DNA of 64,000 nucleotides. It comes from Craspedostauros australis (taxonomy: Eukaryota). The notes under the pieces were generated by a model. The model made no database searches and was not told the DNA's origin. It was given only the letters and a program-made list of their open reading frames with translations. The stretch is from contig JALAGF010005068.1 of assembly GCA_030167865.1 (NCBI GenBank), forward strand, positions 1 to 64,000, in the 5' to 3' direction. Below are positions 1-64,000 of the stretch, in pieces (positions within the stretch are counted from its first letter, which is position 1; each line of letters starts with the position of its first letter). The position numbers and the translations under genes were made by a program.

Positions 1-85
1 CCATGTTCACCAACCATGTTCACCACCACCATTCACCACCACCATTCACCACCACCATTCACCATCACCATGCACCACCACCAAT
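1..85. repeat. Imperfect CAC/CAT-rich tandem repeat (unit ~CACCACCACCATT)
   Basis: Repeated caccaccaccattcac units visible at the window start. Confidence 0.7.
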
Positions 86-2589
86 GGCAGCAGAAGAAGC
101 AGCCAGCTGTGTATTGGTGCCTAGTGTGCAGGAGGAATGCTCTGTTACATCCCACACAGCAGTGGGGATGATCAGCTCTCCCTCTCACACTACATTCACC
201 AATTCCCAGGTGACACTGGGATAGGTGGTGAGATAGAGCATGCTGATGAGGAGGCAGAAATTGGAGATAAGCCAATTATAGCGTTGAATGGATTCGATGT
301 CAAATGTAGCAGTACAAGAACAATCATCATTAAACAGTGATTCAGTATCATTAACAACATAGTCTCTTCGTGATGTAGTTGTATTTGCATTTCATCAATG
401 AGTTGCATTTGTGCTTGTTGATACACAGTTGGGTTAGCAAAAGGTGTGTGTGTACAGGTGGTGTTGCTGTGGATTGCCAAGTTGTTGCAGAGTTCGCTCA
501 TTGGGAGCCAAGGTAATGTGCTATTAATGGAGTAAAATGATTCTGGCTAAAATAGTGAATTACCGCTCCCCCAGAAGTTGCCCAGTTTGGAGCACTGCAT
601 TGAGTCCTCCTTGTTTGGGTGACACTCCAACAATGCCCATGGCTCCGAATCCGTTATGATCACTCCTCAACAATCGGATTCTCATTTTCTCATGTGTTCT
701 GTGTACATACGAGGGACAGACTACAAGGGAGTCCGAGTGTGATTCAGGTTAGTTGATTGTAAAGAAACTAAACGAAGGCATTGGGAGATGCGGTAATACA
801 CGGATATCGTGACGTAATTGCACTCTCGATTCGTGACATACCCAAATGTGAAACCATTCAACAATAACACGATGAGAGAAACAAAATATCCCTCACAAGC
901 TCACAGGGAACAAAGTCCATTTTGTGCAAGCTACTCTCGTTTCTCTGGTGCTTGTAGTTGTAGCTTCCACATAATGTAGAATGACTTTGACCCTCCCGGA
1001 TGGGAGAAAGTGGACGATACGAGGCACCTTGCGACCGTCCTCCTGTCTTGTCCATGCCCTCCTGTGATGCTTGGTGCTGTGCCATGCCGTGCTATGCGTC
1101 CATGGCTTTTGATTCAGTGCACTGTGTCGCTGTCCTTGCATTTCTTATCAGCACACAGCTATATTTCACCCAGTATAAACATGATTCGAAGCATTTGTCC
1201 AATCTGCATCCAATCCACTCCATGACATACATGTGACATCATCAATCAATGTGCAGCAGGTGTGCTCCTGAAATCATTACCTCCAAAATTGATACTTTTA
1301 CCGCTTCTCCCACAACAGAAAGAGAACAACCATATCAACAAATTCAATCGTATCACGATCTCACCATCAGAATGAATTGTATGTCTACACTCATCATGGA
1401 ACATTCCACATCCATCACAGCACACTCTACATACATTCATATGTCTTTGCAATCAAATGTGCAGAACAATTCCATGATGAACCAAAGAACATACCATCTG
1501 ATGCAAATAGAAAGGCATCCAATTTGGCACGATCATCAAGAAGCGCGTTTGATCGTGATCCTCATTTCTAGGCTTCTGGTCTGGACTAGGATGGGATTAT
1601 CGCGAACATTGATTCTCCCAACTTCCAAACAACACGGAAATGTGTTGCTTTGCTCTCATTTCCATCTTCATTTCACACTTTCATTTCACACGATATTACA
1701 CGGTCACATGTGTTATTCTTCACACAATCAAAATCATGTATTCTCAAAGTAATTCGATTGCTCACAATCCACAATCATCCCAAAATGCAATCCTAACACT
1801 AATCAAAATCTAATCATATCCCTCATATCATCATCAATCTCATCTTGCACTGTACTGCTGACAAGTAAGTTCAGCATAATCAAAATTCATCTTTCATTTC
1901 TGGTGTGCGTGGTGACACGGCTTTCGAATAGGCTGCAGCCTCCATCAACACAGTACATACCATCCTGCAATCACTGTACTCTGCACCTCGCAAGCATGCT
2001 GCACGCAGGCGACTGTGTGAAGGTGGCACCTCACACGGACTCAAATGACAGGATCCGTGACCTGGGCGTATGTCATGTCAAGTTTCCAATGAAGCTGACT
2101 ATTGAGGGCACTACCATCCAACGCGATGGGCCTCTCGCACGAGGAGAGGTGGCAATGGTCATGGTTTCTCCTGTGATGGGGCGGATCCCAATGTACATTG
2201 TTCGCGAGGTTCTGTGCACACCACACAGCCTCGCTACTGTTGCAAGGGCTTGCAACGCTGGTGGCATACGTATGCCTTCCCTGCTTTCTCCGCATCATCA
2301 CTCCGTCGCTGCCATGCGCGCCAACAACAAGGCTGAGCCCCCACACCATCCCCAGCTACCACGGAATTGCAAGAAGCCAGCATCACTGCTTTTCTTGAGG
2401 TCTCATGTCTGCAGAAGGCAACAACAATTGCCTGTCTCATGAAGCAGATGGCGCAAGGGGCAACAACATAAGGATGGTTGCAAAAGGATGGAGGGCATAG
2501 CAATGATAACCCCACCAATAGAAAGAAGCAACTTGGTATGCAAGACAAGCGAAACTACATTGTTGTCTACATCAATTTGGGCGACATCT

Positions 2590-3240
2590 CAGCCAAGACG
2601 AAATTGATTGCCCACGCTTAGGACGTTGATGTCACCACTGTCACTAGCAACATCAAGAAGTTCTAACAGAACAAGTGGAAACGGAAGAAGTGCAGTTACT
2701 CTGGCAGCAGCATCTTCACGAGCGCCCAGAAACAAAAGGAATGCTTCACACCACGTGCTGCCTTCGCCAAGCAGTTGAGGCTTAAACATCCAGACCAAGT
2801 GTTCAAGTCCAACGACATCTCTTCTGGCTTTGACTGTGCTGCTCCTGAAGAGCTGGCATCTGCAAAAGCCCTGTATGATTCGTGGTTGGAGCACAGTCCT
2901 TTCCTGCGGTATGAGCTCCAGGATGCGTTGTGACGATGCAATGGTGCAATCTCATGGCAGGATGTTGCATTCGAACTAGCAGGAAGCGGCAACATCCAAT
3001 GCATTTGCAAAGACACCATCCAAACATATGTGATGGGATTGGAAGGCAGTGAGCACTGTTCAACGATTATGCTCCCCAAGATCAAAGGAGACACCAAGGT
3101 GAAGCGTGAGATCTGGGCCAAGGACTTCTGTGTGTGTCAGGAATTGGGTGTTCTGAAACATCAAATTGCCGCACCTCCCAATAGTAAGGAGCCTAATGTC
3201 ATGAAATGCTACATTACCGCACGTACCACCTTTGGATCTC
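2590..3240 (+). pseudogene. Possible degenerate N-terminal fragment of a Tc1/mariner-like transposase
   Basis: One + frame reads ...KWKRKKCSYSGSSIFTSAQKQKECFTP...SPFLRYELQDAL*RCNGAISWQDVAFEL...MLPKIKGDTKVKREIWAKDF with in-frame stops. Resemblance to transposase N-termini is by eye only; no DDE domain seen. Confidence 0.3.
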
Positions 3241-3519
3241 TGTGACAGAAAATGTGAGCTGCACACGTCCTGCGGTGGAGAACGCCACGTGCCGAATGCG
3301 AACTGGGCCGTGATGTTCGTAACCTCAATGCAGGAATGCGAATCACATGTGTATGTCGCAGGGGGCAGGGATGTTGAATTCGTGACCAACGTCACGATAC
3401 ACGCAGCTACGGCCCCCATGTCGTAACGAATGAAAAGAGAGTATTCGAGACATGCCGATGTCACGAAGAGTGAGATGGCCTGTGAACGGATCACCGATGA
3501 CAAACCGGCAAAGGATTGG

Positions 3520-3705
3520 TGACATGTCGGTGACATGTCGGTGACATGTCGGAGAAGTGTCAGAGAGGATTGGAGAAGTGTCAGAGGGGATCGGAGAAGT
3601 GTCAGAGAGGATCGGAGAAGTGTCAGAGAGGATCAGAGAAGTGTCAGAGAGGATCGGAGAAGTTTCAGAGAGGATCGGAGAAGTGTCAAAGAGGATCGGA
3701 GATGT
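3520..3705. repeat. Minisatellite: 3 x 11-bp TGACATGTCGG followed by ~7 x 21-bp GTCAGAGAGGATCGGAGAAGT
   Basis: Read directly; produces the periodic ORFs (CQRGSEK)n, (SVREDRR)n and (SDTSPIL)n. Confidence 0.9.
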
Positions 3706-4158
3706 CCCAGGATGAGAATCTGGGATAGCAGTCAAGTAAGCTGTTCACGTGAAGAATGGGAGACTGGGATCCGATCGAATGAACCGAGCCAAGTGATGCT
3801 TGCGACTCGGCGATGTCTAAGCCAACGAAACTATCGGTGGGAGGACAACGTGATGAGTGCACGGGCATGGGGCACTCGGTGGTGCGTGCATGTCCATGAT
3901 GAATTCATAATGAAGGGAAGATGAATGCATGCTAGACCAACAGATGGACCCATGGAGGTCTCAGGAGGAGATTGGACTTTGAAAGATGAGAGCAATGAAG
4001 AGCTCACAGTTCAGAGAAGTAGAGTCTAACAAACAATTAGCTTGCTACTATCATCACCACCCCGGATTTCCAACAGATCAGATCGGAAGATTTTGATCCA
4101 AAACAAGAATTTCTCCCATCGGAGGAAGACACCGTGTTCGGTGATAGTCTGTCCCTAA

Positions 4159-5632
4159 TTGAATCTCAACTCTATTCTTGACTTCCTTCATGATCAAGGG
4201 GCGCCATGGGCCTTCAGGTCAGATGGAGCGAACGAACAAACAAGCATGGAGGTTCAGCGCACACTTCGAAACCTACACGTTGCAATGGAGAACAGCGAAC
4301 CAGAGCAGCAGAACCAGAACCCCAGCAGAGCTTCGCGCTATGAAATGGTTGAAGTACCACACGCTCGTCCTCCTCGATCGAACTGGAGCCCCACCTCGTG
4401 CATGGTTCCTCACCTGCAAGTACTTGGCCAATGTTCATAATGTGATTGCCGATGAATCCAACCGATATGCAATCCCAACAACAGTCAGGCATGACGAAAC
4501 AGTCGATATCTCACCTTCCTGCACTTCACGTTGTATGAGCAGGTATACTACATGGATCCTCACAGCTCTTTCCCAGACCCCAAGGAGCAAGTGGGTTACT
4601 GGATGGGAGTAGCACACTCCTGTGGTGATGCCCTCACGTACTACATCCTCACCGACAAGACACAACGTGTCATCATCCGCAGCGTTGTCCAGCCTGTCCA
4701 CAAGGACACCATCAACAAGTGACTCCAATTCTCACATGAACTCAACCCTCTCGTTGCTCACCCAACACCTGATGTTCCTCTCATGTTCGATGACGAACGC
4801 ATACCAATAAACACCAAGCTCAGAACATTCCGTCGAACCATACGCAGAAAGCCATGAAAGAAGGTACATCGCATCATCATGCAAGAACAGCAACAGCCAT
4901 CATCAAAGAATACAACAATCCCTGTCGCACGAGCGAAGCCATCGCAAACCAAAATTCCCAGCAACATCATCATCCCCACCGACCAACCCACGGCGATACC
5001 ACCAATCAAATCAATATCACCCACATCAACCCTACAACCACACACTGAAAGGTGTCGGAGTACCAGAATACTACCTTGGCAGAAACGTCGAATCACTGGA
5101 TACAGAATGGCAAACTCACAACATCCACACCGCACTGTCAGCCACAACATACATCACGAACTCAACCACCAAACTGGAGAAGATGCTGCAATGCACGTTC
5201 CCACATGCACAAGTCCCCATGTCTGAATCATACCAAACAGAACTTGACAATACTCCTCTGCTCAACTCAACGAATGCAAGCAAACATCGTTCCCTCATCG
5301 GAAGCGCCAACTGGATCATCACACTTGGCCGATACGACATCCAGTTTGCCGTCATGGCAGTATCCCGGTTCAGCATGGCCCCTCGCAAACGTCACATGAG
5401 AGCGATGAAGACAGTATTTGAATACCTCAACCATCGAAAGCAGGAGCGGCTATTCTGCGATCCAAACACACCACTCGTCCATCATACACTTGATGGATAC
5501 TCCAGCCAATGGCAAGAATACTACCCAGAAGCACGTGCAGAGATTCCACATACTGACATCACACCGAAAGGAGCAAAAGCAACACTGACCGTCTACGTCA
5601 ACGCAGACCACGCCCACGATTCCGTCACCAGA
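4159..5632 (+). mobile_element. pol: Degenerate Ty1/copia (CoDi-like) pol remnant: integrase core, RT C-terminus and start of RNase H; RT core missing
   Basis: Frameshifted ORFs with FRSDGANEQ...EPEQQNQNP, GYWMGVAHSCGDALTYYILT, SLIGSANWIITLGRYDIQFAV and YVNADHAHDSVTR, all homologous to the intact pol at 56528-60394; no YxDD segment present. Confidence 0.88.
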
Positions 5633-5806
5633 TGTCAACATCTAGATCAAAATTTAGGCTAACATCACACATTACTGGAACGTGATTCGACTCGATTGAT
5701 AGTACAGTCGAATGAGTCTTGATGATGCGAATGGTGCTCGGGTTCTATTGTCATCAGATATGACGTAGGCACTGATATCAGAGAATGACGTCAGAGGATC
5801 GTCGCT
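5633..5806 (+). repeat. LTR-like fragment (family C), inserted into RNase H of the upstream remnant
   Basis: Starts TGTCAAC exactly where RNase H homology stops (HDSVTR|); similar to 47195-47360. Confidence 0.65.
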
Positions 5807-6708
5807 TGTCGAGATGTACATGTGAGTATATGTCGAGATGTACGTGTATATGTGCATCGTTCACCCGTTATTCTCTCATACGCACTTGGNNNNNNNNNNN
5901 NNNNNNNNNNNNNNNNNNNNNNNNNNNNNNNNNNNNNNNGATGTACGTGTATATGTGCATCGTTCACCCGTTATTCTCTCATACGCACTTGGACGGTATA
6001 ACTATACTCGTGTCGATAGTATAATGTGATTCGTCAGAATTACAGCGGAAATGGAACACACGAAAATGAGCAAGATTTCTGGAGGAAATTTGCAATCGAC
6101 GATTTCTGAGAGAATTAGAACATCGTCCGTCCATCCATCAATGGTACCAAGAGAATCTCGAGGTACTTCCTAACTAAACCTCAGATGACGATATCATCTG
6201 ACAGACTGCTGCATCACCAATGGAACATGACATCTGGAGAGCAGAAGGACGCCTACTGACGTCGACAGGATGTCATCGTGTCACCATGTCGACATCTGTC
6301 TCCAAGTCAGAGCAGGAGGCGAAGATCCGATAACCGAAGGGCATCAGCATCATGGATACTGAAGGTGAACTTCAAATGGTAAGTACTCATGGGGTAGGAG
6401 CCAGTACTGAACGAACGGAGTGTCGAATACGGAGTACGCATCAAACACGGAGCATCGTGTAGCACGAGCACATGATGTCGAGAGAGAGAGAGAGAGAATA
6501 CAGAGAGGAGCGAGAGAGCATCTCGCATACCGACTCATAGTCGGAGACCGAATCTACAAAACAGATTGAAGCATCGAGAGCATCGTGCAAGAGAACGGGT
6601 GTACACCGAGAGGATCGGAGTAGCCAAGTAATGAAATAGCAAACGAACAACTATCAACCAACACCATCTTCCACGATTGTAGGTTACTGTGAGCGGAACT
6701 TGCCAACA
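5807..6708 (+). repeat. LTR (family B), TG...CA, spanning an assembly gap
   Basis: TGTCGAGATG...TTGCCAACA; reverse-complement homolog of 39062-39862; contains a (GA)n tract; ~50 bp duplicated either side of the N gap. Confidence 0.85.
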
Positions 6709-6924
6709 CGCATGCGAATCCATCTCCATCCTCGCCTGGACGCCTCTGGCGTTGTGAGTGTCCTGCGCAGACACCGTCCCGATCCTCCTGGTGCGAACAG
6801 AGGACTGAATCGCAGCAACCTGTAGTTTGTACGCGCGAGACTGATTTGATGATATAATTAGTGCTATCAGACTGTTAATCCAACTGCCGCTCACTATGGC
6901 CATCCACCAATCACGCCACAAATG
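6709..6924 (-). pseudogene. pol: Truncated pol N-terminus (protease motif EMDSHA), cut by the family B LTR
   Basis: In frame with the upstream gag after its TGA; ends ...QARMEMDSHA at the LTR boundary; compare RAELDSHADT in the intact element. Confidence 0.8.
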
Positions 6925-8364
6925 TCAGTTGCCGGAGCCGCTCCTCTTTGAGTCTCTGCCACCGAATGAATTGCCAGCTTGGTCGTTGCGTCCTTGGGAC
7001 TGCTTGGTGAGCTGGTCGACTGTCTGCAACAGGTTTTGCTCACGCTTGCTCTGCTCCTCGCTCGACGTCTTGAGCTGGCTGATCTGTCGTTTGAGCTTCT
7101 TGACCTGGCGTTTGGATGGTGAGTTGGTGCTGCCTGGCCTCCTGCCACGCTGTATTGGGGGTCTGGCCTTCACGATCTCGGCATGATATGGCTTGACCTC
7201 ATCACTGAACCATTGGCTGCGGTCGTACTTCCCAATGTAGATGGAACCATCGGGTGTGATGGCTCCTACAGCGGGAGCAGGACCTTCAGCTGTGTAGCAA
7301 CCAGTCGATGTCGTTTCCGAAACATAGCAGGAGCCCTTCACTGTTGTGGACTGCTCTGGGATCTCTTTTGCAAAACGGAGAAGCACCTCCTTGTAATCAG
7401 GGACAGCTTCACCATATGAGAGCTTGAGGGCGATCTTGAATGGCTGCATGCCTGGTGCCAGGATGGATCCGAAGATGGCATCTACGATGTCTTGGTTGTG
7501 CATGGGGATGTTACACTCTTCAAGGGCGTCCACAGCTCGCTGCAGCTGGGAGGAGAACTTCTCGAAGGAGAAGTTTCTCTCGCTCTGGTAACGCATGGTC
7601 ACGATGGTCTTCTTGGCTGCAGACGCTTGCGCGTCGCAGCTGGCCTTGCTGTCGTAGCGGGCCTGCAGTGCCAGGAAGTCCTTGTGGCCATTGCGCTCGC
7701 GGATGGTGGACCGGATGTAGGTGTAGGCGTCCGAGTCTGGCGCCATGTTCTGCAGGATGACTTGATGCACAGTTGCGGCGTCCTGAATGAACTCCTCACT
7801 GGTGTGAGGTGCCAGGGCCACTGCGTTCTCCTCCCATGCGAGGTTGGAGTCCAAAGTGTCAGCCAGTTTCACTCGTATGACATACCAGACAGGGATGCCT
7901 CGGATACCAATGATGGACCGCAGGATGCTGTCCAGTCCATCGCCCCAGTGCTTCCACTCAAGCGACGACTTCAACAGGATTCCAAATGGCTTCCCGATCA
8001 ATCTGTTGCCCTTTGTGTGTCGATTCTTGGGCTGCTCGATGCGGTCCGTCGCATCCGCGATGCTGTTGAGGAATGTGGCTTGGCTGGTGCCTTCTGCAAA
8101 GGCAAACTCTTGTCGGATCCTGTGTTGGTCATCAACCCAGTGTGCCAGCGATGTCAGCCTCTTCCTGATGGCCCTGTTGATGAGGCTGGCGTTGTCTCCT
8201 TTCGCAAGTGCATCGCAGGCGTCGTCGATGGTCTTCGCTGTCTCGCCTCTCATGGTTGCCAGTCCCAGTGGATCAGGGGCGAAGATGTCCTTGACTGCGT
8301 CTCTGACTGCAGGGACGCGCAGGCCGCACCACTCGAACATCGTCTGTAACGAGATGACTGCCAT
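6925..8364 (-). CDS. gag: Gag-like protein of a CoDi-type Ty1/copia retrotransposon (479 aa)
   Basis: GIRGIPVWYVIR, RNGHKDFLALQARY and FSFEKF align with GALDTPLSYVIR, RNGRAAFIALKEHY and FSFERY of the gag at 60431-61918. Confidence 0.85.
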   Translation of the reverse strand: MAVISLQTMFEWCGLRVPAVRDAVKDIFAPDPLGLATMRGETAKTIDDACDALAKGDNASLINRAIRKRLTSLAHWVDDQHRIRQEFAFAEGTSQATFLNSIADATDRIEQPKNRHTKGNRLIGKPFGILLKSSLEWKHWGDGLDSILRSIIGIRGIPVWYVIRVKLADTLDSNLAWEENAVALAPHTSEEFIQDAATVHQVILQNMAPDSDAYTYIRSTIRERNGHKDFLALQARYDSKASCDAQASAAKKTIVTMRYQSERNFSFEKFSSQLQRAVDALEECNIPMHNQDIVDAIFGSILAPGMQPFKIALKLSYGEAVPDYKEVLLRFAKEIPEQSTTVKGSCYVSETTSTGCYTAEGPAPAVGAITPDGSIYIGKYDRSQWFSDEVKPYHAEIVKARPPIQRGRRPGSTNSPSKRQVKKLKRQISQLKTSSEEQSKREQNLLQTVDQLTKQSQGRNDQAGNSFGGRDSKRSGSGN

Positions 8365-8919
8365 CTTGTTGGTGGAGCGATGTTGGATGCTGCCAACCTG
8401 CTCGCTCGATCCGTTGGTTGATCAACACCAACGTCCCTCTCTCGGTGTTTTCGGGATGCTCGGCGTTCGTAGCTGCGCGCCGTTCCCGTCTCCTCGTCTG
8501 TCTGCGTGTAGCACAGCAGGGAAATGATAAAAAGAATGAATTCTGATGCTTGCAAGCTGGTAGGTGCTGCAAAGGAGAGACCTCAAGACACACAGAAGAC
8601 GATCCTATCTAGCGTTAGTGGCTGTTGTTGTTGTTGCTGCTGCTGTTTCGACCTGTGGTCCTCGAAATTGTGTGTTCTCTCCTGCTGTGACAGGATTCTG
8701 TTGCTGACACATGCTCACGTACGAAACTGCTACACCGTTGGCGCGTAGGAGTCATTGCACAAGACCAGATGACTTCAACGGTCGACGGACAGACGGTGCG
8801 ACCCGTATGATCCCAAAACTCGTTCTCCACGAACAATCCTGTTCTTGGGGCCTGCACACCAATCGCCAACCCACACACAAACAGCTCAAGCGAGTCCCGC
8901 GACCTGTGTGTTCCCACCA

Positions 8920-8992
8920 AAAATGCATTTGGTGTGCAAAAAATGCAATTGAAGTGCATTAAATGCAATTGGAGTGCATTAAATGCACTTTC
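8920..8992. repeat. Imperfect 20-bp tandem repeat AAATGCAATTGRAGTGCATT (~3.5 copies)
   Basis: Read directly; each unit has AATGCA...TGCATT inverted arms. Confidence 0.75.
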
Positions 8993-10087
8993 AGTTGTGC
9001 ATCAGATTGATTCGTGACTTAAACAACTACAGTCACAACGGCGGTCATTGGACACCAATAGACGATCTCGTTAAATGTGATACTTAACGACACGACATTT
9101 ATTGGTCATTATCAGCGAATGCAACGACACAGATTGTTGAGGCAAGACTAATTCGATTAAACAGTCTCTACATATCTCTTTGGTCAAATGAGTCAAATGA
9201 CACACGTTTCAATGGACTTGCCAGGTGTCCCGGTACAGACTGTTGACGCATGTCGGACTTCTCCAGTCCTCCGTCTCGTCTTGTTCGTCAATTTGGGAGA
9301 ACGGTGAGCAGCAATGCGATGTGCCTCCATCATCTCGTGATTCGAATCGGATGGCATGATTGGCTGCACTCTTGTTCACAACATGTGTGAGGCTGGCTGG
9401 CTTGACACTTGCGTTTACTTACAACAAACAATATTCCACCATACCTCCCAATACACAGCTCCATCTTGAGTACCATACTTATGTACCATGAACATGGGTC
9501 ATGTCCAATGATGACTCATATGACCAGTTTCCCTCCAACACAACCCAAGACGAAATGGCGAAATCGCGAGGTCACAACGCGTGACAACACGCAACAACAC
9601 GCGACAACACACAATGCTCTGCGATGTGCGCATTCTGCGCGCGCTTCCTCTGTGAGCGTTGTGGCAACCGTCCACGATGTCGAACCAGCAACAAAGGCAA
9701 CGCTGAAACCACACCAACAACGACGAATGCCAACGGAGAGAGGAAGCAAAGATCCAACCGCCCCGCTCAACACAACGTGCACAGCGTGTCCAAGTGCCAG
9801 ACGTTCTCGGTTGCCACCAAAAGGAGAGAGAGAGAAGCGAAACAGCGCGGAGGCATCATATAATAGAGTACATATTCTATTCTTTAATATAATACATCCC
9901 AACTGCGACGATCTTGATCACAGGCCTCGTCCAGAACTCCCCATCGGTGCCAACACCAAACGTCGCAGCGAGAGAGCAGACATTCAGCCTTTGCATTCGC
10001 CTCATCGATCCAAATCAACGCTGTGCCCCTCATCTGTGATCATCGGACGAGCAGCGCGGACACAAGTGCCACACCGCAGCCAGCAAC

Positions 10088-13000
10088 ATGCCATTCACCG
10101 TCAACGATCCGGTGCACGTCAGCCGCGAATCGCGTCAGCTCGAGGGCGTGGTGGCGTACCTGGGACCAGTGGGCTTCGCGGGCGGAGATGATTGGGTCGG
10201 CATCCGTCTGACGGGGAGCTCCGTCGGTCTGGGCAGGAACGACGGCAGCGTGCAGGGCAAGCCCTACTTCTCCTGCCCCGCGCAATGCGGCCTCTTCGTC
10301 AAGATGTCGGCCGTCACCAAGCGGTCCCTCACCAGGTTGGAGCAGCTGCGTCTGCGTCGCGAGTTGGCGCAGGGCGCTCCCGAAACGCCCAGCCGCGTCC
10401 AGCCCGGCTCTGCCTCTCACCACACGCCGCGTTCCAGCGGCATCGCCACTCCCACCAGCGCGTCCTCCATCCCGGGACGCAGCGGCGAGGGATCGTCCCG
10501 GTTGGAGGAGATCCGACGCCGTCGCGAGGCCTTGCAGCAGGGCGCCAGTGCGGCACCTTCGCCAGCCACCGCTCTCACATCGCAGACCACGTCCACCTCA
10601 ATGTCCACATCCATGTCCACCCCGACATCCACGTTGACATCCACGGCCTCCGATGCGGCAGTCAACACAACCCAGCGAGGCTCGGACTCGCGACAACGCA
10701 GCCTGCAGTCGCAGCTGGGCGACATGGAGCACCAGCTCGAAAAGAAGGATGAGCAGATGAAGAAGCTCGAGAAGGAGCTGTCCGAATCGATCAACAACCT
10801 CAAGGAGAAGGAGGTCAAGGTGGGCGAGATGGAGCTGCAGATCCACCAGCTCCGCGAGGCAGCCGGCGTGCCGCAGGTCGATATCTCCTCACCCCCCATG
10901 GCATCCCGCAACACCAGCACCAACTCATTGGCCGGCGAAGAAGCGCAGGTCATCCAGAAGCAGCTGGAGAACCAGATCCTAGAGCTCAAGACACAGATGG
11001 TCGAGCAGCAGAAGGAGTCCAAGCAGCAGCTAGAGGATCAGGTCAGCCTTTACAACTCCGCGCAGGTCGACCTCACCAAGGCGCACACGGAGGTGGAGCA
11101 GCTCCGCAATGATCTGCAAAGTTTCTCCGAGCAGGCGGAAATCAGAGGATCCTCCGACGCATCCCACTACAAGGAACGTGCAAGGCTCCAGGCCGAGGTC
11201 GCATCCCTCAACCGCAAGGTCGATCTGCTCGAGCTGGAAAAGCAGGAGCTCGACAACAACGTCGAAGAGCTGGCATTGGACAAGGAGCAGCTAGAGGAAG
11301 AGAAAGAGTCCTTGGAGGACCGTCTCGAAGAGCTCAAGCTCGATGCCGAGACGGCCCAGATGGAGGTCGAGGAGCTGCGCCTGGAGCTCGAAGAAGCAAA
11401 GTCGCAGGCCAACCGCGCCACCACGATCATGGAGGCCGCCAGCGGTGAGTCCATCGCCCTCGCCGAGGGCACCAGCGCGTCGCTCGAGGCGCAGGACAGA
11501 GCGCAGGCGCTGCACGTCCAGAACGTCAGGCTCCGTGAAGCGCTCATCCGCCTTCGGGAACAGGCCACCTTGGACAACATGAACCTGTCGCGACAGCTGC
11601 GAACAGCCGAGAAGGAGGCCGAGGAGAAGAAGGACATGTCCACCCTCGTGCAGGACCTCAAGACCAAGTGCGCCGAACTGGAGGAGCAGATCAGCGATCT
11701 CAAGGACATGGTGGAGCAAGGTAGCGCCTACGAGGTCATGGTGGAGGACCTTAGCGACCGCGTGCTGTCCCTCGAGGAGGAGCTCATGGCCTCGCAGGCA
11801 TTCGTCCGTGAGATGGAGGAAACTGCGGACATCGCGGCGGAGATGGAGGAAGTGCAGGCCGACGAATTGAAGGCCCTCAGCCGCGACCTCGAGGATCGTG
11901 ATTCTGTCATCCGCAACCTCGAAGAAGCCATCAAGATGTACGTCATCGATGCCGTTGCTTCATTGTTTGTCAACAAGCTCGTGATGTGTGTCGTACTGTT
12001 GTTGTTGTTGGTGGTGGTGGTGGTAGTGTTGTTGGTGTTGGTGGTGGTGTGTACTCGAAAGGCTTTGCTTGGTTCAGCCACGACTGCTCTACACAACATC
12101 ATACTGGTACCACACTCTCACATTTCACACGTTCACGCACATTTACATTCACTATGGTCTTGCCCATCGATTTTCTTCCGCCCTCTGGTCTCAAATCACG
12201 ACTCTGCAGGCAACGCAAGCGAGAGGATGACTTCCAACGCACCGTCGCCAACTACCGCACCATGATGGAGACGCTGAAGCAGGAGAAGAAAGCGTTGCTG
12301 GAATTGCAACAGGGCGGCGAAGGCGAAAAGAGCGATCTCGTCACGGCATCGCAGAAGGCGCTTGCACGCGCTGCCCAGCTTGTGCAGGATGCAGCGGAGA
12401 TGCGAAAGAGAGAGGCGCAGGCCGCCATCGATCGCATCGACTCGCAGATCCGCATGCATCTTTCGCAACGCCTCGAACGTTTGTTGCCTCCTTCGATTGC
12501 GGCATCCGAAATTGCTTCCATGAAGGGAGAGCTGCTGCTGTCGAAGGTTGTGGGCAAGGCGTCGTTGTCGCTCGATGGAATCTCCAGATCTTTCACCAAG
12601 ACCGTGAAGATGCGTGCCTGGGATTGGCGTGGCGAATCCAAGGAGGAGAGTCCGGAAGACGAGGAGGATATCGCGAACGTGTTCGAGCTGTCTGATGAAG
12701 AGCAGCAGATGGCCGCCACGATGATCCATCAATCCGAGGTGGCACACGTTGCCATCGACATGAGTGGCGATTTGCTGTGGCTCCTGTCTGCCGGCCAATG
12801 GCCTGACATTCTGTCCCCAGAGGCATCGGCAGAGCTTGGTGCCATCATGGGACATTCCATGACCGACCTCGACATGGTCCTCGGCAACGTCCTCAACACT
12901 TTGAAGGAGGAGGGCGTGCTGTCTCCGCACCAGTCCAACATCGGAGCATTCCGCCAAACCGTCATCTCGACGATGCAAACCCTGCGCTCGCACATCGAGC

Positions 13001-14583
13001 ATGACGGGGAGTCGCTGGTGCCGATGGATTGGAAGCCACCTGCGCTGAGGCTGTTCCGTGACGCCTCGCGTGCCAAGTTCTCCAGTTTGGGCTGCTACGC
13101 GGCAGTCGCCTCCATCCTCAACCACGGCGAATCGTTGAAGACGGGTGATGCGCTGGCCAAGATGCAGGCGATGACTGTCGCCTTGCGTCCATTGCTGAAG
13201 AAGCTCGACCAGGCATCGTCCGAGGCCTCCAAGTCCTGCCTACGACTTGCGCAGCTCGACGTGGAGGACGAATCCATGGTGGCTGGAGTCTCCGGCGTCG
13301 CTGGAATGTGGCGAGCTGCCGCGGACGAACTCCTCGGCAGCGTTTACAAGCTCCTCATGTCCGACGAAGGATTGGGACCGGAGACCCTCAGCTTGTGCGA
13401 AGAGCTTGCCGACAACGTCCTGCGCCTCGTGGCTCAGTTCGCATCCACCCTGCGTTCTGCCAACCTGCACACAGACGATGATGACAAGTTCCACCCATTC
13501 TCTCCGGAAGTTGCAGATGTCTGGGAGGGAGTCACGAAGCTCGCCCGGACAATTCGGTCCACCGATGGCGACGAGGATGACATCAACTACCTCCTTCGTG
13601 CGCGTGGCATCGAGCACTCCCTGGAGGATGCCATCGAGAAGAAACCAAAGCTCGCCCTGTCCAACGCCAAGGTGGCGAGTTTGGAAAAGAGCCTGGCGAC
13701 ACGATCGAAGGAGATCGCCATGCAGAACGCCCGCCTTGCCGAGCTCGAGAAGCTTCTGGCCAAGACCAGCGCGCAACCATCGCCACGCATCATCTCATCG
13801 GACATGGCATCCTCCGAGGAGATGAACAGCCTCAAGGAGGAGATCCGCGTCTTGACGGAGGCCATGGACGTGCTGCACAGACAGGTGGAAGAGTACGAGA
13901 GCGAGATCCGCTTCCTCAAGGATGCCAAGTCGCCCCAGGCGAAGAGGACCATGCGCACGCCACGCCGTATGATCAGCGACATCGGTGATCGACGTGGAAG
14001 CAACGACGATCTGCAATCGCTTTCCGCAGCCGTCAACACCGGCGTGTTCGAAGCCGCCCTCTTCCGCCCTGCCCTCGCCGCCGCAAGACGTGATGCGGCG
14101 CAATGGAAGGCCCAGGCCACAGTCTCGACGCTGCTCGAATTGCCACCGCTCGTCATCCCCGCTGTATCCACCGGAGAGGAGGAGAAGACCGAGCATGACG
14201 AGAGTCACGCCACCGTGAATGTGAACATGAATGTGTCGGATCCGTTGCATCAGCTGTCCTCGGCCATGTCCGAGTACAGACTGCAGGCAGCATCCGTCAA
14301 GGTCGTCGACTTGGGCGACACCAAGCGAAGCGCCAGGTCGTGCTTCCGCGAGAACATGATGAAGAAGGCGTCCGCCGCCAGCCGTTTGGATCAGGCGACA
14401 GCAGCCGCAAGACAATGGTTGGAATTCAACAAGAGCGACGTGGGCACCGTCCCCAAATACGACCTTGCATCCCAGCCGCTCGTGGGCAGGGTGAAGGTGG
14501 CTGGCAGCGAGCCGGTCAAGACGGTCCAAACCGCCGCCAATCCGGAGGATCTCTTCCGTCTCCAGCTCCACATGGTTCGTTAA
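10088..14583 (+). CDS. DCTN1: Dynactin p150Glued-like protein; exons 10088-11937 and 12210-14583 (~1407 aa)
   Basis: N-terminal CAP-Gly domain (WVGIRL...GRNDGSVQGKPYFSC...GLFVK), long coiled coil with LALDKEQLEE and NVRLREALIRLRE; GT(11938)..CAG(12209) intron restores the frame (EEAIKM|QRKRE). Confidence 0.88.
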
Positions 14584-15496
14584 GTCGAGTGGTCAAGAGA
14601 TGGGTTGGTCCATGTGGAGTCGTATAGTATGAATGCATGTATACATGCTCGTACTGCAGGGTAGTTGCATTGCATGGTATCTGTGTACCCTGGCATTGCG
14701 TTGTACTGTGCAATACTCCACGACGAAAGCAACTTCAGTGTCGTTATTGAACAAAGCATGAGCGTTGGTAGAGGTATATCCAGACGTAGATTGCAAGTAT
14801 AGTATTACTCTCGTCTGTTCTATTCTATGGTGTATGTCGTCAATCGCATCACATGTGCACGTTGCCTTGCATGGGAATAGAATCACCGTCGGAACAACGT
14901 GTGACGGAAGAGTGCAGAGTCGTTCCGCTGCATCCGTCCAAGTACGTATTCGCACGACTCTGGAGCAGCACCGAGCATTCCCATCGTCGAAGGATGAACA
15001 GATGTAAGAGCATGATTGTTCGAATGTTTGTGAAAGCGTTGATGGTGTCCTCTTCGTGTGTCTATTGTGTGTACTTATATTTCGTTTATTCGCTTGCTGT
15101 ATGGTATGGTGAGTATAGTATGATGGATAGTATCTGGTATCATCTTGGTCAAGTGTATGATTCTCTTGGGTGTGCTTGTGTATGGTGTGATATGGTGTGA
15201 TGGTTGGTGATGCACGCTCATCACTGTGGCTCGGTACGATACGGATATGCATGCTCTGTGCATATGTAGCAATGTGTGTTGTTGCAGGAGATCGCTTGCT
15301 CCTGTAGTACCGATGCCCATCTATGGCTGGGTGCTCTGTGCACCCAGCGTGCGGCCGTCATGGTGTCTAGTCCTCTATTGTAACTCAAAAATCACGGCCG
15401 CATCGTCCACGTTCTGTCACGTGGTGAATGTGCATCCTGCCAGAGATGCAGGTGGTTGTGGTGTCGACGATGACGGTTGGCTATCATCGCCGTGGT

Positions 15497-16670
15497 TTAC
15501 ACGGATGGTCCGCAGCATGACCAGACGAATTGGTGGAATCGCTCCATGACGCTGTCGAAGAGGGATTCATCTTCAGGAGAAGCCGCGTCTCGTGGTTTCT
15601 TGACCTCGACTGGCTTGTCCTTGGCGGGCGTCATGCTGCCCTCTCCGCACGGCTTCCACACCAAAGCCTGCTCGTCCCATTCCTCACGCAGGACGTCCAT
15701 GATGACCATTCGCTTCTCCGGGGTGTCGTACGGAGGCAGGAAGTTTGGTTCAAAATGATGCGAGATGTTCTCACGATCCGTGAAGAGCCAGATGCCGCTG
15801 GAGTACTCCTCCTTGCTTGATTCCACCATGGAGTGACCGGAGCCCTTCGATGCGCCATGTCCGGCCCCAACGAGCAGCGGATCGGCTGGCGAGTCTTGGC
15901 GGCGACTGTCCATGATTTCATCATCGTTGGCACCGTATCCACGGCTGTCACCGGCGGTCTCTGCGATCTTGGGCAGGGGCTTGCCATCTGGACCAACACG
16001 ATCCGTGTTGAGAGGCTGTGGACCGATCTTCCTCCAGCGCTGCACCGCCTTCTCACACTTGTCGAAGTACTGCTCGCGATGCTGATCGGAGCGGAACTCG
16101 GCCTTGCGCAAGATGGTGGAGTGGAATGCTCCGGGGCAGAATCTGCTGGGGAAGATGAACCGCTTGAACAGCTGGTTGTGCAGGAATCGCAGCTGCCAGT
16201 TGATGGGCAAGGGTGCATCTAGGTTGTCAAAATCTGGAATGGCCGGTTCCATGTCGAACCGGATCTCCAATTCCGGTGGGGTGTCCGGGTTGGCCACGAC
16301 TGCCGTTGGGAGCACCTCGATTTGCGGGATGAGGATCTCGCCGGATTGCATCACGCGGACGATCTCCTCCTGCGGAACTCCACCCCACTCCTTCCTGTAC
16401 GTGCCGATCCTCATGACCTCGACGTGCGCAGAGTCCTTCGCCGCCAGCTTGTAGGTGGACGGAGGACCTGGCTCGCCGCCACCAACGAGCCATCCGTCGT
16501 CGTTGGTGGAGAACAGGTGCTCGTAGTCGCGGTCCAGCACCTCGTTGAGGTCGAACGCGGTTTGGTGCGTCACGGACCCCGAATGCCCAGCCACGGATTT
16601 GCGGGCAAGCGAGAGCCCGAGGAATGCGAGGCCATCGACCTTGGAGTTCTTGGGATCGAGTACAGGAGGC
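15497..16670 (-). CDS. Uncharacterised protein, possibly 2H-phosphoesterase-like; 5' exon(s) unresolved
   Basis: 365-aa ORF with strong coding bias. The frame stays open upstream of the GTG at 16594 past a probable CAG acceptor (~16671), with a CTAAC branch-like site further upstream. Motifs AHVEV and FHSTI. Confidence 0.7.
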
Positions 16671-17806
16671 TGCGGTTGTGGTGGCGATTGCGTATGAGAG
16701 CGGATGTTGAAGAGAATGTTGCGGCGAATGTTGGGTGGAGGTGGAGGTGAAAGAGAGAGTTTGCGTTAGTTGCAGCTGTTGGAGGTCACAGGTAGCGCTT
16801 TCAACATGAGGCCCAGCACAGGAACAGGCTACGCTGCGTGCGGGTAGCGTGCTCGTGCGCCATCGTCAAATCGATTGCTCTCCTCGACTCATCCGCAGCG
16901 TACTACGATACGGTCTGGCACATAGTGATACATACCATTGTTACGTTGTTGGTGGTGAAACCGTTGATTTTTGTTGGATTGGCAAATTATGACGAGATGC
17001 AGCTTCGGAGGCAACACCTTGTCCTCATTCAGGTCATCATTTTCCACATTTACTCTGTCTCAGTTTCGTGTTTGTCCATGGGCGATTTTTCACTATCCCA
17101 TGTCCGTTCAAAACCGTTAACGTTGGCGCACTGTGTCGCGCCTCGGTGGCAAAACTTCACAACAAATTGTCCGTAACGCTATTGGCGGAGGCTCAACGGA
17201 TTGCCAGCCGCGCTGTTGTGTTCCGCGCTTGTTCTCGATGTGATGAAAGGAGTGGAGTGGGGGGCCGTGCCGGTCTTGGTGGCACTGCCGACGACCACAA
17301 CCGCGCTGACTTTGCGGACTGTTCGCCTTTTTTGGGCCATCGCGAAGAAAGGGTCTGCGTTGCTCACGAACTCTGGAGCGGAGTTACGACACTCCACAGA
17401 GCGTCGTAGGCGGCTATTATCACTCTCTACCCTGGAGTAGAATAGTAGTAGATGAAAGGCATCACAAGGATGAATCCGTCGAGCTTGTGTCAACTTGATT
17501 GTGATCTCTATCGTCATAGTGTTGCACTCGAGCATGGAAGATAGGAGTCCTTTCTCGTCATGATTGCTTTGTCATCGTATTCTACTATTCTATTTTCATG
17601 TTTTTTATTATTATTATTTTAGCAACAGTGTTTGTTTCCCCTTCCTTCATCCGTTGCTTCGGCTGGAGGCCGCCCAGGAAGCAGCGATTTTCAGACTTCT
17701 AATCACTCACTCTCTCTCTCTCTCTCTCGAATAATTGTCGGTATTCATTTCCCCTTTGCAGTCGGATCGATGCGTTTCATCAACAAGCGAGTCTGTGCTC
17801 TACGAG

Positions 17807-19684
17807 CTAGTCAAACGTCGCATGCAAGATGAGCTCGATGGAAGTCTCCGTATCCTGGCTCAAGGCTCGGATCCGGTCCGTCGATTGCACCTTGCGCATG
17901 TGGCCACGTTGTTGATCGGCTGTGCCAGTGTGGGGCTGTTGCACACCCGCTGTTGCATTCGATTTCGATTTCGCGTTCGCGTTCACGTTCATACTCAATT
18001 CAGGATCAGTGGATGATGAATCAACAACCAAAGTGGTCGTTGTGGTCGGCAAGAAGAACATCTCATCCACCCCGAGCGTTGTCGTGGTGGAGCTGCTCCT
18101 GTTGCTTTCGTCGATGGTTGCGCATCTGTGAAATCCACGTAGAGCGGCATTGTTCTCCGACGGCATCCATGGCATGGTCATGTTGGCCATGTTGTTCATC
18201 GTGTCCATACCGTCCACCTTGTCTATTGCGTTGGTTCTTGGTTGAGATGGAAACAGCAAGGTGCTGCTGTTGTTGTTGTCGTGGGTTGGCGTCGGAACAA
18301 CGGCAGCCATGGGATTCCGAGAGGCAGAGAGGACGGGATGCATGCCATCCGGCTTCGATTCTTCGTTCAGCGGCGTGTCGCAACTCCCCGATTGCGTCAT
18401 GCTTGCCAGGAACGAGTCATCTCCGGATGGCATGATTGAGAGACCATCAAAGGTGAACTTCGCAGGACGCTTTGGCATCGTCTTCGACGGTGTCAACCCA
18501 TCCAGTCCCACGCCGTACACGTAGTTCGTTGCGCTGATGGCGGCAAAATACTGTGTCTCATTCAAGTTGCCGCCGTGGCTGCTCAGGTCATCACCATCGT
18601 CATCAAGACGTGAGGTGATGCTCTGGTCGCATTGTGCAGTCGTAAAGCGTCGTTGGTTCGGGCGTTCATTCGGATGTTCGGCATCGTCATGCACAGGACG
18701 ATGATCGACCCCAGTCCTTCCTTCCAGACCATGCTGGTTCCCAAACGAGAAGGTGGTTGTCGTTGCCCCTCGCCCAGACCGCAACGTCGAATCATGCATC
18801 CATCGTCTGTCGTCTATTCTGGATGCCACCGATCTCGACAGCGACGAACAGACGGGGATCAGCCCCATTCGCAGACGAATCTCAGACGCGATCGATTCCT
18901 CGCAGGTTGGCCCGGCTCTTCGCCTGTGACGGCTCCTGGCAAGCTCATGATGATGCTCACGGAGATCACCCAGAGGCGTCTTTGCTGCTTGCTTCCTCGT
19001 GCAGGCAACGCACATACGTGGTTGCCGCTGCTGCTGTCGTGTTTGTTTGTGTTGCTTCTGTTCATCGTCCCGGAGATCGCAAGAGTTGGCTGTTGCATTG
19101 TTCAGAAACATAGTGTTCTCCCCATCAACACAATCGTTGTGGCCAATCGTCCTTCCTTCTTCACCATTTGAGTTCTTGCTTCCGGTTTCCTCACTGGTGC
19201 TGCTGGCGTTGTCAGTGCCGACGTTCCGAAGGTCGGTCTTGTCTTTGCCGCTACGCTTGCCCCCGACTTTTCCCTTGAAGAACGACTTGATCTTCTTTTT
19301 CGCCGAGGAGCGCTTGCTCTTCTTGCTCTGTGAAGAAGGTGGTTGTTCTATCGCGGATTCCCCGTTCTTCGTCTCCGTGTGAATGGATTGCATCGACGAT
19401 AACGACTTCATCTTTCTGGACTTGGATGAGATGGTCGATGCGTCGACATTGATGGTGAGAAGTGGTGTGTTGCATCTGCTGCATTGGTTGGGATTGCACA
19501 AGGCAGATGATGGTGATGGTGACGGTGACGAGGACGACGCCTCAGTTTTCTTGGAACCTGCGTCATGACCCTTGTCACTCTTGTTCTTGTTCAGGTGCAG
19601 ATTGCTGCTCCCATCATCGTACGCACCACGTCCATGGTGATTCTGGTTTCCGATGACAACACCCAAGCTCGGTCTGAACTTCAT
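17807..19684 (-). CDS. Low-complexity protein with two separated CxxC motifs
   Basis: Long ORF (17807-19801), first ATG at 19684; CSRCNTPL and CVAC motifs; Ser/Thr/Asn-rich. Confidence 0.65.
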   Translation of the reverse strand: MKFRPSLGVVIGNQNHHGRGAYDDGSSNLHLNKNKSDKGHDAGSKKTEASSSSPSPSPSSALCNPNQCSRCNTPLLTINVDASTISSKSRKMKSLSSMQSIHTETKNGESAIEQPPSSQSKKSKRSSAKKKIKSFFKGKVGGKRSGKDKTDLRNVGTDNASSTSEETGSKNSNGEEGRTIGHNDCVDGENTMFLNNATANSCDLRDDEQKQHKQTRQQQRQPRMCVACTRKQAAKTPLGDLREHHHELARSRHRRRAGPTCEESIASEIRLRMGLIPVCSSLSRSVASRIDDRRWMHDSTLRSGRGATTTTFSFGNQHGLEGRTGVDHRPVHDDAEHPNERPNQRRFTTAQCDQSITSRLDDDGDDLSSHGGNLNETQYFAAISATNYVYGVGLDGLTPSKTMPKRPAKFTFDGLSIMPSGDDSFLASMTQSGSCDTPLNEESKPDGMHPVLSASRNPMAAVVPTPTHDNNNSSTLLFPSQPRTNAIDKVDGMDTMNNMANMTMPWMPSENNAALRGFHRCATIDESNRSSSTTTTLGVDEMFFLPTTTTTLVVDSSSTDPELSMNVNANAKSKSNATAGVQQPHTGTADQQRGHMRKVQSTDRIRALSQDTETSIELILHATFD

Positions 19685-20409
19685 GATGCTTTGCGTCCTT
19701 CCGCAAGTTCCAGACACTGCACCAACGACAGCGAGGTGAACCCCCCGACACTTCCAAAAGTAGGAACCTCCGAAGCCACAAGATTGCAACTGGAATTGCA
19801 ATCTTTCTTCGTCTCCTCTACTGCGATGTTGATGGTTGTTGGTGGTGGTGCTTGGGAGAACAGTGAGGACAAATTGTGAGTTGCCAAGTGATGATGTTGG
19901 TTTGGTTTCTTACCAACCGTTATTTTTGTCGAACACACGAAATGACTTTCGGCGAGCTTGCTCTTGTGGTCGAGGCATTCGGGCATCGCCAACCAAGACA
20001 AACTTATTCGATCCAGTCAGCAATCCACCTATGTGGTCAAGGTAGTCAAATGATATCAATCTGCTTCCGATATATCTAGATACAAATAGGTAGATTGGTG
20101 TCAAGATGACTATGCGAACTTCCGGGTCCTCATCGCAAAAAAGATTGGCGTCAACAACAGGGGACATCAACGAGAGAGGACACAACGCGAGCTTCGATTT
20201 CGGCGCAAAACGAAGCGTCGGCAGTCCATCTGGCCATCCTGCGCAACATCAAACACAGATCCACAGCGCCATACCCTCCACACATCAAACCACTTGGTGC
20301 AGACACAAGAGGGAGAGGCAGAGGATTGGCCACCAGCAACCGAATATATTACAAAGAGAGCAGATCAAAGAAGCATACGACCTGCTACTCCTGCGGACGA
20401 GGAAGGACG

Positions 20410-23145
20410 ATGATGATGATGGACACGAAAGCTACCGCGGTACAAGCCGCATTCGTCGTGCTTTGCATGATCGGGTCAATGTTGCCATCTGCGGAGGCAT
20501 TCATGTCCCAATTCACACCGACTGCACATTCGCACCTCCCTTCTTCTTCTTCTTGTGCAGGAGCCATCTCATGCCCAAGCTATGTCGCATTTGATTCGCG
20601 ACAATTCGGTGGACGAGACTTCGCTTTCGGTCTGCAGGCGAAAGCTGGTGATGGAGATGGAGATGCAGGTGATAGCCCCTCATCGCAATCGGCGTCGTCG
20701 CCGTCTTCGAAGCAGAAGAAACCAAATGCCAAAGGCAAGGCCAAAGGCAAGCGTAAGAAGTCACCATCAAAGAAAGGCGGTTCCAAATCAAAGGGAGAGG
20801 TTTCCTCCTCGTCCTCCTCTTCTGACAGAGAACGGAAAAAGAAGGAACTCATGAAGTCCGTGCAGACCCAGATGAAGAAGCAGAGGTCCTCGGCGAACAG
20901 GCAGGGATCGCAGCAGAAACAAAGGCAACCGAACAAGGGCGCACCGCGGCAATCCTCCCAGGCAACTCAGGAAGCGGAAAGCAACGCCAGCAACACCGAT
21001 GGCAACACGGAGGCCGGAGCGAAGCCCAACAGCATCCTCTCCAGCCTGAACCCCTTCCAGGCCGGGCAGAATTTGCGCAAAACCCTCGACAGCCTGACGA
21101 CGAACCTCGGCGGCCTCTCCGAAGAAACGAAACAAAAGTACTACATCGACGATCGCCTGTCATCATCGGATGGCTTCCTCTCGTCTTCGTCGTCGCAGGA
21201 GCGTTCCGGATCGCTCGAGAAGCTGCTGGAACGCGATGATTACATCCCGGAGGTGCTGGTCGTCGGTGCGACCGGAGAAGTCGGACGGCGCGTCGTGCGT
21301 CGGTTGCTGCTCGAGGGGCGCTTCCGCGTCCGAGTCCTCGTGCGCGACTTGTACTCCGAAACGTTGAACATGCTGGGGACGGGCGTCACGTACTGCCAGG
21401 GCGATCTCAGCAACATGGAGAGCTTGGAGTACGCCGTGACGGACGTGGACAAGATCGTCTTTTGCGCCGGCGCACCCAGGCCAGACGAGAATGATTTCAA
21501 GCGCAACTTCCAAACGTTCGTGCAGGAGAACTTGCGCAACGGCGAGAAGGGCGACGAGAAGAGTGACGACGATGGCTCGATAAGCGACATGGAATGGGAA
21601 CAGCTCGACTACGTGCTGGACCTCCGATCGAAGCTGGCGGAGCAGGTGGACTTGGTAGGAGTGGGGAACCTCGTGCGCGCGTACCAGAACGTTCGGCACG
21701 CAGATTACGGAACCTCCCAGGCTGCCAAACGATCGCTCTTCAAGTTTTCAAGCCGGCCTGAAGATTTCACCTTGTTCTCGATCGATGACACGAGCGTGGA
21801 CGACCGCGCATTCCAGGGAGGCAGCAAGGCCAGCACAGGCGCCGATTCTCAATCAACATCTACCAAACCAGTTGGTCAGAACACTGACTACCCTGATGAC
21901 GATGGCAACGGTGGTGATGGCAAGTACGATGAGTATGACTTCTATGATGAGTACGATGAATACGAAGACGTGTACGGTGATGACTATGACGACGACGACG
22001 ATGACAGTGACGGTGATGGCTCCCGGTTGGAGAAACGCCGGGATGTTACGTCGCAGGTGCAGTGCCGGTGGTTGCGCAACGAGATGGGCAGCGGCGTGTT
22101 TGTTGGCAAGATCCCCAAGTCGGAAAGCGCCGGTGGCGTGCAAGGTGAGGCTGCCATCATCAGCAGCAGGCTGCGCGCTCGCGATGATCCAGACAACGGC
22201 ATCGATCTGGGATCTGTGTTTGCTGGATTCGTTGTGCGGGCCATCGCCGATGGCAGCAACTTCGAGGCCTTCATCCGGACGTCGTCCTACGAAGATGATG
22301 GAGTAGAGTACGTCTGCCCGTTCTCCACCCAAACCAAGGCATTCCGCGGCACCAACAGGAGCAAGAACAAGGCTGTCACCATTCGGCTTCCATTCGATAG
22401 TTTCGTCCCGGTGCTCAAGCGGGAGATGTCCACGACGGCGTCCGCAGACGGCGACGATGGCCAGCAGCGCGTCACCGCCGCACCATTCACAGGATCCGAT
22501 GTCCGGTACATTGGTTTTCGGTACCGCAGCGCAGCGAATGACTTCCCCACAGAGCTCGAGCAGCGGATGCAGGGGCAACCGAAGGACCGCGGCTTCATCA
22601 GCTTCTACCTTGCCATGAGGCATATCAAGGTCTACCGACAGCAGCCAGAGCCGGAGTTCGTCTACTTGAGCGATGCCCGCATCCCCAAGCACACCAAGCG
22701 CGGGATGGTGCGACACGACCTGCAGCAGCTCCTCACGGCCGACGAACTCGACACGGCCTCCGCCTCCGACGAAGCGAGTGCCGTGGAAATCATCAGCGAA
22801 GATCTGCTGACGAGTGCCAACGATCGGTCCCAGCGCAGCAAGGCAGAGACGTATTTCAAGTACCGCGGCGAAGAGATCTTGAAGAACAGCGGTTTAAGCT
22901 ACACGATCATCCGCGTCGCAGGTTTCAACGAGCTGATGAGCGGCGAGGCCAGCACGATCGATCTGAGCAGCGCGGTTGGCGACGACATCGCCCCCGTCTC
23001 AAGAGACGAGGCTGCCCAAGTCTGCGTCGGCGCGTTGATGGACCCGAACGCCCTGAACAAGAGCGTCTACATGGGCAAGCGACAGAAAGGCAGCGTGTCG
23101 GATGAAAATATTGGTGCCAAATTCGCGACGTTGCCGAAGGACTGA
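20410..23145 (+). CDS. Plastid-targeted HCF173-like NAD(P)-binding (atypical SDR) protein with inserted CIA30-like domain
   Basis: Signal peptide ending AEA-F (ASAFAP-like); VLVVGATGEVGRRVV; YKYRGEE-like FKYRGEEILKNSGLSYTIIR; central SSRL...GF...DG...IRLPFDSF segment. Confidence 0.8.
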   Translation: MMMMDTKATAVQAAFVVLCMIGSMLPSAEAFMSQFTPTAHSHLPSSSSCAGAISCPSYVAFDSRQFGGRDFAFGLQAKAGDGDGDAGDSPSSQSASSPSSKQKKPNAKGKAKGKRKKSPSKKGGSKSKGEVSSSSSSSDRERKKKELMKSVQTQMKKQRSSANRQGSQQKQRQPNKGAPRQSSQATQEAESNASNTDGNTEAGAKPNSILSSLNPFQAGQNLRKTLDSLTTNLGGLSEETKQKYYIDDRLSSSDGFLSSSSSQERSGSLEKLLERDDYIPEVLVVGATGEVGRRVVRRLLLEGRFRVRVLVRDLYSETLNMLGTGVTYCQGDLSNMESLEYAVTDVDKIVFCAGAPRPDENDFKRNFQTFVQENLRNGEKGDEKSDDDGSISDMEWEQLDYVLDLRSKLAEQVDLVGVGNLVRAYQNVRHADYGTSQAAKRSLFKFSSRPEDFTLFSIDDTSVDDRAFQGGSKASTGADSQSTSTKPVGQNTDYPDDDGNGGDGKYDEYDFYDEYDEYEDVYGDDYDDDDDDSDGDGSRLEKRRDVTSQVQCRWLRNEMGSGVFVGKIPKSESAGGVQGEAAIISSRLRARDDPDNGIDLGSVFAGFVVRAIADGSNFEAFIRTSSYEDDGVEYVCPFSTQTKAFRGTNRSKNKAVTIRLPFDSFVPVLKREMSTTASADGDDGQQRVTAAPFTGSDVRYIGFRYRSAANDFPTELEQRMQGQPKDRGFISFYLAMRHIKVYRQQPEPEFVYLSDARIPKHTKRGMVRHDLQQLLTADELDTASASDEASAVEIISEDLLTSANDRSQRSKAETYFKYRGEEILKNSGLSYTIIRVAGFNELMSGEASTIDLSSAVGDDIAPVSRDEAAQVCVGALMDPNALNKSVYMGKRQKGSVSDENIGAKFATLPKD

Positions 23146-24024
23146 TGGCCATCGCCAATGCGAGTGACCTGTGACATCATTCGATTCCGTTGGAGATAGC
23201 AGACCGACAGTCGCACTGAGGTACGCTAAATTCCATTAGGAGAAACTTCAGCGCGCGCTCGCAAGCAGGCAGGCCCAATTGCCTCAAATACCGTTGCTAG
23301 AGAGCACTCCGAAATGCGTCGACCAAGGCCATAGCACGTAGGTCGTCTTCTGTAGAGTACGTACCCACACATGATAGGTAGGTTCAGATTGGGGCATACG
23401 TACCATACATAATCGCAGTCGAGAAGGATGTATCGAGAACACCGCATGCACACGCAGTTTACAGCTCAGTTTAACCCCTATTAGCAGAATACTCGTAGGT
23501 CTTCGTATTCTTGTTTGGGTGGTCGTATGGAGTGCCGCACATACGATTACTCGCACTGCGCGTGCTCGATTCTGGGTTTCTCTTTGCAGGCATCCTGTGT
23601 TGTCGCTTCTCACTTGCTGCCAGTGAATAGTGCATAGGAACAGGAGTGTCCAAATGATGGGCAATGATACTGGCACGATAGGTGTACGAGTGGGCGGAGC
23701 AGAGGTGACGATACTGATAGCTGCGGTGACTCTTTGGACCAGTGTCAATCAGCTTGGCGAGGTGATTCTCTCGTGTTGAGGCTACCTGGGAATTGAACTC
23801 TAGAGAGTATGGCTGTGGAAGGGGCCAAGACTCAACCAGTGCCACAGGCTTCAACATGGCACGGAATCCGACCTGTTCTACGCACATACTCCAGCGTGCT
23901 ACCATACACTCTCTAGAGGCCTCGCGTACTCATCTGAGGATCCAGTTCAGTCGCTACATTTGTTCCACGTCGCATGGTGCAGATGGCGTGGCTCGCAGAG
24001 GTGACCTGGGCAATGCGCTTTGAT

Positions 24025-25044
24025 TCAACACGATGAACCGCCGGACCCTGCACCCGACACCCGCCGCGGTGCTCCGGCCGACCCAGGCTCTCCGCTGCCC
24101 TGCGAATGATCCAACGCAGTCATTCCAGCTTGCGCGGATTGTGGGATCTGCTTCTTTCGTGTCGCACGCTGTTCCTTGATTCGCTGGGTCTTCGAGAAGC
24201 TGCTGGAACGATACCTGTGCTTGAGAAGGTTGCGGAAGACCGTCCCCACTTTCTCGCGGGCGTCTGCCTCGGTCTCCTCCCAGTACCGACCGTCACGGTC
24301 CTGTCGAACGAAGGCGCCTTCGTGGTTCGATGATTCTCGGATCGTATCGATGGTATCGGAGACTATGGCGGATTTGCGTTGACGTGATTGGGTGCTGACA
24401 TACTCCTGCAACCGCGATTGCACCAGCCTCACGAGCCCCAGATTCCCGGCCGATGTGTTGATGACCTTGCCTCGCCCAAAGATCACAGTATGACTGTGCG
24501 GCAGGAAGCTCGTCGGGAGCAAGCGCTTTGCCGAATAGTCCGGTTGCGTCGCCAAAGAGCTGAGCGGGATCGATGTTTCGGAAGCTGAGCTTGCCCTGTT
24601 GCTTGACACCTCCGAGAAGCTGGAGGGTTGGTATGGTGGCGTAAATGAGCACTCTGCACGCCCGCCGAAAGAGGCTGATCCAGAAGTGACGGGTTCTATT
24701 TTTGCGGATTCATGCTGCAAGCTCATCTCGCTCCCATCGCACCGCTGATCGTTGCCTTGCTCATCACCTTGCTCGTCATCAGTGCTATCATCCGCGTGAT
24801 TGACGTCGACGGAAAGGCCGGCCGTGCTATTACCATTGTTGTTGTTGTTGTTGTTGTTGTTGCTCCTCCCTTCGCCTGAACTGGGTGTGTGCCGAAAGGG
24901 AATTGGTTCCACAGATGCCATCATGACGTCGATGAATTGCATCTGAGAGCTGCGATCGAGCTGCAGGAAGACCCGGTGCGCCTCTTCGAAGGTCGTACCC
25001 GTTGGCCATTCCCCGCTCTCGCTGTTTCGTTTCTGTTGCGCCAT
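24025..25044 (-). CDS. DUF6824 domain protein
   Basis: VIFGRGK...GN...Y...KSAIV...GAFVR...W...AREKVGTVFRN; ATG at 25044. Confidence 0.85.
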   Translation of the reverse strand: MAQQKRNSESGEWPTGTTFEEAHRVFLQLDRSSQMQFIDVMMASVEPIPFRHTPSSGEGRSNNNNNNNNNGNSTAGLSVDVNHADDSTDDEQGDEQGNDQRCDGSEMSLQHESAKIEPVTSGSASFGGRAECSFTPPYQPSSFSEVSSNRASSASETSIPLSSLATQPDYSAKRLLPTSFLPHSHTVIFGRGKVINTSAGNLGLVRLVQSRLQEYVSTQSRQRKSAIVSDTIDTIRESSNHEGAFVRQDRDGRYWEETEADAREKVGTVFRNLLKHRYRSSSFSKTQRIKEQRATRKKQIPQSAQAGMTALDHSQGSGEPGSAGAPRRVSGAGSGGSSC

Positions 25045-27100
25045 GCTGGAAGATGTGTTGGTTGGCACCGTCCCAAGTCCGCTCTGTTGCGATTATCCTG
25101 CTCTATGCTGCCCAAGCTCCGATGAAAATGACAGCCTGAGGTGTGTGTGGTATGTACTGGTCTCATCACGCAGCTGTATGTTTGCGCTGTCTCCTGATTT
25201 GATTGTATGAACGCGGAAGGTGCATGGTACGCACTCTGAGTTGGAATCCCATCAAGAGAAACGAAGCAAACGCGCTCTGTGATGTCGTGATGCGGGCTTG
25301 GTACCATCCGAGTACGCCCGCATTGCTCTTCGTGCTTCATGGGAAGAAGAACGCCAGGAATGCGCTAGAGCAAGGTTCTCCATGAACACGAGTTGCATTC
25401 GACAGAAACGTCACCTCTGTGGCGACATCTGACGCCCCAACCCACCATTCGCCATGTGACGCCCAGAGAGAGGACGGAATGCCATCTCGACAAGTCTTGC
25501 GCATTGCGCACAAAGCGCGTGAGAGCCTCGTCATCGCCCTCGTAGCGAATCATGTGGATTGTTTGGCGCGACTTTTGAGACGACATGGAATTTCGCGGAT
25601 TTGTGACGCACAATGGCCCGATGGAACAAAGCGAACATCACACGTGATGCAAAAAGTGACGCTGGTAGTCATAAGCCCTTCGTTGGCCTGGTCGCGGGTG
25701 CGCACGGCGTCAGGGATACCGCCAACTGCTCCAGTCAAGTCAATCGGAGTATGTGATGTCCGAAGACTCTCCCTCTGGAGAGACAGGGAGAGAGCATTCT
25801 GTGCTATGGTACCAGCGAGAGTTGCAACCGCGACGCCACACTGCACCACACTGCCCATTCTGTGGCCTCCAATACATCATCTTCGCTCTTGCGCTTAGCA
25901 ACTTGATCTTGGCTATCATTTGCACAGAGGGACGACTTCGTCGTTTGTCACTCGTACAATCGCGAGCGTGCACATCTCCAAGCATGGGGATGAAGTGAAC
26001 TCACATTTTACAGTAGCCAACGTGTGGCTTGTATGAGCTATCCGCCGACTGACGAACTTGCCGCAACTTCAATATTCAATCCGAACCGGAGATGACCATC
26101 ATGTGCGATTGAGAGTCGTCTGCACACGCATCGGGCAGTATAGTCGCGGCATTCTTCGCGTTCTTGGCTTGCTGTCTCGGTCGCCACGAACTCTTCCATA
26201 GTCGCAGATCTCAGCCACAGGAAGGGATTGGGAAGAAGCGCCGCTCTCCATTCGTGCGAAACAGATTTTTACCACCAAGGGCAACATGCCTCCCACTGCA
26301 GATTTCTTTGCGTCTGGTTGTACTCGAATGGTAGTACGTATCAGGGAGGCGGTCACACTTGGGAATATCCGCGGACGTGCAGAACACATCTCGAGATGGG
26401 TTGTGAAGGCAAGGCGTTTGCGCCGGCGTCGTGGAATTGCCAGACGGCGATCTCCACAGACGGGAAGGCAGTTGAGCGTTGTGGTCGCATCTCGGCACAG
26501 ATGCGGCTGTATCACTGCCCCAAACGAGTGCGTGGTATGCGGCGCGATGAGATGACTTCGCCGAAAATGGAAGCCAATGTATGTGCTCTTAGGTAAGCGC
26601 GAGAGACTCTTCCAACTATGCTTTTCAGCTGTGCTGTTCAGTTGCGCTACCTAACCCAACACTTGCGCGACCAGGTCGACATCTCGGTTCCCGCCTCCGT
26701 CGCTTCAGGCCGAAAACCTTCAAAATCACATTGCTCACGCAGGTATGGATGAGAGACACCATGGCAATGATCGTTCGCGAGAGACAAGTAGAGTAGATCC
26801 GAATCCCTCCCCCCAGGGAGCGTTGCTGAGCTCGAAATTCTTGGAATCGTCGAGTAGAGTACAATCGCTCTCTCTCTCTCTCACACTGGAAAGCTTCCGT
26901 CCATCATCTCCTGTGCAACATCCGCTCGCTATGCCCACCCACGCCCACTGAGCTTGGCGACGGAGCGAGCGTGCAGCATGTTCGTTTCCAGTTTCCATCC
27001 TGCCCCAGCCAGCGCTCACCGATAGATGGTGCGACTGCCCCTCACAGTCGCTGTGGAGATGTATGCATCGATGAACATGCGCACGTTGTGTCCGATTTGC

Positions 27101-29203
27101 TCAAAATCCGCTCATTCGGGCGATGAACTTATCGAGTTCGTCAGAGTGACCGCCGGTCGACCTGCCAATGGGCAGGCTCGGAGGACGTTCCAGATCAACA
27201 ATGAGGACGATGCGGCTTGATGAATCGCTGTAGTTGAACGCGCGGTGGATTTTGGAATCATCAAACACCATCGGCACGCCCTGACGGTGAATATCCATGC
27301 AACCATCCACCCACAATCCGCACAAGCCGGCCTCTTCTTCTGGTACGACCAGCGGGATGTGCAGCCTCACGACGTGGTTGGCAAGATCGGCCCATCCAGA
27401 ATGCGCCTCCAGAACAGTGTTGGGCTGGAGCTGGGAGAAAAGCGCTGTGCGGAGTCTGTCCCCGAGCACGGATTCCAGGATGCGGCATGTTTGCGGGCAC
27501 AGGGACCGAGTCACCGGCACCCACTGCCGGTGGTCCACGTCGTTGGCAGGAAAGCAGTAGCAGAGCGGGAACACCGTCCATGCTTCTATCGAGTCCGATG
27601 CTGACCCTGATCCTGCTGCCGCCGATGGTGCCGAGCTCGAGTAATGTTGCGTTTCTGGCCAAGGTGTCCATTTCGGTATGTTGACGGCTTCTTCTGTGAA
27701 GAGGCGGAGGTTCTCTGTAGAAAAGAGATCGCCACAATCGCCGTAGTACTGGTGGAAGTCCAAGATTGGTGGGCATACCAGACGATGCTCGATAGAAAAG
27801 CTGGGCTTGCTCTCGCTTTGTTGGTCATTGCTGTTGCCATTGACGCCGCTGCTGTTGCCGTTGCTGCCATTGTCCGTATTCTCAACACAGATCGTTTCCC
27901 ACAAGCATCCAGCTGGATCTACAGGAACGGTGCTATCCTTGGGATGCGTCGTGGATAAGTACGGCCGCTCGAAGATTGGTTTGAAGATCAGCAAAGTGGC
28001 TTCTTGATCGTTGCCGTTGTGTGGGTGGGCGGCACTTTTGGTTCCGGCTGCTGCGGCGTTTGGAGAAGTCGAGCCATGGGGATTCACCAGCTGGAATCCT
28101 TCAATTTCACGCAGATCTTCGAGCTCCTCCAAATCAGCGACACAATGAAGAAACCAGGATGGTGATGCGTCCGATATTCGGAATGATGTGAGCATATCGT
28201 TGCATTGTTCCGGTGATACGGCCAGCACACAAGCGGTGGGCAATTGGTCCGACAGAGGCTGTTGCGACGATGTTATTGGCGCTTCGTTGGTCGGTGGCAC
28301 CCAAGGAGAAACATCATGCGTGCAGCCCAGGAGGCTTCGGAAGAAATGCAACGCACTCGCCTTCGAAGATAGCAACGGCTCCTGATCATTGAGAGACTTC
28401 GCTTCATCTTCGCTCTGCGAGGTCCCGCACTGAGGAGTGGCGTTGCTGTTGTTGTTGTTGTGCGCATGCGTTCCACGACGTACGTCGACCCAGCGGACGT
28501 GGTAGTGATTTGCACTTGTAGTATCTATTGCCTGTGTCCCGCCAGCGCCATTCCTCTGGACCTGCTTGCCATGCACATCTCTGCGCCATTCCGTGCGTGG
28601 CAGCGGACAGTTGTGTGCAGGTCCGTTGGCTGCGTCCTGCGCATTCGTTTCCGCGCCATTGGATGCATTGGTGCTGCCGGTTATGCTATTAGCACCGTGC
28701 TCCGTCGCAGTGAACCATTCGATTCGAAGCATTGGATCAAGCGTTGCTGTAGAAGAAGCTTCAGTGTGGCGTGCACCACGAGAATCTTCCGGAATCCCAA
28801 GTATTGTGTCCAGTGGCATGCAAGGCCCACGAGCACGGAGCCATTGGCAATCATGTCTGGGTTGGAATTGGACTGGATCCAGATCAATGTCGTCATCCAT
28901 GTCGTCGTCGTCGTCGTCGTCGATGTCGTCGTCCAGATCCAGACCGCCATGTGCACCCGACGCCCCATCTTGATGACCTGGAGTTGGTTCGAACGTTGCT
29001 AGCCGTTTCGTCAGCGCCATTTCCAAGGATGACGCCTTGATTTGCAGCTCCTGTTGCAGATTGCAGGGGTGCCTGGCCACCTGCACTGGTGGATCATGAC
29101 ACCGATGCAGCACGATGGCGCTGCCCGCACTCGCGTTGCCAATGCTGCCGTAGCCATTGTGGTGTTTTGGCGCCAACCCATTTTTCGCTTCACGTTCACT
29201 CAT
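27101..29203 (-). CDS. Aspartyl/asparaginyl beta-hydroxylase domain protein (700 aa)
   Basis: ALFSQLQPNTVLEAHSG...RLHIPL...VFDDSKIHRAFN...RIVLIVDL in the C-terminal third. Confidence 0.88.
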   Translation of the reverse strand: MSEREAKNGLAPKHHNGYGSIGNASAGSAIVLHRCHDPPVQVARHPCNLQQELQIKASSLEMALTKRLATFEPTPGHQDGASGAHGGLDLDDDIDDDDDDDMDDDIDLDPVQFQPRHDCQWLRARGPCMPLDTILGIPEDSRGARHTEASSTATLDPMLRIEWFTATEHGANSITGSTNASNGAETNAQDAANGPAHNCPLPRTEWRRDVHGKQVQRNGAGGTQAIDTTSANHYHVRWVDVRRGTHAHNNNNSNATPQCGTSQSEDEAKSLNDQEPLLSSKASALHFFRSLLGCTHDVSPWVPPTNEAPITSSQQPLSDQLPTACVLAVSPEQCNDMLTSFRISDASPSWFLHCVADLEELEDLREIEGFQLVNPHGSTSPNAAAAGTKSAAHPHNGNDQEATLLIFKPIFERPYLSTTHPKDSTVPVDPAGCLWETICVENTDNGSNGNSSGVNGNSNDQQSESKPSFSIEHRLVCPPILDFHQYYGDCGDLFSTENLRLFTEEAVNIPKWTPWPETQHYSSSAPSAAAGSGSASDSIEAWTVFPLCYCFPANDVDHRQWVPVTRSLCPQTCRILESVLGDRLRTALFSQLQPNTVLEAHSGWADLANHVVRLHIPLVVPEEEAGLCGLWVDGCMDIHRQGVPMVFDDSKIHRAFNYSDSSSRIVLIVDLERPPSLPIGRSTGGHSDELDKFIARMSGF

Positions 29204-29943
29204 AATGCTCGTATAATAGTTCGGCTACGGCAGTGGCGATGGCGGAAGTACGGGTATGATGCTGGCAGCGTCGGACGCAGAGGTAACGCAAACTGCGGCT
29301 TGGTTGGATCAAGTGTTTGCGGAAGGAGCGATCGTGATGATTGTGGGCAACGCCGCCGCATTGTCTTCATGCTTGTTGTTGCGTTGTGCGGAGAAAAGCA
29401 ATAGAAGGTTTCGTTGCGCGCTTCAGCGTGGCACGTGCAACATCCTCCACGATTTTGGACGCACAACACGCCACAAAACCAGCGTAGTCCGGTTGACGGA
29501 CAGTCGGAAAACCATAAACGCTGTCAAATCCGAACTAGAGTATGGTACAGCAACATTGGAGCAGAGGAGTCCCAATCCTCTTCTCCTCTCATGCACCCTC
29601 GAGGTCACAAGCTGGCCGCTGAGTCCTCCGACGTATTCTACATTCTATTATATGCTCTAAGACATGCTCCAAGACATGCTCTCATACACATCCATCTACT
29701 CGTATTCGACACTTTCTGCTTCAAGTTTCAAAGTAGACACAGCAATGGTGGCATTTCACCTGGTGCAATCTCGCTCCAAAAGCTGCCATTCTCACGCGCA
29801 AGCGATGCAATGTACTAACACCCATGCAATAGAAGTGCCGCTGTGTCGAAAAAGTAATCTATTCAAAATCTATCGCGTAGGATGCATCTTCATGTTCCTC
29901 GCGTCTCGGTCTGGCTTGCCTTGCCGACTTGACGAGTGCACGC

Positions 29944-30441
29944 TTATTTGGTCGCTTCCCCGTTGCTGTGATCCGGATTGGAAGCTGAGTCACTCGTCAG
30001 GGCATCTCGCGAACCGGCGTCAGACAACGTTGAGGTTGTGGCGTCACCGTCATGATCGTTGTCGGCTGATTCCGACGCCGTATCTGACAGGATCTCGATG
30101 ACTTCGACCTGTTCCATGGTTCGAATCCTCTTCTTCTGCGGCAGCATGTAAGTGGGCGGCGGTGAGTGATTCTTCGTACTGGTACGGATACTGTGATCCA
30201 GATGCATCATGGCTGGTGACGTTGTCAGCGACGGTGCGTCGAAAGCTGTCGGAATGGGTGAGATGATGGATGCCATGGACCTTGTCGGCGAAGAGAATGC
30301 GGACGACTTGGATTGTCGCAGAATGAATCTCTTCATGGGGGCTTTCTCACTTCGTTCCAACGCAGTGACGTTGTCTGTCCGTCTCTTCTGGAACCCCTCT
30401 GGTGACATCGATGGTCCTCTCTGTGTTCGCATGGTCTCCAC
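29944..30441 (-). CDS. Small hypothetical protein (basic PQKKRIR motif)
   Basis: 165-aa ATG-initiated ORF with plausible composition; no recognisable domain. Confidence 0.4.
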   Translation of the reverse strand: METMRTQRGPSMSPEGFQKRRTDNVTALERSEKAPMKRFILRQSKSSAFSSPTRSMASIISPIPTAFDAPSLTTSPAMMHLDHSIRTSTKNHSPPPTYMLPQKKRIRTMEQVEVIEILSDTASESADNDHDGDATTSTLSDAGSRDALTSDSASNPDHSNGEATK

Positions 30442-31551
30442 GAGTATGGTACGACTATGTATGGTGCGGTACTCTGCTCTCTTGCAAGTGCTCTGATCGT
30501 TCGTGGCCTGGCTTGCGATCCTCCCTCAGCTACTCTACTCGATACTATTGTACGATGCTCCACGTGACGGCTTGCCTGCAGAGACTGTTGCTATTCACGG
30601 CGATAGTGGACGCTGTGACCGTGATACGGTGGATACGGCGGATACGGCGGTGGCAGTGGCGGTGGGTACGAAGTGTCGGCGTTGACGCTGATGTCAGCTC
30701 CTTGGTGTTGATGTCCTCGTGCGCTGCGGTGTGGGGAGGCCTGCTGTTCTGTTGGTCTTCTCTGCGAGCGGCGCGCAGTTGTTGCTCTCTCTGTGTTGTG
30801 CCTCCCGTGCGCAATTCGAGAATTCAGCGAAACGACATTCGCAGTCCTGTGCGCAGAATGCATCCACAGAGAATGCGAACCGGAGGTCTCCGTGATCTTG
30901 GCACGATGGGTGGCAAGGATGCGAGGAAAGAGGCGAGGCTGTGCGAGGGACAACACGAACGGAAACGAGAACGACAGACGGTCGCCGAAACTCCACGACG
31001 CCCACAAAACAACACGAAAGGTATCCGTCCTCGAGCGGTGACGAATGCTCGGAGATCATTCCCGTTTCTTGATTTAGAGGAGTCCTGGTTCACGTTTCGA
31101 ATGGGGGTTACTGGAGATACATTATTTATGACATTTATCCCTCGTACAGCATCTCGTTATTTTGTCCCTAGTTGCACTAAATTACCGTAAATCCAATTGA
31201 CAAGCCACAAATGCCTGCCTCACGAAATGACAACAAAGCCAACACACACACAACAACAACCACGCCGGCTCCGACCGCTCCTTCCATCCCCCACCAACAC
31301 ACAGCAGCACACATCAACACACACAAACATTGACAGCGACATTAGAATCGTTGACCATGAATCCATCATCGTTAGCACCTCGCAGATCATCGTCGCGACT
31401 TGCGCGCAAACGCAGTCTGCATCAGCTGCAGGAAGCACGGAGAAGAGAGCAGAGATGTCACAGGCCAAAGGCCACGGACTCGGCGCAAGCGCAAGATTGC
31501 GGGGTATTGCCAAGCGAGTGATACAGGATCACCGCCAGCATCACCAACGAT

Positions 31552-32112
31552 GTGCCGTGGGGATACGTGTGCGGGTATCCAACTCAGAACGGCGATTTGT
31601 ACGGTGGCGCTCACTACATGCAATCCTCCGCCGCAGAAATGACACCGCAAGGACGTGCCATCAACGAAGCAGCGATGAAGTTTGGAAACGGAGAGACGTT
31701 GCCGTTCACCCCGTGCAAGCGCGGCTATTTGCCCATGCTGGATGGAGTTCGGAAAGCGGCGTGCCCACTCCACAATGACCAACGGTGGAAGCGCCTGCGG
31801 TCGGAAGGTGATCAATTCCGCGATGGTGAAGTTAACCTGGTGGAGGAGTTTTGGTTGAAGCTCGAGGGAGACTCGGACGTTGACAACTCAAACCGCGCAA
31901 GTCGTAATGGACATGTCCATGACGATGGCCATTCTGCGCAGGCGGATTGCGCTGCTGACAAAACAACTGGTACCAGCCGTTCTGCGAAGCATTCTGACAG
32001 AGTTGCCACCGCCAATGCTGCCGCTGTTCGTGACGACGATCCAACACAAAGGAAACGGAAACGGAAACGAGAGCGCAAACGGAATCAGACGCAATTGCCA
32101 AGCACTGGATAG
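31552..32112 (+). CDS. Hypothetical protein or gene fragment
   Basis: 186-aa ORF with a globular-looking N-half and basic tail RKRKRKRERKR; start uncertain. Confidence 0.4.
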   Translation: MPWGYVCGYPTQNGDLYGGAHYMQSSAAEMTPQGRAINEAAMKFGNGETLPFTPCKRGYLPMLDGVRKAACPLHNDQRWKRLRSEGDQFRDGEVNLVEEFWLKLEGDSDVDNSNRASRNGHVHDDGHSAQADCAADKTTGTSRSAKHSDRVATANAAAVRDDDPTQRKRKRKRERKRNQTQLPSTG

Positions 32113-32625
32113 TGCTTCAGTTTCGCAAAGGCGGATGGCAGCTCAACACACACTCACAAGTATTAGATATCCGTGGAGCGCAGTACACGATCATGCTATT
32201 GATTTCGAGCGAAAGCGCACGAGGAAGTGACGAGCAAAGCAGCAGAATGATGCATCCAGATGTGGACTCAGCTCGATCTCCATTAGGATACGGACAATGT
32301 TGTACTTTGCACGTGCTCGATTCCACGTGTAGTGGACTCTTCTCTCTATCTCCCTCTCAAAAGAGAGAGAGAGAGAGAGAGACAGAACATCTATTTTGCC
32401 CGGCGTGTCTGTCCGTACGGCTATGGATTCAACGATCTCTTCAAGATTGTGAGTAGTGCGGCGAAACTACTCAGCCTCAGGACACGATGGACTCTATTTC
32501 CACCAGTACAGTGACAATCTACGAGAAGAGAGATAGGTAGAATGGCTATGTTACGCAAAAAGCAGAGTAAAACATTTGCCACAGTATCTTTCGTGATGAA
32601 CAGACAGCTCGTCGCGGTGCTAGCC

Positions 32626-33459
32626 TCAATTTGAACGGATCCGCAGCACTTCAATGTCCATCACCACCATGCCAGCAAGATCGTTACCAAGCGCTGCCCG
32701 TTCTCGATCAATCCGCACGTTGTTCATGACCGTCGTGTATAGACGTTGGCGATTCCCAAAGTCTCGGGGAATTGGCTCCAACGATTTGTTGGTGTACCCG
32801 ACAGTGGAGGGGATGACGATACGGCGTGTGTCACCTTCTTTCATACCCTGCATGCCTTCCTCCAACCCCACAACCACGCTACCATTCCCCAATTGCAGCC
32901 GATACGGTTCGTTGTCATCGAGTTGCGAGTTTTCAAAGATCCAACCATTCTTCCCCAACAAGCGGCCAGTCATGTGAAAGTTGACCTTCGAATTGGGTGT
33001 CACAACTTTGTCAGAGGCCATTCTGGGATTATCCGCTGTTGTGCGCACGTCCGCCCATCGAACACCGTCTGGAAGTGTGGTGAATTGCAGCTTCTTTGGT
33101 TGCGTATTGCTGGCGCCGCTGTCATCGGCGTCGCATGGATCGGCGGTGGACAGAATCATCGCCGATGTGACTATCCCAAGGGAGAGCGCTCTTGTCGGTG
33201 TGCGCAGCAGATGTTCGATGATCATTTCGCGTCTTGAGGTTGTCTGCGCATCTATTTTGATGGCTGACCGTGAACAACTTTGGCAATTGGGTCCATCTCG
33301 TATCTTCATCCTGTGGTCATCACAGTCCCATCTTTGTTGGTCGTGATCATGCTGCCGCCCATGTTTACTACCGGTAGTATGGTGATGCGCCAAGGAACTG
33401 CAGAGAGTGACCTGCGACGCCAAGACAACGAGCGGGAACAGGTAGGCGCACAGCTGCAT
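32626..33459 (-). CDS. Thylakoid-lumen FKBP-type peptidyl-prolyl isomerase
   Basis: Signal peptide, twin-arginine SRRE plus hydrophobic stretch, then VVVGLEEGMQGMKEGDTRRIVIPSTVGY. Confidence 0.9.
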   Translation of the reverse strand: MQLCAYLFPLVVLASQVTLCSSLAHHHTTGSKHGRQHDHDQQRWDCDDHRMKIRDGPNCQSCSRSAIKIDAQTTSRREMIIEHLLRTPTRALSLGIVTSAMILSTADPCDADDSGASNTQPKKLQFTTLPDGVRWADVRTTADNPRMASDKVVTPNSKVNFHMTGRLLGKNGWIFENSQLDDNEPYRLQLGNGSVVVGLEEGMQGMKEGDTRRIVIPSTVGYTNKSLEPIPRDFGNRQRLYTTVMNNVRIDRERAALGNDLAGMVVMDIEVLRIRSN

Positions 33460-34118
33460 CGTCTTCGTCCACAGTGCGTGTTGTACGACTATGGTTGTTG
33501 TTGTTTGGTTCTTTCCGCCTCTCTATCCGTGGACAGAGTACTTGTATTGTGTTGGAGTCTGTACCTTGGACTCGTGATGTTGTTGATTGTCCTGCTTCTC
33601 CTCTCCCTTGATGTGTTGTGACGTTGTTGGCATTCAGGGAAAGATCCACAAATCGAGGGGTTCGAACAAGTTGACACCTGTGGCGCGCACCACGGAAGCA
33701 CATGCAGTCCAAGCATTGTCGTACCATCCAGATCCGCCCTGTTTCGCCTCTTGAGGAGGTGATTATTCTTATCTAGTGCATGTTGTATTTGTAGTTGTAG
33801 TAGTAGTTGTAGTAGCATCATAGTGTATGGTTTCTATCCGAATGTTTGACTTTTGAAACACTTGGGTCGGACTCTCTTGCTTTGATACATAGACTTCTGT
33901 GATTGAAAACGACTGGTACGACTAAAGCCAAGAATTCAAGAAACACAAGAACGATCCATCACAACACATCACATCACCACCACCCAAAATCCAAAGAAAA
34001 ACAGAACAGTCGATCACGACAGCTGAAGGTTTTGGCTGATGGAACAACTGCTGCATGATGAACACTTGGACACTATCGTGGTATCTGCAGCTACCGGAGC
34101 GAGAGATGACCATACGAT

Positions 34119-34154
34119 CTACTCTGCTACTCTGCTACTCTGCTACTCCGCTAC
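34119..34154. repeat. 8-bp tandem repeat (CTACTCTG) x~4.5 upstream of rlmN
   Basis: ctactctg ctactctg ctactctg ctactccg ctac. Confidence 0.8.
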
Positions 34155-34294
34155 CGTTCATTGCGTTCGAATTCTTCATTAGCTGATTGACACGCACCAT
34201 ACGACCTACTCTCCTCATCATCACAGCAGCCAATTGCCGAACACATACTCCGGAGATTAGTAGACATCCCGATCCACTCAACAGCTCTGATCTG

Positions 34295-36415
34295 ATGGCA
34301 GCTTCGAAGCAACTCCGCTGTTGCTTTGCGTTTTGCTCCATCCTAATCGCCAGCAACAGCATGGGCATGCTCAACCGATTTGCGATGCTGCGGCAGGTTT
34401 CAGCATGGACGACAACAACTCGTGGGTTGGGCGCATCTAGGCGCAACATGGCAATCAACAGGCTCTCGAACCAGCATGCCTCCACCGATACACTGCAAGC
34501 CATGAACAACTTCGGGATTGGCCATCATGCGCTTGGAACAGCGCTGTTCTCTACCAGACAGAGGGAAAGATCGTCGAGCAGAGGCAACGAGTCTGGCTCC
34601 AACCGAGATGACCGACGAAATCGCAGCACTGCCTCGACAGGTCAGACAAAGGGCGGCAGCAAAGCTAGAAGCAAAGCTGGATCTGTGAACAAGCCTCCAT
34701 CGCGAAGAAAATCGGCGCCGCCGGGTGGAGAGAAAGGTGCAAGCTCAAAGAGGAGCCCCAACAAAGTATCATTATCTCCATCTCGGCCACAGATGCATGC
34801 TAGCGGTGACGGAAACAACGGTATTCAAACGAAGGACAGCAATATTGATTTGACTGTCGAAACCGGCTTCGACGATGCGCCAAAAATGATCAACCTCCAC
34901 ACCATCGAAAAGGACGAGTTGGCGCAGATCCTCAAGTCATGGGGGTACCCGAAATACAGAGCCGATCAGGTGTGGAACTGGGTGCGCGAGCAGGGAGTCG
35001 ATAACATCGACGAGATGAAGAACATCCCCAAGAAGCTGCGTGCCGATTTGCAGAAGCACGCCAAGATGACCAGCCTGGAACTGGACTGCGAGCTCGTTTC
35101 CAAGGACGGTACCATCAAGCGTGCCTACCGATTGTGGGACGGCCAGCTGATCGAGAGCGTCCTCATGCCGTACGAAGATGGGCGTTACACAGCATGCATC
35201 AGCAGTCAGGCAGGATGCGCGCAAGGTTGCGTGTTCTGCGCGACAGGCCAGATGGGATTCAGCCGCCAGCTCACGCCGGAGGAGATCTTCGAGCAGGTCT
35301 CCCGCTTCTCTGCCGAACTGGCCAAGGAGAATGACGGCAAATCGCGAACGAACGGACGCGAAAAACGCCTGTCCAATATCGTCTTCATGGGTATGGGCGA
35401 GCCGCTGGCAAACTATCGCAACGTCAAGGAGGCCGTGAGACGTATCCAGCAGGACATTGGCATCGGTGCGCGCCGTATCACCATTTCCACCGTCGGTTTG
35501 GTCCCCAACATCCGCAAGCTCATGGTGGACATGCCTCAGGTGCGATTGGCCGTGAGCTTGCACTGTGCCGATGATGATGAACGCACGGCGTTGCTGCCAG
35601 CCAACAAACGCTACGGCGGCCTCAAGGAACTCATGACCACCTTGAACGAGTACATCACAACCACCAACCGCCGCGTCACACTGGAATGGGCGCTGATCGA
35701 AGGCGAGAATGACACGCCGGAGACAGCCCGTTCGCTTGGCAAACTGATCCAACGCTACAACCTGCGTCGGGATATGGTCCACATCAACGTCATCCCGTTG
35801 AACCCCACGGGTGGATACGGCGGAGCACCGTCTGCACGTGGCCGCGTCAATACCTTTGCCAACATCTTGGAGAAGGAGTTCGGCATCACCTGCACGCCAC
35901 GTGTGCGACGTGGCATCGACATCAACGCAGGCTGCGGCCAGCTGAAGGCGGAGGTGGAGAAGCGAGAACGTGAAGAAGCTGCCGCGGTGGTTACGGAGGG
36001 GGGCAGCGACGATCCGCAAGGATTGGAGACCATCGGTGACAACACGGATGGTCTGTCCTTGCAAGACTTCGTCCCCCAAACAACATCGCCCATGGTCGGT
36101 ATATACGAAGATGACGACGACGACGATGACGACGACGACGAAGCTAATAATGATGATGATGGCGGTGACGGCAGTGGCGACGCTGGGCACTTCCAAGACG
36201 ACGCGCAGCAAGAACTGGATTCCACTTTTTCAGGGGTGAACTTCGTGATCGAGGGTGACTCAGTCGATTTTGATGATGAGTGGGAAGATTACGAGTACAC
36301 AGACGAGGACGAAAAGGCAGAGGCCCAAAGGTTGCTGGATTTGGTCAAAGGAACCGTCCTGACAGGCGACAACGAGATCATTCGATCGAACGATGAATAC
36401 ATACGAAAAGAATAA
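34295..36415 (+). CDS. rlmN: Radical SAM dual-specificity RNA methyltransferase RlmN, probably organelle-targeted
   Basis: CISSQAGCAQGCVFCATG, FMGMGEPLAN, SLH, INAGCGQL; N-terminal extension with VSA-W motif; acidic tail; first ATG 34295. Confidence 0.93.
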   Translation: MAASKQLRCCFAFCSILIASNSMGMLNRFAMLRQVSAWTTTTRGLGASRRNMAINRLSNQHASTDTLQAMNNFGIGHHALGTALFSTRQRERSSSRGNESGSNRDDRRNRSTASTGQTKGGSKARSKAGSVNKPPSRRKSAPPGGEKGASSKRSPNKVSLSPSRPQMHASGDGNNGIQTKDSNIDLTVETGFDDAPKMINLHTIEKDELAQILKSWGYPKYRADQVWNWVREQGVDNIDEMKNIPKKLRADLQKHAKMTSLELDCELVSKDGTIKRAYRLWDGQLIESVLMPYEDGRYTACISSQAGCAQGCVFCATGQMGFSRQLTPEEIFEQVSRFSAELAKENDGKSRTNGREKRLSNIVFMGMGEPLANYRNVKEAVRRIQQDIGIGARRITISTVGLVPNIRKLMVDMPQVRLAVSLHCADDDERTALLPANKRYGGLKELMTTLNEYITTTNRRVTLEWALIEGENDTPETARSLGKLIQRYNLRRDMVHINVIPLNPTGGYGGAPSARGRVNTFANILEKEFGITCTPRVRRGIDINAGCGQLKAEVEKREREEAAAVVTEGGSDDPQGLETIGDNTDGLSLQDFVPQTTSPMVGIYEDDDDDDDDDDEANNDDDGGDGSGDAGHFQDDAQQELDSTFSGVNFVIEGDSVDFDDEWEDYEYTDEDEKAEAQRLLDLVKGTVLTGDNEIIRSNDEYIRKE

Positions 36416-36579
36416 GAGAATTGTGCGAACTAACTCTGACGAGTGCAACTGCTTCAATGAATGTTGCAGAGTCAAGTTGTTGTACTAGAGTGCTGAGAGT
36501 GATTAGTCTTGGAATGCTTAATGCACGCTGTGTTTAATGCACGTTGTCCGTACGCATGTGAGCAGGAGGACGCCCCCAC

Positions 36580-37860
36580 TCAAACCTCCATGCGATTGGC
36601 GAGAGCCGCGGAATGGTACTTTTGATGATCAGACAGCGGATCACGGTACGACCCGAATCCTGTTTTGAATCGATTGGGTGGGAAGAACGCGGTCACCGCA
36701 GTGATCGATCCAGTTTCAGCACTGTGTTGTGGTCGATGATGGTCATCCATGGCATCATCGTCCATCGTGTGATCGCCGTGTGCATCGGAGGGTTGCTTGT
36801 TGTTGTGCTGGGCCGGAAAATAGGACGCCCCCGCGGGTGCCGCAGCCCGCGCATCAGAACGCTCTGCCGTTCCAAGCGATGAATGGCCTTGCGGGCTATC
36901 GGTTGGATCGATCAAGACCCGGATGATGAGCCTGAGCAGCTCACCAAGCCACATGATGGGCGACCACTGGTCGAAGAGGACTACCGTGTCGCAGCAGGTG
37001 GATCTGGGGCTTGGCACGTCGTTGATCCCGCTTGGCGGTGCCTCGGTGATGACGATGCGTTCGATCTTGCGCCAAGACTGGCAGCTGGAAGATTCGATGC
37101 GCGAAACGAGAGGCGGGCGGTGGGGGTACATGCGTGGGATTTGAATCCAGACCGAGTGCTGCGATCCCGTGCTTTGCGCTTGGACCGTGAGAAGCAACCG
37201 CATCGAGTCGACGCGGTTGAGCTGTTCCAGCTTGGCCGAGCAAGCGGGAAGGTGGGACGCGCTGTCTTGCTGGTGAGCGTCATGCGAAAACTGAGTCTGG
37301 GGAGGCATCAGCATCCATGTGGACGCCCCGATGGCCTCCCACCCCTGCTGCGACAGCTGCTTGAGGTCCTGCTGCAACCGCAATTCCCCCGGGCTCCTGG
37401 TCAACCGTACGCGCTTGAGGGAGGATTCCACCGTGTGAAAATCCAGGTGCCCCACGCTGGATGATTCGGCGATCGCGTTTGAATGCTGCGGCACATCAGA
37501 TGACGACTCAAAGGGATTGCGGGAAGGTTGGGAAGATATTCTGTTGAACGATCGCTTCAGCTTCGTGGCCGATGTGGGTGCCGGCGCATGCGTTGGCATG
37601 GTGCTGACGTTGCTCGTGTGCAAGGACTGCGGGAACATGGCGGCGGATGCGGTGGCAAGTCTTGGGTGGTGGCCAATTTGCTGGCCATGATGGCCGTGCG
37701 GAGCCAACTGCGTGGGTTGTGGTGGAACCACAGCAAAGGAAGGGTGGTACTCGCAGGCAGGCTCATGGCCGTGAGATGTGGCTGGAATCTCTTCGCGCGA
37801 TGGCGACTGCGATGGCAACGGCATTGACATTGTCGGGGTTGTTGAGGCCATCGCGATCAT
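36580..37860 (-). CDS. Ubiquitin-conjugating enzyme (E2)-like fold protein, divergent
   Basis: SPGELRLQQDL, IPRMYPHRPPLV and WSPIMWL motifs; no HPN motif. Confidence 0.65.
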   Translation of the reverse strand: MIAMASTTPTMSMPLPSQSPSREEIPATSHGHEPACEYHPSFAVVPPQPTQLAPHGHHGQQIGHHPRLATASAAMFPQSLHTSNVSTMPTHAPAPTSATKLKRSFNRISSQPSRNPFESSSDVPQHSNAIAESSSVGHLDFHTVESSLKRVRLTRSPGELRLQQDLKQLSQQGWEAIGASTWMLMPPQTQFSHDAHQQDSASHLPACSAKLEQLNRVDSMRLLLTVQAQSTGSQHSVWIQIPRMYPHRPPLVSRIESSSCQSWRKIERIVITEAPPSGINDVPSPRSTCCDTVVLFDQWSPIMWLGELLRLIIRVLIDPTDSPQGHSSLGTAERSDARAAAPAGASYFPAQHNNKQPSDAHGDHTMDDDAMDDHHRPQHSAETGSITAVTAFFPPNRFKTGFGSYRDPLSDHQKYHSAALANRMEV

Positions 37861-39061
37861 CTTCTGCTTCTGTTTGCACTTGTATTATGTTCTACAATAT
37901 GAGTATTCCTGTTGTGTCTGTTGTCACCTCGGTTGTCTCTTTGGTCGCTTTCCGACTCTCGTTGTCGCTTCGCTTCTCCGACACACCAGAACACGAGACT
38001 TCGTTCCACAAGTATTGCGAAAGCGAGGCTGGGTGATGCTCACGTTTGACCCTGCGATGAGCAAGGTGGTTCGATGTTATCCTTGTGTGTTGCTCTGCTC
38101 GAATACAATGGACTGCGATCACGTACGAGTATCCCTGCGAACAGTTTGATGTTGTGTGGTGTGTCTCTGGTGCGATGCTGTGGTGCGATGCGGTTGTTGG
38201 AGACAGTCACCCACCCAGGAATCCTCTCTGTGTGCGAAGGAACAGATGTCTGTGCGGTTGCGGGTGGCTCGCTTTTTGTTTGTTTCGTTCGTGTGTGTGT
38301 GTTGCTGTGTGTCTGCGTGTTGTGCGTCTCTCGCTCTTGTTGCCACAAAAAATTACTCCAAGAAATCCGTCCACGATTTGGCCGCCAAAAACGACGATGC
38401 GACACAGAAAAATCGCACACCACGAGAGACTTTTCACAGAAAATGTGGCATCGCCTCCATGTCGTGACTCGAAGCACTCCGGACTCAAAACGGGATCTCT
38501 CCTCCTACGTGCATCCAGTACTGAACGTGACGACAATATCGCGTGACTGGAGAGCTCGTGATCGCACATGCCAACGGGTCATCGTGTGTCTGTAGTAGCC
38601 GTTAAGATACGTTAAACTCGAGTATTTCAACATGCCGGACATGCGCAGTGATTTCCATGCGCGCAAGTGTCTCGTGGCGCAGACCACGAAAGAGAAGAGG
38701 CGTTTGTTGTTCGTGGTGGCGATTTTGGCGATTCGCCATTTTCGCTCACTCCGGTTTTCGGGTTTGCGAGGATTTTCGCGTCGTGGTGTCGCAAACACTC
38801 CGAATGTCATGATCGGGATTTGCTGGATGTATTGTGAAGGGTGGAGGATAGGTGGAGATGGTGATGCCAGTGTCCATTGGAAGGGCACGGTTGACAATGC
38901 ATATTCTCCACGCGAAGTTCCTCAGGGCGCTTGATGACTCACCTTCATCTACCACGATGTGATGGAATCATGGGTTTGGATCATGTTCCATGGTCGCTTC
39001 CTCCAAGTGCTCTGGCGTTGATCCTGATGAAGATGCTTCCGTTCTCCAAGTTATCGACTTC

Positions 39062-39862
39062 TGTTAGCAAGTTCCGCTCACGGTAACCTACGATCATGGA
39101 AGATGGTGTTGGTTGATAGTCGTTCGTTTGCTATTTCATTACGTTGGCACTCTGATCCTCTCGGTGTCTGTCCGTTCTCTTCCCCAATGCTCTTGGTGCT
39201 TCAATCTATTTTGTAGATTCAGACTCTGACTATGAGTTGGTGTGCAAGATGCTCTCTCGCTATTCTTTGTATTCTCTATCTCTCTCTCTCTCAATATTGT
39301 GTGCTCATGCTACACGATACTTCATGTTTGATGCTTGCTCCACATTTGACACTCCGTTCGTTCACTACTGGTTCCTACTCCATGACTACTTACCATTTGA
39401 ACTTCACCTTCAGTATCCATGATCTTGATGCCCTTCGGTCATCGGATCTTCACCTTCTGCTCTGACCTGGAGACAGATGTCAACGTGGTGACACAATGAC
39501 ATCCTGTCAACGTCAGTAGGCATCCTTCTGCTCTCCAGATGTCACATTCCATTGGTGATGCAGTGGTCTGTCAGATGATATTGTCATCTGAGGTTTAGTT
39601 GGGAGGTACCTCGAGATTCTCTTGGTACCATTGATAGATGGACGGACGATCTTCCAATTCTCTCAGAAATCGTCGATTGCAAATTTCCTCCAGAAATTCT
39701 GCTCATTTTCGTGTGTTCCATTTCCCCTGTAATTCTGACGAATCACAGCATACTATCGACACGAATGTAGTTATACCGTGCAAGTGCGTATGAGAGAATA
39801 ACGGGTGAACGATGCACATATACTCGTACATCTCGACATATACTCACATGTACATCTCGACA
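39062..39862 (-). repeat. 3' LTR (family B, 801 bp, TG...CA) of a truncated Ty1/copia element
   Basis: Homologous to 5807-6708; preceded on the minus strand by purine tract AGGAAGGG and an RNase H C-terminus. Confidence 0.9.
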
Positions 39863-39882
39863 CCCTTCCTGTGTGCATTCGG

Positions 39883-40110
39883 TCATTCGAATGTTCTCGA
39901 TGTGTCAAGGTACGACTTCTCATGTTCACGTTGTAAGTCGGCCTTGATGTTCTTGGTGAATCCGTCGCTTGTGTTCTGCTCGGATTTGACGAAAATGATT
40001 TCGATAGTTTTGTTGATTTCCATGTTCCTCACGCAGTAATGGTGCACGTTGATGTGCCGCGATCGTTGGGATGTTGATGGGTTCTTGGCGATGAAGATTA
40101 ATAGAGCTAA
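39883..40110 (-). pseudogene. pol: Ty1/copia RNase H C-terminal fragment
   Basis: NPSTSQRSRHINVHHYCVR...IIFVKSEQNTSDGFTK. Confidence 0.88.
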
Positions 40111-40750
40111 ACTAGTACCCACCTTAGAGAGAGACTACAAATCATTTGACCTGTCAGCATTCCAGTAGATCGAATGAATACTTCACCGGCCCCCATGCTT
40201 GGGGACAGATCCAGAACATTGAAGCAGATCTTTGGAATGTGTGTCAAGGAACCAGAAGGGTTCCAATATCCAAGCCACTGACACCCACCATTGCCAAAAC
40301 ACCGACACATGGAATCAGTGCCCCAGCAACGCACATCATCGCCCCTTGTCTCTCATGGAACTCAGCCAAGGGATCTCAATCCACAGTACTTGGGCTACAT
40401 GACCCATACACACTGTCATTCAGGACACCACAGGAGATTCTCCCGGCAGGGAAGAACCATAGCACTAATCTCATAATCCACACATTTCTTCACCCATCAT
40501 CAGTATTCTGAATTGACTACTTGTGATCCAGAGGACTCACGTTTGAACCGCTTGCCAATCAAGCCTCTGCCCTACAGCCAACAAGACCACAGCCATTACA
40601 TTTGGGATCTATTAAAACTATATAAATGTAGGTTGTGTTTTCTATGAGGGGCCGTGCAAGCTTGGGCCGAAATGCATTCTGGATGGACCGCACCGCTTTT
40701 CGCTCACACGGGTCGTATGGTGTTGCACTGATAGGCTATGTATGTGATGA

Positions 40751-43672
40751 TTAGAGTTCTTCACAGGCAGATGGGGATGGCCCAGGGCAATCCGCTTCTG
40801 CGTCATCGATTACGTACGTGGCTGTGTCTGACAAACACAATGCTCCTCCGGCACAACTAGTACAGGGGGCGGCTTCCGTGCAGACTCCTTCTTTGACGAT
40901 GACGTCATTTTTTGCATCTTCACTGTAGGCAACTCTAAAGCACGTCTTCTCGCCCGAGCACGCACCAGCTTCGATGATCACGTTTCCTGCAGATTTTTCG
41001 AGTTTGCCATGGAAACCCTGACAAGCTTTCTCCCCTTGGCACGCATTCTTTCCAATGAAGACACTTGCCACAATCGGGTCCGTGGTTGTAGACCCTTGGT
41101 TGCTTCGCCGCACCATGGAAGCGCATGAACTGTCTGAATCACATGCTCCTTCTTCCACTCGTACATCGCCAAAGGTATTGTATCCAATAGTCTGGCAACT
41201 CAGTCGGTCAAGACAAGCTCTTGGTCCGATCACCCTGAACCCAACCACGACACCAGCAGCTGGCTGAAGTGGGAAGAAACGTCCCGAACCATCGCAAGCA
41301 TTGGTTCCCTTGCAACTGTCAAGTATGATTGTGTCGGGATGTGCGTTGATGCACGAATTGGATCCGAGGCATGACCCTGAGCTCACCGTCATGACACCGC
41401 CACCAAAAGGGTCAATGGTACAAGCCCGAAAACCGCTGCAGCATGAGTCATTGCACGCAGTCGTCACCACAGACGCGCTACCAGTGAAGAGCTTCTTGTT
41501 CTCATTCACGATCGCCAACAATGCTTTGGTCACACTTTCATCGTTCCTGATCTTGTTAAAGCGTTCCTGTGCCACTTGTTGTGTCACGACGTTCGGCGTT
41601 CCTTCATGACTGCATCCAAAGATGCTCTTGACCATATTGCCCTTGTTGCCAAGGGCGTCCACCGCAGCGACAAACTCAGCGCATGTACCTGTTGCACCAT
41701 CGCACAAGACGTCATCAGTGATGGTATTGAACGTTGATGTCTCGTCACCCGGTTTTTCGAGACATCCTACGGTGAAGAATGCTGGGGGGGTGAGAGTCGG
41801 ACTACTTGTTCTTGTAGGCTGTTGCGAAGGCTGTGAGCTTGGTGCAACTGACGGCATGTCAGATGGTTGGGTGGATGGGAGTGCGGACGGCTGTGAGCTT
41901 GATGACGGCATGTCAGATGGTTGGGTGGATGGGAGTGTGGACGGAAGGGCTGATGGGATTTGCGACGGCTCCTCGGATGGAAGGTCCGAAGGCTGTGCAG
42001 ACGGTTCCTCGGACGGGATTTGCGATGGTCTGCTCGACGGGAGCGAGCTTGGGATATCTGACGGCATCTCAGACGGGACTCGCGATGGAGCGTCTGACGG
42101 AGAAAACGAGGGCGTCCGAGACGGAGAATTGGTTGGGGCGCTGGTTGGACTGGATGTGAGAGGTGTGGGGAAAGGAGTGGGAGAAAAGGTTGGGCAGTCT
42201 GTGGGCAAGGTGCCCTTGCCAATGCAGTACTCCTCCACCTTGTCACCAGTAGGATTTCCCCCAGAGCTGCTGCCTCCCTTTGGACAGGCTCCATCGACAT
42301 CGCTGATGAAGTAGAATTCATCGGGGCTGCACTCCATCTTCGTCATGCACCCCTTGCAGCCGTTGACACTGCCACATCCACCAGGAGGGACGATGATGTC
42401 CGTTCTCATCCTGTCATTGAAGCCCATCTTCTCGCATGACCCATCGGCAGTGCAACCACCAGCACCAATGGTCAGGCTGCCTGCACGCTTGCCAGCAGTA
42501 CCATGGTTGACAGTGGAATGGGCATCCTTGCAGGCGTTGCTGCCAACGCACGCATTCGGGCCAATGTCAATGTGGCTGCGGAAGCGATATGATGGTGCTG
42601 ATTGCTCCACACGGCGGCCAGTGGAGTTGCATGCGTCAGATCCAACGCATGCGCCAGTCTGGATGGTGACATCACCATGAGAGCGACGTCCCACTCCCTC
42701 ACAAGATTGAAGGGTGGTGCATGCCATCTCACCAACGAAGGTGACTCCCATGATCAAGGGATTGGTCTCGTTCTCATTCATCAACTCACATGAGCTGTCT
42801 CCAGTGCAGGAGAAATCGAGGATGAGGGGATTGGGGCCCATATCCTTGCATGCGCTGTCACCGGTGCATGCCGTGATGGCGACGGTCATGAATGGAGGAG
42901 AGCTAGAGGCGGAACCGGTGACCGAAGTGCATCCCGAGGATCCCTGGCAGCATGGGTCTGCGACGGCAGGCGATTGCATCGCAGCGATGGCCGCGCATGC
43001 TGCCTTCATGGCATCCGGACGTTCGGTGACGAGGATCGCCTTGGTGGCAGCGACCATGGCCAATTGGGCAGAAAGGATATCGCTGGATGCGTACTTGCTG
43101 AAGAGCTTGCGTGCAGCTCCTTCGCCGAGGTCTCCTGCGCATCCGAAGAAGTTCTGCAGCTCTGCGGATTCCTTGACAGCGGTCACGGCCTCGCGGCACG
43201 ATGGCTTGGTGGCATCGCAGATGATGGTTTTGGTGCTGGCTTCGGCAAGGGCGGTGTCACCGTCTGGCTTGCAAGCGACTTCGATGGTGGAATCAAAGGA
43301 GTCTGGGTCAGATGTTGGTTGAGTCGTAGGCGACATTGAGGGCATCTCAGTTGGAGGGCCCGTCGGTGAGGTAGTCGGAGGACCCGTGGGTCCGGCAGTC
43401 GGCGATCCAGTCGGCAACGCGGTTGGCGCAGAGGTCTCGGGAGTACCCGGGTTGTCTGTGGGAGGCTCTCGTTCGGCCTTGTTTTGTTTCGCCGCCTTCA
43501 CGTTGTCATCAGCGCCGACCTTGAGGGCGCGGATCCTGTTCATCGCTGTGCGGAGTTCCTTTGTTGGATCCAAGGGAGTCCGGTTGCCACGGAGCACGGC
43601 GTGAGTCAACACCATGTCGGAGAGGAAGAGCACAGCCACAAGGGCTGCCTTCATGTTGATCATGCGGATCAT
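40751..43672 (-). CDS. Secreted Cys-rich repeat protein with Pro/Ser/Thr mucin-like linkers and an internal duplication
   Basis: Signal peptide MKAALVAVLFL...THA-VLRG; PT/PS repeats; many C-x-G-x-x-[AS]-C units. Confidence 0.85.
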   Translation of the reverse strand: MIRMINMKAALVAVLFLSDMVLTHAVLRGNRTPLDPTKELRTAMNRIRALKVGADDNVKAAKQNKAEREPPTDNPGTPETSAPTALPTGSPTAGPTGPPTTSPTGPPTEMPSMSPTTQPTSDPDSFDSTIEVACKPDGDTALAEASTKTIICDATKPSCREAVTAVKESAELQNFFGCAGDLGEGAARKLFSKYASSDILSAQLAMVAATKAILVTERPDAMKAACAAIAAMQSPAVADPCCQGSSGCTSVTGSASSSPPFMTVAITACTGDSACKDMGPNPLILDFSCTGDSSCELMNENETNPLIMGVTFVGEMACTTLQSCEGVGRRSHGDVTIQTGACVGSDACNSTGRRVEQSAPSYRFRSHIDIGPNACVGSNACKDAHSTVNHGTAGKRAGSLTIGAGGCTADGSCEKMGFNDRMRTDIIVPPGGCGSVNGCKGCMTKMECSPDEFYFISDVDGACPKGGSSSGGNPTGDKVEEYCIGKGTLPTDCPTFSPTPFPTPLTSSPTSAPTNSPSRTPSFSPSDAPSRVPSEMPSDIPSSLPSSRPSQIPSEEPSAQPSDLPSEEPSQIPSALPSTLPSTQPSDMPSSSSQPSALPSTQPSDMPSVAPSSQPSQQPTRTSSPTLTPPAFFTVGCLEKPGDETSTFNTITDDVLCDGATGTCAEFVAAVDALGNKGNMVKSIFGCSHEGTPNVVTQQVAQERFNKIRNDESVTKALLAIVNENKKLFTGSASVVTTACNDSCCSGFRACTIDPFGGGVMTVSSGSCLGSNSCINAHPDTIILDSCKGTNACDGSGRFFPLQPAAGVVVGFRVIGPRACLDRLSCQTIGYNTFGDVRVEEGACDSDSSCASMVRRSNQGSTTTDPIVASVFIGKNACQGEKACQGFHGKLEKSAGNVIIEAGACSGEKTCFRVAYSEDAKNDVIVKEGVCTEAAPCTSCAGGALCLSDTATYVIDDAEADCPGPSPSACEEL

Positions 43673-46600
43673 GGTTGCTTGTCGGTTGCTTGAATTGCGC
43701 ACTGCAATTCATTTTCGTGTTCGACACGGAGAGAGCAGCGCAGAGCAGAGCAGTGCGGATCGCGGGCATATGTACTCGTACCGGCGGGATACGAGAGGTG
43801 TGGGATCACGTTGAGTTGGGCAGAGCAGAGCGGAGTTGGAGGCGATGGCACAGTATTCCGCCACCATGCAAAGCAAGCGCATGATCGAAACGACAGGCGT
43901 GGGGGACGTGTGGCATCATTACGCAGCACACCTCCCATGACGATGGCAGCTGATCCGATGGGAGCGGCCTGCCCAAATGTTGCCGGCGATGCTGATGCTC
44001 CTGATGTGTGCATCTGCTTGAAGCAGCACGCTGTGTCGGGCAGGATGAGTGCTGCGAACGAATCCTCCCGTCATTGGCTCCTCGCCACGCAGACATTCAT
44101 TCATCTTGCAAACCTGCATCTGCAATTGATCGAGGAGCGGAACGCACCTCTGTCGTTGGCGGGAGAGAGGCTTGTGATCTCTTGGCAACGTTTGTCGATT
44201 GCTGTGTTGTGATGCTGCGCCTCGGAGGACAATCTGTTCGTCGATTGTTTTTGTGGCGGGTGCTGTGTGGATGTTGTGAAGGCAAGGAAGTGATTTTCGC
44301 AGACGCAAATCCACATGCGCGTGGTAGCGAGAGACACAAAGGGGAATAGTGCGATGGACACTGTGGTTTTATTGATGTGCCAGCAACAGATGGACGCTTC
44401 TCCATCCACTGATCTGCTCGTTCGTGCACACACGCACGCACTTGTGGAGAAAAGCATTTGGAGGAACATTGCTCGTTCATTCGCCTGTTGCTCATTCGAT
44501 CTTTCATCTCTTCAACACAGTCCAACAGTGTGATCCACACCAATAACATCGGATTCCAAAACAAGGAGATTCGTTCCGTATTCATACGAATTGGAGGAGT
44601 TTGACTCAGTTGCGTTCGCACTGGCGTTGATGAAGTCGTTGGTAGAGGTTGCGCCCTGGTGCAACACTGCTGTAGTGGTTTGACAAGGCCCCGCCAGTTA
44701 CCGCTTGCAACACACACGGATCACACCTGCACACCTTGGTCCTTGCGTGTTCCATGCCATGTTCCTATTTTCTCTGTGACCACCTTCGCTCATTTCTAAA
44801 TGTTATCACGTCGAGGCTGTGACCACGACCAATTCTGACAGAATTTAAAGCCTTCGTGCTTCACCAATGGCATTTCTTGATCCGCTTTATTTATTGGTGT
44901 GTGTCACGGAGAAACTCTGGGAATGACGTTTGTATTGAATTGATGCCGTGACGAGACACACAAGTATGCACAGCCTCCGAAAATAGCGAAGTCGTAATAA
45001 TTGTTTGGTTAATTCTGATCGTGGTGTGTCAATGTCGTGATATGTTTGCATCCAGATTCGCCGGCGCTTTTGTGGCCTGCCAATTCCCACGAAGTTATTC
45101 TCTCCTGCTTCGGTCATTCAGCGGATAAAACTCGAAACATCAAACACGCAATGCGCGTCATCATCGTGTGCATGGCGAAGCCGTGACCATCCGATGAATT
45201 GGCAGAAGACAGAGACCTACATGAATGCAACACGAGAGAGCCAGAGCTTCGGATGGAATCGCCAAGAGTGATGCCGCACTTCAATGTGCTCCGTGTGGTA
45301 TACTCGTGGATGCTGCAGTCGAACAGTCCTCTCAATCACCCCAAACACATGTTCTGTCTATGATAGAAATGTTCTGCTTTCGCAAGGGGCAGCGTGGGAG
45401 CAGCGACATTCGTACCAGCATCATCGGTGGCAACAAAAGCAGCGACACTGTTAACCGCATCGCCAACGGCAACACATCATGAGCGTGTGTGTGATGAGTG
45501 TCACTGCTTGTGCGAAGCGCTCCCCCGACAAAGATAAGAACCTTTGGCTCAGAGAAACGCAAATGTGAAGGAAAACTCTTGGGCCTGGCGTTCACAAGTG
45601 GTGTGACGAGACGATGGAAGCGGGGAAGTGGTTGTCGCAACATCCCTCCGAGGCGTAGCAATTCTGACGATCGGCAACTCGCAACGAACTTTTAACACTC
45701 CAGACCGAGGAACACCAAAGACATTGAGGGACAGAGCGATGCCAGACCAACTCACATTGGTCCACAAAACACAGCACAGCGGGAGCGCTGGTTGATCTGC
45801 AGGGTGTTTGGTGCGAGGCATCATACTGTACTCTGGTGTTGAGTGCTCTCTCTCCCTGCCGTGGTTGGGCGATGCACGTGTTCGCATGTTAACCCCATTT
45901 TAACCGTTTCACATGTATCCCTGTTTGCGACAACCGAAACGATGGACACGATGGCAACCACACAAGATTCCATTTCAATGACCTGTTTGATACAGTTGAC
46001 TTATTGGTTCAAGAGCACTCGCAGAAAAAGAATGTACTCTGCGTTTGTGGGACCAAGTGGAATGAGATCAGCCAAGTGCGTCCTTGACGTCGTGGGGTTA
46101 CGGGAGTGCTTCAATTGAAAGTCAAATTGAATTTATTAGCGTGTCCATACAGGTCGCACGATTTCAGGACACACGCTAGTGTGAGCTCCACACAACAATG
46201 GGCGGTGAGACAAACCAGAGTCCACAAACAGGAGAATGCCAGTGTTGGACAACACAAATAGAGTAGTCATACGATCCAGACATCACCAAGCCATCAACCC
46301 ACTCGCTCACAATACGGCAATGGACAACCATCAATCACCCACGACAACACCTCTTGCAATGTTCATTCAATCTGGAATAGTTTGTGGATCAAAGTTGGAT
46401 TTGGTGTGCTGTTGAGACACAATCTGGAGGGAAGACCTTGCTGGCTGCCAGTTTCAAGGAAGCTGTTTGATGCAGTTTGTGAGGGGTGAGCGCTTGGGTA
46501 GTATTTGTAGTAACAATGGTAGAGTAGTAGCATATGTGCTGATCTTGTCTTTAGATAAGTAAAGTGGTGGATAATACCAGAACCCAAATAAAACAACGAT

Positions 46601-46687
46601 TACACAAGTAAAGACAAAAAACAACACACATCAACAAAAACCAGTACGATCTCTACAGAAAATTGTACAGGACACGAAAGATCCAAA

Positions 46688-47157
46688 ATGACGATGAAGG
46701 CAACCAAACAAGTTAGAATCATGGAAGACAAAGCTGACAACATAGAGATGGTGGAAGTGCAAGGGCTAGCGGTGCAAACTGCAACACCCAAGCCACCTAC
46801 CAAGCCAAATCCGAGCAACACCAAGGAAGAACTGATGGAGAAACAAGGAGGAATAGCAACAACATGGAAGGACCAGGACACAGTGAGATGAAAAAACTCA
46901 ATGAAAGGATCGCACAACAAGCAAAAGGATTTGGACCAGACAAAAGATATGGCAAGGACGATCGTGCAATGCACAACCAAGTGAAGAAAGCATTCATCAA
47001 GATAGCAATGTGGGACAAGACGGACACGTCTCTGGTATCAGCAAGCATGCCAAGTATCAAGGAAATGACTGTGCTTTTCCAAACAGTGATGGATGGGCGC
47101 ACGACAATACTGGGCAAATCCAAGTCCCACCAGACGATCCCTCCAGAATGGCCATAA
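46688..47157 (+). pseudogene. Frameshifted ORF remnant, probably TE-derived
   Basis: Two overlapping short ORFs in A-rich, CpG-poor DNA next to an LTR-like fragment; no diagnostic motif. Confidence 0.3.
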
Positions 47158-47194
47158 ACCAATTGGTTGCGGACCTGTCACTCACTGATCCAGC

Positions 47195-47360
47195 TGTCAA
47201 CGTCTAGATCGAAATCAGGCTAATATCACAACTGACTGAAATGTGATTCAACGTGATTGTTAGTATAGTCAGATGAGTCTTGATGATGCAAATGGTGTTC
47301 AGATTCTACTGTCATTGGAACTGATGTTGGGACTGACATCAGAGATGACATCAGAGGATC
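47195..47360 (+). repeat. LTR-like fragment (family C)
   Basis: TGTCAACGTCTAGATC...CAGAGGATC, similar to 5633-5800. Confidence 0.65.
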
Positions 47361-49282
47361 AGACACTGAGATCCAATGTTAGAACCTAATCGTAGATGGG
47401 TTTGAAGATACCGCACCGAGAACGTAGAGTGATCAAGTCGTTGTTGTTGGTGAGGAGAGTGTTTGTTTACNNNNNNNNNNNNNNNNNNNNNNNNNNNNNN
47501 NNNNNNNNNNNNNNNNNNNNNNNNNNNNNNNNNNNNNNNNNNNNNNNNNNNNNNNNNNNNNNNNNNNNNNNNNNNNNNNNNNNNNNNNNNNNNNNNNNNN
47601 NNNNNNNNNNNNNNNNNNNNNNNNNNNNNNNNNNNNNNNNNNNNNNNNNNNNNNNNNNNNNNNNNNNNNNNNNNNNNNNNNNNNNNNNNNNNNNNNNNNN
47701 NNNNNNNNNNNNNNNNNNCTTCTCACGATGTTGCTAGTAGTACGATCACACGATTGATCGTATTCACTTGAGAAGGTCATGGCAAGATTCGCACGTGTCA
47801 CATCCAAGATCCAAGTCTGTCCTGATTGGGCAGATTGGCTCATCTTGGCAAGAAATCAATTTCCGCGACATTTTGGATCTGTGATTGAGGGAAAACGATT
47901 CTTGCGACGCGAAATGCGACACAAATTTGACACAACGGATTTTCGACCAAAATTTCCGTTCGGAACGGAAAAGGTATAAAAAGTGGAGATTTCTGATTGG
48001 TCGACGGGTGTCGCTATTGTTAGAGATTTAGCGTGCGCTAATATCCAAGGAATCAAGATCATGTGATAGTCGTGATATTCTGACATGTCCAGTGACACCA
48101 GGTGCATCAGTGGGCATGTGGTAACAGCAATTAGGAGACAGCCTTATGATGGCAGGGATGATGTATGCATCCTGCTGACATTGACAGGCCAAGATATATT
48201 GACACCATGAGAGTCCAAGATGAGACAAGATCAGACAGAGATGAGGAAAGACCCAAAGGGGAGAATAGCATGAGATACTGCGCAATCAGCATGACAACCT
48301 TGGGCAACAAAGTAGAGAGAATTCATGATGGACCACAATGGCATTGAACAGAACAGTAGGAAGACCTGATGATGAACCACAACAGAATCAGGAAAGATAG
48401 CAGAAATAGTGCAAGAATGCACCAACCTGGGATGAATGAGATCTTGTTCTCACAATCTTATCAATCATCAATTGACTACAACTACCATAACTTAGCAAAA
48501 CCAAAGACCAAACATAGCAGACTCCACCTGATGGATTGATCAGCCTGGCAGTGTAGTAAGTGTAGTGTTTGGTGCCCTGACCTGTATGCAATTGTTGATT
48601 ATCAAGGACCTATCATTGTCATTGATCCATGGCAGATGAAGACTATCAGTAAGTATCTGGCATCATCAGTTGTACATATGACAAGTCCAATGCAATAGAA
48701 CACTCTCTAGGGTAGAGTCCTGTACCATCTCTCTCTCTCTCTCTCTCTGCAGATTGTTATGTACCGTGGAACAGTGTTTCAGCCCGCTTTCACCGAAGGA
48801 ACTGGATCGTCCAAGAAAGGAACATCCGGGTCGCATGAATCGAACTGCATTCCAACGAAATGAGCAAAAGTTCATTCCGACAATCCGAAACCTCGTCCCA
48901 AACACAACCCACACAACACGACGCAACGCAATACCCATGGCGACGCAACCAAACACAGCACAACCAGACCATTTCCACCACACACTTTTGTGCAACCATT
49001 TCACCTGCTCCATACCACTCCACGAGCACACACAACCGTACGATTAGTCCCTCACCTGAGCGGTTGCTTCCTTCCGCCAAGAACAGAGGTGACATCAGAT
49101 ATCATCGACGCTTGCTTGCTGGCGATAGGAGTAGTGTGGCACAGAAATTTCACGCAATTGGAAAGCACAACAACGTGACTGCTGCTCGTTCTTGGCAGCA
49201 GCGCAAGCAAGACTTGCTCTCATCAAACAAGCGAAGGCGAGAAGTGAAGCAAAGGAAGACATTCGGCAAAGAGATTATCGAC

Positions 49283-52200
49283 ATGGAGGCCGGCGGTCAG
49301 AGCCAGATGCCGGAAACCGCGCCCAATGGTCTGATTGCGGCACTGGAAGCCAACTATCATGCACAGAACAAGTGCAATGGACAGAGGCCTATTTGCGTGC
49401 GGGATTGTCTGCGATCGAAGTCGTTCCCGCACCCCAAAGTCAAACGGCTCATCAAGCAGCAGATCGATGAGTTCAAGCAACGCGGCCGGAGCAATTCTGA
49501 TTCGCCGGCGCTGTTTCATCGCATCCAAGAGGCATTCGATGCGCTGCGACGCAATCAGATGGCTGAGCTGCCACGCATCCAAAATGCACTGACCATGACC
49601 ACAGCAGCAACGGCAACTGCCAACGCTGAATCGGCGCACCGCCATGCGGACATCATGTCGCCATCGTCGATGCTTTCGTCTGTCTCGCAAAGCCCCACGT
49701 CGGCACCTCCGTCGCCGACACAACCATCGCGACCCTCAGCGCAAAAGTCGGCACCGCAGAATCCGTACGCATCGCCGCGCAAGACGGAAACAGTGCCAGC
49801 AACGCAACCGCGCCGCCCTTCCCTGTACTATCTATCTCACGCATCCACAATCATGAGATTCATCCAGTACCTTGTCGAATTGCGAAAACAATCCATCTCG
49901 TTGTCATCGTCATCATCATCATCGAATGATCCTTCGCCTGTTCCATTGCTATCCCCACCACAGCTGCAGCAACTGGATAAGTGGGTGATCGAGATCATCC
50001 AGAACCTGGGGAGGGTCATATGCGCGCAGCTAAACGGCGCAAAACATGATGCCATGGAATGCATACTGGGAAGCGCAGAAATGCGCCAGCGAGATGCCGC
50101 AAGTTCCATGGATGACGATGGTGCCGTTGCGTCGGGCGATCAAGAAGGGTGTGAAGAAGAGGAAGAAGAGCAAGACAATGACGACGACGACATCGCTATG
50201 GAGGAGTGGTGGCATGATCGATCCGACACTCGGACGATTTGCTCCATTCGTCATGTATGCATTCACATCTTCATTTCCTTGTTGCGATGCAACGCGTATG
50301 CTCGTGAACGTCCGCAATTGGCCGGACCCCTCTGGAAGACCATGGGCGAAATCATCTCCGCGTTTCACGTTGCGCAAGAACGGCACAAGCAACATCAGCA
50401 ACAACAGCTGCCGCAATACGAATCATCGCCTTCGATTGCGGAGGCCGATATTTCGTTTCAGACTCTCGTGCCATCAACGGTGATGGAGGAGGCAGTACGG
50501 TCGCTTTCAGATCTATGCAACGAAGGATGCAATATGCTGTTGAATACGGCGGCTCAAGTCCTGACGGTACCATCAAGCAAGCTCTCAACCATCCCACCCA
50601 GGAAGGCTCTCGAACGGCATGGCAAATTGGTGAGCTTCCTTGTCACGCGTCTTGTGGTCATGGTCAACGCAATCTGCCAAGCCAAACATGCAAAGGTCTT
50701 TCGAGTCCCTCAAGAATCGGTATCATCACAGGCCGTCAACATCATGCTGCGATTGCGTGGACTGGCGATGGCATTGTCCGTGATGGATGATGAGTACGCA
50801 CGCGAGGGTGCTGCTGCGACGAAGCAACCGGCAGCTGCGAGAGACGTCGTGCATACTGCCGTTCTACAAATCCTCATGGATGTCGCCGCACGCGTGGAGC
50901 GCCAGATGATGGGCATATTGGTTTGCACTCCCACCAAGCATGCCATGATCGCAGACAAGTCGGCAGCGTCATCGATATCTATCTTTCAGTTGCGTCACGC
51001 TGCGGTACAACATGTAATTCAGGCCCAGTGGGATGAGGAGAACAATCAGAATCAAGGAAAGAGACAAAAACAAGGACAACGTTCACAACCGCTCCATGAT
51101 GCCAAACACTACTTATCGCGGCTGGCGTGGTCATTGGGGAAGGCCCTGATGCTGCGACGCATTCTGGCCGCAACGTCAACCGTTGAATACTCATCCCTTC
51201 GACACCTTGATGACACCACTGTTGAGAATCTGTTGGCTGTCATCGAGCAGTTGCTTTGCGTGACCCTTGCGGATTGCCAAACGCCGTTGCTGATGTCCAT
51301 CTGGAAGGACGAGACGAACTTCGCGAAGAAGGACGGCGCCGGAAATCAAGCTAAACCCCCGCTCATCCCGTCCCTTTTCCTCCTGTCATCATCCATCCAG
51401 CATTCGACGAAGATGCTGCTCATGATCGGAGAATGGCATCCACCGACCCTCTTCCGACGAGCTTCAAGTCGTGGCGGTGAGTTGAATGGGGCTAGTGTGG
51501 CTTGCAAACAAGGGGAGCACCATCCGAAGATGAAGTTGCATCGACTGATGATTGCGTGGCTTGGCCATGCATCGTCCCAGCCGTTTGCAAGAGAAATCAT
51601 GGTTGCGCTGTTTCACTTGTTCATCGTGTCCGTGTCAACGCCAGTCACGTCCCCATCCACACACCCCGACACATCGCCATTCGTGCTTGTGGAGACGCTG
51701 ATCCAGCTCGTCTTTGAACCTCGCACATCCACGCAATTGAGAGAGAGCGTCGCCTCGATCCTGATGAAAGTATTCAATACGACCGCAAACCGCTCAACGC
51801 TATGCACGCATCTTCGAACCGCTTTCGAACATCGATTGCATCACTTCCTCCGACAATCTGACAGTACGCCGTTAGAGACCAATGCAAAGAGGAAGCGGGC
51901 GAGCGGAGGGCGAGGGAAGAGAAGCTGTACATCCCGGCACTTCCAATTTGCAAACGACAACGAGATTCTGCGTCGTGTGCTGCGCTGCTTTGCGATGAGC
52001 AAATTTCGAACAGGGATTCCGCAGCAGGAGCGCAAACAACCAGGTCGCCATCATCAGCAGCACACACAAGTTTCGGAGAGGGAGGGATTGCTGCTGTCCG
52101 TGCTGCAATCCTTCTGTGAGACATTGATTCAACACCATGGACCAGCAATTTCACCCCAGTATCACGATAATCGCCAACAGCAGCAGCGGCGGAGCCAGCG

Positions 52201-53653
52201 GGAATGGAGCAAGCACATCGCGGGGTATCGTGCTCAATCCGTCCCTATCCTGCTCTCGATGTTGAGCGGATTGCCACCACAAGATCGTTCGTTGCAGAAA
52301 CACTTGAAGGTCGATGCGGCGTCGCTGCATCGGACAATCTTGGGCCTTCCCTTCCAACGCCGCACCGGAAAGAAGAAGCACGCCCAGGTGGACAATCAGG
52401 TCGAGCATCGTCACGACCTCGTACTGGATGATCGAAGCATTTCCATCTTGGATGCGATTTTCGCATTGTACGCTTGCTGGGCTGTCGAGCAGAAAGGATC
52501 AACAGGCGCGGCGACGGCCGTGCCTGTTGCGGAACTGATCCGGTTGATCACCGCAGTGCTGGATGCCACCAGTCGCGATTTTGCGTCGCATCAGAAAGGG
52601 CAAACATCATCAACCGTGGACACGGCTGCCATTTGCAGATTGCGGTTCACTGCGATCCGCAGCTTGCGATTTGTTTCGAACGTCATTCCAACCGACTGCC
52701 ACAGACAGGACTTGCAGGTGAGGCTGATCTACATGCTCATGTAATCTGATTGCATGCTGTACCAGCGGAAACGCCAGCTACTCGTGTGATGTGAGGAACT
52801 AACTCTGCCTATGCTTGCACTTCTCCATGCACTTGCCTCAATATTGCTTTCGTGGATCACAGCAACTTGCTGCTATATTCTCGAAGCTGCTGTCCACATG
52901 CGCAGACAAGGTGCCAATCATGTCATCGGCGTTGACCGCGTATGAAGGATTTGGAAAGCGGTTGCATCCGGGCCACCGCCACATCCTTCGCTCTTGCTGT
53001 CCTTCAAACGCTTTCCCCATCTTCCAATGCCGCTTTCAGCAGTTGGTCTGGCGAGGCAAGAGCAAAGCAACCAAGGTAAGTGGATTCGTTGGTGGTTTCA
53101 TTGGTTTTCGTTGGTTGGTCCATTGGTTGGCGGTTAGCAGGCCGGTGATGCACAGTTGAACCGATGAGCGCAGTTGGGCGTATGACTAGTAGTCATGAGA
53201 CCGACACACATCTCAGCATGCACATTCGCTGTCTCTTTCTCGAACCCCCTTGCTTTATCCTCATCATCGGTGTTGGCGCCGTCATTGATTTTCGCCATCG
53301 TTGATGTCGTTCTCAATCAGCTTGTGTGCCCGCGGCTCCACCCGCACGCCGCTGTCGGCATCATCGCGGGGTCATTACGCACGCAACGAACGCACGGCAG
53401 AAGCATCTTCCCGAGCCCTTCGGTCATCACCGTGCCGACAGATTCGTACGTATTCCAAGTCACGCTACCCAGCGGGCTCAAAGCAACAGTGCTGATGCCA
53501 CCCGATCCAAGCTGCTGGGAAGAGATCCAGAATATGGCCGGCATGGCGGAGGAAAACGACGATGAGCCTCCAGCAGTCCGGTTGCTGCGCCGCTCTGTGC
53601 CGCATCACGGCAGCGGAGGTTGCGACCTTATCCTGCAGCAAGCGCAAAAATAG
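49283..53653 (+). CDS. Large helical protein, 3 exons (49283-52717, 52863-53075, 53321-53653); weak resemblance to FIRRM/C1orf112
   Basis: 1294-aa ORF plus two phase-0 GT-AG introns (GTGAGG..CACAG; GTAAGT..ATCAG) joining ORFs 52815 and 53195 in frame; start could be upstream at 48860. Confidence 0.75.
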
Positions 53654-53972
53654 AGGATTAGCATACGCACCATGGCAAGACGTATGAGTATAGTAGAGTG
53701 TAGTATCCTGTCTTTCGTCTTTCTTTCCTTGCTTGTGGGCGCTTCACCAGCACATGGTTTCTACTTGGTACAACATGTTCTCTTTCGTGGTACTCTGCTC
53801 GTCGTTGTTGGTACGGATTCGCATTTCCACAAGCTGGCACACAGGTTGGCGCCACAATTGGCTTCTCCGGCTCAGCAAAACCAAAGGCCTGCGTCGCACA
53901 TGGCGGATACCTATTCGTATCCCTCCATCCCTCTCGCTCGCTCTCTTTCCATCTTTGCCTGCAAAATTGCGA

Positions 53973-55877
53973 TCAGTCGAATCCATTCTCCAACTTCTCC
54001 AAGATTTCATCCCATGATGAGACGTTCTTGAGCAGCCTGTGGAAGTCAACACTGCAAAACTCACGCCTTTGGTACGCCGTCCGTTCAAATGAGGATCGAT
54101 GTTGAACTTCGCCGTTCGGGGAACGGAACCAGGCTGGCATCCAGTTGGCTTCCACGGCAAGCGAGATGTTGAGAAGGTGTTCCAACGACGTATTCGAAGG
54201 GCACCACAACGGCAGGTCGACCATGGTTTTGTTCAGAGTGCGTTGGTGATACTGCGCCAAATCATTCGCCATGTCGACCCTCGTCTTGTTGGCCTGGACC
54301 TGCTGAGAGATGAATCCTCGTTTGGCGGCCATGAAGACGATGTCGTGGTAGCAGAACCAGGCGACGTTGCGCATGTTCAGGGGTGGGTTGTCGGTCATGT
54401 TCTGCAGGTACGCGCAGGCGTTGGGCGCATCCTGCACAAAATCGCACATCAATTGCTGCGTGATGTGGCGTTGTTTGTTGTGGACATTCAAAACGTGATA
54501 GGCGAAACCGCCGTTGCCCCAGGTCTGTATGGAGCCATCGATGAAGGTGTACACGCTGGTTACAATGTAGCTGTCCTTGCGTCCGTCTTTGGGCAGCGTG
54601 CACCACCGAAGGGCCTCCGTGATCATCGACCATGTCCGAAGCTGCAGCTTGCCGCCGTCCGAAGGCCATTTGCCATCCTCGCGGCCTCGTTCAATGTTGC
54701 GGCCTTTGTCCTGCTTGATGCTGCTGAGCATCCAGTCGAAGACCCGTCGATAGGTCATGACCACGGTGACGTTCCATCCATGAAACACGTCGTTCAGATT
54801 GTCAAAGAAGACCGGGTTGTAGAGGGCACCTTTGTGGTATCGTGATCTCCAGGAGTACGTTTCATCGCTGATGATCAGGGATATTGCATCATTCCTCAGC
54901 TCGTCCAACAAGTTCTGTGTGCTCCTGATACACTGGGGGACTGGGAGCAAGAGCCGTCGCGATGGGACGGAAATTGACGTGTTGGACATGTTGGACGTGT
55001 TGAATGCGGTGGTGTTGTTCGGGAATTCAGTTCGCGTCTTTTGGTTCAAATAGTTTGTGTAATCAAGATGCATGCAACTGGCATTCCACAACCCTTCGAT
55101 GGCTGACATCTTGTGCCCTTTGTATTGCCCTTTGAAATAACCCCGTCCCCAGAATATGTAGTTGTCCTGAGCCAGTATTCCGTTCATCTGCAGCTCTGCT
55201 AAGTTGCCTTGCATGGTCGTGGTTGCCGTTTTGGATGGTCCAACGTGAAGGATGAGCTGGGGCATGCGATCGCCGCCGCCACCGGTGCTGCTGCTACGTG
55301 CATGGTGATAAGTTGTGTCCAGTGGCATGGGCGTGGGCGTGGGCTTGAGCTTGAGCTTGGGCTTTGATGTTGATATTGGCATTGGTGCTGGCGATGACTT
55401 GGCTGGCTGGATGTCCGCTCGTTCTACATCGCGCTTTCCCAACTGCGTACGAGTACTGAGTTGTGAATTGATGGGTGTTTCGATGGATACGTCAATAGCT
55501 GTGCCCGTAATCGTGTGTCTCTGCTCGCCACCGCTGTAAATATGATCACGAGTGTCGCCATTGTTCTCGTCTGTGTCATGCATGATTCCTCCAAGCATGG
55601 CAGGTTGATCGATTTTCGTTGTCTTGAACATGGTGAAACCTTCCATGACCGCAACGATGACGATGATGACCAAAGTCTGCGCGGACCATTGCCTGCGCTT
55701 GCGCTGTGCTTTCGTTTCTCCATTCTTGATGTTGTTATCGCTGGCAGTGCTGCTCGTGCTGAGGCGACTCTTGACTGCAGCCTTTGTTGTGCGAGTGTGC
55801 AGCTCAGAGCACATGCTACGAGTAGCGTGTCCGCCAGTCGCATTAGTATCGACGCCATGCTTGGAACTGTGCTTCAT
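53973..55877 (-). CDS. Type II membrane sulfotransferase-like (P-loop fold) protein
   Basis: TM segment LVIIVIVAVM; LILHVGPSKTATTTMQ (5'-PSB-like), IISDE, VVMTYRR. Confidence 0.75.
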   Translation of the reverse strand: MKHSSKHGVDTNATGGHATRSMCSELHTRTTKAAVKSRLSTSSTASDNNIKNGETKAQRKRRQWSAQTLVIIVIVAVMEGFTMFKTTKIDQPAMLGGIMHDTDENNGDTRDHIYSGGEQRHTITGTAIDVSIETPINSQLSTRTQLGKRDVERADIQPAKSSPAPMPISTSKPKLKLKPTPTPMPLDTTYHHARSSSTGGGGDRMPQLILHVGPSKTATTTMQGNLAELQMNGILAQDNYIFWGRGYFKGQYKGHKMSAIEGLWNASCMHLDYTNYLNQKTRTEFPNNTTAFNTSNMSNTSISVPSRRLLLPVPQCIRSTQNLLDELRNDAISLIISDETYSWRSRYHKGALYNPVFFDNLNDVFHGWNVTVVMTYRRVFDWMLSSIKQDKGRNIERGREDGKWPSDGGKLQLRTWSMITEALRWCTLPKDGRKDSYIVTSVYTFIDGSIQTWGNGGFAYHVLNVHNKQRHITQQLMCDFVQDAPNACAYLQNMTDNPPLNMRNVAWFCYHDIVFMAAKRGFISQQVQANKTRVDMANDLAQYHQRTLNKTMVDLPLWCPSNTSLEHLLNISLAVEANWMPAWFRSPNGEVQHRSSFERTAYQRREFCSVDFHRLLKNVSSWDEILEKLENGFD

Positions 55878-56181
55878 GGAGGCATCTGAGACTGTTCGGA
55901 GCAATACGTGCTCAGATCTACTCTACTCTGCTCCACTCTACTCTGATACTCTTTTGAAGTATCGGTTGGTGCCTTCTCTGAATGAGAATCCTTACGGTGT
56001 TGGGGATGACGATGTTGGTGTTGTGGTATGCTGATTGTGGTCATGGTCTGCGATGATCGATGATGACTGTCACCAGTTACATCCAAGAATGATGGAACCG
56101 TGGAAATCACGAGGGGAAATACTCTTTTCTTGTATTTTCGAACCCTTTTTGCGTCTTTCGACTGCTCTAAACTCATGGTTT

Positions 56182-56356
56182 CAAGTTACGACACACGTGA
56201 AACTGATTTAGAGTGAAAAAGAGTAAAGATGCAGATTATGAGTCTTATCGATGTCGTATGCGTCAACGTATTGGCTGCATTACTGTGTCGTCCCTGATTG
56301 GTAACAGCGCCTATCGTGTAACGCCGTTTCAACGGTTTCATACATATCCCGGTTTG
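56182..56356 (-). repeat. 3' LTR (175 bp)
   Basis: Identical by eye to 62403-62577. Confidence 0.95.
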
Positions 56357-56358
56357 GT

Positions 56359-56364
56359 CCCCTC
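56359..56364 (-). other. Short polypurine tract GAGGGG
   Basis: 2 nt (AC) upstream of the 3' LTR on the minus strand. Confidence 0.65.
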
Positions 56365-56527
56365 GATGCGCGGTGGCTGTGCTAGCCGTCGTATCGTCAC
56401 ATTTTGGTTGCATTCGGGATGTACCTGCTGCATGCCCCACACGTGGACACCACAGGGCGCTCGTCCCACCAACCATGAGCAGAGCCCATGATTGACCACC
56501 CTTGGGTACTATTGCGCAGTGCCGAGG

Positions 56528-59500
56528 TCAAAAGAGGACCCGTTGTGCTTGTTCCTTTCGTCTCGGTCCTTGTTGTTGCTTCGTGAGCATGTCGGATAGA
56601 TTGGTTTCGGATGGTTCGTGCTGTACCACCAAGATACCCGCTGCGATGCTTTCTCTGACGAAGTGATATGCGATGGCATTGGCTTTCTTCCGCAATTGTG
56701 ACTCTGGTAGTGAGGAATTGTATACCACACTCTGATTATCAACCCGTACATCCGCTGGTCCATCCAGAGGGATGCCCATCATGCGAAGCTTGTATCGCAT
56801 TCCAATGATGATCTCGGTTGCTACCTTGAGCGCCGTGAATTCGCTGCCGAATGTGGATGTCTCGATGCTGTTCTGTTTCTTGCTGTACCATAGTATCGGT
56901 GATGTGTTTAAAAACAAGAGCACGCCAGTGCGTGAGCGTCGCGTGACGCGGTCACCTGCATGATCAGCATCAACAAAGCACGTCATTTGGACTTCCTTTC
57001 CGCGTGGCGGTGGCATGTCAGCAGGTAGTTGTTCATGAGCATCAGGGTAGAAATCGTTCCAGTTGGGTTGCATCACAGGCGGTTTGTCAATGTATGCATC
57101 ATCAAAAACAAGGCGAGAACGATCGTGAGATTTGAGGTATGCGAACATATGAAAGAGAGCATGCAAATGACCGATTCGAGGCGCAACACAGTATGATGCC
57201 ATCATCGACGTTTCACAGCATATGTCAATGCGTCCGAGCTCAACAGTCCAGCGCAGGATGCCAATCAATTGCTGATAGAATGTCGTTTGCTCTGTGTCAC
57301 ACAGTTGCGATCCGTCCAATTCCGGTCGATAGTTGTTTGGTAAAACGCTGGGTGCTTTCGTCTTCAGTCGTAGATTGTGTTCGGTGAGGTATTTGGTGAC
57401 GATCTTGAGAGCGGATTTGATGTATTCTTGTGAGCCCATGCTCCATTTGGGGCGTGATGGATCGGCAGTGAGGTGGAATTGTGAGATAGTAGATCCCAGA
57501 TAGGTTGTTGGAGGGCCAATGGAACTCGGTTTGAGGAAAAAGTGTGAGTCAATCGCATCAAGGATGCGTCGTGGTTGTTTGGAGACAGCAAGGATGTCGT
57601 CGGTGTACACGAGCACGTATTCGTAATATTCTGACCCATCGCTCGCAACAGCTGGCTTCATCCAGACGTCGCTGTCAGCACGGCAGGATGTGAATCCCAA
57701 CGAATCGCGTAGTGTCTCGGCCAAATGTGCTCTCCATGCTGCTCCACTTGATTTCAATCCATACAGGGCCCAACAAATGATTGCGATCTTCCCTTGGTCG
57801 GATCCGAACTCCGGACCACATCGTGTGTATATGCGTTCCCGGCATGGGGCGTTGAGGTATGCATTCTGAACATCCGCGGCAAGGATGTCCAAGTCGTTGA
57901 GTGCAGCGATCAAGAATGCAATGCGTACGCTTTCGCGTGACACCACACTCGCGTATGTGATCGTCGCAGGCGTTTCCGTCATGTGTCCCCCAGCGACAAG
58001 TCGCGCCTTTCTTGTGAGGTCCACCTTGATGGCGAATATCATGTGGCATTCCATGTATTGGTAGCCCACAGGATCGGGAGTATCAAGCTCCTTGATATCA
58101 AATGCTGTTTGCACGGCCTTCATCTCTTTTGCAATAGCTTGTCGCCACAGATCCGTGCCTGTAGCTGCATCGATCGCAAGTGCGTGACGCACTGAGGTAG
58201 GGAGCTCCACGCCAAACATCTCATTCTTTCGGACGTGTCGCCGCTTCGTTGCCATGATGATGCGTTGTCGTTTACGTAGGGTATGTGGCACCCACCACTT
58301 GAATGCAGGTTCGTTGACGAGCTTGTTGTCTGCAGCGTATTCGGCAACGCGTACTGGGTCGGCTTCTTTTGCGTCGCGTAGGTGGATCCAGGATGTGGAC
58401 CCGTCCTTCCATCGGATACAGAGCTTCCAGCCTTTTGTCGATTTGGAATGAGGAGAAGGAGAAGAAACAGAGGGCAAACGTTTGTGATCGATGATTTCGT
58501 CCATCAGCACAGTCGTGTATCCGTCGTCATCGATGCGCGCGTAGATGTTTTCCGCAATTTGGTTGGCGCTGAACACCTCGTGATGTCCATCGAGAAATTC
58601 AACTTCGTATTGGGCAGTGTCAAGCATAGGATTGGGATGCGAGCGGCCGATGAGGTTGCCTTCTGTGTCTCGTTTGCGTTGTTTGACTGTTCCATGTTGC
58701 ATCTCGTCCCCTGTCGGTAGAATGACTTTGGTTGCAATGTATTTGTCGAAAGTCGCGCTGTCAACATCGTCTGGTTCCACGATGTGTTCCAATGGTTCGG
58801 TGTTCTGCAGAATGGCAATGTCTGCTGCCGTATCATCAACGTCGTCGCCATTGTCGTCGATTGTGATGCCTTCCATTCGTTGCTTCCATTTGGATCGAAG
58901 TGTGTCCATGAATTCGTTGCACTTGTGTGCAATTACGTCGCTGTGTGTGTCATCGTGTGAGAGAGGTAAAACAGAGGATTTAGAAACAACAACGCCATTG
59001 GCAGTGAGGATGTACGAGCACATGGCATCACCAACAGAACGGCTTGGCCCGAGGTAGCGACCAAGTTGCTTGACGTTCATTGACGCGTCTTGGATGTTGA
59101 TATACCACACGAAGTCAAACCAGCCGAATTCAGCAATGTGAGAGATGTCAGCAGTGTCACCGGACAAGATGGTGGCCGGTGTCTCGCCGTGAAGATCATG
59201 GATGGCGAGTGCAGTGTGGCTGCGTATCTCAGCACAGTATTCGAAGCAGTAGTCCCACAGGTACTCCGGTGTTTCTGTCGAGGTCATCAACCGTCGGTAA
59301 TGTCGTCGCAGTTCGCGGATGGTGGCTTCTGCCTTGTTCTGATTGTGGATGTATGCTTCGATTGGTCGGATGGAGACTTGTGCTCTATGTAGCTTGCGAC
59401 GGAATTCGCCAGCTACGAGCTCTTTGGCGTTGTCAGGGATGATGGTGTGTGGGATACCGTGGTCACGAAACAGTTCGTCGAGTGTGCGATGTGCTTCCTT

Positions 59501-60394
59501 GCGTTCTGCCATTGGGTACACCCGGACCCAGTGAAATGGGGTGCAGTAGATCATGGCGCATTTGTTGCCGCGAATCGATTTGGTCTTTGCGTGCATGGTG
59601 TCGGCGTATAATTGGGTGTTGAGCCGACGATATCGTAGTTGCATGGCATATGGGTTGAGGCGGCGTGTTCCCGACGAATGACGAAAGTCGCGGATGGCTA
59701 GTTGTGTTGTTGCTTCAAGAGTGCGTGATGCGGCTTCCGTTCCGATACGCCAACGTTGTGCGAGGACATCGGGTGTGATAGTCCCCTTTCGACTGGATGT
59801 GTGCGTGCCATGGATGTTGATGGACGATATGGTTCGTTGTGATGAGAGAGATGCTCGGATGGCATCTTCGTCGTCTCCTGACGACCATTGGGAGGGGTCC
59901 CATGTGGCCTCTTGTGTCATCATGACGTGGATGCAGTCGCGATCGGATTGGACTTCTTGTTGTGTTGGCTTCCTGATGTGGAAGTAGGATACGGTGCCTT
60001 GCAATCGTAGTGGGATGTGTAGATCGTCGTCGGACGAGACCACAGAGTGGTCTTCCGGTTTCCGTTCATGCTCTTTGATCATGAGCAGAGGAACATCATT
60101 CACGACTATACCCGCAGCCCTCATTTGATTTGGGCACAACAAAGGATGTTCAAGACGAGGAAAGTAGATCGATTGTGGAAAGAAAAGAATAAATGTTTGA
60201 TATGTAATTGGATCATCGTATGCTACCGCAGCTGTGACGATTGGTGCATTATCGATGGATCCAAGTGAGTCAATAAAAGGGGTTGCAGTGACGGTTTGAT
60301 CGGTCTGATGCACAATGTACGCAGTGTCACCAAAGCAACATGTATCCGCATGCGAATCGAGCTCTGCCCGTGGGGTATCAGATGACAGAGACAT
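56528..60394 (-). CDS. pol: Pol polyprotein: protease, integrase, chromodomain-like segment, reverse transcriptase, RNase H (1288 aa)
   Basis: LDSHADT; YADT / PDNAKE / QNKAE; KARLVAGG, LYGLKSSG, YTDD; VDADHAGD, STFGSEF, VDN, SDMLTK. Confidence 0.97.
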   Translation of the reverse strand: MSLSSDTPRAELDSHADTCCFGDTAYIVHQTDQTVTATPFIDSLGSIDNAPIVTAAVAYDDPITYQTFILFFPQSIYFPRLEHPLLCPNQMRAAGIVVNDVPLLMIKEHERKPEDHSVVSSDDDLHIPLRLQGTVSYFHIRKPTQQEVQSDRDCIHVMMTQEATWDPSQWSSGDDEDAIRASLSSQRTISSINIHGTHTSSRKGTITPDVLAQRWRIGTEAASRTLEATTQLAIRDFRHSSGTRRLNPYAMQLRYRRLNTQLYADTMHAKTKSIRGNKCAMIYCTPFHWVRVYPMAERKEAHRTLDELFRDHGIPHTIIPDNAKELVAGEFRRKLHRAQVSIRPIEAYIHNQNKAEATIRELRRHYRRLMTSTETPEYLWDYCFEYCAEIRSHTALAIHDLHGETPATILSGDTADISHIAEFGWFDFVWYINIQDASMNVKQLGRYLGPSRSVGDAMCSYILTANGVVVSKSSVLPLSHDDTHSDVIAHKCNEFMDTLRSKWKQRMEGITIDDNGDDVDDTAADIAILQNTEPLEHIVEPDDVDSATFDKYIATKVILPTGDEMQHGTVKQRKRDTEGNLIGRSHPNPMLDTAQYEVEFLDGHHEVFSANQIAENIYARIDDDGYTTVLMDEIIDHKRLPSVSSPSPHSKSTKGWKLCIRWKDGSTSWIHLRDAKEADPVRVAEYAADNKLVNEPAFKWWVPHTLRKRQRIIMATKRRHVRKNEMFGVELPTSVRHALAIDAATGTDLWRQAIAKEMKAVQTAFDIKELDTPDPVGYQYMECHMIFAIKVDLTRKARLVAGGHMTETPATITYASVVSRESVRIAFLIAALNDLDILAADVQNAYLNAPCRERIYTRCGPEFGSDQGKIAIICWALYGLKSSGAAWRAHLAETLRDSLGFTSCRADSDVWMKPAVASDGSEYYEYVLVYTDDILAVSKQPRRILDAIDSHFFLKPSSIGPPTTYLGSTISQFHLTADPSRPKWSMGSQEYIKSALKIVTKYLTEHNLRLKTKAPSVLPNNYRPELDGSQLCDTEQTTFYQQLIGILRWTVELGRIDICCETSMMASYCVAPRIGHLHALFHMFAYLKSHDRSRLVFDDAYIDKPPVMQPNWNDFYPDAHEQLPADMPPPRGKEVQMTCFVDADHAGDRVTRRSRTGVLLFLNTSPILWYSKKQNSIETSTFGSEFTALKVATEIIIGMRYKLRMMGIPLDGPADVRVDNQSVVYNSSLPESQLRKKANAIAYHFVRESIAAGILVVQHEPSETNLSDMLTKQQQGPRRKEQAQRVLF

Positions 60395-60430
60395 GCTGAC
60401 GGATGTGAGCCGTCTCGTATGGCCTTGCGG

Positions 60431-61918
60431 TCAGGAACGTCCTTGTTGGTTGCGACGGGTAGCCATGCTGCCGATCCCGGCTTGGTTGTTAGTGCCAGTT
60501 TGGTTGTCGCCTTGGTTCGTAGCGTCACGTGGCCCATAATGCCCGTCTGTCTCGTCGTGAGAGCGTTTCGATGGCGTGCTCCTGCCCACCGACATGACCC
60601 CACGGCGCTTGTCTCGTTCCGCACGCATTTCAAGTGCCTTGGTCTTCTGTGCGGATGACATGACCGACCATTCGTCGGGTGAGTAGTGGCGATCCGTGAT
60701 GACCATGTTCGGATCATATTTCTTGGGTTTGCCTTGACCTCCACGGCCACCCTTGCTTGGTGTTCCATTACGGTTGCCACGACCGCCCTTGCTGCGATCC
60801 ATCGAGCCAATGGAGCGTCTGGGTGACGCGATCTGTTTGTGGTCAATGACTTCGCTCAGGACATTGATGGCCCCCGGTAGGTCTTCGCGAAGGGCTTCGT
60901 TGATCTTGATAGCAACGCATGCACTGTCGAGGCGAGAATCACGGATACCATCAAGGAAATGGCGCACTTTCGCCGCGTTCACGAGTGGTTCACCGCATCG
61001 TGCCATGTCTTCGAATGCACCTTTCATGATCTGTGCATATCGTTCGAAGGAGAACTGACGCGATTTGCCGTCATAAAAGCTGGTTGCAATCGTCTTGGAT
61101 GCTGCTGCCTTGGTGCGCGCCTGAAAGGAGTCGCTGTGATAGTGTTCTTTGAGTGCGATGAATGCTGCACGACCATTGCGTGCACGTTCGAAGCCTTGGA
61201 CCCAAGCCCATGCAGGTCCGCCATGAGTGACATGGCGAACAACCTGCCACACTTTCGCATTGTCTGCGTCGTAGCAGATACCTTCATGGATTGCACGGTC
61301 GATCAGTTCCTCCTTCATGGTGGGCACACCAAACCCATCATTGATGGCCGGTGTGCGGTCTTCGGGTTTACGTGAATCCTCACGGATCACATAGGAAAGC
61401 GGGGTGTCAAGCGCACCATGGGTGTTCTCCAAGTAGTTCTGGATGTCTTCGAGGCTGTCACGGACTCGGTCCACTTTGACCAGCCGTTCTGGCATATCCA
61501 TTTCGGTTTCCTTCTTAATGCGTTGTTCCTCAAGAAAGAGTTCCCACAATGCAACAAGGCGGTCCATTGTTGCCTCTGCTGCTGTAAACGGGCGTTGAAT
61601 GCGTTGGAAATGGAATCGTGCGTAACGTAGTTGACGCAGCTTGGTCTCATGCACCCAGCCGATGCTGATGCCTGGGTCCTTGATTTGTGGTGGTACATTG
61701 CCTTTGGCTCCTGCCTTGTAGGCGGGGTTTTCGATGAATCCACTACCATCGCAAATGCGCTTGCACAGGGCAGTAACGCCTTCATCGGTGATGGAGAGGA
61801 AGTCATCAAATTTGGTCAGGCCTTGGTCCTCAAGGGCGTCGACGATGTCATCGTCTGGGAAGCTGAGTACGTTCTTGCAATAGTCACGTATTTCGTTGGT
61901 GTTTGCAGCGGCTGCCAT
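60431..61918 (-). CDS. gag: Gag protein (495 aa)
   Basis: Position upstream of pol; PLSYVIR, RNGRAAF and FSFERY motifs; RGG-rich basic C-terminus. Confidence 0.92.
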   Translation of the reverse strand: MAAAANTNEIRDYCKNVLSFPDDDIVDALEDQGLTKFDDFLSITDEGVTALCKRICDGSGFIENPAYKAGAKGNVPPQIKDPGISIGWVHETKLRQLRYARFHFQRIQRPFTAAEATMDRLVALWELFLEEQRIKKETEMDMPERLVKVDRVRDSLEDIQNYLENTHGALDTPLSYVIREDSRKPEDRTPAINDGFGVPTMKEELIDRAIHEGICYDADNAKVWQVVRHVTHGGPAWAWVQGFERARNGRAAFIALKEHYHSDSFQARTKAAASKTIATSFYDGKSRQFSFERYAQIMKGAFEDMARCGEPLVNAAKVRHFLDGIRDSRLDSACVAIKINEALREDLPGAINVLSEVIDHKQIASPRRSIGSMDRSKGGRGNRNGTPSKGGRGGQGKPKKYDPNMVITDRHYSPDEWSVMSSAQKTKALEMRAERDKRRGVMSVGRSTPSKRSHDETDGHYGPRDATNQGDNQTGTNNQAGIGSMATRRNQQGRS

Positions 61919-62381
61919 GTTGATGATGTTCGTGTGTAATGTTGTTGCTAATGATAAGATGAAGGAAGGAAGTAGCGAAGGAAGAAAGGTTTTGTGGTGT
62001 CAAGAAAATCACACTGGGACATGGTGTATTTTCGACGTGAAAATGGTTCAACGTGTGTTTTCCGCGGTGTCGATCCGCGATGAGAAGCACAGACCGGGCA
62101 ACAAGGCACACGATCTTTTCGCTGATGACAGCGTGTGTCTCAGTAGGGATTTCCGTGTGACCTACGGTCGGTGCGTCCACCAGTGTCATCAACACCTCGC
62201 AGTGCGAACGGTGAGATTGCATCCCGTTGACGCCGGTCACATGGCGTCAACACACCATGGTCAAAGAGGATGCAGCACAGTACAAGCAGTGCCGGCTTGG
62301 TGACGGTCCACCCTCGGAGCGGGGTCCCAGTATTGTCGTCACCTCTTCAGGCGGTCCCTGCACGCTCGCACATGCCCGCAT

Positions 62382-62402
62382 GAGCGGATGGGTCTGATAA
62401 AC
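62382..62402 (-). other. Putative primer-binding site GTTTATCAGACCCATCCGCTC
   Basis: Immediately downstream of the 5' LTR; loosely similar to tRNA-iMet-type PBSs. Confidence 0.45.
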
Positions 62403-62577
62403 CAAGTTACGACACACGTGAAACTGATTTAGAGTGAAAAAGAGTAAAGATGCAGATTATGAGTCTTATCGATGTCGTATGCGTCAACGTATTGGCTGCA
62501 TTACTGTGTCGTCCCTGATTGGTAACAGCGCCTATCGTGTAACGCCGTTTCAACGGTTTCATACATATCCCGGTTTG
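62403..62577 (-). repeat. 5' LTR (175 bp)
   Basis: Identical by eye to 56182-56356. Confidence 0.95.
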
Positions 62578-62729
62578 GTTTTAGTATCGTCAAGGCCAGG
62601 AAACACATTGCAGCATCGAGTCCTCTGGACTACTGTTATTGTTGTCGTTATCGTTATCGGTATGGCGCAAGCAATTAATCAATTTTATACTCTCGCTCTC
62701 CAGACAAAGACCTTCGTTACACCTTTGCT

Positions 62730-63998
62730 CTAATCGCGAACAACGTACGCGCTTGCGATCTTGGCGATGTCAAAGTCGTGCCACGACGATGGGTTTTCAT
62801 TTCGATTCTTGTGGAGATCGTTGTCGCTGTGGCGCATCTGTTCGATGACGTCTCCGCCCTTGATGACCTTGGCAAAGCATGGATCACCTTCGCCCGGGAC
62901 CTCGTGGTGCTTCTGGGCGCCTGGTCCGTGCAGGCGTGTGTTGTCATTCGTGTTGATGTAGAACGTCGGTCCCAAGCCGGCATACCCCAACGTGAACGTC
63001 TCGTGCGGGTAGTTGTGGGAGTATTCTGCGAAGGTCAGTCCGTTGAATCCCTTGGCGGCGAAATGCTCTGTCTTGGGTTCGAAGGTGCCGAACTTCACAG
63101 GGGCCGCTGCCACGACGTGGGTGGATTTGGTGTGATGGTAGAAGAGGGTGTTGTTCCACAACCCCGCATCGATCACGTCGAGGAACGACAAGACGGAGTG
63201 CGGCATGTGCTCGATCGGTGCCAATTCGATCTCCATCTGCGTCATCGCGGATGGTTTGCCGCCTCCGATCACCTGCACGTTCAGCACGACACGGTGTGGT
63301 CCTTCGCCGTACTTGGCGATGATCTTCTGCCGATCCTCATTTTGGATGTGCATCTGCAGGTCGATCATACGATCATGCAGGGATTCCTGACGGTGCTGCA
63401 CCCAGTTCATCACCACGCTTGTCTGCCGTTGCTGTTCCATTGTCTCATTGTCCAGGTTCATCGCGCTGTGCTGCTGGTGGCGATGTGGCTGTTGCGGTTT
63501 CAGCAGCAGCGCTTCGTCTGCGTTGGATTTGCCATCGGCTCCACTTTTGGTGGGCTTCATCACGGCACCGGACAATGATCCCCACGACGACGTCGGCGTC
63601 AATAGCGCAGGTGCCACGTCCTCTTGTCCCTTGGCGTTGGCAGCTTGCACTTCGTTCTTCAGCAGCCGGAAGGACCGCTGCAGCCGTCGCAGCTGCGCCG
63701 TGACTGTGGAATGCGCGTGCTTGGCATCCAGCAGGGTTTGGTTCGTGTCCTGCATCTGGAGCAGCAAGATTTCAGTCTCAAGGTCGATGCGTTGCGACAG
63801 CGACATCATCGTTTGATGGCGGTGGTACGCGATGGTGGCGGAAAGGATGGCGAAGCCGTAGCTGAAGAACAGCAGCCATCTCCCGAGCGACTTTGCGTAC
63901 TGCGCTTTGCCATAGCCACTGCTGTACCCGCTGCCATGCAAGTTGCGCTTCAGCAGCAGACCTGATTCCGGACAGACACCTGATGTCGAACGAAGCAT
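62730..63998 (-). CDS. Membrane-anchored coiled-coil protein with divergent cyclophilin-like domain
   Basis: N-terminal TM, coiled coil, then YGEGPHRV...IELAP...MPHSV...GPTFYINT...DPCFAKVIKG; start at the window edge. Confidence 0.75.
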   Translation of the reverse strand: MLRSTSGVCPESGLLLKRNLHGSGYSSGYGKAQYAKSLGRWLLFFSYGFAILSATIAYHRHQTMMSLSQRIDLETEILLLQMQDTNQTLLDAKHAHSTVTAQLRRLQRSFRLLKNEVQAANAKGQEDVAPALLTPTSSWGSLSGAVMKPTKSGADGKSNADEALLLKPQQPHRHQQHSAMNLDNETMEQQRQTSVVMNWVQHRQESLHDRMIDLQMHIQNEDRQKIIAKYGEGPHRVVLNVQVIGGGKPSAMTQMEIELAPIEHMPHSVLSFLDVIDAGLWNNTLFYHHTKSTHVVAAAPVKFGTFEPKTEHFAAKGFNGLTFAEYSHNYPHETFTLGYAGLGPTFYINTNDNTRLHGPGAQKHHEVPGEGDPCFAKVIKGGDVIEQMRHSDNDLHKNRNENPSSWHDFDIAKIASAYVVRD

Positions 63999-64000
63999 CT

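What the first reader, a model, noticed from the sequence alone, without database searches (positions are those of the whole stretch)
56177..62582. Intact copia element with reversed LTR termini (CAA...TTG instead of TG...CA) and a 4-bp TSD
Seen: in element orientation both LTRs read CAAACCGGG...GTAACTTG; neither end has TG...CA under any boundary choice. Internally the 3' LTR is preceded by GAGGGG-AC and the 5' LTR is followed by GT, so the predicted cDNA ends form the inverted repeat ACCAA...TTGGT. The flanks are GTTT/GTTT. Established: retroviral and LTR-retrotransposon integrases almost always join a CA-3' end, retroviral integrases trim 2 nt first, and copia TSDs are usually 5 bp. Inference: this integrase may trim GT and join a TG-3' end, a changed end specificity that TG..CA-based LTR finders would miss. 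Ambiguity: a 5-bp TSD (GGTTT) with an LTR starting AAACC also fits this single site.
Basis: partly seen in the sequence, partly recalled or inferred. Interest (0 to 1): 0.85.

Follow-up and report, generated by a model that had tools for sequence, protein, structure and literature searches.

The report
Retrotransposon family with swapped LTR ends
A jumping gene in what is probably a diatom inserts with CAA...TTG ends instead of the TG...CA ends that such elements almost always have, which suggests that its insertion enzyme has changed what it recognises at the DNA tip.

Summary
Confirmed and extended. Window 56182-62577 (minus strand) is a young, intact Ty1/copia element of the diatom CoDi-A/CoDi-I type with identical 175-bp LTRs. 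Among 39 LTR loci of the host genome, 37 of 37 intact starts read CAA and 37 of 37 intact ends read TTG. All 6 complete solo LTRs and 4 of 5 same-contig elements have a 4-bp TSD, so the 5-bp alternative is refuted. Sister subfamilies (integrase 77-85% identical, synonymous sites saturated) keep CAA...TTG. More distant relatives end TG...GA, AG...CT or canonical TG...CA, all between PPT-AC and GT. The joined dinucleotide therefore changes in this clade while the AC/GT frame stays. A conserved in-frame UGA separates gag and pol. Non-TG/CA ends are in print for plant copia (always starting with T) and, unspecified, for three CoDi families (Maumus 2009; its supplement was unreadable). Verdict: new variant of a known kind; end chemistry inferred, not shown.

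The parts
56178..56181 (.). 4-bp target site duplication (GTTT; AAAC in element orientation), 3' side of the element
56182..56356 (-). 3' LTR, 175 bp, CAAACC...AACTTG
56357..56358 (-). AC spacer between PPT and 3' LTR (predicted 2-nt extension of the U3 cDNA end)
   Evidence: present in all 4-bp-TSD families and in outside TG-starting relatives
56359..56364 (-). polypurine tract GAGGGG
56528..60430 (-). pol frame, 1300 aa: protease (DSH motif, APIV), integrase core (D277, D333, E368; no HHCC), chromodomain-like segment (about aa 640-715), RT (Pfam RVT_2 aa 791-984), RNase H
   Evidence: RNase H assigned by position and recalled motifs, no profile hit
60431..60433 (-). in-frame TGA between gag and pol (context TCC TGA CCG), conserved across the clade; stop-codon bypass inferred
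60434..61918 (-). gag-like ORF, 495 aa from ATG, no CCHC, no Pfam hit; called gag by position
62389..62402 (-). primer-binding site GTTTATCAGACCCA, complement of host tRNA-Ile(AAT) nt 27-40 with C opposite position 34 (inosine): half-tRNA priming
   Evidence: positions counted by hand on the gene
62403..62577 (-). 5' LTR, 175 bp, identical to the 3' LTR
62578..62581 (.). 4-bp target site duplication (GTTT), 5' side of the element

Best explanation
An autonomous, recently active CoDi-A/CoDi-I Ty1/copia retrotransposon whose lineage changed the integrated LTR tips from TG...CA to CA...TG. Steps: (1) gag and pol are made from one RNA, pol by bypass of an in-frame UGA (inferred). (2) The minus strand is primed by the 5' half of inosine-edited tRNA-Ile (strongly inferred). 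(3) The plus strand is primed at GAGGGG, leaving AC outside the U3 end (inferred). (4) The element's own DDE integrase removes GT at least from the U3 end and joins TG-3' ends with a 4-bp stagger (ends and TSD shown; enzyme action inferred). In this clade the last two joined bases are free to change between families (CA, GA, TG, CT, TA) but are fixed within a family, while the outer AC/GT and usually a T at -3 are kept. This suggests an integrase that places the cut by distance from the end and by subterminal contacts rather than by the invariant CA.
For: Ends and TSD. Sister CAA...TTG subfamilies at 82-85% (L044-L047; TSD 4 bp in 3 of 4) and 77% integrase identity (L049 family: 20 of 20 fetched loci, of 40 matches, CAAG...TTTG; 4-bp TSD in the paired element and in 2 of 3 LTRs without internal flanks). 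Integrase dN/dS 0.02-0.09 with dS 0.4 to saturated, so the ends were kept through long replication. Other end types: TGA...TGA (12 matches; TSD 4 in 5 of 5 complete cases); AGAA...TTCT (15 of 38 matches fetched; TSD 4 in 4 of 7 solo candidates); outside relatives GAGGGGAC|TGA, and CA before the PBS in 11 of 14, TA in 2, GA in 1. The tree nests the CAA group (100/100) away from the TG-starting rows. PBS: 14-nt complement of the host tRNA-Ile gene with C at the A34 position; the full complement appears at two separate places in the copy tree while 11 of 14 copies carry a degenerate PBS, as expected if the primer is copied back into the PBS. UGA at the junction in 27 of 31 loci, plus L056 and outside L192 in frame.
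Against: No cDNA ends, circle junctions or enzyme assays were seen. T at -3 is not invariant (10 of 14 outside U5 ends). No integrase residue change tracks the CAA ends cleanly: the Pro of the P-x-x-N loop is absent in the CAA and AGA families but also in a TG...CA family. The ends of the about 20 public proteins nearest the CAA group are unknown, so the age and breadth of the switch are open. L056 sits on a long branch, so the order of changes is not resolved.
Confidence: 0.72

Rival explanations
1. Same ends, but asymmetric processing: the half-tRNA ends at nt 40 and is removed cleanly, so the U5 end is blunt at TTG and only the U3 end loses GT (or the AC belongs to the PPT primer and nothing is trimmed).
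For: GT is the exact complement of tRNA A39-C40. Families with a GGGG-CG spacer also have GT or GA after the LTR, without symmetry. Recalled, not from a call: Ty5 and Drosophila copia half-tRNA PBSs abut the LTR, and Ty1 cDNA is blunt.
Against: AC after the PPT is kept in all three 4-bp families (integrase 32-100% identical) and in outside relatives, exactly mirroring GT. Intervening dinucleotides are described as trimmed in copia elements (PMC2829016 passages).
Confidence: 0.4
2. The integrase is not relaxed but re-specified: each family's enzyme co-evolved strict recognition of its own tip (TG here), as a species-specific lock and key.
For: Tips are invariant within each family (37 of 37 at each end) and both tips changed to the same TG, which drift alone would not give.
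Against: The TGA...TGA family joins CA at one end and GA at the other, and outside copies show CA, TA and GA, so at least some enzymes of the clade accept several tips.
Confidence: 0.35
3. Boundary artefact: the true ends are TG...CA or AAACC...TTG with a 5-bp TSD, or the ends are post-insertion mutations.
For: The single window site fits a 5-bp reading.
Against: The 5-bp model holds in 3 of 10 pairs (chance); the longest duplication is 4 in 6 of 6 solos; the LTRs are identical in the window copy and in C2192.
Confidence: 0.01
4. Already described: these are the ends of CoDi3.2, 4.2 or 4.3, listed in Maumus 2009 Additional file 1 or in Repbase/GyDB.
For: The paper states TG/CA is missing in those three families; CoDi4.3 is a CoDi-A member (PMC2774666 supplement 3), the group this element resembles.
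Against: No Phaeodactylum-named protein among the best 120 of 610 relatives listed (most are unnamed). The main text gives no alternative motif and calls the TSDs heterogeneous. Ten literature searches returned no CA...TG report.
Confidence: 0.25

Closest known systems
CoDi-A / CoDi-I diatom Ty1/copia elements (Maumus 2009 PMC2806351; Llorens 2009 PMC2774666)
   Same: PR-IN-RT order, no gag CCHC, protease xPIV motif, chromodomain-like integrase tail, two ORFs, short LTR, nearest named relatives in pennate diatoms.
   Different: 23 of 26 published families have TG/CA; the one TSD quoted in the passages read is 5 bp (ACAAG). CAA...TTG with a uniform 4-bp TSD, the half-tRNA-Ile PBS and the UGA junction are not stated in the passages read.
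Non-TGCA plant copia elements (Tos17 TGGA, Hopscotch TACA, lotus TGCT and others; PMC9804982)
   Same: Transposition-competent copia elements with non-canonical tips and short LTRs.
   Different: In the lotus set the first base is always T and the last A or T, with one or two changes. CA...TG changes all four positions and restores an inverted repeat.
Zam-clade errantiviruses (AGTTA...TAATT/TAACT; PMC3601003 passage)
   Same: LTR elements whose integrase joins a non-CA 3' end.
   Different: Ty3/gypsy superfamily; T-3' end rather than G-3'. It parallels the AGAA...TTCT sister family, not this one.
Bianca lineage of plant copia (PMC6317226)
   Same: PBS complementary to inosine-edited half tRNA-Ile.
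   Different: Different lineage and host; no link to changed tips.
Candida albicans Tca2 (PMC2194720, abstract)
   Same: gag and pol separated by an in-frame UGA that must be bypassed.
   Different: No stable structure 3' of the UGA here (z 0.11); bypass untested in this element.
RAG/Transib, hAT and CACTA DDE transposases (recalled, no call)
   Same: Elements that begin CA and so join TG-3' ends.
   Different: DNA transposons with terminal inverted repeats and hairpin chemistry; no RT, no LTR. Resemblance only.

Membership tests
Ty1/copia (Pseudoviridae) | LTR pair, PBS, PPT, TSD | tested here: met
Ty1/copia (Pseudoviridae) | RVT_2-type RT with integrase upstream of RT | tested here: met
   RVT_2 E 2.8e-16 at aa 791-984; rve weak (E 0.11) at aa 301-359; DDE invariant in alignment A1
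Ty1/copia (Pseudoviridae) | TG...CA termini and 5-bp TSD (typical, not universal) | tested here: not met
   CAA...TTG, 4 bp; exceptions are in print, so this does not exclude membership
CoDi-A / CoDi-I | no CCHC array in gag; protease pattern LPIV | tested here: met
   no CCHC; APIV in the protease; definition from PMC2774666 supplement 3
CoDi-A / CoDi-I | chromodomain at the integrase C-terminus | tested here: inconclusive
   only PDB hit is the Rhino chromodomain at E 1.2; nearest atlas cluster with a family is Chromo at 0.77; no Pfam Chromo hit in 25 of 25 proteins
CoDi-A / CoDi-I | RT/pol phylogeny groups with the named CoDi1-4/7 elements | not testable with these tools
   no named CoDi reference sequence was obtained; the tree has none
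CoDi3.2 / 4.2 / 4.3 (families lacking TG/CA) | same termini and close sequence | not testable with these tools
   Additional file 1 of PMC2806351 could not be read
Half-tRNA-Ile-primed copia (Bianca type) | PBS pairs with the tRNA-Ile anticodon arm with C opposite I34 | tested here: met
   works like Bianca in priming, lineage membership not claimed
Retroviral-type 3' processing | 2-nt extensions on both cDNA ends removed by integrase | not testable with these tools
   no sequencing run was listed; sequence alone cannot place the primer 3' end

The most novel reading that the evidence does not exclude
A whole diatom copia clade has an integrase that has given up the near-universal CA rule and cuts by position in a T-N-N/GT frame. 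This lets families settle on CA, GA, CT or TG tips, with CA...TG as a fully inverted, unreported end type; the clade also shares 4-bp staggering, half-tRNA-Ile priming and UGA readthrough.
Probability: 0.35. Interest if true: 0.8.

Novelty: new variant of a known kind. Interest (0 to 1): 0.64.

Why it matters
The CA-3' tip is described as invariant for retroviral integrases (PMC11054761 passage) and is used by LTR finders (PMC9804982 and PMC6317226 passages). Here one clade shows four different fixed tip pairs, three of them in one genome, with intact young copies. That is a natural substitution series for asking which integrase contacts read the DNA tip, a question that lotus non-TGCA elements raised but could not resolve. 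Practically, motif-based annotation would miss what looks like the dominant family of this clade in the genome: 56 of the first 100 listed CGAGGGGAC-NNA hits read CAA, 12 AGA and 4 TGA (counted by hand, 117 hits in all, 63 in the control). Diatom LTR content may therefore be undercounted.

Tried and rejected
(1) The 5-bp TSD/AAACC start: rejected. (2) A tRNA-Ile gene with a GAT anticodon as primer: the pattern search found none; the AAT gene with inosine explains the PBS (only 30 of 63 tRNA matches were fetched). (3) L133 looked like a PBS copied from tRNA-iMet that kept GT, which would have placed the primer end at nt 38. Rejected: it is another repeat (also in L208-L210) lying next to the LTR. 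(4) An integrase motif tracking the tips: none clean. (5) An RNA structure after the UGA: not above shuffles. (6) Single-sequence AlphaFold of the integrase: pLDDT 35, unusable, no fold search run. (7) Sequencing runs: none was listed, so no circle junction or empty allele could be read. (8) Related loci: metagenome scan gave 1 short irrelevant hit, viral scan none. (9) TSD length of the outside TG...CA relatives: 9 of 9 fetched stretches had no pol match, so unknown. (10) Earlier scan notes: none. (11) Speculation, not supported further: the U5 tip CTTG resembles the complement of tRNA-Ile nt 41-46 with one base missing, so it might derive from primer sequence; the L049 family (TTTG) fits less well. 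L157 was dropped from the tree (no match), and only every fourth of the 120 listed public proteins was used there.

Full report
Observation. The window holds a 6,396-bp element on the minus strand, 56182-62577, with two identical 175-bp LTRs that read CAAACCGGG...GTAACTTG and are flanked by GTTT on both sides. Two long frames fill the inside: a 495-aa gag-like ORF and a 1300-aa pol frame with protease, DDE integrase (D277, D333, E368), a chromodomain-like stretch and an RVT_2 reverse transcriptase, in copia order. The host is probably a diatom. This is inferred from plastid-type tRNAs in the assembly and from the only two named organisms among the best 120 of 610 pol relatives, Cylindrotheca and Fistulifera.

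Ends and TSD across copies. The LTR search returned 40 matches (a lower bound). In the 39 tabulated, 37 of 37 intact starts are CAA and 37 of 37 intact ends are TTG. Six of six complete solo LTRs carry an exact 4-bp duplication and none longer. Four of five elements with both LTRs on one contig do too; the exception has LTRs 84% identical and is probably chimeric. Twelve of fourteen 5'-LTR flanks match a 4-mer beside some 3' LTR, against a null mean of 0.9. The 5-bp reading fits 3 of 10 same-contig pairs, which is chance.

The ends are inherited and selected, not decay. Sister subfamilies with integrase 82-85% and 77% identical also read CAA...TTG with 4-bp TSDs (3 of 4 paired elements; and 20 of 20 fetched loci of the L049 family with CAAG...TTTG). 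Integrase dN/dS against seven relatives is 0.02-0.09 where it could be computed (5 of 7; 2 saturated), and synonymous sites are near saturation between subfamilies. The tips therefore persisted through many replication cycles.

The clade varies its tips. In the same genome a family at 44% integrase identity reads TGA...TGA (4-bp TSD in 5 of 5 complete cases). One at 32% reads AGAA...TTCT (4-bp TSD in 4 of 7 solo candidates, 15 of 38 matches fetched). More distant lineages read TATTGG...CCAATA or TGACA...TGACA with 5-bp TSDs and a CG spacer. Relatives on contigs filed in prokaryotic bins, which I take to be mis-binned eukaryotic DNA (44-57% pol identity), start GAGGGGAC|TGA; before their PBS stands CA in 11 of 14 loci, TA in 2 and GA in 1. 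In the tree the CAA group is a well-supported clade (100/100) inside a set of public proteins of unknown ends, with TG-starting rows outside (midpoint root, L056 on a long branch). The simplest reading is that AC-TGA...TCA-GT is ancestral and CAA...TTG derived. What is kept is the outer AC/GT and usually T at -3 (all ends of the own-genome 4-bp families; 10 of 14 outside U5 ends).

Priming, and what it does to the trimming argument. The window's PBS GTTTATCAGACCCA is the complement of nt 27-40 of the host tRNA-Ile(AAT), with C opposite position 34, as expected if inosine is read as G. Eleven of fourteen 5' LTR copies have only the first 8 bases; the full complement occurs at two separate places of the copy tree, which fits occasional copying of the primer into the PBS. 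The match stops before G26, a position that I recall is methylated and blocks RT. Half-tRNA-Ile priming is known from the plant Bianca lineage (PMC6317226, passages). So the GT after the 5' LTR is primer-complementary. It becomes a cDNA extension only if the primer ends at nt 38 or RNase H leaves two bases. Trimming is likely at the U3 end (AC spacer; PMC2829016, passages) and open at the U5 end. One apparent test case proved to be a neighbouring repeat.

Gag-pol junction. A single in-frame TGA lies at the junction in 27 of 31 loci examined, and in frame also in L056 and in the outside relative L192; three loci were not interpretable. The Met before the protease site is absent in the 82-85% subfamily, so stop-codon bypass is the likeliest route to pol, as argued for Candida Tca2 (PMC2194720, abstract). 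No stimulatory structure stood out. This is inference.

Mechanism and rivals. The best model is that the element's own integrase joins TG-3' ends with a 4-bp stagger and locates the cut by position and subterminal contacts. The main rivals are a blunt U5 end and strict family-specific re-specification; these are not exclusive of the best model in every part, so their confidences do not sum to one. No residue change explained the tips and no usable structure was obtained.

Comparison with what is known. The element works like a retrovirus-type LTR retrotransposon and files under Ty1/copia; CoDi-A membership is likely but lacks a tree with named references (PMC2774666, passages and supplements 2 and 3; PMC5348765, passages). 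Non-TG/CA ends are known: eight lotus types, all starting with T and ending in A or T (PMC9804982, passages); Zam-clade AGTTA...TAATT (PMC3601003, passages); and three CoDi families lacking TG/CA (PMC2806351, passages and section 18). The last paper's Additional file 1, which lists the ends, could not be read and may bear directly on novelty. Retroviral CA-3' is called invariant (PMC11054761, passages). Searches returned no paper that I saw reporting CA...TG LTR ends, UGA bypass or half-tRNA-Ile priming for CoDi elements; the library lacks most subscription papers, Repbase and GyDB. bioRxiv 2025.10.24.684338 (passages) and 2021.07.27.453949 (passages) said nothing on this; PMC8147415 was seen only as a listing.

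Verdict. A real, multi-copy, recently active feature. New variant of a known kind; interest 0.64. It would rise if the published CoDi exceptions prove to have other ends and the enzyme proves tip-tolerant, and fall to about 0.4 if CAA...TTG is already tabulated.

Noticed in passing
window 6709-8826 (minus strand): 5' LTR (8533-8826, AGAA...TTCT) and about 1.9 kb of internal sequence of the 32%-identity sister family, 92% identical to L056; truncated, PBS with a G-to-T change; no second LTR found in the window.
   Followed up: partly
window 47376-48043: Short pieces 97-99% identical to sequence in L056 between its pol end and 3' LTR: probably another repeat nested in that copy.
   Followed up: no
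window 5054-5632 (plus strand): RT/RNase H-like fragment of a distant copia element (27% to this pol).
   Followed up: no
window 5807-6708 and 39062-39862: Two inverted copies (85-99%) of a roughly 0.9-kb repeat, one spanning an assembly gap; 5651-5784 also recurs at 47212-47345.
   Followed up: no
window 3528-3731: Tandem array of a 21-nt unit.
   Followed up: no
L054 family (L115-L125): Asymmetric TGA...TGA ends (TG...GA, Tos17-like) with a 4-bp TSD: a possible intermediate state.
   Followed up: yes
L061, L060, L057, L059, L149: Copia lineage with TATTGG...CCAATA ends, 5-bp TSD, single 2,254-aa ORF in L061 and the same half-tRNA-Ile PBS.
   Followed up: partly
L163, L156, L153: Canonical TGACA...TGACA family whose PBS GATTAAGAGTCG is complementary to the anticodon arm of host tRNA-Lys(CTT): a second half-tRNA primer (compared by eye).
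   Followed up: partly
L207-L210: An unclassified repeat starting near TTATGAGCCC, one copy inserted right behind a CAAG...TTTG LTR.
   Followed up: partly
L188-L205, L247-L259: Diatom-type copia sequences on contigs filed in bacterial MAGs: probable binning contamination.
   Followed up: partly
integrase N-terminus, all CoDi-like families aligned: No HHCC zinc-binding motif is visible in any of the 23 rows, canonical-ended ones included.
   Followed up: partly
window 53973-55922 (minus strand): 649-aa open frame of a probable host gene about 250 bp beyond the 3' LTR.
   Followed up: no

Follow-up and report, generated by a model that had tools for sequence, protein, structure and literature searches.

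The DNA analysed here (the window, 64 kb in length) contains a minus-strand LTR retrotransposon of 6398 nt that spans positions 56182-62579 (Table 1). Its two LTRs, each of 177 nt, are 100% identical (the earlier note on this sequence had reported identical LTRs), and they flank a coding region with a copia-type reverse transcriptase (RVT_2), a combination that assigns the element to the Ty1/copia superfamily. Read in element orientation, the LTRs start with AC and end with TG rather than having TG..CA termini, and no clear target-site duplication was found in the sequence flanking them. CoDi families with LTRs that do not have TG/CA ends have been reported (Maumus 2009). No further copies of the element were found within the window; an RNase H-like remnant at 5054-5632 (27% identical) is the sole related trace elsewhere in it. 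The source of the element is probably a diatom. The closest gag cluster in the ESM Atlas is 93% eukaryotic, and Bacillariophyta is the phylum found most often among the 15 members for which the phylum is known; the taxonomy of this cluster is the one lead for the label 'CoDi-like'. Taken jointly with the readthrough reading developed below, we consider it likely that this is an intact, recently inserted, diatom-associated ('CoDi-like') LTR retrotransposon of the Ty1/copia type.

Table 1. Features of the retrotransposon and of its gag/pol junction, in element order (positions are those of the window).
Feature	Position	Strand	Details
5' LTR	62403..62579	-	177 nt; direct repeat 100% identical to 56182-56358
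gag ORF	60434..61918	-	495 codons; from ORF list and translation; no Pfam family
In-frame TGA (UGA-C, next codon CCG)	60431..60433	-	proposed readthrough site
pol ORF	56531..60430	-	1300 codons, in the gag frame
Linker from stop to protease motif	60362..60430	-	23 codons, open in frame 0
Hairpin GACGG-7nt-CCGUC	60398..60414	-	5 bp; -4.8 kcal/mol alone
In-frame ATG	60392..60394	-	13 codons past the stop; suggested reinitiation site
Putative protease active-site motif LDSHADTC	60338..60361	-	from position and motif
Reverse transcriptase, Pfam RVT_2 (copia type)	57479..58060	-	PF07727, pol residues 791-984
pol terminator TGA	56528..56530	-	next codon CCT
3' LTR	56182..56358	-	177 nt; purine run GAGGGG just before

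The earlier note had described gag and pol as lying in the same frame with a lone UGA-C between them, and this arrangement is seen directly in the translation. The junction TGA is the only stop across the 1797 codons of the gag plus pol frame, which is open beyond it into the putative protease. The quoted junction was found base for base on the minus strand (...CGT TCC TGA CCG CAA GGC CAT ACG AGA CGG CTC ACA TCC GTC AGC ATG TCT...). LDSHADTC begins 24 codons after the stop, placing its Asp at 25 codons from the TGA. All 8 sequences of an alignment share its L, D, D, T and C, and the motif conserved across relatives is LDS(H/N)xDTC, not D-S/T-G.

Pfam searches gave no match for gag or for the protease region. 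The predicted protease model is of low confidence (AlphaFold, pLDDT 50.7) and too poor to give a firm fold match: Foldseek returned nothing at E<=0.001, and retroviral proteases made up 42 of the 50 matches listed, all at E>=0.42. Further downstream, the PF07727 match is strong (E 2.8e-16; 60.3 bits vs a cut-off of 31.6). A weak match to the integrase family rve lies upstream of RVT_2 (E 0.056; 14.1 bits, under the Pfam cut-off of 32.6), and its placement before RVT_2 follows the copia order.

To follow the stop among relatives we used 29 metagenome loci, 18 of which cover the junction. A single in-frame TGA sits at the gag/protease boundary, with pol in the gag frame, in 17 of these 18, and the protease motif follows 20-42 codons later. 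All 17 use TGA (TAA 0, TAG 0). The loci fall into approximately nine deep lineages whose gag sequences are 33-47% identical to each other, and synonymous sites among the lineages are saturated (pS 0.58-0.84). Two relatives are complete, L004 with 503 codons, TGA and 1362 codons, and L009 with 536 codons, TGA and 1368 codons. Despite many indels, pol is in frame 0 in all seven sequences that have an intact gag. The sole exception to the TGA pattern, L010, is a decayed copy with 91% identity to L009; one nucleotide of its TGA is deleted, and it has three further indels within ~130 nt. Scans of viral contigs and genome contigs with the gag alignment found no relatives.

The check proposed earlier, that the stop be kept across copies, was thus made in deep relatives rather than in sister copies, with a positive outcome. 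Since the single in-frame TGA is kept at 17 of 18 related junctions and the exception is itself decayed, the UGA is there by design and does not reflect the decay of one copy, as had been argued. Once the relatives are counted, the stop and the shared frame are far beyond chance, whereas the hairpins are not. To our knowledge, stops between gag and pol are rare among Ty1/copia elements generally. The claim of rarity does not hold within the present lineage, where the in-frame UGA is the rule.

The same boundary is visible at the protein level. Homologues of gag (28-41% identity, 392-536 aa) terminate at the same place, and a profile search with gag retrieved 6962 representatives at E<=0.001. 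None of the best 150 of these 6962 is a gag-pol fusion, the longest being 574 aa. Among 74 proteins that reach the end of the gag profile, 73 stop within 42 residues beyond it and 64 within 15. A search for longer forms found one fused gag-pol only (P0017, 1800 aa), which is 37% identical to the present element over 1739 aligned positions. Comparison of these sequences shows the in-frame UGA to be a conserved plan of a large diatom-associated copia lineage rather than a one-copy curiosity.

The region just beyond the stop appears to be maintained as coding sequence. In windows of 45 codons after the stop, which include the protease motif, pN was 0.21 vs a pS of 0.78 for the pair L004/L009, and dN/dS was 0.16 for L015/L024, both in frame 0. 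Indels near the junction preserve the frame among relatives. On the scale of these 45-codon windows, protease motif included, the substitution pattern indicates that the codons 3' of the stop are under frame-0 purifying selection at the protein level. Conservation of a stop among diverged relatives together with frame-0 constraint beyond it is the pattern by which readthrough sites are recognized. Between L015 and L024, a block of 32 nt that runs from +16 to +47 past the stop is 100% identical while its flanks differ at most synonymous sites, which hints at an RNA-level element in this sublineage.

An in-frame ATG between stop and protease motif is present in five of ten representative sequences and absent from the others (L001, L003, L009, L015 and L024). 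Reinitiation at the ATG of the window, as suggested earlier, is therefore unlikely as a general mechanism, since half of the representatives have no such codon before the protease motif.

The sequence following the stop varies between lineages, with a preference for C. The +4 base is C in six of nine deep lineages and A or G in the other three, counts that are not phylogenetically independent. The contexts read CCG in the window, CGG in L001, CAC in L002, CUAG in L003 and L005, and CUG in L004/L009. At 'type II' readthrough sites the motif is UGA-CGG or UGA-CUA (PMC3542737, PMC3159437), and C, CU and CUAG after UGA have been cited as promoting readthrough (PMC10085805); the UGA-CCG of the window is outside the canonical CGG/CUA triplets. 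With TGA at 17 of 17 loci and C at +4 in most lineages, the junction has the form of a leaky stop with a favorable 3' context. It should also be noted that pol itself terminates at TGA-C, so the UGA-C context alone cannot tell leaky from final termination. The host uses TGA for normal termination: of 16 long ORFs in the window that are not part of the element, 8 end with it.

We found no RNA structure to accompany this context. The downstream hairpin GACGG-(7 nt)-CCGTC proposed earlier does exist, but it does not stand as a signal: 9 of 200 shuffles fold equally well, its context is no more stable than shuffled sequence (z -0.24 for 42 nt, 0.11 for 100 nt and 0.17 for 150 nt), and it is absent from relatives. 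The proposed fold over the stop (TGACC-GCAA-GGCCA) is worth no more than -1.1 kcal/mol, with z -0.10 vs shuffles, and relatives do not share it. More generally, folding without pseudoknots revealed no shared or stable 3' structure among the sequences (z -2.09 to +1.96; n=10 for 100 nt, n=8 for 150 nt). A viral-like stem-loop placement was seen in L002 alone (spacer of 7 nt, z -2.09). A spacer plus structure of the murine leukaemia virus (MLV) or Tca2 type, considered as a candidate, found no support in these pseudoknot-free folding tests.

Other signals were sought in the same sequences. Scanning 56000-62800 against Rfam at E<=10 revealed no SECIS element or other family inside the element. 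The single Rfam match in the scanned span, to snoRNA sR44 (E 0.35, 56002-56058), lies outside the element. A crude scan for in-frame introns that would remove the stop before the protease motif found none in eight of nine sequences, including the window, a weak negative, obtained with a GTRNGY..YAG pattern whose donor part was of our own choosing; candidates occurred in L002 only. No tRNA genes were found in the window.

Several known systems resemble this junction in part. In Tca2 of Candida albicans, also a Ty1/copia element, gag and pol likewise share one frame with a single UGA between them, and Pol is made from an LTR-driven gag-pol RNA (PMC2194720). In Tca2 the stop is followed, in addition, by a purine-rich spacer of 8 nt and by a predicted pseudoknot; nothing comparable was found here. 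The earlier note had called on Tca2 as a precedent, and this holds for the in-frame UGA between gag and pol. It is weaker than implied as a precedent for readthrough, because the 300-nt Tca2 junction gave 0.3% readthrough in Saccharomyces cerevisiae, the same as an ordinary control stop, and its authors concluded that the bypass is non-canonical (PMC2194720). Tca2 is also a single fungal family, whereas the present lineage is large (6962 gag representatives).

The fission-yeast elements Tj1, Tosmo1-3 and Tcry1 also carry an in-frame TGA where Gag meets Pol, in a short conserved context (GAA-TGA-CT) for which no structure is invoked, and the Tj1 stop is reported to be essential for transposition (PMC10085805). 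The TGA-CT of these elements recurs in L003, L004, L005 and L009. However, they are Ty3/gypsy elements with the domain order PR-RT-IN. In the present lineage the codon preceding the stop varies, and the window has TGA-CC. Type II viral readthrough sites (alphavirus nsP3/nsP4, tobravirus and related replicases) resemble the junction in having UGA followed by C, and their triplets recur here, CGG after the UGA of L001 and CUA after that of L003 and of L005. Most of them add an extended stem-loop ~8 nt downstream (PMC3542737, PMC3159437), which the window does not have. Murine leukaemia virus (type III) likewise makes Gag-Pol when ribosomes read through an in-frame stop placed between gag and protease, but the present junction differs in its UGA-C and in that no structure was found. 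Within the copia superfamily, Drosophila copia and other single-ORF elements join gag and pol without a stop, and in Drosophila copia the ratio is reported to be set by splicing (PMC2194720). The fused P0017 is a single-ORF relative of the present element. CoDi elements of Phaeodactylum and Thalassiosira are described as having short LTRs, a Gag often without CCHC, and 'one or no stop codon' between gag and pol (Maumus 2009); the accessible text of that paper contains no analysis of stop identity, conservation or readthrough.

We favor, with good but not full confidence, the explanation that programmed UGA readthrough makes Gag-Pol. Genomic RNA would be translated from the gag AUG, and most ribosomes would terminate at UGA-C to give the 495-aa Gag. 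A small fraction would accept a near-cognate tRNA at the UGA and stay in frame 0, giving a 1796-residue Gag-Pol with protease, integrase and reverse transcriptase/RNase H, such that the Gag:Gag-Pol ratio would be set by how leaky the UGA is in its local context. The earlier note had this ratio set by readthrough or by reinitiation; a conserved, designed UGA is borne out and reinitiation is not, while actual ribosomal readthrough, its efficiency and the inserted amino acid are what we infer from sequence comparison.

Other explanations have to account for the same observations. The conserved UGA might be bypassed non-canonically, as proposed for Tca2, with Gag-Pol still made from full-length RNA and local context insufficient; distant cis elements, a host or element trans factor, or low-level splicing would be the routes. 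In yeast the Tca2 junction did not direct readthrough, yet Tca2 Pol is made from gag-pol RNA (PMC2194720); this speaks for such a bypass, as do the variable stop contexts between lineages, the invariant 32-nt block in L015/L024 and the fact that no local structure stands out at the present junction. However, UGA-C, UGA-CU, UGA-CUAG and UGA-CGG are enriched, as context-driven readthrough predicts, and the crude intron scan was empty in all sequences but one, the window included. We regard this bypass as unlikely. Production of Pol apart from Gag, whether by reinitiation at 60392-60394, from an IRES or from an internally promoted transcript, has in its favor the ATG of the window and a weak internal promoter reported within the Tca2 junction (PMC2194720). 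It is quite unlikely in our judgment: independent initiation does not need a shared frame, yet pol is in frame 0 wherever gag is intact, the ATG is missing from half of the representatives, and protein-level constraint begins right after the stop even where no ATG precedes. Reinitiation after an ORF of 495 codons is, moreover, inefficient in eukaryotes.

That the TGA is a nonsense mutation in a dead copy, at a coincidental position, is highly improbable. One copy was examined in the host genome, and an error of reverse transcription in its last cycle could have occurred despite identical LTRs. Nevertheless, the comparative data already contradict a dead copy, given the same in-frame TGA in nearly all related junctions, the lack of fused proteins among the best 150 of 6962 gag representatives and the position of the stop exactly at the gag/protease boundary. 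Diatoms have selenoproteins, and the conserved codon is always UGA, as would be expected if it were read as selenocysteine or as a sense codon in the host. This is hardly credible in view of the absence of a SECIS at E<=10 in 56000-62800 and of tRNA genes from the window, the use of TGA to end half of the host ORFs as well as pol, and the occurrence of one in-frame TGA only in the 1797 codons.

In the literature we found no description of a conserved UGA readthrough in diatom copia elements, and Additional file 1 of Maumus 2009 (ORF1/ORF2 lists) may show such stops. It is accepted that retroviruses and some retrotransposons make much Gag and little Pol by way of an in-frame stop between the two genes; among copia elements, Tca2 is the one studied case. 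For annotation, 'gag-only' ORFs and ATG-less pol ORFs of this lineage would be joined as one readthrough gene. The lineages also offer a natural series of UGA contexts for studying readthrough in stramenopiles (CCG, CGG, CAC, CUG, CUAG, AGC, GCA and GCU). CoDi elements are reported to be induced by nitrate limitation or aldehyde stress (PMC2806351), and diatom biology gains a concrete candidate recoding site in stress-responsive elements.

A broader proposition, which we put forward as doubtful, is that a large diatom-associated branch of Ty1/copia, represented by the 6962 gag sequences, has kept UGA as a universal Gag/Gag-Pol switch that works without local structure. If true, diatom ribosomes would read UGA, mostly as UGA-C, through at usable levels from context alone, or a stimulator would exist, such as a 32-nt block like that of one sublineage or an interaction of Gag or Pol with release factor. 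Because stress induces diatom copia elements, the translational state of the cell could then tune their Gag:Pol ratio and with it transposition.

The ORF list and translation bore out the claim of the earlier note that gag and pol lie in one frame with a single TGA between them, and the bases it quoted were confirmed on the minus strand of the window. Pol contains a copia-type reverse transcriptase (Pfam RVT_2, E 2.8e-16) and, upstream of it, a sub-threshold rve (integrase) match (Pfam, E 0.056); gag matched zero Pfam families. LDSHADTC is, from its position and motif, a putative protease active site. The AlphaFold model of the protease region had a pLDDT of 50.7, and retroviral proteases made up 42 of the 50 Foldseek matches listed for it (best E 0.42). 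Because of its intact frames, identical LTRs and RVT_2 match, the element is a complete, young copia-type LTR retrotransposon.

Coordinates of the element's features and of other features in the window
Feature	Position	Strand	Remarks
LTRs, direct repeats, 177 nt each	56182–56358 and 62403–62579	-	100% identical; repeat comparison
gag ORF, 495 codons	60434–61918	-	ends in TGA
In-frame TGA	60431–60433	-	sole stop in 1797 codons
Putative protease motif LDSHADTC	60338–60361	-	Asp 25 codons past stop; conserved; head of pol
pol ORF, 1300 open codons	56531–60430	-	gag's frame; translation
Open frame past pol terminator, 113 further codons	56189–56530	-	3' untranslated stretch and almost whole 3' LTR
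Match to RNase H end of pol	5054–5632	+	27% identical, E 5e-19
Run of N	5890–5939		adjoins RNase H match
Run of N	47471–47718		directly upstream of 1294-codon ORF
1294-codon ORF	48860–52744	+	no Pfam family at E<=1e-5; no similarity to element's gag-pol

The LTRs are very short and read AC...TG in element orientation, without the usual TG..CA ends, and no clear target-site duplication was seen on either side of the element. After the 5' LTR lies GTTTATCAGACC, which resembles the primer-binding site that copia elements have for initiator-Met tRNA. The pol terminator is likewise a TGA followed by C (TGA-CCT); the open frame beyond it was not seen in L004 or L009, two related metagenome loci. The protease motif reads D-S/T-H/N in relatives (L001–L026) and D-S-R in P0017, a fused gag-pol protein. 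The D-S/T-G typical of known retropepsins occurs in none of them: another residue stands in place of the Gly after Asp-Ser/Thr lineage-wide (window, L001–L026, P0017). After the integrase region, pol residues ~1160–1200 carry GWKLCIRWKDGSTSWIHLRDAKEADPVRVAEYA, which P0017 shares and which to us has the look of a chromodomain; a Pfam search of pol for a chromodomain gave zero matches at E<=10. A chromodomain at the integrase C-terminus is reported for the CoDi-A clade of diatom copia elements (PMC2774666). Elsewhere in the window, the RNase H match listed above is what remains of a different, distant copia-like element.

No second copy of the element was found in the 64-kb window. Relatives' DNA came from metagenome contigs, which were scanned with the gag alignment and yielded 29 loci. 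The gag-pol junction was covered in 18 of these, while the other 11 end short or (L028) are rearranged. In 17 of the 18 junctions pol shares the frame of gag and an in-frame stop stands 20–42 codons before the protease motif; all 17 stops are TGA. Only L010, which has 91% identity to L009, departs from this; since it has a 1-nt deletion within the TGA and three more indels in the next ~130 nt, it is a decayed copy. The loci form about nine deep lineages (window, L001, L002, L003, L004/L009, L005, L015, L018 and nine clustered copies from a mat metagenome) with 33–47% Gag identity between them; counts by lineage are not independent of phylogeny. Even the most similar pairs that are informative approach saturation at synonymous sites (pS 0.58–0.84). 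L004 and L009 are complete and share the same plan (503 codons, TGA, 1362 codons and 536 codons, TGA, 1368 codons, respectively). Had the stop been neutral, TAA and TAG would have appeared by drift, and relatives would not have a defect in common; the UGA is therefore selected as such. It should also be noted that several copies of the mat-metagenome cluster (L020, L021, L025) have a common frame change between gag query residues 225 and 226, which suggests amplification of a defective master copy.

Constraint past the stop was measured over 45 codons from it, protease motif included. In frame 0, pN was 0.21 versus a pS of 0.78 for L004/L009, and dN/dS was 0.16 for L015/L024; by these comparisons, the sequence running from the stop into the beginning of the protease domain is under protein-level constraint. 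The linker ranges from 20 to 42 codons among relatives, and every indel behind this variation keeps the frame.

The base at +4 is C in six of the nine deep lineages (window CCG, L001 CGG, L002 CAC, L003 and L005 CUAG, L004/L009 CUG), G in L015 and L018, and A in the mat-metagenome cluster. UGA-CGG and UGA-CUA are classical type II readthrough contexts (PMC3542737, PMC3159437). A paper that lists C, CU and CUAG among the contexts promoting readthrough when they follow UGA also gives GAA-TGA-CT as conserved at the Gag-Pol junction of the fission-yeast gypsy elements Tj1, Tosmo1-3 and Tcry1 (PMC10085805). Folded over 100 nt and over 150 nt from the stop onward, the RNA was no more stable than dinucleotide shuffles, with z from -2.09 to +1.96 across lineages (window, 0.11 and 0.17, respectively). 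L002 alone has an extended stem-loop beyond a 7-nt spacer (z -2.09; 10 of its 200 shuffles did equally well). Two hairpins proposed in the earlier note did not hold up: the 5-bp one folds at -4.8 kcal/mol and the one spanning the stop at -1.1 kcal/mol, both are at chance in context (z -0.24), and relatives have neither. L015 (957–988) and L024 share a 100% identical 32-nt block at +16 to +47 past the stop, ATACGGGCC...CCTGAAG, while their Gag C-terminal regions are merely 46–50% identical and most synonymous sites in the adjoining codons differ. This block may reflect recent recombination, or it may act at the RNA level.

The ESM Atlas gag clusters nearest to the window's Gag are 434–481 aa long; eukaryotes make up 93% of the first, in which Bacillariophyta is the commonest phylum. 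A gag protein search returned 16 proteins; the closest 11 (28–41% identical, 392–536 aa) terminate within a few residues of the window Gag's end, after a common G-x-G-x-x-M-x-R-R. This motif is conserved at the Gag C-terminus, directly before the stop. The family is very large: searched exhaustively with a profile, it has 6962 representatives at E<=0.001, and the best 150 of these do not exceed 574 aa. When 164 proteins were rescored locally against the gag profile, 74 reached its end, and 73 of these terminate <=42 residues from it (64 of the 74, <=15). P0017 is the sole fused form found (1800 aa; gag 29% identical, whole length 37%); therefore single-ORF relatives exist, but are more distant. 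The window's Gag has an Arg/Gly-rich stretch, GGRGNRNGTPSKGGRGGQGKPKK, and no CCHC zinc knuckle. Short LTRs without TG..CA and a Gag without CCHC are described for some CoDi families (PMC2806351), and the window element fits these by description.

Architecture, conservation, exclusive use of UGA, +4 bias and frame-0 coding constraint are direct observations, and we consider it probable that programmed UGA readthrough makes Gag-Pol in this element. Most ribosomes would terminate at UGA-C and release Gag, while a minority would insert an amino acid and continue into Gag-Pol, the Gag:Gag-Pol ratio depending on how leaky UGA is within its short context. Readthrough itself, its efficiency and the inserted residue are what we infer. 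The main rival, rather unlikely in our judgement, is bypass by a non-canonical route like that of Tca2, the Candida albicans copia element named in the earlier note, whose in-frame stop is a known arrangement. Tca2 is also the chief reason for caution about readthrough here. Its Pol comes from the gag-pol RNA, yet in S. cerevisiae its junction of 300 nt was read through at 0.3%, indistinguishable from a control stop, and the authors concluded that bypass is non-canonical (PMC2194720).

Independent initiation of pol is less probable still. An in-frame ATG lies between stop and motif in five of ten representative sequences (window, L002, L004, L005, L018) and is absent from the other five (L001, L003, L009, L015, L024), so reinitiation at the window's ATG (60392–60394), which the earlier note had offered, cannot be a general mechanism. 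A crude scan, with a donor pattern of our own choosing, found candidate in-frame GT..AG introns removing the stop in L002 only (one of nine sequences). A dead copy with a chance stop is very improbable given that all but one of the relatives' junctions keep the TGA; the earlier note had likewise argued against decay, from the identical LTRs. Least credible is selenocysteine, or UGA as a sense codon: no SECIS or other Rfam family was found inside the element and no tRNA gene within the window, and the host uses TGA as a normal terminator, ending 8 of 16 long non-element ORFs in the window and also pol.

Readthrough of an in-frame stop to make Gag-Pol is established for gammaretroviruses (PMC2194720) and reported for fission-yeast gypsy elements (PMC10085805). 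A stop between gag and pol in diatom copia elements is not new, since Maumus et al. already mention it (PMC2806351); in the literature searched, we came across no study of which stop it is, how conserved it is or how it works in these elements. What is added here is that a very large lineage has the in-frame stop as a rule, always as UGA, mostly with C after it and without evident structure.
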